NCBI GenBank assembly: GCA_000320545.1
Contig: ADNK01001701.1
Span: forward strand, 62,001-126,000
Direction: 5' to 3'
Source of the DNA: Bigelowiella natans CCMP2755
Taxonomy: Eukaryota > Protista > Cercozoa
DNA: 64,000 nt
Shown here: piece by piece, positions 1 to 64,000 of the stretch
Layout of the letters: every line of letters starts with the position of its first letter
Numbering within the stretch: the stretch's first letter is position 1
Translations under genes and position numbers: made by a program
Notes under the pieces: generated by a model
What the model was told of the DNA's origin: nothing
Seen by the model: the letters and a program-made list of their open reading frames with translations, nothing else
Database searches by the model: none

Positions 1-1708
1 AGCTATTACAGTGCTGCTGCTGATGTTGACTACTGACCTCAGAATCGATTGGTTTTTCCAAGTGTGCTAATAGAGAATAGATCCATGCCCCGCTATTACC
101 TGAAAGCCCCGCAACATTCATTTTTTCGTCTTTCGCCTTGTTGTCTGCACTTGGATCCTCTGCATGCTGCTGCTGCTGCTGCTGCTTTCTCGTGCCCCCC
201 CCTTCTTTCTCTAGCTGCTGTTTCTGCTGCCTTTTCTTTAGCTCAGCCACGAGAGCGCGGATTGCCGTACAAATCGCCACATGGTCCATACGACTGATGT
301 ACTATAATAACAGCAGCAGCAGCAGCAGCAGCAGCAGTACCAGAAAGTAGTTAGTATTTGTCGCATTTTAATATTTGAGATACCGCGTGGTTCTTCACTG
401 TGGTATGTGCATACTTGGAAAAACGGAGGAGTGGTGACAATATGTAAGTCGATAATGTGAACGAATTGAGGGAGATGATGGGTGGTCCAATGAGAAACAA
501 CGCACAAACGCACAAACGCACAAACGCACAAACGCACGCACCCACGTACCACACGCAGACAGACAGTACATTGTTCCAGAATTCTTTTGCAATACGAATA
601 GCTCGTAATCATCATCATCATTGCTTGATTCATTTATTTCCAAATCCAATTCTCATCTCTCCATTCTTCTTCTCACCGATAACAAAGGGCGACGTTGTTG
701 CCGTCGTTGCCTTGCACTTGTCCGCTTCTGCCTGAGCATTCTTAATGTTTCAGACACGCCGCCCCCCTTACGCAGCTTCTGGTCGCCATTTTCTTCCTTC
801 TTGTGGTGTTTATCATCATCACCATCATCATTACCCCCGTCGTTATCATCCCTGCCATTATCGTCAGATGTCCAACAGAAGTCAGCCCACGAGCTCTCGT
901 CGTGAGATGATGGCAGTTGATTGACTGTATCATCATCATCATCACCGTCCTCGTCAGTTTGGCCTCCATTTTTGCCGTCAAAGCGCCATTCCTTGGTGAG
1001 CTGCTGCTGCATCTTCTTCTTCCTTGCTTTGAGTAATTGGGCTTTGTTTCTCTTCTTGCTGTACCTAGCCAGGGCTTGCCTGCCGATAGTGTCGTCTTCA
1101 GAAGATTATAATTGATGTACTACTTGAAGCTAACAAAACAAACCAGTGCCAGGGCCGGCAAAACAATTTGCTGCAACTACTACAACTACTACCTGAGGCC
1201 AGCGAACTCGTAAGCGGCGGTATCCTCCCATTGGCAAGTGGGAAGATACTCAGGTGGGCAGCTAGCAGCTGGTGGGAGCAACCTCATGTATACGCTCTAC
1301 CAGAATTAGAGCGAGGACAACAGAAGAGAAGGAACGAACGATTAATAATGATGTCAACGACATTGCATGACCCAGACCGCCACCCTCCATCTTACCTCCT
1401 GTTCATAAAATAATCAATAACGGGAACCACCTGCTTCTTTATCTTCTTGTGGTCAATCTTCGAGATAACCACCTAAATACATTCGCACAGACGTGGGTGT
1501 TTGTGTATTCTCATTCCCTCCTCGGGTGTGAAAATACAAATGATGAGTTCATAACATAATATAGCAACACCTTCGGCAGTTGTTGAGCTTCATGCCGTAC
1601 CCTCCGTAAGTATTCCATTGCATCGCCAGGAGGCCCAGATTCGAAATTGGGGTTCCCCCGGACAAAGAAGGCAGGCCGTAGCAGGTCGTCGGCCATCACC
1701 TTCCGCAT
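1..1708 (-). CDS. GEMIN2: Gemin2/SIP1-like SMN-complex protein (multi-exon, 3' end outside the window)
   Basis: N-terminal PPGDAMEYLRRVRHEAQQLP matches the Gemin2 P..G.EYLR.V..EA motif. Next exons read ...PPEYLPTCQWEDTAAYEFAGLR and RMDHVAICTAIRALVAEL, with GT-AG introns. Confidence 0.7.
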
Positions 1709-1949
1709 TGTCTTGGTTTTTTTTGCAAAAAGTGGTATTTTCGCCTTAATTTACGACGAAATGGGACCCAATTAAAGGATATCTGTCGATCATTGCTCGG
1801 CAATCAGCGACCTCAATCATTCGGTGAGTCCTCTGCTCTGCTTGCAGCTCAAGGCCATCAAGTTTCTTTCTTTCTTTCGAAGCACTGCGTTTCGCACTTT
1901 GCAAGGGCCATGCAACACTTTGGAGATGTGGCCTACAACGTTTATTTCT

Positions 1950-2800
1950 TTCATCACTTCATCGCAGGTTCTTTTCGAAAGCTAGTCGCATGCACTGGTG
2001 AAGGTTGAGCGCTTCGCATCGCTAGGTCGTTGCACCTCACAGGAAAAAGCGTTTGCGTGCAATGATCCTGCCAAAGAGGAGAGAAAAAGAAGTGTTCCAG
2101 CAGCGCCGAAACTGATGTGCCCGCCCGAGAAGGGAAGTTGTGGTTTGAGTGGTGCACGTTGGAACGAAGCACGAAGCATGTGCCCAGCAGCAGCTCTTGA
2201 GCTAGCCACAGCTAGCTAGCCAGGCGTGCACACCGACAATGTTCTTTTTCGCAATCAAACCGTTTGGACCACGTGTTCAAGTGTTAGGCAAGAAGACCTT
2301 CAATCCAAGTTTGCATCGACTTGCCGAACACCTGTCTAGCTAGCTAGCGCTGGAGCGCCACAGCCAGCTGTGCGCCTGCATGTTGGACTGGCGGCTAGCT
2401 GGCTGATGCGATGCAATGCAAGCGACGACAGCATCGCACACAGCACTAGCTAGTTAGAGCACTAGCAGAGCAGGCGGTGCGATCAACTCTAGAACTGCTG
2501 CCCGCACAGAGGTTCTCATTTGCACGTCTAACTGGACGCGGCAATGTCTAGTTGTGCTTGCTAGCTTGATGACTGCAACGACGAAAAGTTCGAACGTTCT
2601 AGCGTCGTGAGCCTGAACGTTGCGTTGCGCTTTCATCAAGCATGCTCGCGCTGCTGAATCCACAATGTGCATTGACATGGTGTGTCCACAGCGCATCCGC
2701 CAGCAGCACATTTCACAAAGATAGTCGTTGCCGACCCGAGGTACAGTTCCATGTCGCATAGCTTTTCCCAATGTTGCTAGCTGCACAACTCAGGCGCAAC
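1950..2800. other. TpA-depleted, CTAG-rich intergenic island 1
   Basis: Long runs without TA; remaining TA mostly in gctagctagc; TG/CA/GC-rich. Confidence 0.8.
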
Positions 2801-2929
2801 ACATTAGGATTTACATTAGGCACATGTGGAGGATGGACACACGTACATCACAGTATCAAGAAGTACATCATTTAGACAACATATTTTTAGCATACATCAT
2901 ATACTTGTGCCTATAGTCAAGCTGTGCTA

Positions 2930-5900
2930 CTATCTAATCCACCTTGCCGGGAACGTTGCCTCCGGTTGCAGTTCGCCTTTTCTTATACTAACATTGACCC
3001 AATCTGGGGCTACGAAATGTGGCTTTTTGTGCCATCTAAAAAGACATCATATTTGGTATTTAGTGACGATGGACAGCTAATATTGCAAACGTTTAGTTTT
3101 TCAAAATATAGAAACCATGCTGCCATATGTATTCCCCCCCACCCCCTCACACACACCGAAAGTACTGGCATCTTTTTGCACTTCTATCGAGCTATCCCGT
3201 AAAAATCCTCGTTTTCTTCTTCATCTTATGGATGCATACATGAAACAGTTAACCCACCCCTTAGATCTGAGGCGTTTGAGAAGGCCAAGAGCTTCCTTCT
3301 TCGATTTCGAGAGTCCGCCCACCCAGTTTTCTTCTCCTTCTTCTCTATACTGCACAAACTGATGCTGATCGTTGCATCCCAAGTCGTCGATGACAATGTG
3401 AGTGACCTCTCGGGACACGTTTGTTGCGATACGTCCTCCATTCATGAGAATCTTGCTTTCTAGTGAGGCCAAACGAGAGTGTGGTATTCTGGTCTTCTCC
3501 TCCCCAACTGTCGCATATGCGTCCACGTAGATATTGCAGCGATGGAACACGGAGAACCTTGAACGCACCGCATCCTCTTCACTTGCATCTTCCAGAAGAT
3601 CACGGAGACGTGAAGGCATTCCCTGCTCCTCCTCCTCCTCCTCCTCCTCCTCCTCAATCCTCCTCTTTCTCTTTGTTTTCCTCTTCTTCCTCATGATCAT
3701 CGGCATAGTTTTCATCACCTCACGAATCGATTCCACAGAGCAGTCTGCTGCATATAGATCACCAAACTTATCCATTCGAGACTCCAAGTCCTTCTTGGTG
3801 CTCTCGGTGGCGTATATCACATGTCGTAGTTTAAGCGGCACTAAACGTTTCTCCTCGAGGCACTCGGTCAACCACGAGTGGTGGATGACGTCGTAGGAAC
3901 CGAGGGAGATGATGTTCTTTATACGAAATGTCCTCGGTCCTGCAAGGATGTAATCAGTGGTATCAGGTAGAGGATTCTGAGAGAATTCCCCTCCGTTGCG
4001 CTTGATCTCTTTCTCTAGCTTCCCTTTGTCCACGTCTGAATCAACACTAAGAATGCAAAACTGAAGGGGCTGACCACCTCCCGCGTAGTCCTCCTCTTCA
4101 TCCTCATCCTCGTCCTCCTCCTCCTGATATCTTCTTTTCCTTCTTGTTGTTTTTCTTACAAACAGCTCCGTTTCGACCTTAACGTCAGACACGTCCGTTG
4201 CCTGATGAAGCTTATTAACAGAGATTATCTTGCGCTTTTTCCCACGACGATTGTTGCGCATTCGTCCTCCATGCAACCCTCCTCCTCCTCCTCCCCCTCC
4301 TCCACCCATAATGGCTAGGTGTGCATTTACGGCACGATTTTGACGTCCTCCCTGGTTGAGTCTCGTGTCAATAACAAACTGAAACATCTGCGACCAAGTC
4401 ATCGCCTGCTCTGGTGGTTTGTCGTAGCGGATCATCGTGCACCGCGGGAAGCGAAGGGTGAACTTTGCCCGAAACTTATCCCAGCGGCACTCAACAACCT
4501 CGTATGAGCGGAGTTGCATGACGATACTTGCCATGGGGTCCCGCACCCATACGTCAGGGGCGTCATCAGGCTCAAGCTTCGTGTCAGGAAGGATATATGG
4601 AGGCAACCGCCTCCCCTTTGCCGGAACTACATCCAGCCTCTCTCTTAGCTCCCTCAACTCGTCAAAGTTGTATCCTGTCCCCACTTTGCAGAATGTAGTC
4701 CAAATGGGGCTGTTCGGGTCGCCTTTGGAACTGAGCGCACTAGGTTGGTCAAAGTCTGGGCACTTTCCATCCTTTCCAATCATCTTGTTGTTCTCTACTT
4801 CCTTGATGTCAACGGTGTTGAGAGGTCTCCCCCTTAGACCCAGGAGGAAGTGGGAAATCTGCCCCGCTCGAGCTCCTCCTGTTCTGCTTCCTTCTCCGTA
4901 ATATCCCCCCAGGATGCATAGGTCCATCTCATCAAGCATGCCATCGATATGGTCAGGCTTTAGCTTCAACCAGCACTCAGATCGCTGCCCAAGCTGATAC
5001 TCTGAGTCCAGATTTTTGATGATTACCCCCTCCAAACCATCGCACATTTGCTGGTCGAGTTCATTGAGGATATCCTCGCAAGTAGTAAAAGAGGTCTTCT
5101 GCTCTATCACTTCGAAGCGCTTCTTCTTCGTTGTTACAATTGACCGCAGAATCCGCCTGCGTTCTCGAAGCGGTTTACTCAGAAGACTTGCCCCGTCGAG
5201 AAATAGGATGTCAAAGGCTATGTAGCAAAGATGACCACGCTGTTCCTCAGTAGTACTGGTTGCTCCTCCTCCTCCTCCTCCTCCCATGGTAGTGTTATGC
5301 TTCTTTCCATCCATCCTTCCTGCGTGGTAGTAGTCTGGGACCACCTTGGGCTTTGGATGCTGACACTGATAGCATCGCGACTTTGTTGAGAAGTTATGGA
5401 AACCGCAACAAGGGTCGGGACATAGCCAATCCCCGGTGCGGAAGTCAGGTGGGAGGGAATTCACCTGCTGTTTTATGATCACGCAAAAATAGCACCAAGA
5501 AAATATCCAAAATAATGATGTCTCGACTTCTATATCATATAACGTGTAGCGATTAATAAACACACACCGGTTTGAAACCCCCCTCCTGCTGCAGCCTTGC
5601 AGTATGTAGAGCCACCGTACGGTTCGAGCCGAACTTCTTAAACTGCTTCTTCACTGGATCCCAAGCCACTATTTCTCCGTCCACAATGCAGCTGTCGCAA
5701 TGCAAGCAGTCCAAAATTACATCACCAAAGGCGTCGCCATAACGATATTTCTCGGTATAGTCGGTGGAATTACGCGTGAAGAACCTAATCCATTGATAGA
5801 TATTATAACGTTTCCCATGTAGTTGTCCATGGATGTGGAGATATTATATAACAGTTAAGAAACTATTCTTCAAAAATAGTTTCATTAATGGTGTTTCAGT

Positions 5901-6854
5901 TTTAAATAAAATTGTCTTTTGTCTACTTACTTAAAGCTGTCTCCCTCCTTATGGATATGGAGACGTTCTCCGTCGAACTTTGGCTCAACAGCAAATTGGC
6001 TGCCTCGCATTGATGCAACTATGTTGCTCCAGTGCATCGTGCCGCAGAGCATGGGCACGCAGGGAGAAAACACCGTTAAACGATTCAGCTCGTCCTCCAT
6101 CATTTTGGGATTTAAAACGCACTCGCAAACTTTCTTGAGCGAAGAGCTGCAGTTGAAGATATCAAGCGCCTTTGGGTGGAAGTGCTTCAGCATGCTGTCT
6201 TTGCTCATCCCCATTTTCATGTCCTTCAGAATAATCCGACACAGCCAGAATACCTCACGTCCACACATTGTCGTGACAATCTTTAGGAACACGCTCCGAT
6301 TTTGCTTAGACTCTGCCATGTATAGCTCATCAAGGAGCGCGTTAACCTCACGGATAGTCAAATCTTTTTTGGACCCCCGCGCAGGAAGACGAGGCGCAGC
6401 AACAGACTCGATGACTGTCACAATATCTCCCGCCATGCCTCCTTGGACGAATCGTGGATTCTTGTAATGAGTGATTGCCTTTCCCCCTCTGCTCTCTTTT
6501 GATAGACCTAGAACGTCGATAAACATAACGCCTAAACCCTTCTCCCGAAGTCCAAAGTTGCCTCGCTCGTCGTCCAGCTTGGGGAGGAGTAAGCGCATTA
6601 GTGGAAACATGTTCTCTCTCGAAAACGTCCTCCACACTGTCTCTAGGATCATCTTTCGCTTGTCGCTCTGAAAGTTCAAAGAAACCGTCATTGTAGAAAT
6701 GGTGGCTCATAAGCTATCACAATGTTGCAAATGTTAAAGCGAATATGTACAGCACCTTACTCTTCGAAATCCCATCACATATTTTACAGACATTATCAAA
6801 TGTCATCTCCTCCAGATTTTTCAGAGGACCTGCCTCGGCCTTGCCCTTCTTCAT
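2930..6854 (-). CDS. LIG4: DNA ligase IV (DBD, adenylation, OB, tandem BRCT) with an inserted RanBP2-type zinc finger
   Basis: Motifs EPKFDGERL (I), VDGEIV (III), IAFDIL (IIIa), EGVIIK (IV), WLKLKPDH (V), LRFPR (VI). Two BRCT domains; the last exon reads HFVAPDWVNVSIRKGELQPEATF. Start MKKGKAEAG at 6854. Confidence 0.95.
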
Positions 6855-7240
6855 CTTTGTACCTGAGGCAACCAATCCTATTCGACCTTACCCGAGAGTG
6901 GGAAGCCATTCCACAACAAATAGCCCGATTTTAATTTGCGACAATCAAAATTTAAAAAGCGCCTATTTTGTTGGTATTCGAGGTAGGGTACCTCCAGATT
7001 GGCAGGGCGTTTTCAGTGTGCGATATCATTATGCGGAGAAAAAGGAAACAGCTCTAATATGCCTGGTACAATAAGAAAAGGCATGTACACAAAAAGTGAA
7101 TTATTTATACAAATATAGGATAATTTATATAAACGACTACCATCTGGAATCATATTTTACTTTTATGAAAGGCATTTTATATTCGTTCGTTTGATACTCC
7201 ATTTCTTCCTACCCATACAATCTTGACAATAATCTGCACC

Positions 7241-8289
7241 ATGGCTGCTCTCAAGGCCTCACGATTCCTAGGCTTGATGCTTTTTGCTTCAGCCCAGGCC
7301 ATCGTCATTAAGAATAGGTGGGGGAAATATTCTGTATTGAGTAGCTTTTACCCACTTTTAGTGGGGTAGAAACGTTATAAGAATAATCTGAATTATGACA
7401 TCTACAATCCCCCCCCCTCCAGTCCTGTTGAAAGAGCGCACCATTTACTCTCGAAGATGAGCCTAGACGACAAAATCGCAATGATGCACGGTATCAATTG
7501 GGCAATATAGACAGAACTATGATGCAAATAGATTATCTGGAAGGATTATGAAAGTGCACGGAAGTGTTTGATGACCGACGTTGGCTTACTCCATTTTCTT
7601 TTACCTTTAGGGACGCAAGGTGGATACATTGGAAACACAGTGGCCAATGAGAGACTGGGAATCCCCCCTCTTAATTTAAATGATGGCCCCCAGGGTTTCA
7701 GAACCTCTGACGAACTTGCAGGAACGACGTAATAACTTTAAATGCATTTCTATACCATCTACTGTAGGAGGGGGAGTTTTATGCACGACACACTAAAATC
7801 CTCGTATTGTCGCGCCCGTTTCTTCTGGATATCATTTTCAAAAATCCATTAAAGAAACTCATCATAATTCCATCACCATCCACGACTACTAGGACGGCTT
7901 TTCCATGTGCATTAGCGGTCGCCTCAACGTGGGATCTTGATGCTATGCAACGATACGGAGCGGCCATGGGCGCTGAATTCAAAGGAAAAGGTGGTCTTAT
8001 TAATATGTATGTATTTATCTAATTTGTAAATGAGAGGGGGGGGGAGGAAGGAATTCTAGCAGCGAACCATCCTAATCCGGTCTTTTGCTACTTCTTCGTG
8101 TTTGTTCGAAATTCAGGAAGCAACGTGCAGCTCGGACCCGGAATGTGCGTTGCACGCGTGCCTCGGTGTGGAAGAAACTTCGAGTATGTTTCTGGGGAAG
8201 ACCCACATCTAGGTAACAAGAAAACAGGAATGACGCCTGTCAATCAGTCAATCAACACTGTTTGCTAATAATGAATGACACACACATAC

Positions 8290-8330
<41 letters not shown>

Positions 8331-9064
8331 TGTGGGACTACTCAGGTTACAAGCTGGTGAGGCCATTGATCGAGGGAATTCAGAGTCAGGGCGTCATAGC
8401 TAATGCGAAACACTGGGTGAGAGACATTACATCTTCGCTGTTGTGTTGTTTGTCGTCGTTCTTTCATCTATCATCTATAGTCATTATGTGGTAAGTACTA
8501 AACGCTTTCTGTTTGTTATTTAGATAAACAACAATCAAGAATGGGATCGATTCACTGGTATGTATCGTGTGCTAGCTATTGTACCGTCGTCATCGTTGTC
8601 GTCAATAGAAATCATTAATATGATATGCCCCTGATTGCATACATGGCATCATCATCATCATCGTCATCATCATCATCATCATCATTCTCATTATCACTAT
8701 CTTTCAGTGGATGAAAGTGTCGATGAGCGCACTCGATTCGAGATGTACTACCCTCCTTTTGAAGGAGCCATTGAAGCAGGTAGACCGGACGTTGATGTAG
8801 CAGTTGTAGCGTTAGATGCGTTTTCAGTATGCTGACCACTGCCTTAATTTTCTTATTTAAGTTAAAATGTAGTTATCTTATGAATACAAGCTTTCAAGCA
8901 CATTTCTTCACTTTAAATTGTCCTGCTTTTCTTCCCCACTCAATTCTTGTTTTTTTTGTATTCCCCCTCCCCCCCCCCCCCCTAATAAAGATGTGGGAAG
9001 CTTCATGTGTTCTTACAACAAAATCAACGGGTATTGGTCCTGCGAAAATGACCGAACGCTTCCA

Positions 9065-9098
<34 letters not shown>

Positions 9099-10026
9099 TG
9101 GTTGGGTACGGAAGGCCATAGTGCCTTAATAGTAATAAGGCATTAGCGAGCTGCTTTGCTTATAGTAGTGGGTATGGCATGAACACTACGCGTTTTACTC
9201 CTGCATCCCTCGTATATATATATATATATATATATATACATACATACATATACATACATATCCATAATATGCTTTTACTCATTATTTTTCAACTCCTCCT
9301 TCCCCCCACCCCCCACCCCCCTCTTCAACCTGATTGTTATCGTGACTAGGGACTTGAAGGAAACCCTTGGGTTCAAGGGATGGGTAATGTCTGACTGGGG
9401 CGCCACGCACTCAACATCCCTAGCACAAGGTCTAGATCAAGAAATGCCTGATGGCGACTTCATGAATTCCACACTGAAGGAAATGGTCAAGAACGGCACG
9501 CTCGAAGAGAAAATGGTACAACATAGCATAACAAGTTATTCTTTTTCTTCTTTTGCTTCACACAGCTGCGTTGCTAATTCTACTAACTACTACTACTATT
9601 ACTACAAGTTAAAAGTAGTTGTAAAAACGAGCTACACCATCATCGTCATCCTCCTCATCGTCATCTTGAAATTCTCCTTCATTTTGCTTAATTTCTTTCT
9701 CTCTTTGTTTCTTCCTATTTGCAGGTTGACGAATCGATCCTCCGCATGCTCATTCCTATGTTCAAGCTTGGTGTAATGGACGCTCACAAACACGGAGAGT
9801 GGGATTTGAAGAAGATTAACGCCAACGTCTCCACGCAAGCACATGTGGATTTGACGCGCAAATTGGGCGCCGAAGGTACAATCTTGATGAAAAATGAGGA
9901 TTCTACTCTTCCTATTAAGAAAGCTGCTGGACGAAACGGAAAAACTACTATCCAGCTCGTAGGAACAGCGTGCGATTCAGGTTTTATTTGTGGGTGTGTG
10001 TGTGTGTGCGTGTGTGAGAGAGTGGG

Positions 10027-10067
<41 letters not shown>

Positions 10068-10708
10068 ATGGTGACGACGATGATGATAATGATGATGATA
10101 TTGGTGATGATTAGCACCGTTCCTTAATGGCGGAGGAAGTGGTCGAGTACAAGCAGATGAGAGAAATATCAAGACTCCTTACACAGGTGTGCTACTACTA
10201 CTACTACTACTACTACTACTATTAGTGATGATAACAGTAGCTGATTGTGATGAGCAAAGATGGATAAGAGCGGTAAATATACTCCTTCTCGTCGCACTAC
10301 TATTGTATCTACTACTGCTGCTGCTACTATTGGCCCTCAATTGCTCCAAATTTAGTCAAGTAGTCAGTTATGGGTAAATGGCGAAAGAAAATGAAATGAA
10401 ATTCACTAAAAGCCTCGATAGATTATACTCATCGTCGTCATCACCAGCATCCTCGTATTTACCCTAGTCACTACTACTACTACTCCTCCTCCTCCTCCTC
10501 CACAAAAGGTGTGAAGAGCGCTGCGGGTGAATCGTACGATGTGATGCTGATTGACACCGACAATCCAGTAAAGGCTGTGGCGCAGCTCGCCTCCGAAGCG
10601 GTAGCAATGATACTTGTAACCGACTTGTAACTCGTAGTGCGTGAGTCAGTGAGTCAGTCAGTCAGTCAGTCACAACGGAGACCATAGTTGAGGAGGGGTA
10701 GGGGAAGC

Positions 10709-10746
<38 letters not shown>

Positions 10747-12114
10747 ATATATTTATATATATACATCTTGTTGGTTGTGTTATGGTAAATACTGTCCCTC
10801 CTATCATTGGTTGATTCCTGTTGTTTGTTTGTTGGTCTGTTTGTTTATCGTGACCACCATCCATCCATCCATCCATCCCATCCACCAGGACTATACCATC
10901 GTGTGCGTTGGGGCAAACTCCACAGAAGGATCAGACCGTGCCAACCTGTCGTTATCACATACTCAAGATGCCCTTATCGAGGCTGTTGCTAGCAAGTACG
11001 AGCCAAACAAGGACGCGAAAGTCATCGTAGCTGCTTCTATCGGGGGAGCGATTCTAACGCCTTGGGCATCATCTGTAGATGCTTTCCTAGTGAATTTCTA
11101 CGCAGGACAAGAGTACGGCAACGCTTTCGCAGACGTCGTCTTTGGGAAGGTGCGTGTCTATGCAGCCCTATTGTACATCATGATTATGTCATTATCATCA
11201 TCATTATCATCGTTACCATCATCATCATCATCATCACCATCACTTGTTTTTATTTATCACTATCATAGGTTTCTCCCTCTGGCAAGTTGCCTCTGTCTTT
11301 CCCAAATGTGGAAAATGAGGTAGGATTCGAACCTAGTCAATACCCAGGAATCGACCAGAAGAACGTATACTCAGAGCGGCTGCTTGTTGGATACCGTTGG
11401 TAATAACAGTAATAAGAATATTATATATCACTGTTAATGCTTATGAAAATATAGAATTGTAGTCGTTTGATGATGACGGGGATGGTAGAGGAAGTTAAGG
11501 GATGGATGATGATGTTGTCTTCTCCCCCTCAATTGCAAACAACCTCATCTGAAACACTTGTCCTCTCTTATTTATTTGTGTTATTCTTCTTCCTCTTCTT
11601 CTTCTTCAGGTATAACTTCATGGGTGTGACTCCGGCATTCCCCTTTGGACATGGATTGGGATATGCGGAGATGGAATACACCAACCTCACCGTCAGCCAG
11701 GAGGACCGTACTGTATCCTTCACGATTACTAACACCGGCAGCATGAGTGCAAGCGAAGTGGCCCAGGTTTACCTTGTTTTCCCTCAAGATGCCAAGGAGC
11801 CGCCCATGCAGCTCAAGGCCTTTGAGAAGACCGACACTCTTAAGCCAAAAGCTAGCCAACAAGTCTCCTTTTCGCTCAGCGACCGCGCCTTCTCTGTGTA
11901 TTCAGCAACCGCGCACAAGTGGGGCGTCAAGGATGGAAAGTTCGGTGTGCTCGTGGGATCATCGTCTGCTGATATCCGTCTGCAATCGGAGTTGGTTGTC
12001 ACCAAGGAGTATGCAGAATCGAGGAATAAAAAGGATGACGATGTCGCAGCTTTCCCTGACATTTTTGTTCTGCAAAAGACAGGCGAACAGCTAAAAGCTA
12101 GTCTAGAACTATGA
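7241..12114 (+). CDS. Secreted glycoside hydrolase family 3 beta-glucosidase (multi-exon, C-terminal Fn3-like domain)
   Basis: Signal peptide MAALKASRFLGLMLFASAQA. Motifs RLGIPPLNLNDGPQG, GRNFEYVSGEDP, AKHW, FMCSYNKING, GWVMSDW (nucleophile), YSERLLVGYRWY, FPFGHGLGY, KEPPMQLKAFEK. Confidence 0.95.
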
Positions 12115-12229
12115 TTGCATTTAATCATTTGTTCTCCTCTTTCACTTTTTCCCGTCGAAATCACTCACCTGTTGGGTGTTTACCTGTAATAAATAGGAAT
12201 TTTTCTTATCTACGATTCTCATCAACTTA

Positions 12230-13080
12230 GTCCTGCTAGCCTGGATGCATGTGACTTCACACGTGTGCTCAACTCGCGTTCATGGCATGCGACCATCACA
12301 TTGCAACGGTGCATAGACATAAAAATTTGGGTGCCATGCGCTAGTGCATATGCGTTCTAGCGTTGCAGATGCTTCCGAACACGCGCATCAGCCGCCACGG
12401 CTCGACAATTGCCCATTACATGTGCGACATTGTTTATACATGATATATAAATGATGCTATACGTGATTGCACAGCTACATAAGGATGACCATCATTTATA
12501 TTTATTGAACAAATACGATAGACATGCATATCATATTGCTGTGTCTACTAGTCTATTATAAATTTAATTTAATAATTGATTACACTCGTCTTATATATGA
12601 TGCTAGCTACTTGTTGTAATTAATAACTAGCTAGATAGAAACATGCACATAGCATAGTACACGCACCGACACAGCGATCCAGTGCCCAGCTATCGCGCTG
12701 CTGCAGTGAGCCACACAAATGAACCATATACGCCCCTACTCTGGCTAGCGAGCTAGCTGGTATGTTGCGTTACTACTAGTAGTGCGCGCCATATGCTCAT
12801 TGATCAGTGCTACTGTGCTACCACAACGTAAGTTGCATTGTGATGGTCAAATAGAAACTTCCTTTGTTCTCTGGCTAGCTGGCTCTCATCGTGCACCGTT
12901 TCTCACTTGTTTGTTTGGCAAGAAGCTTACAAAATCATAAAGGGCAATTGCTCGATCGGCTGGAATTACGCGATACATATTGCACCGCGGCAGCTGCACA
13001 CAAGTTGTATCGATGAGGCATCTACGGTGCATCGCGGGCAGGTATGTAAAACATGCATGCCTTTCTATACTTACGTCGCA
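12230..13080. other. TpA-reduced, CTAG-rich intergenic island 2 (weaker, patchy)
   Basis: Repeated ctagctag, tgcatg and gcgcgc between convergent 3' ends; an AT-rich patch at about 12430-12630 keeps its TA. Confidence 0.6.
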
Positions 13081-13179
13081 GTTCTGAAACATGAATAAAA
13101 GAATAAATCTTGAAGAAAAAATGATGGATGAGTCTAATAGTGGCTCTCTTCATCAGCCTTGCCTACTTGCTCTAGTCCA

Positions 13180-13862
13180 TCATTTCGCACCACGTCCTTC
13201 ACGTTGTCTTTGCTTTCCTTCAGCTCGCAGCTGATCATAAAGAGCTTGCTCTCCGCTATAGTACCCAGAGGCAATAACTCCCACTAAATAGAGATATTAG
13301 AATAGAAGTAAGGGCCATCAATTCACTTCGGATTTTAGTGTTTTTTTTTTTGGTTGAGATGCTTACTTGTTCCAACCATGAGCTTCAATCTCCAATTTTT
13401 AATGTTCGAGTACCAGGTTATACCCATTTTAGGAGCTGTGAATCATGAGTGATTAGTTTACATTGGCACAGTCTTACCTGTCATGAATACAATTGTATTA
13501 CCTCCGTATTCCAGCAATGCATGCCCTGCCAAGAGTCCGACCGCTACTGTGGCTCCTAACCAAATTTGTCAAATTTCTTTCGATCAACTTATTAGAGAGG
13601 TTGCAACTACCTGCCCGCGCTCCTGCATCACGTGCTGCGATCACCACCTTACTTCGCCTAACTCTGGTGAGAATGGAAGCGTGCAGATTAGATGTAGAAA
13701 ATAACACTAATGCTGGTTAGTTCTCGAGTTAGAAAACGTGAGCAAGTGGATGATCTCAAATATGTATTCCTATTCTATCAAATTTATCCCAAAAGGCACG
13801 CGCATGAAGACAGACGGCTCGAGCTCCTACCTCTCAAAATCAGACACGTCGTCGTCGGCCAT
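13180..13862 (-). CDS. Small (~103 aa) two-helix membrane protein, HIG1/Rcf2-N/ENOD93-like (5 exons)
   Basis: Spliced product MADDDVSDFERVRRSKVVIAARDAGARAGATVAVGLLAGHALLEYGAPKMGITWYSNIKNWRLKLMVGTMGVIASGYYSGEQALYDQLRAEGKQRQREGRGAK*. All introns GT-AG and in frame; family assignment by resemblance. Confidence 0.65.
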
Positions 13863-14272
13863 TGCAAGACAAGTGGTTGATGTATGGCCTCCTCCTGTAG
13901 TCGAAGTTGTATCATTGTTGGCTACTTGTTGTGGATAGAAATGCTTGTTTTTATAGGCAATATAACCTAAAATTATGCATCTTAGGCGATTATTATCCTT
14001 AAATCATGGTTTTAGATCTCAATTCCTCCCGAGAAGGCCTGTTTTTTGGTTAACCTTCCTTTCATTCCGTGACAACAAGTGCTTTACCGGTAGGTAACAA
14101 ATTGCTACAAATTAAAAAATTTACGGTTGGTTTAGTTGTCGCATGTGATTTTTACCACCCGTTTTCAGTTTTACCCTTTTCGTCTTTCGGAAGCCGATTC
14201 CTTCACGTACTCCTTCCCCGCTTTCTGCATGCAGAGGGAGGAGAGCTAGCAAGCAGCTGTGATAGATACACA

Positions 14273-16513
14273 ATGTTGGATGCACGACAGATCTTATTGT
14301 TTACCTTGCTCTCGAGTTTGGAAGCCTATTTTGTTCATTGCTTCCTCGCTTCTCCAACTCCACGAAATGATGAGACCGGCACGGCGGCTTTTACGATATT
14401 AAGAAACTCACCTCTTATCGTCGCTGCTGCGCATCAGGTTAGAGTATTAGAATATTTGAACTTATAAATTGGTGGATTTGCTAATTCTTGACGTTTCTAG
14501 TCGTTAATGGGTAGTAGAAAGTAGCAGCTTCACATATATTATTGACAATGATACTTGTTAGCTCATGTGGCTTTTTGGATCGACCCTTGCATCACTCTGT
14601 TTGGGCCAGTGTACACAGTCATCAAGAAGCAAACAACGGCAGAAAATAACAGATTGTTCTTATCACCGACTCAATAAGCGAAGTCTTGGCTTTTTTGTCA
14701 TAACCCATTCGCTTCACACGGCTGCTAAATTTTGCTCTTTAATGTATCTCTCACCGCTGGAATCTATTGCAGGGGAAGTATTCGTTACCCTTGCGAACAT
14801 TCTCCTCTATCTCACACATAAAGTAAATAAGGGGCTTGGTAATAGCAATAAGAGGCGTCAAGTGACTGCTTCAATTCTGGGCTTTATGACTATATGGGGT
14901 CTTGTGTTAACATTGTTGTCCTACATTTCTGTAGAAAAAGCCGAAGGGATTTTATACGCCGGGATATGTGGATTCATGTGGATGGCCAAGGCAGCAGTTG
15001 TTATTTTAGCCAATAATAATAATGAGCACCACCATCATCACCATCAAGATCATCGTAACCAAGAGAATAAGATACTAAGTGCAATGGTACTACCAAATCC
15101 CAATCAAGCAACTACTTTGATGCCATCTCCACTTGTCTCTTGGACAATTTTGAGTCCTTACGCCTCCTTCAAAGATATTGTACACGTCACATTACCAGCA
15201 AGCATACTTCTTTTCGTCGCAAGCTATCTGAGTGGAGAAGCAAAGAGAATCAGCGATATCGTCACAAACGCTGTTTTTGCAAGGAAATACTTCATGCCTC
15301 TTGGGTTCTTAGCCTTTAGTGGATTCATATCATTTCTTTCGTATACTAGCTTGCGATATTTGAAGGAGCTTTCCCCCCCCTCCTCCTCCTCATCCACTCC
15401 CTCAACCACACATGTTCCTTCTCTAGCTAGGTTTGGAGGAAGCAAGATCTGCAATCTAATGGAAAACTCTCAGTATACGACAACGACAACAACAACAACA
15501 ACAAAGGTATAATGATAATATTAATAATAATGACTGTTGGGAGAAGGGAGGTACAGTGCACAAATTGTGACATACATTCGTATATTATAGCTCATACTGA
15601 TCTACTAACACCTGTTTCTGACCTTTTCGAAAATAGGGGGAGGGGGTTGTAGCAGTCGTCGAGGCACTACGAGTGCCATCGGCTTTAATCGTGCAGCTAT
15701 TGCTATCAAGGAAACAACAGAAGCTCACTGTTATGGGGTTTCCATATTCAATATTGGTCAAAGGAATATTGATCTCGGCATGTACAGCTGCTCTTGCGTT
15801 TTTCGTAAACCACCTGCATTCCTCCCCCCCCAACCATAATCAACTGAGCGATCAGAATGAGAAGAGGATGATAGCGGCAAGTAGAGGGGGAAAGGACAAG
15901 TTGCATATTGAAGACGATGATGATGAAGAGGTGAAGGAGCAGGATGATGGTGATACGAAAGGCAAAGCGTGGATCATATCAGGGATTAAAGACAAGGGAG
16001 TCCACAGCAGGCAAGATAACCATCCACCCTGTTCCAGCAAGAAGAAGAAGAAGAAGAATAGGAAGAAGAAGGCGAAGAAAAACATCATATCGACTCTAGT
16101 CTCGCATTTTTTATTCCCATTTATGATTATCATCGGGTTGTGTATGCTTCAGTTCTTAAGTGTTGATAAGCTTCCCCAAATCATCAAGAGTAGTAGGACT
16201 ATGAGCTATGATCATGATGATGATGCACCAATACTCGCCGAAGGCAGCGCTGATACTATTAATTTTGGGGTTCTAAGTTTTGGTCGGAACGTCTTGAATT
16301 ATGCAAAGATTATGAGCGTTAAAGAGCATTGGATTGCTGAAGACATTCCTGAGTTCAATGCCAGAGTCGTGTTTGGAGCAGAAGGGGGCGGAGGAGGAGG
16401 AGGAAGGGGGGGGGGGACAAAAACGTCATCCATGGATAAAGCAACGAAAAGGAGGACGTTAATGATGGCAGCACCTGATGCTAATTTTAGCTACTACAGA
16501 TCTTATTCCTTCC

Positions 16514-16550
<37 letters not shown>

Positions 16551-18674
16551 TACCCATCTCAACAACACAACATCTGCTACTGCGACTTCTTCGCCTCTTT
16601 GTAAGCAGATGCAAGATCACGGACAGCCCTTCTCTGAGCAAGTGAGGCATTTGTTGCGTAGTAGCGAGAAGGAATGGATTGGAAGCCAGCGATATTTGAA
16701 TTATTCACGGTACAAATGGACTCCAAAGCATGCGATGTGGTATGTCTCCCGCCTCAATATCGATGCCGATACGCAGGATCACATGAGTCCAAGAGGCCAT
16801 ATTTGCGGAATTCGTAAGGTCAGGCAGCTGCTTCTACCAAATGCTGGAAATACAGCTTTAAGAATGTTAGTTGGAAGAGGAGGAAGAGTGCTTACAGCTG
16901 ATCCATCCGCCCCCCCCAATTCTGTTGCTATTCTCTTGCAAATGGACGTTGAGAAGCAAGTGTCGCACGAAATAAGGGAGGGAACACTGATGTGCCAATA
17001 TCTCTTTGCTTCCTATATTGCAAGGAAAAGCGTAGCACTAAACAATGAGGAAGGAGGGGGCAAGAGAAGAGGACATCCCTTAGCACCATCAATAACCTGG
17101 CTAGTTCATACACCTCCAAAGCCAAGAAACCTTGAGAGTAAAGTTGTGCCTAGATACTTCCGCAATTGGAAAATTGACGTCCTCAAGGCTCTTGGGGGTC
17201 GGGTCATCGAGCTTGATAACCCTCCGATATACGACAAAAGTAACGACAACAACAACAACAACGACAACTTTAGCACCACCAGCCTGTCCGTAGAAGGAGG
17301 AGAAGGAGGGGAAGGAGGAAGAGGAAAAGCAGAGAATAGCAGTAATAATGGTAAGGAGGCAGCAGGTCAAGATCAAAACGTTCTTCTCATCTTCCGAAGC
17401 CTATACACGACACCTTGGGAGGGGAAGATTCCACACGTATTGCTTCTTTGTTTGATCTTCGTTGGTGCTGTTATTGTTTTTCTGCTGTCATCGTTGACTG
17501 AGATGATGTAAGTGACATTGTTGTTGAATATTTTAAAAAGAATTTATAAAAGCAACACGTGCAAATGGTCTCACTACTGCCAATCCTGCTCATATGTCGT
17601 TATTCATTACGTATATATTAACATCATTCAGGTTGTAGATGATGAGAATGGAGGTCGCTTTGATAAAATACCTCACTGCGGAGGAGGCTATCGATTGTCA
17701 TGGACGGCGTCTTCTTGCTCAATGGACTTGAACTATATAGAAGTTGATCGCGCTCCTTTACCGATGTACACTGACTTTGCAGCATCTATCCGTAATGCGG
17801 TTATGGCTGCTAGAAGGGTGATGAATCACCAGCCAAAAGTCATATTTTTCCAGCGATCAATGAACCGAAGAATCGTTGATGTTGCTACATTAGACGCATA
17901 CCCCATCGTCAATGCTTTATGTAATAAAAACCTTCCTGTGGAAGTTACTGAGTTTAATGCAAGAACAAAAATACCGTTCCAGGATCAGGTGACGACAATG
18001 ATGATGATTTATTAATCTTACCAACATTTTGTACCAGCAGCTGCTGCAGCAGTAGTAGCAGAAGGAGTACTACTACTACTACTACTACTACTAGTAGTAG
18101 TAGTAGTAGTAGTAGTATGCAGTTATAATCGACAGTAGAAGCGTCAGCATGTACGTCCTTTTGTTTTCCATATTATGATTCTCTCATCGATTTATTACTG
18201 CAAGTAGTAGATAGTTGTGCCCGTAATAAGCGCGACTTTGGAACCATTCATCAGGTAAGATTGATGGCTCAAGCGACAGTGATGCTGACATCTCATGGAA
18301 CAAACATGTATAATGCCATGTGGATGTACCCTGGTTCTATTCTGATCGAAGTGACTCTACGACCGGGTAGCTGCTGTGCAGATAATAGAGAGGATGCAGC
18401 CAAGTACACCTTTCATCGCACGAAGAACCCTGACCCACCACTATGTTTTCCTGATTGTTCCCCCTACTACTTAAGTACTCCTATAAACTATATCTCTTCC
18501 TTCGGAATACGATGGAGGTATTATGACCCTGAATATACCGACCAATCGGAAGGTAGGATAGATCAGAGGGGTGCGCACAAATTGTATGTAATTGGTGAGC
18601 ACCTCGCTGGAATCGTCGAGGCAGCGCATCAAGATGTCTTATCGCTCCGCCGAAGTCATAAGCCACGTTTGTGA
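14273..18674 (+). CDS. Multi-pass DMT/nucleotide-sugar-transporter-like domain fused to a GT61 (DUF563)-like glycosyltransferase
   Basis: About 10 hydrophobic segments in the N-terminal half. C-terminal QVRLMAQATVMLTSHGTNMYNAMWMYPGSILIEV is a GT61 signature. A phase-0 intron 15507-15636 joins the two large ORFs. Confidence 0.7.
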
Positions 18675-18729
18675 TATAATACCTAAAGGCAGTAAAATTT
18701 CGATTTGAGTGCATACAGTATTCGTTCAA

Positions 18730-19830
18730 CATGCGGTCGAGTAATCCGCGATGTACGTCGCAAAAGCTACCTAAAAAAGATGCTATGTGTAGGATCATGT
18801 GCTGCCATGCACACACAACCGTACACAAAACCGCATGCATGCCACACAATCACCGCATACTGTGCATGCATGCATGCGTCTAGACATGTGTAATGTGCAC
18901 TAACTGTCACAAGTATCCCCCAAGCTAGCAAGTAACACGTCTAATACGATGTAGACCTAGAGACGTGCGCTTGCTTGCATGTACATGTGCATACACACAC
19001 ATGATGGCTTGTTAAATGATACTAGATTGATGATTGAATGCGCTATCTAGTCATGTTGATTGGCTTCACACCGCAATATACTCGTCGCGAAAAATGGACA
19101 AAAAATTGTCTAGATTGTTGCGCGCATGCATGCACCACTGGACTAGCTAGCAGGTGTGTCACACTGGCATGCGAGCGTCACATCCAGATAAGGACACACT
19201 GCTAAACGATCGCGTAGCACACAGGCTGTCGTTCTAGCGTTGGTGAGGATGCGATCACGAATCACGAAAACAACAGTCTGTGTCCATTCATGCAGGTAGC
19301 CAGCAAACTGTGCCGCTTGTGCATGTCCAAATGAATGCAGCTAGGCATGCATGTGTGATCGAACATGCATGCAACGCTCAAATCTGTGGATTTCACTAGT
19401 TTGCATGTGGGGTTGCATCGAACGGCTCTGCCGAGCACCAGAGCACGTGAGGCACACTGGCGCAAAATGGCGCAGCTGCACACAGCTATAATGGGCAGGC
19501 TAGCAGGGGCACAGGTGATTGTCATGCTGCATCGCATCCCATGGGCATCCACAGCGCTGCAACGCACCAGCTAGCGCATTAGAACTCATTGTATGTATCC
19601 CTAGCTCGAGTTCCAATTGCATAGCGTCCAGCATGTCATTCGTTCGTTGCTTATTTCTGGCTGCAGTACGTTTTGTGGCATGTCGTGAGTGTAGCACATG
19701 TTGTACCCATCAATGCGCTAAACTAGCTGAGCTAGAGTCCCTACGAAATTTCGAGTTAAATTGGACGTAGGTCAAGAGACTTGTCAGTTCATGTGATGCA
19801 TGCACCATGCACCATACATTTCTCGTTGTG
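18730..19830. other. TpA-depleted, CTAG-rich intergenic island 3
   Basis: Core at about 19120-19580 is dominated by tgca/catg/gctagc with few non-CTAG TA. Confidence 0.8.
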
Positions 19831-20160
19831 TTTGTACTGCTGTGCCCTCGAACTACTTATTTCGCACTGCTTCAATTGTACTACAGCATCCACGGATTGT
19901 TGGATTGTTATTGCTGTAACACTAACTATGCTTCATCGGTACTCTACGTTCTACTTCATCTTGTGTGTGTAGAATAATATCCGAATGATAGTATTTCATT
20001 TTGTCGAATCAAATGATAGAAATTCGAAAAAAACATACCAATAATAATTACACGGCGAAAGGAATATATTGATGTTCACGTGATATGACAGCAAAAACAA
20101 CAACGCTTCAAGGATATAAGACTCGGCTAGAAAACCGTTGTGTGTGTGTGTGTGTGTGTG

Positions 20161-20192
<32 letters not shown>

Positions 20193-20437
20193 CGCTCCAA
20201 TACTATCTTGAGTTCATCGTAAGGTTGCCAGGCAAGAGTTAGCGGATATTAAGTAATAAAAACGTCAAATAAAAGATCACTCGTTCCTTCTAATCTTTAC
20301 ATGTTACATCATCATTTATGATTTAGCCACTACTGCCATTATGCGTCCATCTCTTCGGCCATTCGCGAAAAAGCAGATGGATTTCCAGATTTAAGTTTTT
20401 GTCTACCTCCCTTCAGATAGATTGCGTAAAAAATGTC

Positions 20438-21843
20438 TTATTCATGCAGTTGATGGTGATCACAAGGATGATGAATCTGCTCATCAGCATCCTCAGGGTT
20501 CAGAAGAGTTTCAGCTTCGTCGGCGGAGGAGTATTCAGCTTCATATTCCTCCTCGTGTTCATCATTTTCATCATCGTCGCATATCTTGTCAGGTAACAAA
20601 GTACTCTGGGAAGATTTATCAGCAGGTACTTTCCCAGCCTCCTCCTCCGCACAGAGTATTGCAGTTATGTTTTCACTCTCAACGTCCGTTTGGGATCCAA
20701 GAGCATGACACTTACTACTAACATCGCCTTTATTACTGTCTTCGGGAGCATTCGATGCCTTATTTCCTTTCTTCCTCTTCCAAGCAGTCAAAGAGGTTCT
20801 CAGCTCTGTGTCCAGCATATCTGTAAAAGTAGGACATCAAGGGGCTGGATTAGATTTGCTCTCGACGCGGAGTTAGTTAGTTACAAGTAGAAAACAAAGT
20901 TGCTACTACTTACGAACACAAAATGGATAACAGCGATGACATTTTTCTGTTCCTCATCAACACACATCTTTATACGAGTATCAGAATTTGTTTTTCTCGA
21001 GCTGCAGCCCAGCTATTGTTAGTTTTGTACAGGGTAGCTTGCTTTTTAATGTTATCCTTACGTTTCCTGCAGGCAACTTGCTCATAAAGTGCTTTCGCTA
21101 CAGCCACCAATCCAAGGGTAAAGGAGAAAACAATTACTGTTACTGTCTTACGCCCGACCGACCACTGTATTGATATCATTTCAAAAATAAAGATGGTAAA
21201 CATGAGTATTGTCATGTACAGGCAGCCCATATCTCTTAAGACAGAAATAATGGGAATTCTGCAACACAGCCCATTCTCATCATCATATTGGGGGGGGGGT
21301 TCAGCTGCTGCTTCGACTTTATTCAAATTGGCGTAACCTGCCTCTCTATCGTCTTCCGACGACTACTCACAACGTAGCGTCATTAATTATCCTATGCTAC
21401 ACCAGATACTCGCTATAAAACCCCTAAATTAAGTGTGAAGAAGGAGGGAGGTAAGATCATACCTCAAATAGACTCTGAAGAACAGATTGACTTTTTCCGC
21501 CAAGCAGCGATTGCAAGTTGCTCTGGATAAAACCATGGAAACTATAGATGGATTCGTAGATTGTTCTATAATGATTTTGATCATTCTTGAGTGTTATCCC
21601 ATCATCGATCGTTTCTGGGAGGCCAGATAGCTTATGAATTTCATTTTGGATGAGCGTGGTATTAGGGCTGAAGGCTATGAAGGCAGTAGCGTTACTGCTA
21701 AAACTTGGCAGATCTGAGAGCTCATTCAGTGGCTCCTGCCTTAATCCGAATTTAGCATCCGAAAGGGATTCACAGAGAAATATTTTGGAAACAGCGATGA
21801 TGGCACAACAGAGTGCCCCTGTGCCTAGTCGAGGGGTCGCCAT
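20438..21843 (-). CDS. Hypothetical membrane protein (signal peptide, TM segments, acidic tail)
   Basis: ORFs 21457-21843, 20970-21326 and 20438-20818 are bounded by splice sites; hydrophobic segments present; no family recognised. Confidence 0.55.
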
Positions 21844-22326
21844 AGTCTAGATCATAAAGCCAGTGTGTAGATCTACGGTCGGTGAAATGTGTGTCTCAAC
21901 TTCACTGATCCTGTTACTTAGATCATTAAGGCTAAATGTTGTTGACGTAGATCTAAAATGCCTTGTATTTACTACAGAAAGTAATGCTGTACCGCATATA
22001 CCCCTTAAAACCTGAAATAAGCAGTCGACGATTTGCTACCAACGACCGACTTTTAGAATACATTTTATCGGGCATTATTTTCTCGAGCACATGTGTCTTG
22101 TGCGATAACTACGACATGGAAAGTTCGGTCAAGCCCAAAAAAGTAGCATGCTTTCGTCATCATACGACAAATATATTCGATGGTCAATCAAACAGTAGGC
22201 ATTTCTTATTGTACGACAACACAAAACTGCCCATACTTTTAGAAACTTCTCAACTAAAATTCATTCCTGGAGCATCAAGCACAATGCGTGCCCACCTCCA
22301 TCGGTTGGAGAATTCACAGTAGTTAG

Positions 22327-22727
22327 ATGAAGTACGGTGTGGTCCTACTCATATTAGTTGCAACTTACTGCTGTCCTTCTTCGTGCCAGGTTTTCCCTCC
22401 CCTTTTTACTTCAATGTTATTAATGGCTCTGATCCATTTACTACTACTACCGACAATTATCCCTGATTCTCGTGTGGTGTCCATTCCATCCACTATTTCT
22501 AGCAGCAACCCTATCATCATTGTCATGATCCTACTGTCTCCTATTCCTCGAAGTTCAAAATAGAAGGGGATTCAAACTTCCAACAGGTCTTCGTTACACC
22601 ATCATTCAAGAGTAGTAGTACTACATTGATTCCTAATAGCTCTTGCTTCGTAAGTAGCACACGAGCTATTGATTTGCATGCTAATACATCTTGCTTCGTA
22701 ATTAATAGCACACGAGCTGTCGATACC

Positions 22728-22783
<56 letters not shown>

Positions 22784-23856
22784 CACCGCTTCAATGGTCC
22801 ACTCCGTATTTTATGTGTGCGAACAGCGAACACTGAGTGCTTATAATAAAAAATTGGCACGAATATTCTCGGCAAGAGCGCTATATCTTGATTATTATAG
22901 ATAGTGTTGCGGTGTTTGTTATATGAGAGCGTGCTTGCGGGGGGCGGGGTTGCTTTGAGGCAGCACCGGAAAAAGGGACGATAAATACACCATGACTCAT
23001 TGCTTCTACCTCCCGCTACAAATGAATTATTCCAACGATACCATCGATATTGAGGAAAACCGAATGCACACGGCAGTATTGCATTGTGAGATAATATTAT
23101 CCACACACCATTTCCAGATTCCTGTTTTCATTGCCACATTATCTATATTTGTGTACACATTTCTCTGCCTTTTCTCTTTCATATTGTTCTCATCATGCAG
23201 AAAAAATACTTGAAAGCAGCAGTTTCGTACACCAGAGCATTGGAGCAGAGTAGGCATAATAACCTCACGATTAGAAGTAACAGGGTTATGGCCTTGATGA
23301 AAGCAGGACTCTTTAGCAAAGCATTGCAGGACTGCGACATCATCCTGCACGACCATCCGGACCATTTTAAGACGTAATATGTAAGAGAGTATACACCATC
23401 CTGCACAACCATCCAGACCATATAAAGACATAATATGTAAGAATCTATGCTTCTTGAGTCTGTGTCCATTAACTGATGATTTCGAATTACCTTCATCAAC
23501 TCAACATGTTGATATTTTTCGGATATAAAGTCGTAATTTTTTGAATCATCATCATCATCATCGTCGTCGTCGTCAGCTTGGCACTATGTATTTAGGCTTT
23601 ATAGAAAGGGGTCTATGCTGAAGGCTGTCGCAGATGTAAATCTTGATAAAGAGAGAGAGGGGAAAGATCTTATGACCAAGGCGTATCAAGCTTTGAAGAA
23701 GGTAATCATAACTTACGTTAGATGTTCTAGATGTTCTACTAACACCTCGACTGCACAATATTTGCACATACATAGATCACTAACACCTCGACCGCACAAT
23801 AATTGCACATACATAGATCAATTAAGAACATGGAGAATATACTCTTTTTCTCTTTC

Positions 23857-23899
<43 letters not shown>

Positions 23900-24862
23900 A
23901 GTATATGTATAAATGTATCACATCCGAGTATCATATTTAGTGCTTGTAATAATGCCAATTTTCGGTTGCATAATCATGATTCTTCTGCCTCCCTCCCCCC
24001 CTCGCAATATTGTACATATGTACGTACATAGGCTCTTTCTATGTGTCCTTCATCATTTGAGGTCGGAAAGCTACTACAGGATGTACATGATGCATTGGTG
24101 CCGCCAAAGCATATGCAGGGGTTTCTTGTTTCAAACGAAGGGACTCTTTCTAACTCTAATCTAGAGGTTGTGGCGAGGGAGAATGCTACTACAAATACAT
24201 TATCAGCATCAGCAGCATCTTTGGAAAATCGTAGCAACGACGACAATAATCTATCGAGCTATTCACCGATGTCGTCTTCTAAGAGGACAACGACGAGTAA
24301 AAGGACGGGTGTCAATGATAAGACCACGATGCCATCAAGGCCGCAACAACCTCCTCTCTCTTCCCTCCCGTCGCTGCGGCATGAGTCCAATTTGCCTGAG
24401 GTAGTAGTAGCGCGATGAGTTTCGAACGCATGTTAGAACATGTTGTCCATAGTCCGTAATGTAATGCTCATTGGCTAGAGCGGCTACTTGTCCTTCTCCA
24501 TCATCATCATTATCATCATCATCATCATGATTATCCATCCATCCGTTCCCTCACTATTTTCCTTGTCAGTACCTACATCGCATGATCTTAACTGCGGCAC
24601 GACTGCTACGCACCAATGGAACAAACATCACTCCGCAATATTGGATGTTCCATCCACAAGATAGTACTGGTCCTCTTAAAGAATGCGATTTCTCGACAGG
24701 TATTTGTATTTGTGTTTGTGTTTGATGTGTGGTAGCTTTGCTTAACGTAGGATACATGTGACAAAGTAGTGGTATAAAAAAAAAGAAGAAATAGGCCTTA
24801 AGAGGCTGATTAACATAAATCAGTAATGAAAGCTTGTTCAAACGATGATCGATTAGATACTG

Positions 24863-24897
<35 letters not shown>

Positions 24898-25509
24898 GCA
24901 AGTGGTACTGCTACTTTATTATTGCGGTTCTACACCGTCTGTCATTATCAACAACCAATCAATGTTTTCTTTGTTTATTAGTTTTATCAGCTTGACCTTG
25001 ACAACAGCATGCAACACACAAATGACAAAACACAAAGAAAACTTTTGTTTCACATTATAACTTATATCAATACTGCTGCTACTACTACTACTACTACTGC
25101 TGCTACCCTGACCCACGATTCCCTTGAAAACCATAACCCAGTGCAAATCCCAGACGCATTCCGAAGTGCAGAGACGGTGTCGCAATGTTCGCGTACACTT
25201 GCTGACGTCGTGAGACGTAGAGGCGTAGTTGCAGCTTGCACGGTAGTCCCCCGCAGTCAAATACATTTCCCTACATCCTGGCAGGACGCTTCGAATAACA
25301 TCAATTTTGATGGGATTGTATTTCAAGTTGAGCAAAGATACGGTAAGCGTGTCATCTTCTTGCCGCATCTTCCACCTGGCACCACGCTGTTCAACAATAC
25401 TGAAGAGATGGCTAACGGGCAGGAGGAGGGCCAGCAGGAAGAGATTACTGATGCATTAGAGATGGATGAGGAAGAATATGCCCTCCACTCTGTTTGGGAT
25501 CTACTTTGA
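22327..25509 (+). CDS. TPR-containing hypothetical protein (multi-exon)
   Basis: YLKAAVSYTRALEQ..IRSNRVMALMKAGLFSKALQDCDIIL..PDHFKTLYRKG is a typical TPR pair. The 5' exons and start codon are uncertain. Confidence 0.65.
22731..22780. repeat. (AT)n microsatellite, representative of many intronic or UTR SSRs (e.g. 8292-8328, 55433-55477; (GTA)n 9068-9097; (AG)n 44878-44912; (TG)n 44108-44140)
   Basis: Directly visible perfect repeats. Confidence 0.95.
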
Positions 25510-26259
25510 TTTACATATGAGTAGAGCAAGTTAGATAACCAGTGCATTTGTTTGATGATGCCTCGCTACTTCGTCGAAACATCCATACCTAAACATGCTG
25601 TCATGTTGCACATTGCATGGCGTCAGCGTGTGAAATGTTGTGCTTGCTAGCTTGTGTGTTGTGCCGCCACTAGGATCAACGGATTAATAAGTCAAACATG
25701 CGCACGCTAGCGTACACAATCTTCACCACAATCAATCACATTGACATGATGACTCACAACTATACTGACTAAATGACCATTTCCACATTCGTGCGTGCGT
25801 GTCCGTCTCTAGCTCTAGAGCTAGCAAGACGTGCATGCGGACATCGATGACAATCTAGAAGTGTTCAGCTTCATTGCATGTGCCAAAACAACCACTGTGG
25901 CTGTGGCATGCATGCGCAGTGTGGCAGTCATGGATGTTTGCCTTGCTCGTTGACTTGACAATCTAGCAGTGCTGCTAGCAATGCCAATCATCAGGGCTCT
26001 GGGCTAGCCATGGGGCTCGCTAGCTAGCTAGCTTGCTGCAGGCCCACTAGCCCAGCTCTTGAGAGAGCCAGAGGCGCGCTAGCACGGCAGCGCTGGGCCT
26101 TTGCTTGCTGGCATTGGTGCGAATGGTTTTTGCCAATGACTTGAATGATCTGGTTGATGACTAGATGATGTCAGCTAGTCAGCGTCGCAACCTGACAATT
26201 GACGATGCCCATTTGCTGGAGGGCTCTTGATTTTTCCAGACAATGATGGACTTCCAGAC

Positions 26260-29200
26260 TGGAGCTGGGCACAAATGATTTTTTTCATTGTTTGGAAACA
26301 TTTTCATTTTTTCTGAACAAGCACTTGATTTGAACAAGTGATGCCCTCACTCATGTCGCGAAACTGGCACTTGGTTTGTTCAAGTGATGTCAGAACAAGA
26401 AAAAGTGTTTGCAAACACGTTTGCAAACATTTTCCTGTGAAAATTGTTTGCAAACAATTGCGAAACGTTCCCGCGCAGCTCTGGAGCTGCGCGCAAAGGC
26501 ACGACGTGACAGACCAAGTCACAATGTGTGCAAGTGCAACGTGTGACAAAGGAAACAAACAATCGTGCAGACACAACTTCACAACTCACCATGGATTGTG
26601 GACACAGTTGTGGACATTGCACGCACATGGATGCAGCATTGCAACAGCATGCATGCTCAGTGCTCAGCACTCAGCCCCACAGACTCAGAAACTGTTTTTC
26701 TCCACTTTTGAACCTCCAGCTGTGTCTTTCTCTTGTTTGAGAACTTTCCAAAGTCTGTCCAACTTTGACGATTTGTTGAGCATCGCATCAATGCTTCAAC
26801 TTTGTCTGTCGACAATGCACTTCGACACGCTGTCAGCACCAAGCCTGCACAAAGCCACACAACGAGAAGATGCGTTCGGACTCGACTGACGTGGCTGGTG
26901 TGGACAAGTGGTGTCTAGCAACAACTGCCAAACTGGGAAAGTTCTTGTGATGCTTTCTCCACCAATCAAAGACGTCCAGATTTGTGACCCCGCAGGCTTC
27001 AGTTCTCGCCATGGTTTTCTCACAACTTTCAAATTCCACTCTGGCTTTGGCGAGCGCACCTTCATTGTCTTCGTCATTGAAGTTGCTGATCGAACAATCA
27101 TCTTCGGACACGCTGTCCGATTTGCAAGTCGCCAATGCCAGTTCCAGCTCAGATGCCTTTGATGAGCTCGCGCAACCACTCTCTTCCTCGGCAACGTCAA
27201 TTGACTTTTGGCGTTGCAATGACTCTTCACGTTGCTTGGCCTCAACACGTTCAGCTTTGAGCACCTCTTCAACTTGCTCGATGAGCTTCAAGTGAATTGC
27301 TTTTCTTGCTTCCTCACCAGGTGCAAACTTGAGTTTGTGTCGACGCGGATCCAAGCGGGCAGCGATCAGAACTTCAGGTTTCCCGATTCTGATTTTCCAA
27401 GAACGTTCCATGCTGGCATGCCCTTTGCTGAGGACAGTGCAAGTCTTCGAGCATCGCTTCTGTCTGCACCTGTGCCAGCGGATGCAGCTCTCAACTTCAA
27501 AGTTGCTGCCATCCACAACGGTGCTGCGACGCTGAGTGCAACAAGTTTCACAGAACACAACACGTCGGTCGTCAGCTTCAGTGGTTGAAGGCACTTTGTG
27601 AGCTGAGCGATCAGTTCCCGTGTCTGCGGAGAAATTGACATTCTTGAAATTTTTGACTTGCTCGTCGAAAGAACTTTGCCGATGTGAGATCTCAGGGTGC
27701 ACGCACGTTGCAACACGTCGTGAGTTGAGTTCCACCGCGTCGGGACGTCAATTGGCAATTTCAATGCTTCGCTGTGGGCATCATTGGCACCTGCACCAGG
27801 TTGCTGAGACTTCATGAACTCTGCAGTGGCTTTGTTGCTTCTTCTGAAGTGTGTGCAGACTTGCCGCACCCGCTTGATTGCAATTTCAATTGACAATCCA
27901 GCGTTTGCAAGTTCGTTGACAGCGTGGTCGCTGAGGCAACCTCCATCATCGTCTCCACCAACCAACATCGAAGGGTCAGAAGTTGTGTCTTGGTCAACAA
28001 ACGTTGATTCCAACTGAGATTCTTCCTGATCGATGACACCCACTTCTCCCGTGGGTGCTGACAATTTTGTCGGCCAGAGCAGCTTCAACGACGAGATTCA
28101 GACAACGAGCAGCGCAACTGAGACATTGCTTTGTGTCGTGATCCCTTTTTGGAAGCTCACAAGCTTCAGTTGCATCACTCCCGTTGTCCCTTGTGATGGT
28201 GAGTGTCTTCTCCGCATTCATCAACTTTTGAACAGGCAGAAGCTCGTCTCGAACGTTTTTGGCCAACCTTTCAGCAGTCTTGGATCCTCGGAGAGCCTTG
28301 ATTGATGTGGGAAGCATCCTCAGCTCAAACTCTGCGGTGAGACGTTGTGCTGTCATGCTCTCAAACTCGTCCTGCGCTCTGGAGGACCAGCGCCATCAGT
28401 CGTCAAAGCGATTGAACCTCCTTTCACTTTGGACAATTCCGCTGCTGTCACCTTCCTTGCAAGAGTGAACTTTGCCACCAGCACCCCTGAAACGTTTCTT
28501 CGTGATGGTGTTTTGAGTTCAGGTGAGAACTTTTCACAAAAGTTCTTGTGTCCAGGTTTTTCCACCATCGATGACGCATTGACGTCGATGATGATCACGT
28601 TTGTTGCTTCATTGGCAAGGTCTGCACTCGACGCTTTGAAGAAATTGCTCATGGTTGACTTGGACCTGGACCTTTTGGGAGCTGTGAACAAAGGTTTTGA
28701 TCAAAAAAAGGCTCCACTCAACGACATCAATGAACCCAAAGGATTTGAACCTGTGCTTTGCTTTTCTTTGTGGTGTGTCCTGGTCAGGTGGCTTGCCAGT
28801 GCGTTCGCAGCACCTGACACCTCCTTGTTGCAAGTGTTGCAAACTGCACGCTCTGGTTTCTGCCCTTTCACACTGGTTGCCCACTGCCATGCCCAAGACC
28901 TTCCAACGATCTTTTTGGTTCTCTGTTGACTTTGTTCACAATCTTCGTCTGTGCAATGACCACAAAGAACAAGAATCACGTTGAAGTTGACATTGACCAT
29001 GATGGCAAACAGGACACGTGGAAAAGTTCAACGTGTCAAACCTTCTTCTTCGACACCCGATGAGCTGGGATTCTGTCGGTCTTTGGATTCAAAATTGGGC
29101 TGTTCGTCAATGACAAGACTTTCTTTGACGTTTGCTGCACGAATGACGTCTCCTCCTTCTCCCGGATGCACGTCCAAAGGCGCTGGTGCGAAGTCAACTC

Positions 29201-29769
29201 CCTCTTCAGCACTCAGCTCACGAGGTGCAAATTCCAAAAACGTTCGTTCTTGACAGTCGACCAGGTGATCAACAAGCTCAGCTTCAGTTTTCCCACGGAT
29301 GTCAGCTTCTGAAAGTTTTCCTTCTCCTTCAATCCTGCTGGCAAGTGTTCTGACGTCTTCTGCTGCCATTTGCTCGAGAACGTTGCGTTTCCCAGGCTTC
29401 CTCGACGATTTTCTTCGCGGAGCAAGACTTTCGTTGATGGGTGTTTGCCTTTTCTTGCTCCTGGTGCATCGTTTCGTTGGGCAAATGCAAGCTGGCAAGT
29501 GGATTTCTCTGCGAGGTTCACCAAGTGGCGTTCGCTTGGGACCAAAACTGAGAAAAAAGTTGAGACGAAAATTTTCGAAACAAGCCGTTTTGAAGTGGTT
29601 CAATGGGCAATTTTTCTTCAGAAGTTCACTGACAAAACTTGTGTTTGGTTTGTTCAAGTGCTGCTCGAGCTCGTGGAAACAAGCTGGCAAGCACTTGATT
29701 TGAACAAGTGTTGTTTGTTCAAGTGTGTTTGCAAGTGTGTTTGTTTTCAAGCACTTGTGCCCAGCGCTG
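26260..29769 (-). mobile_element. Full-length hAT-superfamily DNA transposon (degenerate)
   Basis: Imperfect 18-bp TIRs: left TGGAGCTGGGCACAAATG, right (reverse complement) CAGCGCTGGGCACAAGTG. Perfect 8-bp TSD TTCCAGAC at 26252-26259 and 29770-29777. Subterminal repeat caagcacttgatttgaacaagtg near both ends; tgtttgcaa motifs. Confidence 0.93.
26833..29370 (-). pseudogene. hAT transposase, frameshifted and hypermutated
   Basis: BED finger (W..A..AVCNTC..LASHLTRTH), LTTDG, DNGS, CAARCLNL, DVPTRWNST, LDPR, and dimerisation domain WWRKHHKNFPSLAVVARHHLSTPATSVESERIFS. Spread over several frames; no Tyr codons. Confidence 0.9.
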
Positions 29770-31185
29770 TTCCAGACTTGCCAGCTTGACCAAGCTGGCA
29801 AGTGACACGTTGCACGTCCATCACCCAGTTGAGCAGCTTTGCAATCGCACCTCCAGACCTCTGGACCTGGCGTGTCTGGCCAGCTGGGTGTCACTGCAGC
29901 GCTCCAGCGCTGCGCGAGTGCGTCGCAGTCCAGCAGTGACTGGCACGTGCACTGGCTGGGTGAGCTCAACGTGATGAGCTGCAGCGTTTGCCACTCCAGC
30001 ACTCTTGGCAAGCATGTTTGGATGAACGTGCGGCAACGTCAGTGTCGTGCAAGCACTTGGCACTTGCAAGTGATTTTTCAAAACGTTCGCGTTTGTTCAA
30101 ACCAAACCAAATCAAACGTGTTTGCAAACACTCTTGGAAACTCTTCAAGAAAGTCACAAAAATTGAGCTTTTTGATGCGTCCATGGCATGGCCAATTCTA
30201 GCAATTGCTGGAATTGTCACCGATGTTGCCAGCCAAGTTTGAGATCGCCTGAGTTTGCGCAGGGGCAGTTGACGCAGCCAGCGTTGCTGGGTTGGAGCGC
30301 GATGATGACCGCCGCTCACACATTGATTGGACGGTCCAGACCAGTGGACGATGGGTTTTGTGGATGTTGCATGCTCTGGTGCTCAAACCTTTCTGGTCTG
30401 GTGGTCAGCACACAAAAGCAGCTGCCATGTTGCCCATTGGAACCCATTCCAGTGGGACAAGTGCACGTGTCTAGATGTGCATGACCAATGACGACTTCAC
30501 GTTGCGGAGGGATGGGGTGTTGGATTCGCTGCCATTTCCAGATTTGTTTGCACAGCCTGCAGTGCAACTCGGTAGCTTGTGTGTGATTTTCAGATGTGCA
30601 CCCTCTCATCAATGAATCAACGTGCTGAGCTCAGAGCATGCATTGTTTTCCTCGGGCATCGTGTCACAGGAACTCCATGTGCTGGATGTAATCATCTTTG
30701 ACATTTGTGATGTTCGTGTGAGTAACTGGGCGACGAGTTGCAATGTTCATATTTGAATGAATAATTTCTAGTCCTAACTCTTTGATAATCCGTGACACTT
30801 CGTTTAAGGCTACTAAAAACATGATAACAATAAAATAATGCATTGCAATAATGCTTCTATTATGTAAGTCAATTATCTAATCTCATTTCTGAGTTTTATT
30901 TCAGCGTGATGAAGCACTGTCGAAGTAATCAAGATGATGCTTCATAATTTCTTCATCGTTCTAATAAAGAGAAATGGGTTTTTATTAGAAGTACGTTCAT
31001 TCACCAAGCAAGTTACAAGGATATCGTAATTTGAGCAAATGTGGAAATGAAGTGAAAACGAATTAAATTGCTTGATGTATGCATGTACCATCTCATCCCT
31101 TGAAGGAAATTTATCATCATTGAATAACCCACTGCTTGGTTCCTGACGAAAATATCTTACTTTTAAGAAACCCTGTTTCATGAAA

Positions 31186-32680
31186 TCATATTTGTCCAAC
31201 CTTAAAGCTAATAGGAGGCGATATTTTTACAGGATCAAGGACTGAAAGTGGGTTCTTGATTTCTGCCATCGAATTCTTGCTCTCAGTGGCGAAGAGTATT
31301 GGATCGTGTTGTGAAATCATTTTGTCTCCTCTACTTCGGAATGCCTTTCTGTGTAGTTCCGGTTCACTGAAAGTGCAGAAACGTTTTTTTTCCAGTTTTC
31401 ACTCAATTTAGAAATTTATATTTATAGATTATGGATTACTAGCCATGTTAAAACCTTTTTGTGACGTCATCATTTGAATCATCGTCAAAGATTTCAGAGA
31501 ATTCCTAGCACGAATAAGTTTTACTTCTTAACAATGCAAAATGCAATGTGAGTCTATCTTCCTTACCGGTTTGAAGAACACATTTGGAAGACTTTGAGAA
31601 CGGAGACGTCGATGATGTTGATTTTGTGGGCGAAATCTGCGACGTCGCTCATGAAATCTCTCTATTTTCTGAAAATATTTTTATGCTTTCTCTTCATCTA
31701 TTTTTTTTCTACAAAAACTTTTAATTGTTACTTGGTTTTGTGAGGCACGCCCTTTCAATTTGACACGCATTCTTGGCTGCTGAGGCGACAATTCTCTAAT
31801 TTCTCTCAGACGTCGTCGCTCAAAAACGCCTCTTGCATTCTGGCGATGATGCCGAGAACTATTATGTTGGCGATGTCTTGCATGCGAACGAGGCCGGCTT
31901 GTAGATGTCTCATTTTGGAGTTTATTCAACTAAGCAAGTATGTTTTCAGCAGGGGTAAGTTTATTAATGTGAACTGTGACCAACTTCTATAGCAAGTGAT
32001 CTGTTGCGCTGGACAAGCAAAATGTGGGTCTGCATCAGGTGATGGAGCATTGTGATCGTCTCTCCAAGAATTGCAGTTTTTTCCATCCTGTTGAGATAGT
32101 TGAGATACTGTATCATGTATCATTTTTCAACTATAACAGAAAAACTAGTAACACACCTCCTACTCGAATTTGGTTTCAGGAAGGAAACAAGAGTACTATA
32201 CTAAAAGAAAATACATCTTAAGTGGATCTGCATGAATCAAATGTACATGAAGAATGTGTTGACATAATTTAGAAACAATCACATGTTGATTAAGAATATT
32301 TCGCCGTTCCTTCTCCCTAGCCTTCTTCCGAGTTCTAGGGGATCCCTATGCAAGATTAGAGGCAAACACACATCATCCATGATGAGGAAGTATAGCGTAT
32401 TCTAGAACCTGCCGTGAGTCGTTATTTGTCATCATTACAGAGTTAGGGGCGGGAATGGTAGTTATGATTTCATTGAAAATTCAAGCATTTTCATGGTCGA
32501 AGGGTTTAAAACGCAGTGCATATTCTACTACTTCATTCCATAAATAGCACTTCTTCAGCTTTGTTTGGTAAGTTAAGTTTACTGCTCCTTTTGTGCATGT
32601 TTGGTTTTGTTGAGGTTTGCAGATATTTGTTTGTTTCTAGTGGCGATTCCAACGACGGTTGGGTTAGAATCGCAGGACAT
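31186..32680 (-). CDS. Hypothetical Arg/Ser-rich protein with short introns
   Basis: In-frame spliced chain ...GRASQNQ|RFHERRRRFRPQNQHHRRLRSQSLPNVFFKP|EFSEIFDDDSNDDVTKS|EPELHRK...|VGQI*. The 5' end is uncertain. Confidence 0.45.
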
Positions 32681-32735
32681 ATTTGCAGTGCGTCATGAAT
32701 AAATAAGCACAAAGACCCTCGCTTAGAACTTAGAA

Positions 32736-35700
32736 ATGGACGAGGAAAATGGGGGTAGAGACCAGAGCTCTCAAGGAACCAATCGTAACGTTTCTGTAAA
32801 TATTGAGCCTGGATCCCACCTCGGGGTATTAAAGAAGTTCTACTATATTCGTAAAAGAAAATATAATATTATTGAATACAGTCACAGAGCACTATTATGA
32901 GCTTCCCGGCAACAGTAACCCCGCGAGGTACCATGAAAAGTTTGCTGGAACGGTACGTTAACACATCAAATGAATCGATAAATGCTGAATGGTTGTGTTC
33001 ATTTTGACTGAAGACCGAGAACAGGCGCACCTGAGAAGTAAACATCAAAGATAATACAAAATGCTATGCATCAACCATGAATCATGAATCGAACAGATCA
33101 CTGCTATCGCCCAGACATATTTCAGGGGATGGCTTCAGGCAGAGCGTATAATGTTTTTCTATGTTTATCATCAAGATTATGAACAAAATTGATTTCCCTA
33201 GACGTGGTCTGCGTCTGATTCTCCGCGGGCAATACTTCAAAATGACGATCCTAATCAAAAGGTTCATCGGTTTACATATGTGTGCTCATTGAGTAACATT
33301 TTTTTTATTAGGGATCACATCGTTCCAGACGCAGCGTAGGTTCAGGTGTTTATCATCTTGGTCAGTTATTGCCCCATGTATTCATTACTTTATCCTTTTC
33401 AATTAATCCCTAAGTCGGAAATGACATTCCCAGACCTGTATCTGTGTTGAAGGTTATTTAATCGATGTATTGGATACCTTCTATTCCAAGTTTGAAATTG
33501 ATTTCAATAAAAGGGTGAGGTGAAAGGTCGTTTTGGAAGCACAGAATACGAAATTGTAAATCCAAAAGCCGCTCGTGTTGGGAATCTTTTCCAGGTGCGT
33601 AGAAACCACTCAATGATTGCAAAGTTAGAAAATATATATTTTAAACATAGAATTAGCTATTCTCTAAATCCACATTTTTACCTGCGCTGGTTTCAGTTAA
33701 AGGATAAAGAAGGAAACTTATATGCAGCAAAACCATGTGACAAGATTGCCCAGAAGCAATTCAAGCGAGAAGCAATGCAGTAATTTGAGTTCAGCTTAGT
33801 ATTCATTATTTTACTAAACTCTGATCTTATTACTCTTTTTCCAGATACTTCCATATGGATCCTCATCAAAATGTATTGACTATCACTGATATCGCCCATG
33901 TTCTACATGAGCAACAGGTTCATTTGGTTTTCAAATTTATGACGAAGTTATGCTGACACTGGGACCGGCCATTAGGATATCAAGCTTCTGGTTGTGCCTT
34001 GGGCTACAATCGGAAATCTTCAGGTCGATTTCTTCGAAAGAAAACAAGTTTCTACTCTGAAAATTGATTTTGCATTTAGGCTTGCATGTCACTTTGCGTC
34101 ATATCGCTAAGTCTTCGCATTGATCTTTGCAGACAGATCGGAAAGGGTAATGGACCATTTACCTATTGTTCACTCATATTCTCATATTATTACACAATCT
34201 GCAAATAAAGGCCTTCAGCATCTGCATCACTTGAATCCTCCAATGATCCATCAGGTTCAGCGGCATTATTTCAACTGATTTTCCATGAAGTCTTCCTTTA
34301 CTTTTATTATCAGAATCTCAAACCTCAAAACGTCCTAATGTTTATAGAAGAGGATAAGCTTGTTGCAAAGGTAAAAAAATGGGTAATCGTAATAAAATAT
34401 AACCTCATTACACACTACTGTACAGATTACAGACTTTGGAATTATGGCTAGCGGGTATCTAAATTTAAATTCTTTCATTTATTTTAAATATTTGATATTT
34501 GTTTTCATTTACAGTGTGAGTAGTATCAAATTGGTCTCGCCTCCAGGTTGAATAATCATGTTCCTATCTTGCAAAAATGATTGGGATTGAAATCTAGGTA
34601 GCATTGCGGATGACAAGGAGTTTGAATCAAAATTGTCGTCTTCGCGACGGTATATTTCTGCTTACATAATTTTCCCAAAAAGTCCCAATTTAGTTGTTTT
34701 GCTAAAATTCCGGGGAGTAGGGGGAGTTCTGGAAGCCGGCATAGGTCTCTCAGTCGCTCGAAGCATGGAAAACCAAACCGAACTTCAAGGAAACCATCTG
34801 TTCCACCATTAACATCACCCAGGTAACTCAGAAAATAGATTGACACCCAGGTAACTGAGAAAAAAGATCGTATATGTCTAATCTTTTTACGTGACTCAGT
34901 ACAAGTAAATCCCGCGGCAAACAAACCAGGACTTCTAGAAAGGTTGCAGCATACGAACAATAAAGCCTTATTATTACACATAAGATCAGCATATACTTAA
35001 AGGCCAAGAACTCTCCAAGAGGATACAATCTGAGGACGCCTAGGAACACCGAGCATGAAGATTCAAACTATTGGGTAAGTGAAGTTTCCATTTTTATTAA
35101 CATATTTGATTTTTGGCTTCTCTGTACATTTTGCTTAAGGCCTCCCCTGAACAAAGGCCAGGCAACACCAGTTTGAATAATTTTGTTTTGAACTAAAAGC
35201 TCGAAAAAATAATCCTCTGTGGTTTGTGACAGACAAAATATCTGTGAAGAGTGATGTATTTTCATTGGGTTTACTCTGTATCTACATTCTGGGAAAGGGG
35301 GTATACATACATTCTATACAGATTTCATTATCATCGATGACCAGTATGCTTAATCACAGGAGGAAATACCGAACTTTGCACAGGTTAAAATCAACGTAAA
35401 ATTTAAAACCAGTTTTAAATTTTACGTTGGTTTTTTCATAAAGGGTTTCTTTACTCTGAACTATCATGCTCCTGGAATGTTGAAGAAAGTTAAGGAGTGT
35501 CTAGAACCATATGGGTAAAATTTATACGATGAATAGAATTTAATTGATCAGAAAATGTTTTTTTAAAGGTATAAAACCAGGCGCAAAGTTCAAATACTCG
35601 CAAAGTATTTATTCCGATAGGGGAGAAATACTGTTGTGTGTGTGCAATAAAAGTATGTTTCGTATTCGGAGATATGATCATCACTGTAGTCATTGATCAG

Positions 35701-38700
35701 GGTTCTCACTTCTTGCTGCGGAAAGTTTTCCTTCTCTCGGCCTGGAGTAAAAGATCTTTTGAAGGTGTGTCTTGGATGGAGAAATTTATTCTAGCAGATA
35801 ATTATTTTCATGACAATAAAGGCTCTTCAAGAAGCCAGGGGAACTAAAAAAGGTCAATTCTAAGAATGAAGCTAAGGGATCAAGCTCTGATATTTGTTCA
35901 AATATTTTGATATTTTGATAGGAAAGTTGACATTTAAATTTCATAGTTTGCCAAGACCAACAACAGCTGAAGACTCAAAGGTCCACTTGACTAGAAAATT
36001 TCGAAGTTAGTATCCAGATTACTTTCCAGAGCCAACACACTAAACTACATAGGATACTTATCGTCAACGACAAAAGAAGTTGAAAGATAGCGAGAAGCAA
36101 ATGAGGTGTGGTGAAACAAGTTCAAAGTTCATTCAGTATCTATCTAAACTGAATTTATTTTGTAACACTGAATATTTTGTAACAAGATTTACTCAATTTC
36201 TGGACTCAATGTTCAACAATCAAAAAGTTTCGATAGCATACAAATTCTATTCGAAGGTATCAAAATACTGTGATTACTTATCAAGAAGAATAAAGGCAGT
36301 GAAACATGCTAACACAATCAGGACGCAGAGAAAGGAGATGCCAAGGCGCAATATAATCTGGGAAATTGCTACCTTAAAGTGATAGTATCAAATTGATGTA
36401 GTCTAAAAAATATGCTAAAGTTTTGAATGGCTGTTCCAGGGCATAGGTATGGAGAAAAATGATCAGCTAGCTGTAAAGTGGTACACTGCGAGTGCAGTGC
36501 AGGTACATATTTCATTCAATTATTCTGACATTATGTGCTTGTATCGACCTTCGAACTAAGAATGTTCTAAAAGGGAAATGGCGAGGCTCAAAACAACTTG
36601 GGATTATGTTATGAAAAAGGTAACATCATTCGAAAACGTAATTTTTATTAAAGCTATAAACATCAAAGGTTATGGAGTTGAGAAAAATGCAGATACAGCT
36701 TTCCAATGGTGAGAGAGACTAATATTACAAATAAGAAATAAAATTAAATTGGATTAAATCTAAGAAGGATTTTCTCCACAGGTACGCAAAGAGTGCCGAA
36801 GGAAATTGTGCTCTTGGTACTAATTTAGAACTAAGTCCCGAGAGCCTTAACTATATCCATGTTGTATGATGTTTATAGGGCAATTCAATCTTGGTTTGTG
36901 TTATGAATTCGGTAATTTTTGGTACTCTAAATTTCTATTGCACATCAGCACTCTATTTAATTCGGAACAAAACAGGTATTGGTACGAAGATTGAACTTTC
37001 CAAGGCAGCTACTTGCTACCGGTGGAATCCCTCATCTATTACCTTCCTCAATTTCTAATATTTGAAATATCACAGTCTAGCTTCTGAAAAGGGAAACCAT
37101 GAAGCAATGAACAATTTGGGTATCTAAAATATACAAAGAAATGGATGAGAATAAAATTGAATTTAATATTGAAACCTTTAGCTCTATGCTACGAACGTGG
37201 AATTGGAGTGGAGATTGATCTAAAAAAGGTTCAAATGAAATAAGACATATGGAATTGTACCTAATCTTGGAAACCATAGGCAATACAGTTGTTCATTAGC
37301 AGTGCTGAGAAAGGTTATAGTTATTTTTTGTTGTATAGGAATGAACTCGATACTATAGATATCAATTTTAGGACACGCTATGGCAGAGTTTAATGTAGCA
37401 TTGTGCTACCAGAAAGTAGGAACATTGGTTTATAAGCTTAAAAAGGATACTATCTTTTTCATTCAGTCGTGATAGGGCACTTCCGCGATTTTTAATAAAA
37501 AAATAAATGTTAGGGAAACGGCGTCGAAGAGAATTTTGCCATCGCAATTGAATGGTTTGAACTAAAGGAAGCAATATCAAAGATGTGAAGTAACATTGTG
37601 TGCCTAGGTATAACAGAGCTGCAGAGCATGGATTTGAGCAAGCCCAAGTACTTTTTTTGAGAGTTTAATAATTATGATGATGATTGAGTTTCTAATTAGT
37701 GCAATCTTGGTGTCTTTTACCAGCAAGGAATTGGTAGTTACGTTTCATTTTAGTAGAGAATGTGTTTATCCAAGTATTGTATATAGGAGTTGCAAAGGAC
37801 GAAATGAGGGCATGTAAATGGTCATTACATATTGCAAATCGATTCTTTGCATCTTTTTGAATGTATGTTTAATAATATGCAGGTACATCACCGCTGCTGC
37901 TCAGGTTGGTACGTTCGATTTTTGCGAGTTACGATATCATATGATGTTTCACTTGAAGGGATATGCTGAGGCACAAAACAATCTCGCTATATGCTACGAG
38001 CATGGTTTTGGACTTTGTTGTTTTATCATGAGTTTTAGCCTAAATTTTGTGTCATTTGTACTTGGGAAGGTATTGGCGTTCCAGCTGATCAGAGATTGGC
38101 AATCCAATGGTACACCGAAGCATCTCTTCAGGTCATGGATGAGACGCAATGTATACACAGCCATATGATCTTCATCCTTTATATTTGGTCTTCAAGGGTC
38201 ATGCAGAAGCTCAATTCAATCTTGCCAACTGCTATTTGAGGGTCATAATGAAGATAATGCTATGAAGTTTTTCTACTGAAAATGATGCATTGCTAGGGTG
38301 TTGGTGTGGAACCAAATGCACATACTGCTTTCCAATGGTAAGATCACCATTATATGTCATATGTTCTGGGCGTTATCAGTCAATTCGCCATTAGGTTCCA
38401 AGAAAGTGCCGGCCAGGGAGATCATGCTGATGCACAATTCCAACTTTCTCTCTGCTACCATGATGGTGAATTGTATTCCAACCATTTTAGCATCGTGCTG
38501 ATAATGCTTTTTAGGCATCGGAATGCAAGCAAATGAAGAGAGTGCCATCATGTGGTGCCTACGGTAATACATTTGATATTTTAGCTTTGAGTCTATCGCA
38601 GGATATAATTTTGTCATCATTTTTTAATAGAGCCGCACAGAATAATTGCCCAGAGGTGGAAATAAGTTACGTACATGAAGAAACAAGGAGTTATTTTTAA

Positions 38701-39020
38701 TCGCATACCATAGGCACAGTATCAAGCCGCATTATTTTATCATCTTGGTCACTTAGTGACTCCAGATGAAGAAAAGGTGGGTACGTATTTTCAGTAATTA
38801 CACTTGAGCCAGATCAATTGTTAGAGCAACGAAAATCTGAGGCTACTAATCAAAACGAAAATAGGTTGCTAAGTTTTTCCTCGCTGCAGCAGAAGGAGGC
38901 CACGAAGAATCTATGGTAAACGTCGGAATTTGTTTCAAAAATGGAATTGGTGTCAATCAGGACGAGAAAGAGGCAGAAAAATGGTTCTCTGCAGCAGAAG
39001 CTCATCAAGAAAGTTCCTAA
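32736..39020 (+). CDS. Protein kinase-like (probable pseudokinase) plus 11 Sel1-like repeats, very intron-rich
   Basis: Kinase motifs YAAK, HQNVL, GLQHLHHLNPPMIHQ|NLKPQNVL, KITDFG. Sel1 repeats such as AQYNLGNCYLKGIG and AQNNLAICYEHGIGVPAD reconstructed across GT-AG introns. Stop TAA at 39020. Confidence 0.85.
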
Positions 39021-39199
39021 CTAACGTATACATCGAGCTTATTCTGCTCACGGTCTTATATGGCGGCACCCAGGGTCGTCAATGATGCACCTTACTCACA
39101 ATGCATAGCACAAATTTAAAGTTGAGAGGGCAAAGTGCAATAGAAAATGCTAGGTGTGTAAACAAATTGATTATATTGAAAACGTAAATCACTCTGTAT

Positions 39200-40060
39200 T
39201 GTGTGCTCATATCGAGACATTTGTTGCATTTGCTATGCTTGAGTTTGCACATTGTTCAAGTGTTTTATAGGCTGCCAGCGATGTGTTTGTGCGCAACCGC
39301 ATGTGTAACGGTGCATGGCGTACCACACTGCATCAGAAAGCTAGAAAGCTGCCTTTTCCTTAGACGTCCTTACTAGCTTATCTCATGCCCTCGCACCGGT
39401 GATTTCAATCATTTGCATTTAAATGTGTATCGTTTCGTTCGCATTTGGCATGAGATGCTGTCTAGCTGTACTAGTCTAGATCTGGCTGTGCTGCTGTAAT
39501 GCATGCGAATTCCCCCACATCTATCTGCTGCATGATGAAGCCTAGTTTCTGCACGCGTGCGATGCCTGTTGCTAGTGTTGAGCTGTGCAGATGTGAAAAC
39601 GCAAAAGTCACATGGCTAGATGGACTAGCTAGCTAGTGGAGGCAGGCTCTGCTAGTCTCTACTAGTTTAGATCTAGAGCTAGCTAGCTAGGGCCAGACTA
39701 CCACACTACCACAGTCTAAGCAGTAGCGCGCGCGCGCGGTCTAGCGCTAGTGCGGTGCGCTGAGTTGCTAGCTTGGCTGATCGGAACCGACGCGCTCTAC
39801 TAGTCTAGCACTGCACGACATTCTGCAAGTCTAGTGACTGTATGCTGAAAAATGAATAGAGTTGCATTGGGCGAGACTAGGGGACTAGGGGAGCAAGCTA
39901 GCAAGACGTGCAAGCAATTGCACGACAGCTTCGCATCTAGCTAGCTAGGCGATGCTAAGAATAGAAACAACTAGACAATCGCGGACTATGCATGTGACAT
40001 TAGCATTGGACATGTGTAACACACCTACAACGTGTTGGTCATAGTGCTGCATCAGGACCG
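39200..40060. other. TpA-reduced, strongly CTAG-enriched intergenic island 5
   Basis: More than 20 CTAG in about 550 bp (39460-39980), including ctagctagctag runs. Confidence 0.8.
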
Positions 40061-40366
40061 CATGATAAATTGGATTACTCCATTTGTTTCGACTCAGTCG
40101 GAAATTTTTTTACTAGAATTAGTTAGATATGTAGATGCTGTTCATTCACATGCAATATAAGCATGTTATAAAATGTTCGAATTTTGATTATTATGCATCT
40201 AACAGTATACATTAATTTAACTCTTTACGGGAGCGACATCAAGGCATTGAATCATTCCATTGACGAGAATCGAACACTATTTACTATTCACAATAGAAGA
40301 TTCCCTTGTTGGGAGGATGAATATAAAAGACCACCGCAGAGGATTTGCTCTTACGAATTTCTGAAA

Positions 40367-40600
40367 TTATTCATCCAAGAGTCTGACTTCTTTGCCGCTT
40401 GCCTTCGACCATTTCGCGAGTTTAGTGGTGACTGTTTTCTCATCCATTGTACCCTTTATCACCACTGATTTCTTGTCCAGATCGCAGATGACCTCTTTCA
40501 CACCTTCAATTTTCTTGGCTATCTTTGTGATCGCGTTAGAGCAACCTGAGCAGGACATTGCTGCAAAGTATTTAATCGTCGTCTCTTTGTTTTCCGCCAT
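40367..40600 (-). CDS. ATX1: Copper chaperone ATX1/ATOX1 (HMA domain), intronless
   Basis: 77 aa; MSCSGC metal site; C-terminal KASGK. Confidence 0.92.
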   Translation of the reverse strand: MAENKETTIKYFAAMSCSGCSNAITKIAKKIEGVKEVICDLDKKSVVIKGTMDEKTVTTKLAKWSKASGKEVRLLDE

Positions 40601-40965
40601 TTTGGGTCTGGGGAACTCTGAGAATATGGCTCCACAGTCGGATAAAACACTTCTATTTCACCTCTGAATTTGTACATACGACGTGTAATGAATCATGTCG
40701 TTACTCTAAAAAGGGACAGTCCTAGGAGATTAACTAACTTGATGTGCATTTTGGAATTCGTGATGTGCGACAATCAAAATACTACTTTTTATGATAGAAA
40801 TCCATGGGAATAATATTAGTTAATATTAGATCTAGCTCTTATTAACAGAAACATATCTTGAACACCTTCCGTTGAAGCAATATCATCCGCAGGATCGTTC
40901 ATAGTCGATTACGTTGAGGCCCTCCACATACTCAATCGGCATTGCAGTGCCTTACAAGGAGTATC

Positions 40966-43514
40966 ATGTAAGCACAGTCGTTTTCATAGCCTTTAGAATG
41001 ACACTTGAAGTGACTTATTTGACTTATTCTACTTAGGAGACCTAGCTACGACTTAACCGGTAATATCCTTTACGCGTTGTTTCTGGGATTATACATTTTC
41101 CTTGGACTGATGGCGGGGCTTCAGCTCTTTCGCTTAGCAAGGTATAAGTTTCCTTTGATCTTTAGTGAGTTTGTGCCAATTAATCCATGCACTAAATTTG
41201 TGAGTTGGATACCAACTGTGGAATATTACATTTTACACCTGAAGGTGCGGGAAATGGCGAAATTTTATCGGCACAATTCACCTCTCTGTGATTATAATAA
41301 GCCTCTTTCGGGTATATCGACATATATGAGAGTTCAATTCTAAGCTAAATCAGTCACCACTCGCACACTCATACACAGAGAGAGAGAGGGGGGGGGGGGG
41401 GGGGGGGAGAGGGGGGATGGAGAGAAAGGCAGCCTAACAGCACAAACCATGTTTTCAAGTACAAACGCATGCCTGATATAAATCGTGGGTAAAAAAGATT
41501 TTCAGCTTCATTGTGCTCCTCAACCGATCAATTTTCACTGTCTCTGTTTGGATGGATTTGGTATTCTTTGCGGTCCCGTTCACCCTCCTCTACACGGTGA
41601 TAGAAGAATCATCAAACTTGAATCTTTTTGCTGAAATGTTTTTGCATTGTATCATCGTTGGGTTACATTAGTTTCTTCTTCTCCTCCTCCTCCTCCTCAT
41701 CCTTTCTTGTTTTAGATCTATACCATTATTTTTCTTTCCTGGTTGAAAGAGGTAAGAATCAAAATCAAACGCCGCCTTTATACTGCCCATTATCATGTGG
41801 TAAAGATGTGAGTGAAGTGAGCTTTGTATTACTTTTTACATGCTTATTTTCGATTGGTATTTCTCCAAAAGGTTCATTACCGGCGCTACTTGCACTTGAT
41901 GCCATTTCGGACAACGCGCCGAATGTAAAAATACCACATGATACCACATGCATGCTCTGTTACTGGATTGATAGCTGCCCTACTATGGTTGGTTATTAGT
42001 GGATTTGCTTGAACATAACAACAGTATCATTTTGTAATAATTCCATATGCAACAACGATTGATGACAAAAATATATATTTGCTCTGCTACACGAAACTAG
42101 AAAGAGGCCGTCGATGAACAATCAGTACCAATGATTTTTAAATAACGAATTTTATCCCTTTTCTTCCTTCTACAATGTCCTCCTTACTGTATATATGTAT
42201 GTATGTACCACAGGTATTTGGCTGCTTTTGGAATTGGAAATGCTGCACTCTGGGTGTTGATAATGATCATTTTTTTCTCGCTTGAAGGCGGAAGAAGTAG
42301 CAGCTATCTAGAATCTGTGCTTGCGACATCGGTAAATTGAGGGTGTATGATGATGATGATGATGATATGAATTGAATGCGGAAGAGAGAAAGAACTCATA
42401 GGTCTCATCCTTTTTGCAATCAGAGTAGTATTCAGTGATAACTTGATAATATTTGCAACGTTCATAGCTCATCACAACTCGAAGCAACCAACCGCAATGC
42501 TTACCCGCAATTAATCATCGCCAACAAAACTCTAACAAGCCCTTCTCTCTATATATTGTTATCGACGTTAAAAGGTCATTCCAGGCTTCAATATAATCGT
42601 AGCTGCAGTTGGCATGTTATACTCAATGATTCGGTTGGAGATTGTTAACAACAACAGTAGGATGATGTCTGGGATGCTTTCATCATCATCATCCGGCAAC
42701 ATGATGGACTATGGCATGCTCGATCACAACAAAATCAAGAGCTATGAGAAAAAAAATTCTAAGAAGAAGAAGAACGTTGGCGGTGATAATTACCATAAGC
42801 GAAAAGATCAAGAAAAGGGGGGAGATGATGATGCTGTTGTGGATCCTCCTCTTAGCATGAAAAAGCGTGATGTCATCTATGTTGGATTATGCCTTCTAGG
42901 TCGTCACTACTACTAATATTAATATAAAAATAAGTACCATCATTAGCAAAGTAGCTACCAATCGCATGACTCGTCCTTTGAAACTCCTCTACTACTACCG
43001 TTTTCCATTTCTTCGTTATCTGTAATTATATACCATCGTGTTAACAATGCAAATTTTGAACCAAGTCGTCCCCATGAGTCCTATTTCAGTGTTGAATAAT
43101 CTCGCATCATTGTCTAAGTAGTTATGATTGTCCCTCCCTCCCTCCCTCACTCCCTCAGGTGATTCTATCGTTTGGATTTGTTCGGGGTTCATAGGAGCCC
43201 CAGGCAACTACGTGGCGAATGTTGCTGTTACAGCTTCATTAGCCGCCATCGAAGCTGTTACGATGAGCATATCCTTACTACTTTGCCATGATCGGATCTC
43301 GATGATTCTTCAGCTGAATAAAGATCTGTTGATTACCACTGAAAGGGATAGGAGGGGTAAAGAAAGGGAAGAAGCGTGGCAGAGAGGGGGAGGAGGGAAA
43401 TTCTTCGGCAAACAAATGGTGGATGATGCTGATGATGATAGGAAGAATCATCAGAAGAAGGTATATTGGCGACGTGAAGTGATATCTCCCATGTCTGAAG
43501 GGGCTTCTAATAAG

Positions 43515-43547
<33 letters not shown>

Positions 43548-43583
43548 AATAGTAGTAGTCAGATTATATGGTGGTGTTCTAGC

Positions 43584-43620
<37 letters not shown>

Positions 43621-44103
43621 CATATAATGCAAAGAGAGATAGCTACATTTCGAGCTTAGTTACACAAGTCACCTCAACATGCATCCTCACGCATGCGTTT
43701 TAGAATAAGAAGCAAGTTGCATTAATATTTGATTATGATTAACCCCTTGCATCTCATCATCTCTCTTTCTTCCTTCCCAAGGAAAAATATTACTGTTTCG
43801 ACAAGAAGCAGCATTCTCTTGGAAGAAGTGGGGGGGGGGCTTCTTCCTCCTACGTATCTGTTGAAAATAATAATAACAACAGCCACAAGAGGGTGAGTAG
43901 CAGCAGTGTGATACACCACACACGCACATGCACTTACTTACACTTAGTTACAAGTATCTTGTTTTTGCCTTGTAAAATGTCGATAAGAGTAGGGAATGTG
44001 ATTTAAAATCGTAATGTTTGCGTTCCGATGCAATGATAAAAAGAAACAGTGGGAAGATCATAAAATAGCCTATCTCTCTCTCTCTATCTCTCTATCTCTC
44101 TGA

Positions 44104-44143
<40 letters not shown>

Positions 44144-44286
44144 AACATGAAACGTCATATATCGTACAACATTCCAAAAGGCTCCTCCAATTACATTTAC
44201 ACTCAAGTCGCAGGGGTACGCACACACACACACGCACACACACACACGAATACACCTGTACATGAAATTATTTGTGTGTGTACATT

Positions 44287-44340
<54 letters not shown>

Positions 44341-44800
44341 GTGTGTGTGTGTATGTGTGTGTGTGTGTGTGTATGTGTGTTGTGCTGGTGTGTGTTGTGT
44401 GACATGTCAGGGAATTGCACCAAAGAAAACCCATCTTACGGATATTATTTGTTGTTGCTGTGTGGTGTGTGTGCTCGATACTATGGTTCTTCCTCTTACT
44501 ACCATCACCACTACCACTACCACCACCACCACCACCACCAATACGACTACTAGATACCTCCATGACGACATCGGTAGCAGAATCAGCAGTCGAATCGGCA
44601 GTCTTTCAGGTGCTATAGGAGGGGTTTCTCCTATTATGTCACGCCAAGTAACCGCGGCCATGCAACAGCACCAGTCACGCACTCCTTCCCATAGCTTAAT
44701 ATCGTATTCTACATCGTCGAGACTGCATACGCGCGCAAGCCCCACCCATAGTGTATCGTCGAGACGTGAGACAAGGACATCGCCCTCTCCTAGCCTGTAA
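40966..44800 (+). CDS. Multi-pass (about 7 TM) THH1/TOM1/GPR137-like membrane protein
   Basis: MRPSYDLTGNILYALFLGLYIFLGLMAGLQLFRLARCGKWRNFIGTIHLSVIIISLFR followed by further hydrophobic exons and a Ser-rich tail. Internal exon structure partly unresolved; ATG appears split by an intron (AT|G). Confidence 0.5.
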
Positions 44801-44870
44801 GGACATCTTAGAGCAATTAGATTTCAAAGGAGGGGGAATGGATTGTGGACGTCTAAAACTAACGAAAAAT

Positions 44871-44915
<45 letters not shown>

Positions 44916-45239
44916 CAGTTTTCCCCGTGGAATGAAACGTTTAATGTTGGGATGCATCGTCTACCATTATCATCTCTTAGGATCTCGTTGAAGCGGGAGA
45001 ATGCAGGAACTTAAAACTTTTGCCAAACCGCACCATACTACTGAAGTCCCGAAGGATAGCTTCATTGATTTGCATGGCGGGAAGTAGAAGAAGAAGAAAT
45101 GGAAAGAAATGCAACCAAAAAGTGTTCGTACTTCAGCATATATGGTTGAAGCTTCGCGACCGAACTAAATGCGGGTTCTGTTTTCATGAAGCTGCTGCTG
45201 CTGCCAAATGTAACAATGGGCATGACTAGATGTGATGGC

Positions 45240-46560
45240 CAACTTCGTTTAAGTAAAGCTTTATGTCGATCATGGGCGCATGCAACGACAAAAAACTGAG
45301 GAACGATATCATTATTTCGCATTCTTGAATTAGAGCTGGTAGAGCCGCCATTACAGGCATCCAAAGCGCATGTTATTGCATGCACGTTGCATTGCCAAAA
45401 TCTCTGGTCTGGCACAGCAGTCTAGCAGTGTTCGCACGGCGAGCACTAGCTAGAGCACGACTGTCTTGCATTCGAAGTGCAATTCTTGAGCAAGCTAGAG
45501 GGCAAATGTGAGAAAAAAGAGCGATGCAAAGAGAATTGTGCAGTCTGGCGGTGCTTTGTACAGTGATACATCGTAGCTACATAGTGAACAGTCTAGCTAG
45601 CAGTGTTAGTGATCACAATGGAAATGGTATAAACTCAGCTATGCTTTATTAGTCGCAGGAAGGATGCCTGCAGATATATCTGTATATGCATTGGTTCATC
45701 ATTGGTTCATAAGTTGTATAAACTCGCATCGATCTTGCATTGTATTGTTATTTGAAATTGTGAAAAAGAAGCGAGCCTAATTTATTAGAATCATAAAATA
45801 GATCGCTGCGTTTCAATGCAGCGTGCCAACAATTACTTGTATATTGTTAGTGTGTCTTGCACACGGCACCTGCCAGCCTAGTTAGTTAGCATCGCAGCCT
45901 AGCTGCGAGCAATGTGCCCACATGCATGGAGTCAAGTTGTTGCACTACTTGTTTGATGACAACGTACGCGCACACTATAACACGCGCACTTGACAACAAA
46001 AGTAAAGAAGCAGTTTTTCTAGCTTAGCGATTCGCATCGTCGATCGAGCTTCACAAATTGCATGGTAACATTTTGACAATGTGAAGCGCCATCGTGGCAA
46101 ACTAGCAAATCGCGTATATAGCCCAATAAGGCTATATAGAGCGTACCGGGTTTTAGGCACATATGTTCCCTGAGACATATGTGGTTCATATATCATATGT
46201 AGCGAAGAACATGTGTGTGGAACTACATATATATGTTCGCACGTGTGTACGCTATATAGCCCTATAAGGCTATATAGACGCGTGTTGCAGTGTAGGCTAG
46301 CAGGCTAGTTTCTGCCGGACCACTAAAGAAGTGGTATCCATCACCTGCCGCAGGCGTGCACATCCTTGGTGCTCCAGCACTTGGCTGTTTGCGGTGTTCG
46401 ATGTGGCATGTGGTCGAATTTGAGATTTATGCTGCAGTGGAAGTGCAAACTGCACACGATGCATGTGCATGCACATGCACACGTATCGTACGTGTCAGGG
46501 CGCGCACATCGCAGCACTAGAGCGGACTTCAGATTATTGTCCATGTCAGTACTTGACACT
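45240..46560. other. TpA-reduced, CTAG-rich intergenic island 6 (patchy)
   Basis: tgca/gcac/ctagctag-rich tracts at about 45340-45620 and 46290-46560. Confidence 0.65.
46111..46282. repeat. ~170-bp element with hairpin arms (MITE-like)
   Basis: tatatagccc(a/t)ataaggctatataga at 46115-46140 and 46253-46278, with inverted flanks cgcg..gcgtac / gtacgc..cgcg. Confidence 0.6.
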
Positions 46561-46590
46561 TACACGTGTGGTTGCACACACATTCATTAC

Positions 46591-48581
46591 TCATATGGAG
46601 CCACTGCTGATGTCTGGCTTAGCCCCGTCTGATTCAAACCCTTGCTGGGTCATCCTTGCTATTTTGCGGCCCCTCTGCCCAAACATGAAGTACAACGGTA
46701 CCGTGACCGTCGTTGTGAAGATAAATGAGAATACGAAGAAACCAAAATTTAGTAGAGATGCGCAATCTTTGAGGTAAGAAACGACGTCGTATACAACGCT
46801 GCTGCCGATTCCATTTATAGACTTTGGAAGATAGCTGTATGCGACCACAACTGCGTTCTGACTCCGGTTATATTCCCCCGATCCTGTTACTTTTCCGTAC
46901 AAAGGTCCAGGAAATTGTGCCACTGGGTTAAATGTGCCCTCGTGTTTCACTTTTCCAAACTCTGTCTTGCTCCTTAAATGTAAAAGATATGAGTAACCAT
47001 ACATTGGTACAATAGAGTACTCGTATAATGATAGCTCGTGCAAGCTCTCCACAAAATCCGAATCATCGGTTCTGAGAAAAACCGAGAACATATAGCACGG
47101 ATATGAAGCTTGAAAGGACCCAGTAATGTAGCTGTCTTGTAGCGTAAAATTTTTGAATATAACAGTCCCAATAACCTCACTTGGATAGTGTACTTGTTCA
47201 GCTTTTTTAGGTAGTATGGTAGATGGGAATCCTTTCAGTCCATTTCCCTCAAATACCTTGCATACGTCACAGTTTCCACCCATCATCAGCATCAATATCA
47301 TGCTCATCATCATCCTGATAACTTTTTACGGGTTGAGGAGTATACCCGTATTCCCACTATTTACACCACCATTACTATTATTTGTCCATAAAAATTTATC
47401 ATCGCATCAGAATATCCACGATAATGAAATCAGAAGACACGGTCAAGTAGTCTCATAATAAAGTATAATTAAAACAGAAATTATACATAATATATATTTT
47501 AATGCATCAATATTATATATGTATATAATATATATTATATAGAACAACCTGAAGTTGCCACACGCGTAGAGTTTGATTTACAGCGGCGGCTGAGGGAATT
47601 TTGTATTCTGTGTAGTCGAGAGGTGTCGTATAATTTACACCTGATTCCGTATTCGCGGAATATGTTCGTGCTACATACGGGACTGGGCATTCTCCGCCTC
47701 CAAGCAATCTGTCAAAGATCAAAGTAAATTTTAAACAGGATGGGGGTTCTGAGAAAAGATCTATAATACACGAAGCCACGGTCACATACAGAATGAGCTT
47801 CCATGCAATTATAAAATGGCAATTTTCTGTCGGGATTGATTGCATTTAGTTTTTAGACACGTACGTGTTGTATTTTCCTTGCGCGAGAAAAACCGAAAAT
47901 TTCTCAAAATTATCACCAGCCTTCAACTGCCAAAAATAAATACAAAATCATTTGATTACTATCGAGTAACAATGTGGATTATTTTAGGCTGTCCGTAAAA
48001 CTACCACATTTGTTCTTCATTCATAATTATTATCCTTGCCACCATCCTTATCATCATCATAACCGTGATCATGATCATCGTCATCGATATTATTACACTT
48101 TTTCCACCTGCTTGAATGAGTACGTGAGTGCGGTCTGGCCAACATCCCTCGACAGCGTCACCGCTACTGTGATTCCTATTGCTAGGAGAATGCTTACAGC
48201 ACTTACTGCCAAAAACCACTCAAGTTTTGTGTCTAGCCAAAAATGGGACAATAATTTCGTTCTATAGTATGAGAAGGAGTATAGAGTGGGAAAGTTGGAG
48301 GACAGGGGAGCATCATCGAGGATAGCTCCTTTTTGTTCACCAACTCGCAGTCGCTCTTCAATGATCTTGTCGAGCATCTCTAAGAACAAGGGGTCCTCCT
48401 TCAGCTTTTTCAGTTTTTCTTCGACGCTGATCTCGATGATGTTGTTTTCTCCCGACTGAGATGATGATCCCAGATCATCTTTACTCATGGCGTAAGAACT
48501 CATTTTAAAGGACCTGGACTTCTCTTCCTCCCCATTCTCATTGTCCATGGAACCCATCCGCTTGTATGATGATGATGCCAT
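46591..48581 (-). CDS. Two-TM membrane protein with a large extracellular loop (channel-like topology)
   Basis: TM1 WFLAVSAVSILLAIGITVAVTL, a loop with N-glycosylation sequons, TM2 ASLLNFGFFVFSFIFTTTVTVPLYFMF; several GT-AG introns. Confidence 0.65.
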
Positions 48582-49094
48582 AGCACCTCCTCACCTCGCC
48601 AGTGGTATCCGTCTTCCAAATATGGTTCGTCTCCTCCTTTTGTTTTGTTTGCCGTCTTCTTTCCCCCTCCTCCTTTCCTCCTCCTCTGTCTCTTCGTCTT
48701 CCTTCTCTTCCGTTTCCGCCACGGTCACAATGGATGACAGCAGCAGTAACGGCACAAGGGCCAAAAATACATAAAAATGCCCTACAACTTCTTCATGCGT
48801 CATGAAAATAATAATCTCACTACCGGTACGTAGACTAATGAGAGATATTTTGCAACGTTCTATGACTATTATGATACTTCTACGATGTATCTCCCATGGA
48901 TTATTATCTAGTTTGAAAGAGATTCGGAGGAGAAAAGAAGAAAGAATATAAGATATGCTTCGATGTTTCACAGATAAAATCTTATTTCTGGTGGAAAATG
49001 AGAGGATTGAAATCGAAGGAGGAGGAAAGAAGAAAGATATTTTGTTTATTATGTTGAGATAAACATCCGATAAATTATTGTCTGAAAGGAAATA

Positions 49095-50845
49095 ATGAAA
49101 AACAGAACAATAAGAATGGGGTGGAGGTGGTTGTTTCGATCAAATTCAAGACAAGAAATTGGGGGCGGAGGAGGAGGAGGACTCGTTCGTCGATGCCTTT
49201 CACTTAGGTCTACACTAATCAACTAACTTTAAATACCTGTCCAAAGTATGATAGAGAGTGTTGAAGGAGGAAGAAGGGGAGGGGAGGAGATGTGGAGATG
49301 ACAACTCGCCCCTTTTTGTAGGATTCGACGAGGGGTGATTCTTTGTCCAACCCCTGCTCTATCACAATCGAGGATGATCGCTACACATGGAGCCACAGCC
49401 AAATTCTGCTCTTTGTCTTCATCATCTTCCTCATCTTCTTCGTCAGCTCTATTCGCTTTGCCCAGGCGCCAATTGAGCAGCTGCTCCTCCGACCACCATT
49501 TAAATGGAGATTCGTCATCAGCACATGAAGTCAGCAAGGACGGCAGAGAAGTATGTTATTATGAGTTGAAATGCTAAAATCATCTAGGTTCACCACATGT
49601 TCCTGCTGTTAATTGATATGTTTTCCTCCCATGAATCTTCTTCTGCGCACTACCTTTGTTCCCTTCCCTTCTGACTGGTTTTTATTTAATGATACCATCT
49701 TCACCATTTTTCAATTTTCTTCTGGCTGCTACAAAAATATTAATGTGTGCGTTTGTTTGTTTGTGTATTCAATTCGTGCTTTCTCTAATGATCAGACGCG
49801 TGTTTGGTGGAGACGGCAACCAAAAACTGCTCTTTTAGTTAAGAAGTTTCGAGATCCTTTAGTGACGCACAAAGCGATTGAGGTATTGCAAACCGCAAAC
49901 CTAGTGACATTTCTCCATGAATACTAGCCGATGGGTGACAAATTTTTGCTCGACTATCCTCCCCCCTCATTACGCCGCTTACACAGGTTGCAAATTATCT
50001 ATCTTCTAGAGGAATCTGTGTCGTAGTTGACAGTTGGCGGAACGCACGTAGGAGCAAACTCGCCGCCGCTTAACGATCATTCTTGATAATATCTAAATAA
50101 TGTAAACGCCAACCTTAGTTGGCGATTCTGCTTGAATGCCCTTGAGACAGAATAAAATCCATGGTTAAATTTCGAGCAACTACTTTTCAAATCTTGTGTG
50201 CCCTCTTGGTGGTATGTATGATAGATTGGAATTGGCGATGATATTAAACCTTGTATAATATGTGTGTGTGTTTGTGTGGTTGTATTTATATCTGTTTGTG
50301 TGTGTGTGTGTTACTACGCTGCTGTTACTGTAGTAGTGGTAATAGCCGTAGTCGTGGTACATTCTCGTCAGTTCTTCAATTGATTATAAGAACAACACAC
50401 ATATAGTGGATATGGAAGATCGATACAAAGTTGTAAATCCGCGCTCTGAGGATGCTCGAATTGATTTGGTTAGTATTACTTATTTCTTATTATCATCATT
50501 ATTACTATTTTAGTTTTGAATATAGTTAGTAGAAAGTTCTTCTTACTACGTACGTAGTAACATGGTGCTTGTAATCCTTAACAAGTATACTTCTACAACA
50601 ACATTCACATACTGTCAAACGCTGCATATCGCTGCTAGTACCTCATTCTTTTGACTTATTTACAATTTTAAGCATTGCTTTATTGGCCTTAATGTGTGTG
50701 TTACTGAGAAGGTGTCTTTGTTGTTGTTGTTGTTGTTGTTGTTGTGTGTATGATTTTTATAGGTTATATGCCTTGGAGGTGACGGAACAATACTACACGC
50801 AAATAGCATCCTCAACACACTCAAGGACCACGTGAAAGGAATTCA

Positions 50846-50876
<31 letters not shown>

Positions 50877-51446
50877 CGTGGTAGTCGTCAGATAATTGAT
50901 TGAGGAGGAAGAACACAGGGCAAAGTACTACTACATACATACATACATATGTTGTATGTATGTATGTATGTATGTATGTGAAAGCAGCAGGAAAAATAGC
51001 CGGAGTCTCTTCTTCCATTATATGTTTATTCATTCATTAGTTCGTAGTATTTTCAGTCATGCATTATATGTTTATTCATTCATTAGTTCGTAGTATTTTC
51101 AGTCATGAAAGCAGCAGCTACTTCATCATCATCATCATCTTCTTCTTCTTGTTCTTCTTGTTCTTCTTCTTGTTGTTAGATCTACCTCCTGTAATTAGTT
51201 TTGCGATGGGTTCCCTAGGGTTCCTCACACCTTTTTCTGCTAGTGACTGGTTTCCAACACTTGAACATGTAAGATGATGATGATCATGATGATGATCATG
51301 ATGATGATCATGATGATGTAATTGGTATGATCACTATTGATATTGTAATATGTACTACTACTACTACTACTCCTCCTCCTCCCCCTCATCCTCTTTCATC
51401 ATCCCTCCCCCCTCTGCATTATTCCAAACTGATGATAAATTAGACG

Positions 51447-51477
<31 letters not shown>

Positions 51478-51690
51478 CTTAGGTCCCTCTTTCGCTTTTT
51501 CTTCTTCTTGTTTTTCTCCCTTCTACTCTACTCCTCTCTTCTTCTATCAGATATTGGGTGCAAAAACCGAGGAGGAAGGAGTGCATTGCAGCATGCGAAC
51601 ACGATTGATATGCACTGTGGGTGTTGTTATTGTTGTTTGTGGTGGTGCAGTATATTGCAGCATGCGAACATGATTGATATGCACTTTGGG

Positions 51691-51727
<37 letters not shown>

Positions 51728-52486
51728 CGTGGTGGTGGTGCTGTATATTGCAGCATGCGAACATGTTTGATATGCACAGTGTTTGGTCACTTGCTGCAGC
51801 TGCTGCTACTACTGCTGTGTTTCACCATCACCATGTCCCCTCCCACTCCCTTTTTGTTGGTAAAGATATATTCATTTAGTGAATAAACAAACGATGATAG
51901 CAGCATATTAGTTCTCGTGTGGGTATGCATTACTTATTTTTATTGAATGTAGTCACAAGAAGATGGGAAACAGCATTGTGTCTTGAATGATATTGTTATC
52001 AGCAGAGGAGTATCTCCAAGGTGATGATGATGATGATGATCATGATGATGATGATGATGAGAAGGAGGATAATTAAGATGATGATGATGATGATAATGAC
52101 GAAAAGCATGTCGCAGTTGGTGGAAGTTGTATTTTTTAAAAAATAAATTCCCCATTATCTACTATATTCACTGACTATTATTTTTGAGTTTGGTATTGAG
52201 ATCTACACTGGCAGTCTTACACGTCGTCGTTTTGTTCGAGTGAATGATTCTTTTATTATCTTCTCAATAAATTAAATCCGTATTGACTATTTGTTGATCT
52301 CCTCCTCCTCCTCTTTTCTTCTTCCATATGATGTTTGATGTAGCTTATGCAAATTGGTGGTCCACGTAGACAATCAACCGGTGAGAGAGCTGCTACTATT
52401 GACTGCTACGACTGCTACGACTGCTAATAGTAGTACAGCTACTACGATCACGACTACTAATTCTAATAGTACAGCTGCTGCTGATG

Positions 52487-52518
<32 letters not shown>

Positions 52519-53272
52519 GCTAGCACACAGTGATTAGATCCCTGTATTGCTGATATTTGTGATAATCAATCAGAAGTATGCTGCTATGATATCAATCCAA
52601 TCTCTCTCTCTATACACTAGGTGGCGTTATTCCAATCAGATGGACTCATAATATCAACACCATCCGGCAGCACTGCATACAGGTTTTATGCCCGATTAAG
52701 AGTACCTTTAATAGTTATAGTTGTTGTAGTAATAATATTACGGGAGAAGAATGCTATCATTGAAGGAGTTTCAGCAGGACAAACATCATCTAGGGATGAT
52801 GGTTATCATTGTTTTATTACTACTTCTGCCACACGAATCGATCGATACCGTAGTTGTTATCATTGTTATATTACTACTTCTGCCGCACGAATCGATCGAT
52901 ACCGTAGTTGTTGTTGTAGCCACCATCTGTGCCAACACGCAACCAAACAACTAGGAAATATATAATAGCTAGTTATCATCATCTTTTATTGTTGTTCTCA
53001 GCTTGAGCGCTGGCGGTTCCATGATTGCACCATCAGTTAATTGCACGCTTTTGACACCAATCGCCCCTCATTCGTTGTCTTCGCGGCCAATCGGTACTAT
53101 TGCGACCAGTACCAAATCCACAGTTTATGTGTGTATGTGTATGTGTGTTTGTGTTTCTACAAAATAATTTCCTTCCTCCTTTTAAAGGCGTATCGTCGGA
53201 TTCTAATATTTCCGTCAGCATACCTACAACAGCTAGAGCGGGAGGTATTGATGGATTCCACATAAACTTCTA

Positions 53273-53310
<38 letters not shown>

Positions 53311-53883
53311 CCTCACTCCATCTATTTGATAGCAGAAAAGGTCAAGTATGTAGGGTATATGCAGCATGTGTTGTTTACGAATTAGTGTGGTCAATTGATA
53401 GAAAAAAAACTTAGTAGGCAAGTAGTAGCAACAACTAACTACTCAGCGCATAATGATGGTGATGTGACTCTATCTTAGCATTCGCTACATTTGATGGGCA
53501 AGAACCCATGATAGAGCTTCCAATCGGAGATACACTCCAAATCCACAAGGTACACACTAAGAAGAGAAGATAAATGCGTTTGCAATGGCTGGTGTGTGTT
53601 TCTGTTTGTGTATGGGGGGGGGGGGGGGGGATACCTAGGTTGTTATTCTTTCCTTGATTTCTTCGTGTTAACTGCTCAGTGCCCCTTGAGCTTACCTCTG
53701 ATGACGCGTCATCGCCTCGATTTTGAATGGTTTCAAAGCCTGACAACGAAGGTAAAAAGAATGATGATAAGAAAGCAAATAGGCCAGAATGACTTCACAT
53801 TTACTATTATTAACTGCATTGTCTTATCTTTGTTTATCATACAGCTTGGATGGAATACGCGAGTCGAGCAAAAACCATTGTAA
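49095..53883 (+). CDS. NADK: NAD(H) kinase with Arg/Ser-rich, mitochondrial-presequence-like N-terminus
   Basis: VICLGGDGTILH, PPVISFAMGSLGFLTPF, VLND, DGLIISTPSGSTAYSLSAGGS, TPIAPHSLSSRPI, FDG, WFQSLTTKLGWNTR. Confidence 0.93.
51582..51783 (+). repeat. Three tandem copies of a NADK exon end plus donor region
   Basis: ttgcagcatgcgaaca(c/t)g(a/t)ttgatatgcac occurs three times, separated by GTT/GGT repeats. Confidence 0.85.
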
Positions 53884-53935
53884 GATAGATTCATATATGC
53901 ATCGTTGTATCTGTGTGTGGGATATTTATGTTATA

Positions 53936-53976
<41 letters not shown>

Positions 53977-54399
53977 ATCCCATCACACAGCGTGTCATTA
54001 TGTTTTTACAAACTGTATGTTTATTTGTGGTGCATTTTCAATGTATATGATATCTTCCCTGGTGTATCATTTTTTACCAGTGTTCATTTCGGCCATTTTG
54101 TTACCCCTTACGGATTTTCTATTGTAGATTCAAATAGGAGAAGAGATTTAGAAATATGTATATTTTAATAGATACCCTGGACACGAAATCGATCGAAGTT
54201 ATAACAGCATGCCTCTGCCGTCATCGCCAAATCCTAAAATTGTTCCTGGTGATGCAACGAGTGCGGATTTCCCTCCTATTCAGTCACGGTGGAGGCGATA
54301 TTGATTGCTTCATAAGTAGTAGTAACTGCTGCTCAAATGTACCTATAAAAAGCGGTTCATTGGGTATCGGTATGAAGATGTAATTTACTATTAAAAAGG

Positions 54400-55200
54400 A
54401 TATCAACGTGCATGTGTGAATTGATCGTGATTAATATGATGAGCATGTACGTACGCATCCGTGTCTCAAACCACAAGCGATACAACCTTCTTTTGGTTTC
54501 AGCTAAACCAACAGTCATCATCCAAGGCTGCCCTGTTTACATTTACAAATGGCCTTGAGCATTAGCATGTCTAAATGTATGTTTCATTCAACAGTAGCGG
54601 ATGCAAAACACATACACTAGATGCATAGCATTTGATTTGTCCATGTAGTTACAACCCATGCCCAAATTTGTTTGCAATTTTGACACTCGTTACGCTGATC
54701 ATGCATGCATGCTGGCCTGGTTAAAACAATCTCACACATTCTTTCATTGGCGCTACGCACTAGCTTGCGCTTGCTCACTTTCGCGGCAACGTTGCGGGCT
54801 GCGCACATTCACGCTCAAGTGCAAGCTATAACATGTGTTGCAATATTTAGGGCGCGGTAAAATTTTAATGAGCAAGAGCGACAATTCAGAAAATGTCTAA
54901 TACGATTTGCATAAAAGTGGTGCTATAAATTGTCTCAAATACTCTTGGTTCATGCAGTTTTCGCGCGCGCAAGTGCAACTTCTGTCGATACAATGCTTTC
55001 ATCATGGCTTTCAACACATTTGGTGTGTGCACAGCTCGTAAATTTTCATCAAACTGAACACATTTGAAATGACAGCTTGTCACTTTGTCAAAAAGAACGA
55101 AAAATAAACTTTTAGGCCAAAATTGGCCAATTCACACCGCAAAATCTTCTGAAAAGTCATAAAAATGCATGAATGCATGGCTAAACTTTGCCTTGCTAGC
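54400..55200. other. TpA-reduced intergenic island 7 (moderate)
   Basis: tgcatgcatgc, gcgcgcgc and ctag-containing tract between convergent 3' ends; TA reduced but not absent. Confidence 0.55.
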
Positions 55201-55431
55201 TTCCTTTTAGATTTCCCGCACCAAATTGGTCCATTGGCTTTTGATAACCTAATTTATTACAAGTTACGAAGCTGTTGATATGCAACGTAGCACGGTTGTT
55301 TTTGGTCTTCAAATCAATTTATAAATTATGCGAGGTTGTATTAGGGTTTGCTTTCGCTGTATTTTATTTACCGTGGCAACTTTCTTATCGTAATTTTCTT
55401 GTGCTGTTGAATTAAAATGACGACTTTTATA

Positions 55432-55482
<51 letters not shown>

Positions 55483-55511
55483 TGGCTTTTCAATCTACGA
55501 AGATATATATA

Positions 55512-55923
55512 TTAATACCCGAAAAGAAGAGTGAGATTTATTCTTCGGTTTTTATATCCCTGTTAACAAAAGTCATAGCAATTAATGACATTCATAAGAA
55601 CTCAAAAAGTCGTCTGAATTTTTGGCGTAAGTATGACAATTTATATTTATGATAAGATTACTACTCTTCGCTTATACTACATTCTTCACCTTTTTGAATA
55701 AGAAATCATCAGTTTTATGCCAGAAGAACGAATTAAAAATAACAGCTCTATTTTGTCTGTATGCTATTCGAACGGCGTCATTTTCGAGTAGTCTAATAAT
55801 ATGTGTGGGGAAAATTATTGTCAGCTTGATATATGCATGCTTGCTTCATCCAAAATAAACAACTCAAAAAGTCATTCAAAAGATACAACAACGAATGCTA
55901 TGCTATGATTTTGGTGACCAAAC

Positions 55924-55974
<51 letters not shown>

Positions 55975-56365
55975 CATGAAACGGAGTTTCTTAGGCGTTC
56001 ATTTATAGACATTATTGTTTAGTAGTAGATAAGTATACGTGTTAAATTGTAATGGAAAGGGTTATAGCGTAAGTGGAAACTTTTTACCTTTCAAATTTTG
56101 CTTGATTTGTGTAGTGATTAAAGGATTTGTAATCCCAGCTAGGATCCTGATGAAAATTATTTAAATTACAAATTTTGATATGTAATAATAAACTGCGAAA
56201 AGTAAATAAATATGTCAATATGTTTTTGACGACGTAAACTATCAAATCTTTTATTCTCCGCATCGCTCAGCAAATCAATTCATAATTTATCACTAAATTC
56301 TGCAGTCAAACCGGAAATCGGCGATATACAACTAATCCTCCAGAGTCCTTGTCTACATATAAAAT

Positions 56366-56402
<37 letters not shown>

Positions 56403-56406
56403 AACA

Positions 56407-56449
<43 letters not shown>

Positions 56450-59400
56450 ACAAAAATGATATAAATTCTATAAACATGGAATTAATTGGTACACCATCAA
56501 GTAATTTTTACGACTTATTTACTTACTCACAGACACAATATACTCGTAAAATTTAAAAGAGAGTAACATATATATTATATATTATTCCTAAATCTACCTA
56601 AATTTGCTGAATCTGGGGTAAGCCATATATTGACATTCACTGCAGCATCGTCGCCGTGCTAACATCGTCCAAAGATATAAAATTCATGAAATGAATTCTT
56701 TTGCGGAATGTGCCTTCCTATTTCCCCTTCTCCCCTCTTCTAATCCTTTGGTGTTTTGTAAAGTCTACTACCATTTTTATTCCTTCTAGATCCGCATTAT
56801 ATTTGTATCTAAGGAAGTATGGTGATTTTGAAGTTTATATTCTTAAAATTGTATTATTATTATTCTTGTTATTATAATTATAATTTCTTTATGCATGTCG
56901 TTTTTATTTTACAATCTCCTCCTTCTTTTATTCTATTATTAATATATTTGGTTAACAAACAAATAGTAGGGGATAAAATTCCGGTGAATACTGGATTGCG
57001 TAATAGAATTTTACTATATATGTTACAATCTTTTGCGAATTTTAATTTTGTAAATTATATTTGAGGCGCATCTTCAAAAAAAGTGAAATCTTCTTTATTT
57101 CTACTAATATTACGCCCAAAGCTGCATTAAGTAATGATTTTTAAAGATCTGATTAAAATATGAAAGAAAGATTGTTAAAATTATCTTCAAACTATTTTCT
57201 TATCTTTTAATTTAGACATTGCAGAGGTTGATTTGGAATATGTTGATTTGGTCAAAAAGTATAGGAATAAATAGTTGAAACTGTACTAATCAAATGTATA
57301 ACGGTACATTATAATTTTGATGGGCAAAAAATAAAATACTGTGCGAAATATTCACAAATTCTTATACCTCAGGTAAAGCATGGCGTAATTTTACTGCGAT
57401 TTCGAGAAAGACAGGATGATGAAAGCCATCATTTAGATATGCTCCGAGGTAACTTTAAAGAAAGTAATAATATTTCATCGCTCAAATTATTTGTGACTAA
57501 TTTAACATCAGCGATTACTATCTAAGAAAATCCAATATTCTCTCGCATAATTATTAGATCTATTTCCTTGTTTTATATTAATGCATCACCAGGGAATCAA
57601 TTAGTTCTACATGTTTTGAAACTCTACCCCCATGGTTTGACATTGTGAAAGTACGCTCCTTCTGTACATAATCTGATTTAGTGAGGAAAAGAACAGAAGC
57701 AGAGGTAACGACTATAAAACACTGTAATTTGATTGATTACAATGGTGATCATGATGACACTAATGATAAATAACTATTTTACAGTTAGAAGCAATATTCA
57801 TTATTAATAATGTAAATGTTAAGAATAATAATAGGTAAATTTTAATGCAAAATAAGATTAACAGGAATCGGTTAGTTCATACCTGTAAGCGTAGTTCAGA
57901 ATGTTTTTATCAAGAATATCATCCACATACATTATTTGCTCCTTTTGATACATTCTAGAGGAATTTGCAAAACAAACATCATAGCCACAATAGATTCTCC
58001 GGAAATTTTAAGTGTAACTACCAGTAGGAAGAAAGAAGAAAGGTATAAGAGATTTGGAAATAGAAATACTTATTACTTAATGAATATTTTGAGCATTACG
58101 GAATGACAATCAAGCTTATATTATCTTGAATTGATAGGATAGCTTTAATATGTAATACTACCGTTGATACTTCTTGCGATCAAGATGCAAATTGATAATC
58201 TATTAAAATATTGGAAGCAATGTTTAATTGGCGAGATTATAGAATTGTTGAAGAAAAGGGAGAATAGTAGAGTGAAGGCGATTAAAAGTCATACATTTCC
58301 AGAAAAGAAGATTCAAAGGAGAGAAATTGGTGAGCATTAAGATAAAGTACAACTCTAAAGTACAAATAACTATACCGGAGGGTGAATAGGCGGCAGCTTT
58401 GGCACATACCAATTGCGTTTGAAAACCTGAGCAATCCATTAACTGTAACTAAAGTGTCGAAGAACACGGCTGCGACAAACTAAATGAACTAACATCTTGG
58501 AAAAATGGGTGGATCTGGCAAAAGAATCAATATTTTCTTTCGTTTAGATTTGCCTTTTTCCCGAGGACTTTAAGAAAGTTGGTATCCACAATAAACTCAT
58601 AGGCTGCTGCTACAAATTAGATAGTTAATTAGCTATTATTAAATGTCATCAAAGAGACGATAGGTAAAGGAGGAATAGAAAAGCAGAGAAGCCCAAAAAT
58701 AAGGTATAATAATGACGATATTATGGGATAGAAAATTTGATTTATAGCACTGTGATCACGATTACGTAATCACCATCATTATCCTTTTCCTTCTCAGCCG
58801 GTGCTAATGCCCTATGGACAGCTGCATATGCCTAAGAATGAGATAGACCTTAATCATAAATGCATACGTAATACGTATTTGATACGATCTATCTATTGTA
58901 CATCGACACATATTATTCTTTCTATTTTACTGTTGAGTGTTTATATCCTTCATTAACTGTGCATGCAAAGTCCATGCATCTAACTAACTGGTATATGAAA
59001 ACATCATGAGAATGCAAATTTATGATAAGATGAGGAAATTCATTGAATGACGAAGGGTGATGAAGGAACATAATAATCGCAACCTGGGTATATCTTGGCA
59101 AAATGTGTTTTGCCTAGATATTGATTGAGTCATTCATTGATCGTCGATTGACATGAAACAATATTACATATTGTCAATCCAATAAATGTAAGTAGGCATT
59201 AGGAGGAAGTGTCAAAGCAAAGCACGTAATGATAATCTTGGTTGGTATAGAGCATCACATTTCACACCTTTTTGATATCAAGTTGTGTCGCCAAATGTTT
59301 AATATGCTCCAGATCATGTTGCATCTTATGTCTTAAAACACCGGATCGATCACACGAACCCCTCTCATATCTTACAGGACAATCGATGAAGAAGTAAAGA

Positions 59401-61557
59401 TAGGAAATATGTAATAACATATATCTGCTGATATTATGAATATATTTGACGTCATTTCCATCTTACCATAATTACATTATTTCTTTACAATAATTTTTGT
59501 CGTTGTTTGTTTCTCTAACTATCCAAAAATATATATCACCTGTATATTATACTTGACTATGATGTCCTCATCATGTATCATAACCACATTATTACCTATC
59601 GTATCATTACCTGAACTGTAGACACTCCTTCGGGCTCTAATCATTCGTACAAATACAAACTTATGCTATTAAAAATGCGAAAAAGAATTAACATGATCAC
59701 TTGTCAAACCGGAAACACAACCACAATCATTGCTTACTTTATTTAGAAATAATTATAATCAATCATAATAGCATATCGTGTGCCACCCAGGATTTTTTTC
59801 ATTACCATCGTATGCGATAATTTGAAAGAGAACTTCCAGAATCTCTTCGCACCACCTATATTTTCCTAATGAGTCATGGTCAATACGACCATGGGCAGTA
59901 TTATCATCAATACCGCTACATGTTGTGTGGGAAGAAAATTTAAGTCCAATCCGATGTTGCAAATACAGCGGAGCAGGAAAATTATAAGAACAATAAAAAT
60001 TAAAACTCTTTGGACCACAATAATTACCAGAGCCAGTAGAATGAGGCCCATTTTATGATGCATGTCCAAGTGATGAGGGAACAATCGTAGACCCTGAGAA
60101 CATAAAGTACGTTTGAAAATGAATGCGAGAAAAAAAAACCACAAAGATAGTGTATCTATTTCGAAAGCCAGACGGAAACATATTGTCATGGTTTAGAAAC
60201 AAACCTTTTTGAGCAATTTTCTTGTATCCCTCAAAACTGAAGTCGCAGTACGATGACGATGGTCATAAACATGATCCAAATGAGCTTCTGCGTCATGGAA
60301 AAATCGTAGGCCTTGATCCTTGGACAACAGATTATGCAACAAATATAAATTATTTTTATAAATGCAAGTGCGCATGTGCGTGTGTTTCAAACATATGCTG
60401 AAACGAGAGCTTTCTTTTCAGCACTATCTAATCGTATATTCGTCATTGATTGTCAACAAAATACCACCAAAATTAATACAAATAATTAGTACTAAATGAC
60501 CGACGACTTCCACCACCACTACTACTACTACCACAACCACAACCACAACGACAAAGGATAAGTTACTACAAAAGCAATCCATATTGTTATCACCAACATA
60601 TTACTGTGACCATCAATCACCTCCTTATCGTATTTTCACTGTTATATTCAAAATTACTAATACCATCATCTCATAATCATCTCATCACCATCAGCACCGT
60701 TATTGTTCATCTCTTCCATATTCACATTCTGATCGCTCTTATTTATATCTAAAATTTGGGTTACTTTCAGTCTATGTCCTAACGATTCGTTTTCAGGTGA
60801 AGAAGATTTCGCTAAAGCAGCCCTCAATATTCTGTAACTCGTCATCATCCACATCCCAAGCATTTCATAAGTAAATATCAGAAAGAAAACCACTGCCTAC
60901 CACAACATTTACCCAGCTTATAATTTATTGTGTGCAAGAACAAGTAACAACCATTTATTAGTGTGAGGCGTATTGTAGTTTCTTATAAAGGTTATTGCGT
61001 CTTTACGGATTGCTAGGAATGTCCTTTGCCGCTCGCCTAGTAATATATTTCAGCAGTTAAAAATAAAGACAATTAAATGTGAACGTCCAAATGAGTAAAA
61101 GGAGATAGTAAAGCAGAAGTCGTCTATACTCGCAGCAGCAGCAGCAAAATGTATGATTCGGGTTAAATATCTCTCCCTCCTACTCATTTTTCCTCTACTA
61201 AAGTCTTACTTCATATATCTCATCGCAATCTTTTGACGACCCAAGTGTGAGTAAGCAATCCTTATAAATGAATAAATAAATAATATTGCTGATGTTGAAA
61301 TGGTGAAAGATTGTGATTAACATGCTTTTGTTGGCTGATAATTGCTTGACTTATAACATGCGATAGATAAAAATGGATAGTCCAACTGATCTCATAATTT
61401 TAGTAGTAGTAGCACGATCAATAACTACCCAGTATGCATTCTTAAAAGCCCTGCTGATGTTGCTGTAGAACCATTCTGCTGTCAAATATTGAGTTGAATG
61501 AAAGTATTGACTTCGTTGGAAGAAGGCTGCAGACATTTGTGACGACGACGACGATGG

Positions 61558-61589
<32 letters not shown>

Positions 61590-61846
61590 GTGAAGAAAAC
61601 ACGATGTTTACCTGAATAATGAACGATCTTAATATAAAAGATAAAGAATATTATGAGCTTTTTTGTAGGCAAAAAAAATTGCGAATAACCAATCGGAAAA
61701 TACGATAACGCTGAAATTAGCGATCGTACCGTATTGCTCCTTATATTTGTTAAATGGTTTAGTGCCTTTTTGAAGTAATAAACAGCTCGCTTCGGATCAA
61801 ATACAGGTGGATCAGCATGTAGAAGACCCAATTCCCTTTCAACCGA

Positions 61847-61887
<41 letters not shown>

Positions 61888-62217
61888 GGGGGGGAGGGGG
61901 GGGGGTTGGAGAGAGGAGAGAGAGAAAGGCAAAAGAAAATAATTCGTAAATGCACATATGTATGTGTTAATGTATATCACCTGTAGGCTTGCCATATTCC
62001 CTGATCAGCAGCGAGAAGTTTGTTTACCTCTTCGTTTTTCATTCCTTCACCGTCCCGTTTTATTATCTCTTCTTTAAAAATCTAAGATTGAGCAGAATGA
62101 GAAAAGCCAAAGAAAAATGAGGAAGACCAGTATTGAAGTAATAATAGAGATGAATGTGCATTTATGATATTATAATTCATGGAACAAATACCGATTTCAG
62201 ATACTCTCTACAATATT

Positions 62218-62262
<45 letters not shown>

Positions 62263-62312
62263 CCAAACATTACTTAACATATTTACTCAACCAATATTTG
62301 GATTTGATATAC

Positions 62313-62354
<42 letters not shown>

Positions 62355-62368
62355 TATATATATATCTC

Positions 62369-62402
<34 letters not shown>

Positions 62403-63550
62403 TTGAATTCTGGCAGCATCAAAATTCCGCTCACAAATACAATTACTGGTAGTGTCATGAAATCTACCCTGACTGCAGTTTGCAGGGTGTTGTTGATGCG
62501 GGTCGGCCTAGAAAGCTCATGTTCACGCCACATTCTTCCAAGACGCAAGAGTGTCTACAAAGTATAGTATTATATTTCAATATTTAACATTTTCATTTTC
62601 ATCGCAGATTTATTCGTCGTCTTCCTTCTCTCGTTTTCGATTAAATCTCTTATTGTACAGAATTTGGTACTCACAAAGGGACACTGCTCTTTAATGCCTT
62701 GATTGGTTTTAATTGCTCTTTCGATTGCTTCTATAGCTTCTGTAAAGTTGAACAACTAGTGAATGAATTTTAATGATGTATTGCACAGTAAGGGAAGCAA
62801 GGACGATTACGTTTTTCGTCGCCCATCAGATCCAAGGCAACTGCCATTTTACTCCAAAGAGAAGGTTTATTTTTTGGGTAACAATATAGGAGGCTGCCGT
62901 ATATCTCAACAGCCTTTGCAGCTAACATTCCCACTACGATGATCAAAGAGCATATGTAAATAAACGGTTCAAAACTATCTATAAATAGGACCGTGTTTAG
63001 ATGCGATTATTATCTAAAAGAAAGAAGTTCAGGGAACAAGAGTCATAGGATGGAGAGTCGTCACCATGAAAACTTGAAGGAGAAGGTGAAGGAGGAGTAA
63101 GAAACCCGCCTTCATATGCCAAATTAAGTAGTTGACGTAGGTGAAAGATGTCTTCTTCTTCGTCCAGATTAAAATGTTGCTTATCTAAGATCCTAATCTC
63201 ATTGTTAAATTCCTTTGATCCTTTGATAATCGCTTGATTCAGCTTGCACCATCGCTCCCGTTGAGGGTTGTCTTGTTCAGGCGGTGATGATGATATAAAT
63301 GATGAAACCAACGATGGCGAGCGTGTGTTTGATAAAGGTTGAATCGGGGACACCTTGCGGGCTATGCCTGTGTGTTGTAAAAGCTTTAACTTGACTGGGA
63401 TAAAAAACAAGTACGTGGAAAAGCTGTTTATCATGGCCAATGAGATAAGTGCAAATTGGTATTGCCTGGAAGTCCCTGTGCCCCAGTTTGGATGTGAAGG
63501 AGAAGAGCTCTGAATACAATGAAGACGATGGCTTTATACGTTATAGTCAT
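55512..63550 (-). CDS. TPR-like protein with C-terminal 2OG-Fe(II) oxygenase-like domain (many exons)
   Basis: Spliced C-terminus YVDDIL..YLGAYLNDGFHHPVFLEIAVKLRHALPE..HGDDAAVNVNIWLTPDSANLDKDSGGLVVY..YRQNRAVIFNSFFWHKTDDFLFKKGYKNRRINLTLLFG (HxD...H...R). Start tentative: signal-like MTITYKAIVFIVF with a GC-AG first intron. Confidence 0.75.
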
Positions 63551-64000
63551 CTTTGGCACTCACGGCAGTAGTATCATTCACACGTAAACTTCATGCAAGA
63601 ATGGAGTAATCCGATTGATGATGATGAGAGAAAGAACGGGAAGAAGCCCTTCCACTGCCTTTCCCTTTAGGTCCTTCTCTGTGCCTTTTTCCGTGTCTTA
63701 GGGTCTGTAATGTCCTACATTTTGGTCCTCCATCATAGCTCATAATTTTCATTTTTTTTTTCAACGATCCCAACTATTATTTCAGTAGTTTTTAGCTGTA
63801 CAAAATTCAATCGTAGAGTACAGAATTACTGCTAGAAAGTGTTGTTCATGTTGCTAATACATATTTAACATGTCTATAATTCTTAGAAATATTTGGTGTA
63901 TCAAAATATCTCTTGCGTGACTTAACCTAGATGCGAACTGGGATGCGAACTTTTTGCCAGTAGGGCCTAAGACTTCTCCCCCTCCTCAAGAAACCTTATG

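What the first reader, a model, noticed from the sequence alone, without database searches (positions are those of the whole stretch)
26260..29769. Internal evidence for mutation direction: transposase motifs, TIR ends and palindromes
Seen, against established hAT motifs: TRWNSTY.ML reads TRWNSTHDVL, AR.YLSIPA reads ARHHLSTPA, DNGSN reads DNGSD, and C.AH.LNL reads CAARCLNL. All are explicable by T->C/A->G, and no Tyr codon remains. The two TIRs start TG and CA, each one step from an ancestral TA. The 22-bp palindrome cgcgcagctc-TG-gagctgcgcg (26472-26493) becomes perfect with a central TA. The H->R change (CAT->CGT) suggests some activity outside TA context. Inference: the changes occurred after insertion, on both strands, and inactivated the element.
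Basis: partly seen in the sequence, partly recalled or inferred. Interest (0 to 1): 0.85.

Follow-up and report, generated by a model that had tools for sequence, protein, structure and literature searches.

The report
Dead transposon erased by known TA-hypermutation
This is a dead hAT "jumping gene" in the alga Bigelowiella natans whose TA steps were all rewritten to TG or CA by a host hypermutation process that a 2026 preprint already showed by experiment. Sister copies prove the direction of change and reveal a second, slower target (AT steps) that the preprint did not report.

Summary
Window 26260-29769 is a 3,510-bp hAT DNA transposon on the minus strand, with 8-bp target-site duplications (TTCCAGAC). 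It has one TA where about 230 are expected, and that TA lies in a CTAG. The TA-void runs from 25772 to 30572.

Two sister copies in the same genome and 100 outside homologues show TA or Tyr/Ile/Asn/His where this copy has TG/CA or His/Cys, Thr, Asp, Arg. The three copies resolved 122 ancestral TA sites independently, and this copy shows 66 CA and 56 TG, so both strands were hit after the copies separated.

The phenomenon is already known: Mettrop et al., bioRxiv 10.64898/2026.01.13.699255, showed it in mutation-accumulation lines of this species. Earlier notes of this scan found the same erasure on other DNA.

Three points go beyond the preprint:
This is a second, slower target, and it is also visible in four events of the preprint's own table.
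- CTAG is slow to mutate, not immune.
- TA->TG/CA cannot make stop codons. The reading frame here is broken by indels, not by the hypermutation.

The palindrome argument fails.

The parts
25772..30572 (.). Hypermutated island: no TA except in CTAG (17 CTAG remain, mostly at the edges). TG and CA observed/expected are about 1.5-1.6.
26260..29769 (-). Dead autonomous hAT transposon (copy A), 3,510 bp. It has 1 TA against 230 expected, and ApT observed/expected is 0.60.
26252..26259 (.). Target-site duplication TTCCAGAC (left).
29770..29777 (.). Target-site duplication TTCCAGAC (right).
26260..26275 (+). Terminal inverted repeat TGGAGCTGGGCACAAA. The family ancestor is TAGRGCTGGGCACAAA, so the first TA is now TG.
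29754..29769 (-). Terminal inverted repeat, read on the minus strand as CAGCGCTGGGCACAAG. The first TA is now CA.
28770..28841 (-). BED zinc finger (CNTC...HLTRTHH).
   Evidence: PF02892, 21.2 bits against a cut-off of 20.6
28392..28406 (-). First catalytic Asp motif, LTTDG(W). A 2-bp insertion right after it shifts the frame.
28174..28188 (-). Second catalytic Asp motif, DNGSD. The last residue was Asn (AGT AAT -> AGT GAT, a TpA hit across the codon border).
28093..28116 (-). CAARCLNL. The invariant His is now Arg (CAT -> CGT, an ApT-type A->G).
27711..27740 (-). TRWNSTHDVL. The His (CAC) and Val (GTG) are shared by all three long copies.
26863..26919 (-). ARHHLSTPATSVESERIFS: hAT dimerisation domain with the catalytic Glu. 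It contains Tyr->His and Ile->Thr changes and the element's only TA (CTAG at 26915-26918).
26472..26493 (.). 22-bp near-palindrome, made by an 8-bp insertion specific to this copy into the family's 14-bp palindrome CGCGCAGCTGCGCG.
30048..30259 (+). Fragment D: a piece of a second element of the same family, in the opposite orientation. It is also TA-free and ApT-depleted.
25772..26251 (.). Left flank. The query 25500-26252 matched nothing else in this genome, yet this stretch is free of TA except CTAG. ApT is not depleted here.

Best explanation
The stretch is a dead copy of an autonomous hAT DNA transposon in the nuclear genome of the chlorarachniophyte alga Bigelowiella natans. After it inserted, the host's regional hypermutation process converted A:T pairs to G:C at every TpA, on either strand at random, giving TpG or CpA. 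That process was shown by experiment in this species by Mettrop et al. 2026.

The process acted on a domain, not on the repeat alone. It reaches about 0.5 kb into the left flank, which has no other match in the genome, and it covers a neighbouring fragment of a second copy.

Its rate depends on the neighbouring bases:
- It is fastest where TA is flanked by A or T.
- It is about tenfold or more slower with a G or C flank.
- It is slowest in CTAG.

Most CTAG inside the element were then lost, and about a third to a half of all ApT were converted to GpT or ApC.

Because TA->TG/CA cannot make a stop codon, the process damages proteins only by missense: every Tyr is lost, plus changes such as Ile->Thr/Met and Asn->Asp, and the ApT changes His->Arg, Asp->Gly and Met->Thr/Val. 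The open frame of this copy was broken separately, by small indels.

Shown: the direction, the context rules, independence between copies, strand symmetry, and the ApT class. Inferred: that the chemistry is deamination of adenine to hypoxanthine in DNA by an ADAT2/TadA-like enzyme (the preprint's proposal), that the ApT changes come from the same enzyme, and that targeting follows a silent-chromatin or small-RNA mark.
For: hAT identity:
- 8-bp TSD and TIRs.
- zf-BED and Dimer_Tnp_hAT domains.
- Sister copy B has a 662-codon open frame that matches 11,049 proteins and the Hermes transposase. The D, D, E, C..H and RW residues line up.

TA loss:
- 1 TA against 230 expected; the void spans 25772-30572.

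Direction and independence:
- Where copies B or C keep TA, this copy has TG or CA in 32 of 44 aligned sites.
- There are 90 TG/CA discordances among the three copies, with odd-one-out counts of 37/29/24.
- Codon-level cases are checked against 100 outside homologues.
- Strand symmetry is 66 CA to 56 TG; runs test z = 0.26.

ApT class:
- With flanks of 2 bases on each side identical in all three copies, A->G at ApT is 53/183 against 17/670 elsewhere (odds ratio 15.7, p = 2e-24). The reverse change is 2/151.
- ApT observed/expected is 0.60 here against 0.94 and 0.97 in B and C.
- Polarised by 13 other copies, this copy keeps 18 of 32 family-majority AT sites while 8 of the 13 others keep at least 89% (range 52-100%).
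- Fragment D keeps 6 of 14 against about 86% in nine others.

Context rules:
- Density of each NTAN context in islands relative to background: CTAG 0.83, CTAC 0.13, ATAA 0.006.
- Inside copy A, 4 of 5 CTAG shared by B and C are gone.

Experimental precedent (bioRxiv 10.64898/2026.01.13.699255):
- 230 of 231 mutations in two viral inserts are A:T->G:C, said to be all at TpA.
- Its Table S2 lists 3 T>C at ATG and 1 at ATT, which are ApT, not TpA. Only 20 of 206 TpA events have a G 3' of the A.

Frame: broken by indels only.

Sequence confirmed by four independent runs.
Against: - No enzyme is identified. TpA and ApT are self-complementary, so A->G cannot be told from T->C on the other strand, and the chemistry stays open.
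- The ApT class could be a separate process acting on the same silent DNA.
- With only three long copies, the ApT changes in the coding part are polarised by composition, by outside homologues at a few conserved residues, and by the short copies only for the terminal 650 bp and for fragment D.
- TpA mutation destroys overlapping ApT as a by-product. The general mild ApT deficit of other islands is therefore not independent evidence.
- The left flank matched nothing else in a search that can miss repeats, and it could be an old relic of another foreign element rather than host DNA, so the spread into flanks is not proven.
- The contigs of the four runs laid show no new change at this locus, so continuing activity here is not shown. 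No RNA or chromatin data were obtained.
Confidence: 0.85

Rival explanations
1. The pattern and targeting are the same, but the chemistry acts on thymine rather than adenine. Thymine in TpA (and more weakly in ApT) is oxidised or otherwise modified, for example to 5-hydroxymethyl- or 5-formyl-uracil, mispairs with G, and gives T->C.
For: TpA and ApT are palindromic, so every A->G here is equally a T->C on the other strand. From general knowledge, 5-formyluracil causes A:T->G:C transitions, and dinoflagellates place hydroxymethyluracil preferentially at TpA.
Against: A six-frame search of this genome found no Tet/JBP-type oxygenase domain, but the control genomes were silent too, so that blank means little. 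TadA/ADAT enzymes naturally deaminate an A that follows a U, which fits TpA (general knowledge; also argued in the preprint). The preprint reports an ADAT2-like candidate with DNA-editing features.
Confidence: 0.12
2. The ApT changes in this copy are not part of the hypermutation system. They are ordinary transitions, or the product of a second unrelated process (for example loss of N6-methyladenine at ApT), accumulated in an old silent locus.
For: The preprint states that hypermutation occurs only at TpA. Sister copies B and C, almost TA-free, keep normal ApT levels. Only some TA-free islands show strong ApT loss.
Against: The excess is about 12-fold and specific to ApT (29% against 2.5%), with the reverse change at 1.3%. 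The ordinary spectrum of this species is biased towards A:T. The ApT-depleted zone lies inside the TA-free island and covers two separate insertions. In the preprint's own hypermutable viral region, all four A:T->G:C events that are not at TpA are at ApT.
Confidence: 0.2
3. The TG/CA differences between copies come from decay of methylated CpG (CG->TG/CA), and the lack of TA is native to this transposon family.
For: TG against CA at one site is also what independent deamination of an ancestral CG gives. There are 39 sites where this copy has CG and both sister copies have TG or CA.
Against: At 32 sites at least one copy still has TA. Outside homologues have Tyr, Ile and Asn (TA-containing codons or codon borders), not Arg, at the test positions. 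CpG is barely depleted (observed/expected 0.77) while TA is zero. Family termini still read TAG. The experiment shows TpA->TpG/CpA in real time. Many of the 'CG here, TG/CA there' sites are ApT-type changes in this copy, such as CAT->CGT.
Confidence: 0.02
4. The changes were made on RNA (ADAR-like editing of double-stranded transposon RNA) and reached the genome by reverse transcription.
For: ADAR prefers a U before the edited A. Copy A and fragment D lie head to head and could form double-stranded RNA.
Against: This is a cut-and-paste DNA element with intact TSDs and TIRs. The void covers the left flank, which has no other match in the genome, and non-transcribed ends. Both strands are hit equally with no tracts. 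ADAR favours UAG, the context that is spared here. The experiment shows in-place DNA change.
Confidence: 0.01

Closest known systems
TpA hypermutation of integrated viral DNA in Bigelowiella natans (Mettrop et al., bioRxiv 10.64898/2026.01.13.699255, 2026)
   Same: Same species and same signature: A:T->G:C at TpA giving TpG or CpA on either strand, regional, and aimed at foreign DNA. The preprint also reports 124 TpA-depleted clusters and an enrichment of transposase and reverse-transcriptase domains among TpA-poor genes. Its Pfam table lists the hAT dimerisation domain once.
   Different: The preprint follows two viral inserts that still hold many TpA, whereas this is an end-state transposon. 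The main text does not mention CTAG, flanking-base effects, ApT, hAT elements, comparison of copies, or flanks (supplements only partly read). It states that all hypermutation is at TpA, while its Table S2 holds four ApT events.
Repeat-induced point mutation (RIP) of fungi
   Same: A host process that riddles repeated or foreign DNA with transitions in a dinucleotide context, leaks into flanks, and leaves a dinucleotide index as its footprint.
   Different: RIP is C->T (mainly CpA->TpA): it creates TpA, lowers G+C and makes stop codons. Here TpA is destroyed, G+C rises (44% to 48.5%) and no stop can arise. The preprint's hypermutated giant-virus (NCLDV) insert is single-copy, so repetition may not be the trigger.
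APOBEC / ADAR / ADAT-TadA deaminase editing
   Same: Hypermutation of invading nucleic acid by base deamination. TadA/ADAT and ADAR prefer a U/T before the target A.
   Different: APOBEC acts on C. ADAR acts on double-stranded RNA and likes UAG, which is spared here. APOBEC clusters are strand-coordinated, and none are seen here. No enzyme is assigned here.
hAT superfamily transposons (Ac, hobo, Hermes, Tol2)
   Same: 8-bp TSD, short TIR starting TAG/CAG, BED finger, DDE catalytic core with the C..H and RW motifs, and a C-terminal dimerisation domain. Non-autonomous short derivatives are also present.
   Different: About 28-29% identical to the nearest outside proteins. It has a long N-terminal extension. 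All copies seen in this genome are hypermutated.

Membership tests
hAT superfamily DNA transposon | 8-bp target-site duplication | tested here: met
   TTCCAGAC at 26252-26259 and 29770-29777, directly abutting both TIRs.
hAT superfamily DNA transposon | Short terminal inverted repeats beginning TAG/CAG | tested here: met
   The family ends read [TA/TG/CA]GRGCTGGGCACAAA. Eight termini keep TAG. This copy has TGG and CAG.
hAT superfamily DNA transposon | C-terminal hAT dimerisation domain (PF05699) and BED finger | tested here: met
   PF05699 scores 45.3 bits in this copy and 61.8 bits in copy B. zf-BED scores 21.2 bits against a cut-off of 20.6.
hAT superfamily DNA transposon | DDE catalytic residues plus the C..H and RW motifs | tested here: met
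   D of TTDGW, D of RDNGSN, E of SVESERIFS, C..H and TRW align with columns conserved in 98-100% of 100 homologues and with Hermes. In this copy His is Arg and the frame is shifted, so the copy itself is dead.
B. natans TpA hypermutation (Mettrop et al. 2026) | A:T->G:C transitions at TpA giving TpG or CpA | tested here: met
   122 discordant TA-type sites among three copies. TA is retained in sister copies where this copy has TG or CA. Outside homologues agree.
B. natans TpA hypermutation (Mettrop et al. 2026) | Both strands hit | tested here: met
   66 CA and 56 TG, with no run structure.
B. natans TpA hypermutation (Mettrop et al. 2026) | Cluster of at least three 1-kb windows with TpA rho <= 0.43 and CpA+TpG rho >= 1.52 | tested here: inconclusive
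   TA observed/expected is 0-0.14 in four windows. The mean TG/CA value is about 1.67, 1.53, 1.51 and 1.45, so it sits at the edge of the second cut-off. The scaffold names could not be mapped to their cluster list.
B. natans TpA hypermutation (Mettrop et al. 2026) | Mutation confined to TpA | tested here: not met
   There is an added ApT class: 53/183 against 17/670. Four ApT events also appear in the preprint's Table S2. This widens the description of the process rather than excluding membership.
B. natans TpA hypermutation (Mettrop et al. 2026) | New mutations arise in culture at the locus | tested here: inconclusive
   Contigs of four runs show no change in the long pieces. Contigs hide rare variants, and no TpA is left to mutate.
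Fungal RIP | C->T at CpA creating TpA; G+C falls | tested here: not met
   The direction is opposite: TpA is destroyed and G+C rises from 44.4% to 48.5%.

The most novel reading that the evidence does not exclude
The alga's hypermutation enzyme is not strictly TpA-specific. It has a ranked set of targets: TA flanked by A/T is hit far faster than TA flanked by G/C, which in turn is hit faster than CTAG and ApT. The state of CTAG and ApT would then serve as a clock for how long a locus has been marked. Because the process can never make a stop codon, hypermutated transposases stay as long open frames, such as the 662 codons of copy B. These get annotated as genes and could be raw material for new proteins.
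Probability: 0.55. Interest if true: 0.55.

Novelty: new member of a known kind. Interest (0 to 1): 0.42.

Why it matters
The main claim, that a TpA-directed A:T->G:C hypermutation acts on foreign DNA in this alga, is already published as a preprint. This finding is therefore chiefly an independent confirmation from sequence alone, on a transposon family rather than a virus.

Its added value is mechanistic detail that any enzyme candidate must explain:
- Strong dependence on flanking bases.
- Near-exemption of CTAG.
- A second, slower ApT target, which the preprint's own mutation list contains but its text denies.
- Equal, uncoordinated hits on both strands.
- Action over a domain that passes the ends of the element.

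It also warns annotators that TA-free open frames in this genome, such as the public 451-aa model built from this dead copy, are hypermutated relics.

Tried and rejected
The sister copies and 100 outside homologues answer the direction question directly. Frame continuity cannot improve, because TA->TG/CA makes neither stops nor frameshifts. I checked that this copy has no substitution stop in copy B's frame.
- First ApT count: it was inflated by ancestral TAT/ATA sites resolved differently in the copies. I redid it with identical flanks, and the signal became cleaner.
- General ApT deficit of other TA-free islands: rejected as independent support, because TpA mutation removes overlapping ApT.
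- Terminal 215-bp alignment of 22 copies: too few AT sites to test ApT.
- Laying contigs of four runs: no new mutation was seen. The 'other letters' come from short contigs, probably of sister copies. It is only useful as a check of the sequence.
- No RNA run held the stretch, so expression is unknown.
- Tet/JBP domain search: blank, but the controls were silent too, so it is uninformative.
- A_deamin search: one ordinary locus, not followed up.
- The left end of fragment D could not be aligned.
- Literature search for other reports of TpA hypermutation or of hAT elements in chlorarachniophytes: only the one preprint.
Full report
**What is there**

Window 26260-29769 is a 3,510-bp hAT DNA transposon on the minus strand.
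- It is bounded by identical 8-bp target-site duplications, TTCCAGAC (26252-26259 and 29770-29777), and by inverted ends (TGGAGCTGGGCACAAA on the left; CAGCGCTGGGCACAAG read inward on the right).
- Its reading frames hold a BED zinc finger and a hAT dimerisation domain.
- The genome is that of the chlorarachniophyte Bigelowiella natans, according to earlier notes of this scan and the preprint discussed below.
- A search of the whole assembly found two other long copies. Copy B is on contig C2351 and copy C on C2149; they are 85% identical to this copy and 90% identical to each other. There are also dozens of short non-autonomous derivatives that share both ends.
- Copy B keeps a 662-codon open frame. 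That frame matches 11,049 proteins in a 1.8-billion-protein library, the best outside ones at 28-29% identity over the full length, and it matches the Hermes transposase.
- The catalytic D, D and E and the C..H and RW motifs align with columns that are 98-100% conserved in 100 outside homologues.
- A public 451-aa gene model (P0001) is this dead copy spliced round its frameshifts.

**The observation**

- The element has one TA where its base composition predicts 230. That TA sits in a CTAG at 26915-26918.
- Ignoring CTAG, the TA-free tract runs from 25772 to 30572. The next longest TA gap in the 64-kb window is 180 bp.
- TG and CA are at 1.4-1.7 times expectation.
- Contigs from four independent public DNA runs reproduce the stretch, with no difference in all but one of the listed longer pieces (one 282-bp contig of run X15 differs at 8 places), so it is not an assembly artefact.

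**Direction of change**

The sister copies settle this.
- At the AR.Y motif, copy C still reads TAC (Tyr) where this copy and copy B read CAC.
- At the following Ile position this copy reads ACA and the other two read ATG, so the ancestor was ATA.
- At DNGSN this copy reads AGT GAT and copy B reads AGC AAT, so the ancestor was T|A across the codon border.
- At a Tyr conserved in 91 of 100 outside homologues, the three copies read TGT, CAT and TGT.
- Asn of DNGSN is Asn in 93 of 100 homologues, and the His of C..H is His in 100 of 100. Copies B and C have both residues.
- Over the whole alignment, 122 dinucleotide sites are discordant within {TA, TG, CA}. At 32 of them one copy still has TA.
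- The family's termini still begin TAG in eight cases, five of them as CTAG, and TGG or CAG elsewhere.
The differences between this copy and B are 414 transitions to 120 transversions.
- The exception is the His of TRWNSTH. All three copies share it, and 10% of outside homologues have His there, so that case is open.

**Timing and strands**

The three copies resolved their TA sites independently.
- The odd copy at TG/CA-discordant sites is this one 37 times, B 29 times and C 24 times. That is far from what a shared mutated ancestor would give. So most of the change came after the copies had separated, that is, after transposition.
- This copy shows 66 CA and 56 TG outcomes with no run structure (z = 0.26). 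Both strands were hit equally and one site at a time.
- The query 25500-26252, which covers the left flank, matched only itself in the genome search. Yet 25772-26251 is free of TA except for CTAG.
- The right flank holds a fragment (30048-30259) of a second element of the same family in the opposite orientation.
- The process therefore acted on a domain, not on the element alone. I cannot exclude that the left flank is an older relic.

**It is already known**

An earlier follow-up note of this scan pointed to a preprint, which I read.
- Mettrop et al. (bioRxiv 10.64898/2026.01.13.699255) ran mutation-accumulation lines of B. natans. They found two integrated viral regions mutating about 1,000 times faster than the rest of the genome, almost only by A->G and T->C, stated to be always at TpA.
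- They report 124 TpA-poor clusters and an excess of transposase and reverse-transcriptase domains among TpA-poor genes. They propose an ADAT2-like adenine deaminase.
- Their Pfam table lists the hAT dimerisation domain once.
- The phenomenon and its direction are thus published. Earlier notes of this scan also recorded the same erasure on other DNA of this genome.

**What goes beyond the preprint**

- Where copies B and C agree and the two bases on each side are identical in all three copies, this copy has G for A (either strand) at 53 of 183 ApT sites, against 17 of 670 other non-TpA sites (odds ratio 15.7, p = 2e-24). The reverse change occurs at 2 of 151 sites.
- ApT stands at 0.60 of expectation here, against 0.94 and 0.97 in the sister copies and 1.08 in the background.
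- Thirteen other copies polarise the terminal 650 bp. This copy keeps 18 of 32 family-majority AT sites, while 8 of the 13 others keep at least 89% (range 52-100%).
- The neighbouring fragment D keeps 6 of 14, against about 86% in nine others.
- Of 75 amino-acid changes specific to this copy, 31 are of this type, including five His->Arg and five Asp->Gly.
- The preprint's Table S2 lists three T>C at ATG and one at ATT in the giant-virus region. These are ApT, not TpA, and they are the only A:T->G:C events there that are not at TpA. That fits ApT as a target roughly fifty-fold slower per event count. The figure is my estimate.

(b) The rate depends on flanking bases.
- The density of each NTAN context in TA-poor islands, relative to ordinary DNA, is 0.83 for CTAG, 0.13 for CTAC/GTAG, 0.10 for CTAA/TTAG, 0.09 for GTAC, and 0.006-0.04 for contexts flanked by A or T.
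- The preprint's list agrees in having only 20 of 206 TpA events with G after the A.
- CTAG is slow rather than immune. Inside this copy, four of the five CTAG that B and C both keep are gone, and the left end (C|TAG) is now C|TGG.

(c) TA->TG/CA cannot produce TAA, TAG or TGA from a sense codon.
- This copy has no substitution stop in copy B's frame.
- Its frame is broken by indels: +2 at about 28393, a net -5 at about 28060, +8 at about 27421, +11 at about 26856 and +2 at about 26788.

**What fails**

The palindrome argument does not hold.
- Nearly all of the 13 other copies compared carry a 14-bp palindrome, CGCGCAGCTGCGCG.
- This copy has an 8-bp insertion of its own in the middle.
- A central TA would have formed CTAG, the slowest context.
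- TG is also one step from CG.

**Mechanism and rivals**

The most likely mechanism is enzymatic deamination of adenine in DNA, within a marked domain. That is inference.
- TpA and ApT are self-complementary, so chemistry acting on thymine cannot be excluded.
- My search for a Tet/JBP domain was blank but uninformative.
- The ApT class could be a separate process. The points against that are its confinement to the island, its presence in two separate insertions, and the four events in the hypermutable viral region.
- CpG decay, native composition and RNA editing are contradicted by the sites that retain TA, by the outside homologues, and by the flanks and TSDs.

**Limits**
- No raw reads, RNA data or chromatin data were examined for this locus.
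- Only three long copies exist for the coding part.
- I did not build any restored sequence.

Noticed in passing
Preprint 10.64898/2026.01.13.699255, Table S2: Four T>C events in the hypermutable giant-virus region have the context ATG (three) or ATT (one). They are at ApT, not TpA, although the text says all fall on TpA. In the rest of the genome, all four T>C events that are not at TpA also follow an A.
   Followed up: partly
Preprint Table S2: By my hand count of the giant-virus region, A>G in TAG occurs 3 times but the strand-equivalent T>C in CTA occurs 17 times. This is an unexplained strand asymmetry for the G-flanked context only. The other contexts are balanced (TAT 34 / ATA 33, TAA 32 / TTA 35, TAC 22 / GTA 30).
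   Followed up: no
window 1780-2722, 19297-19487, 45374-45559: Smaller patches with no TA except CTAG and raised TG/CA, probably further hypermutated relics.
   Followed up: no
window 26019-26033: A short run of CTAG repeats (GCTAGCTAGCTAGC) in the left flank. All eight TA between 26005 and 26176 are in CTAG.
   Followed up: partly
L005-L012 and other loci (e.g. G000:C435:5187-6808): A family of about 1.6-kb non-autonomous derivatives shares both ends of the hAT element plus a 192-bp segment that copy A has lost. At many terminal TA sites these copies share the CA outcome (about 11 CA to 4 TG), which suggests some copies spread after being partly mutated.
   Followed up: partly
P0001 (public 451-aa protein); window 26836-28317 minus strand: A public gene model is this dead copy, with 'introns' placed over its frameshifts. 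It is 100% identical to three pieces of the element.
   Followed up: yes
window 29778-30047: The 270 bp between copy A and fragment D has the lowest ApT level of the island (observed/expected 0.23 at 29701-30000, 57% G+C). It may be the unrecognisable end of fragment D. Copy A and D lie head to head and could form a hairpin transcript.
   Followed up: partly
run X15, window 26695-26976: One 282-bp contig in one run differs from the reference at 8 places, all but one of those listed being transitions. It is either another copy or a variant allele.
   Followed up: no
G000:C2414:14438-15741: The only locus in the genome with an ADAR/ADAT1-type adenosine deaminase domain (PF02137). One TAG lies inside the match, which is possibly an intron.
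   Followed up: no
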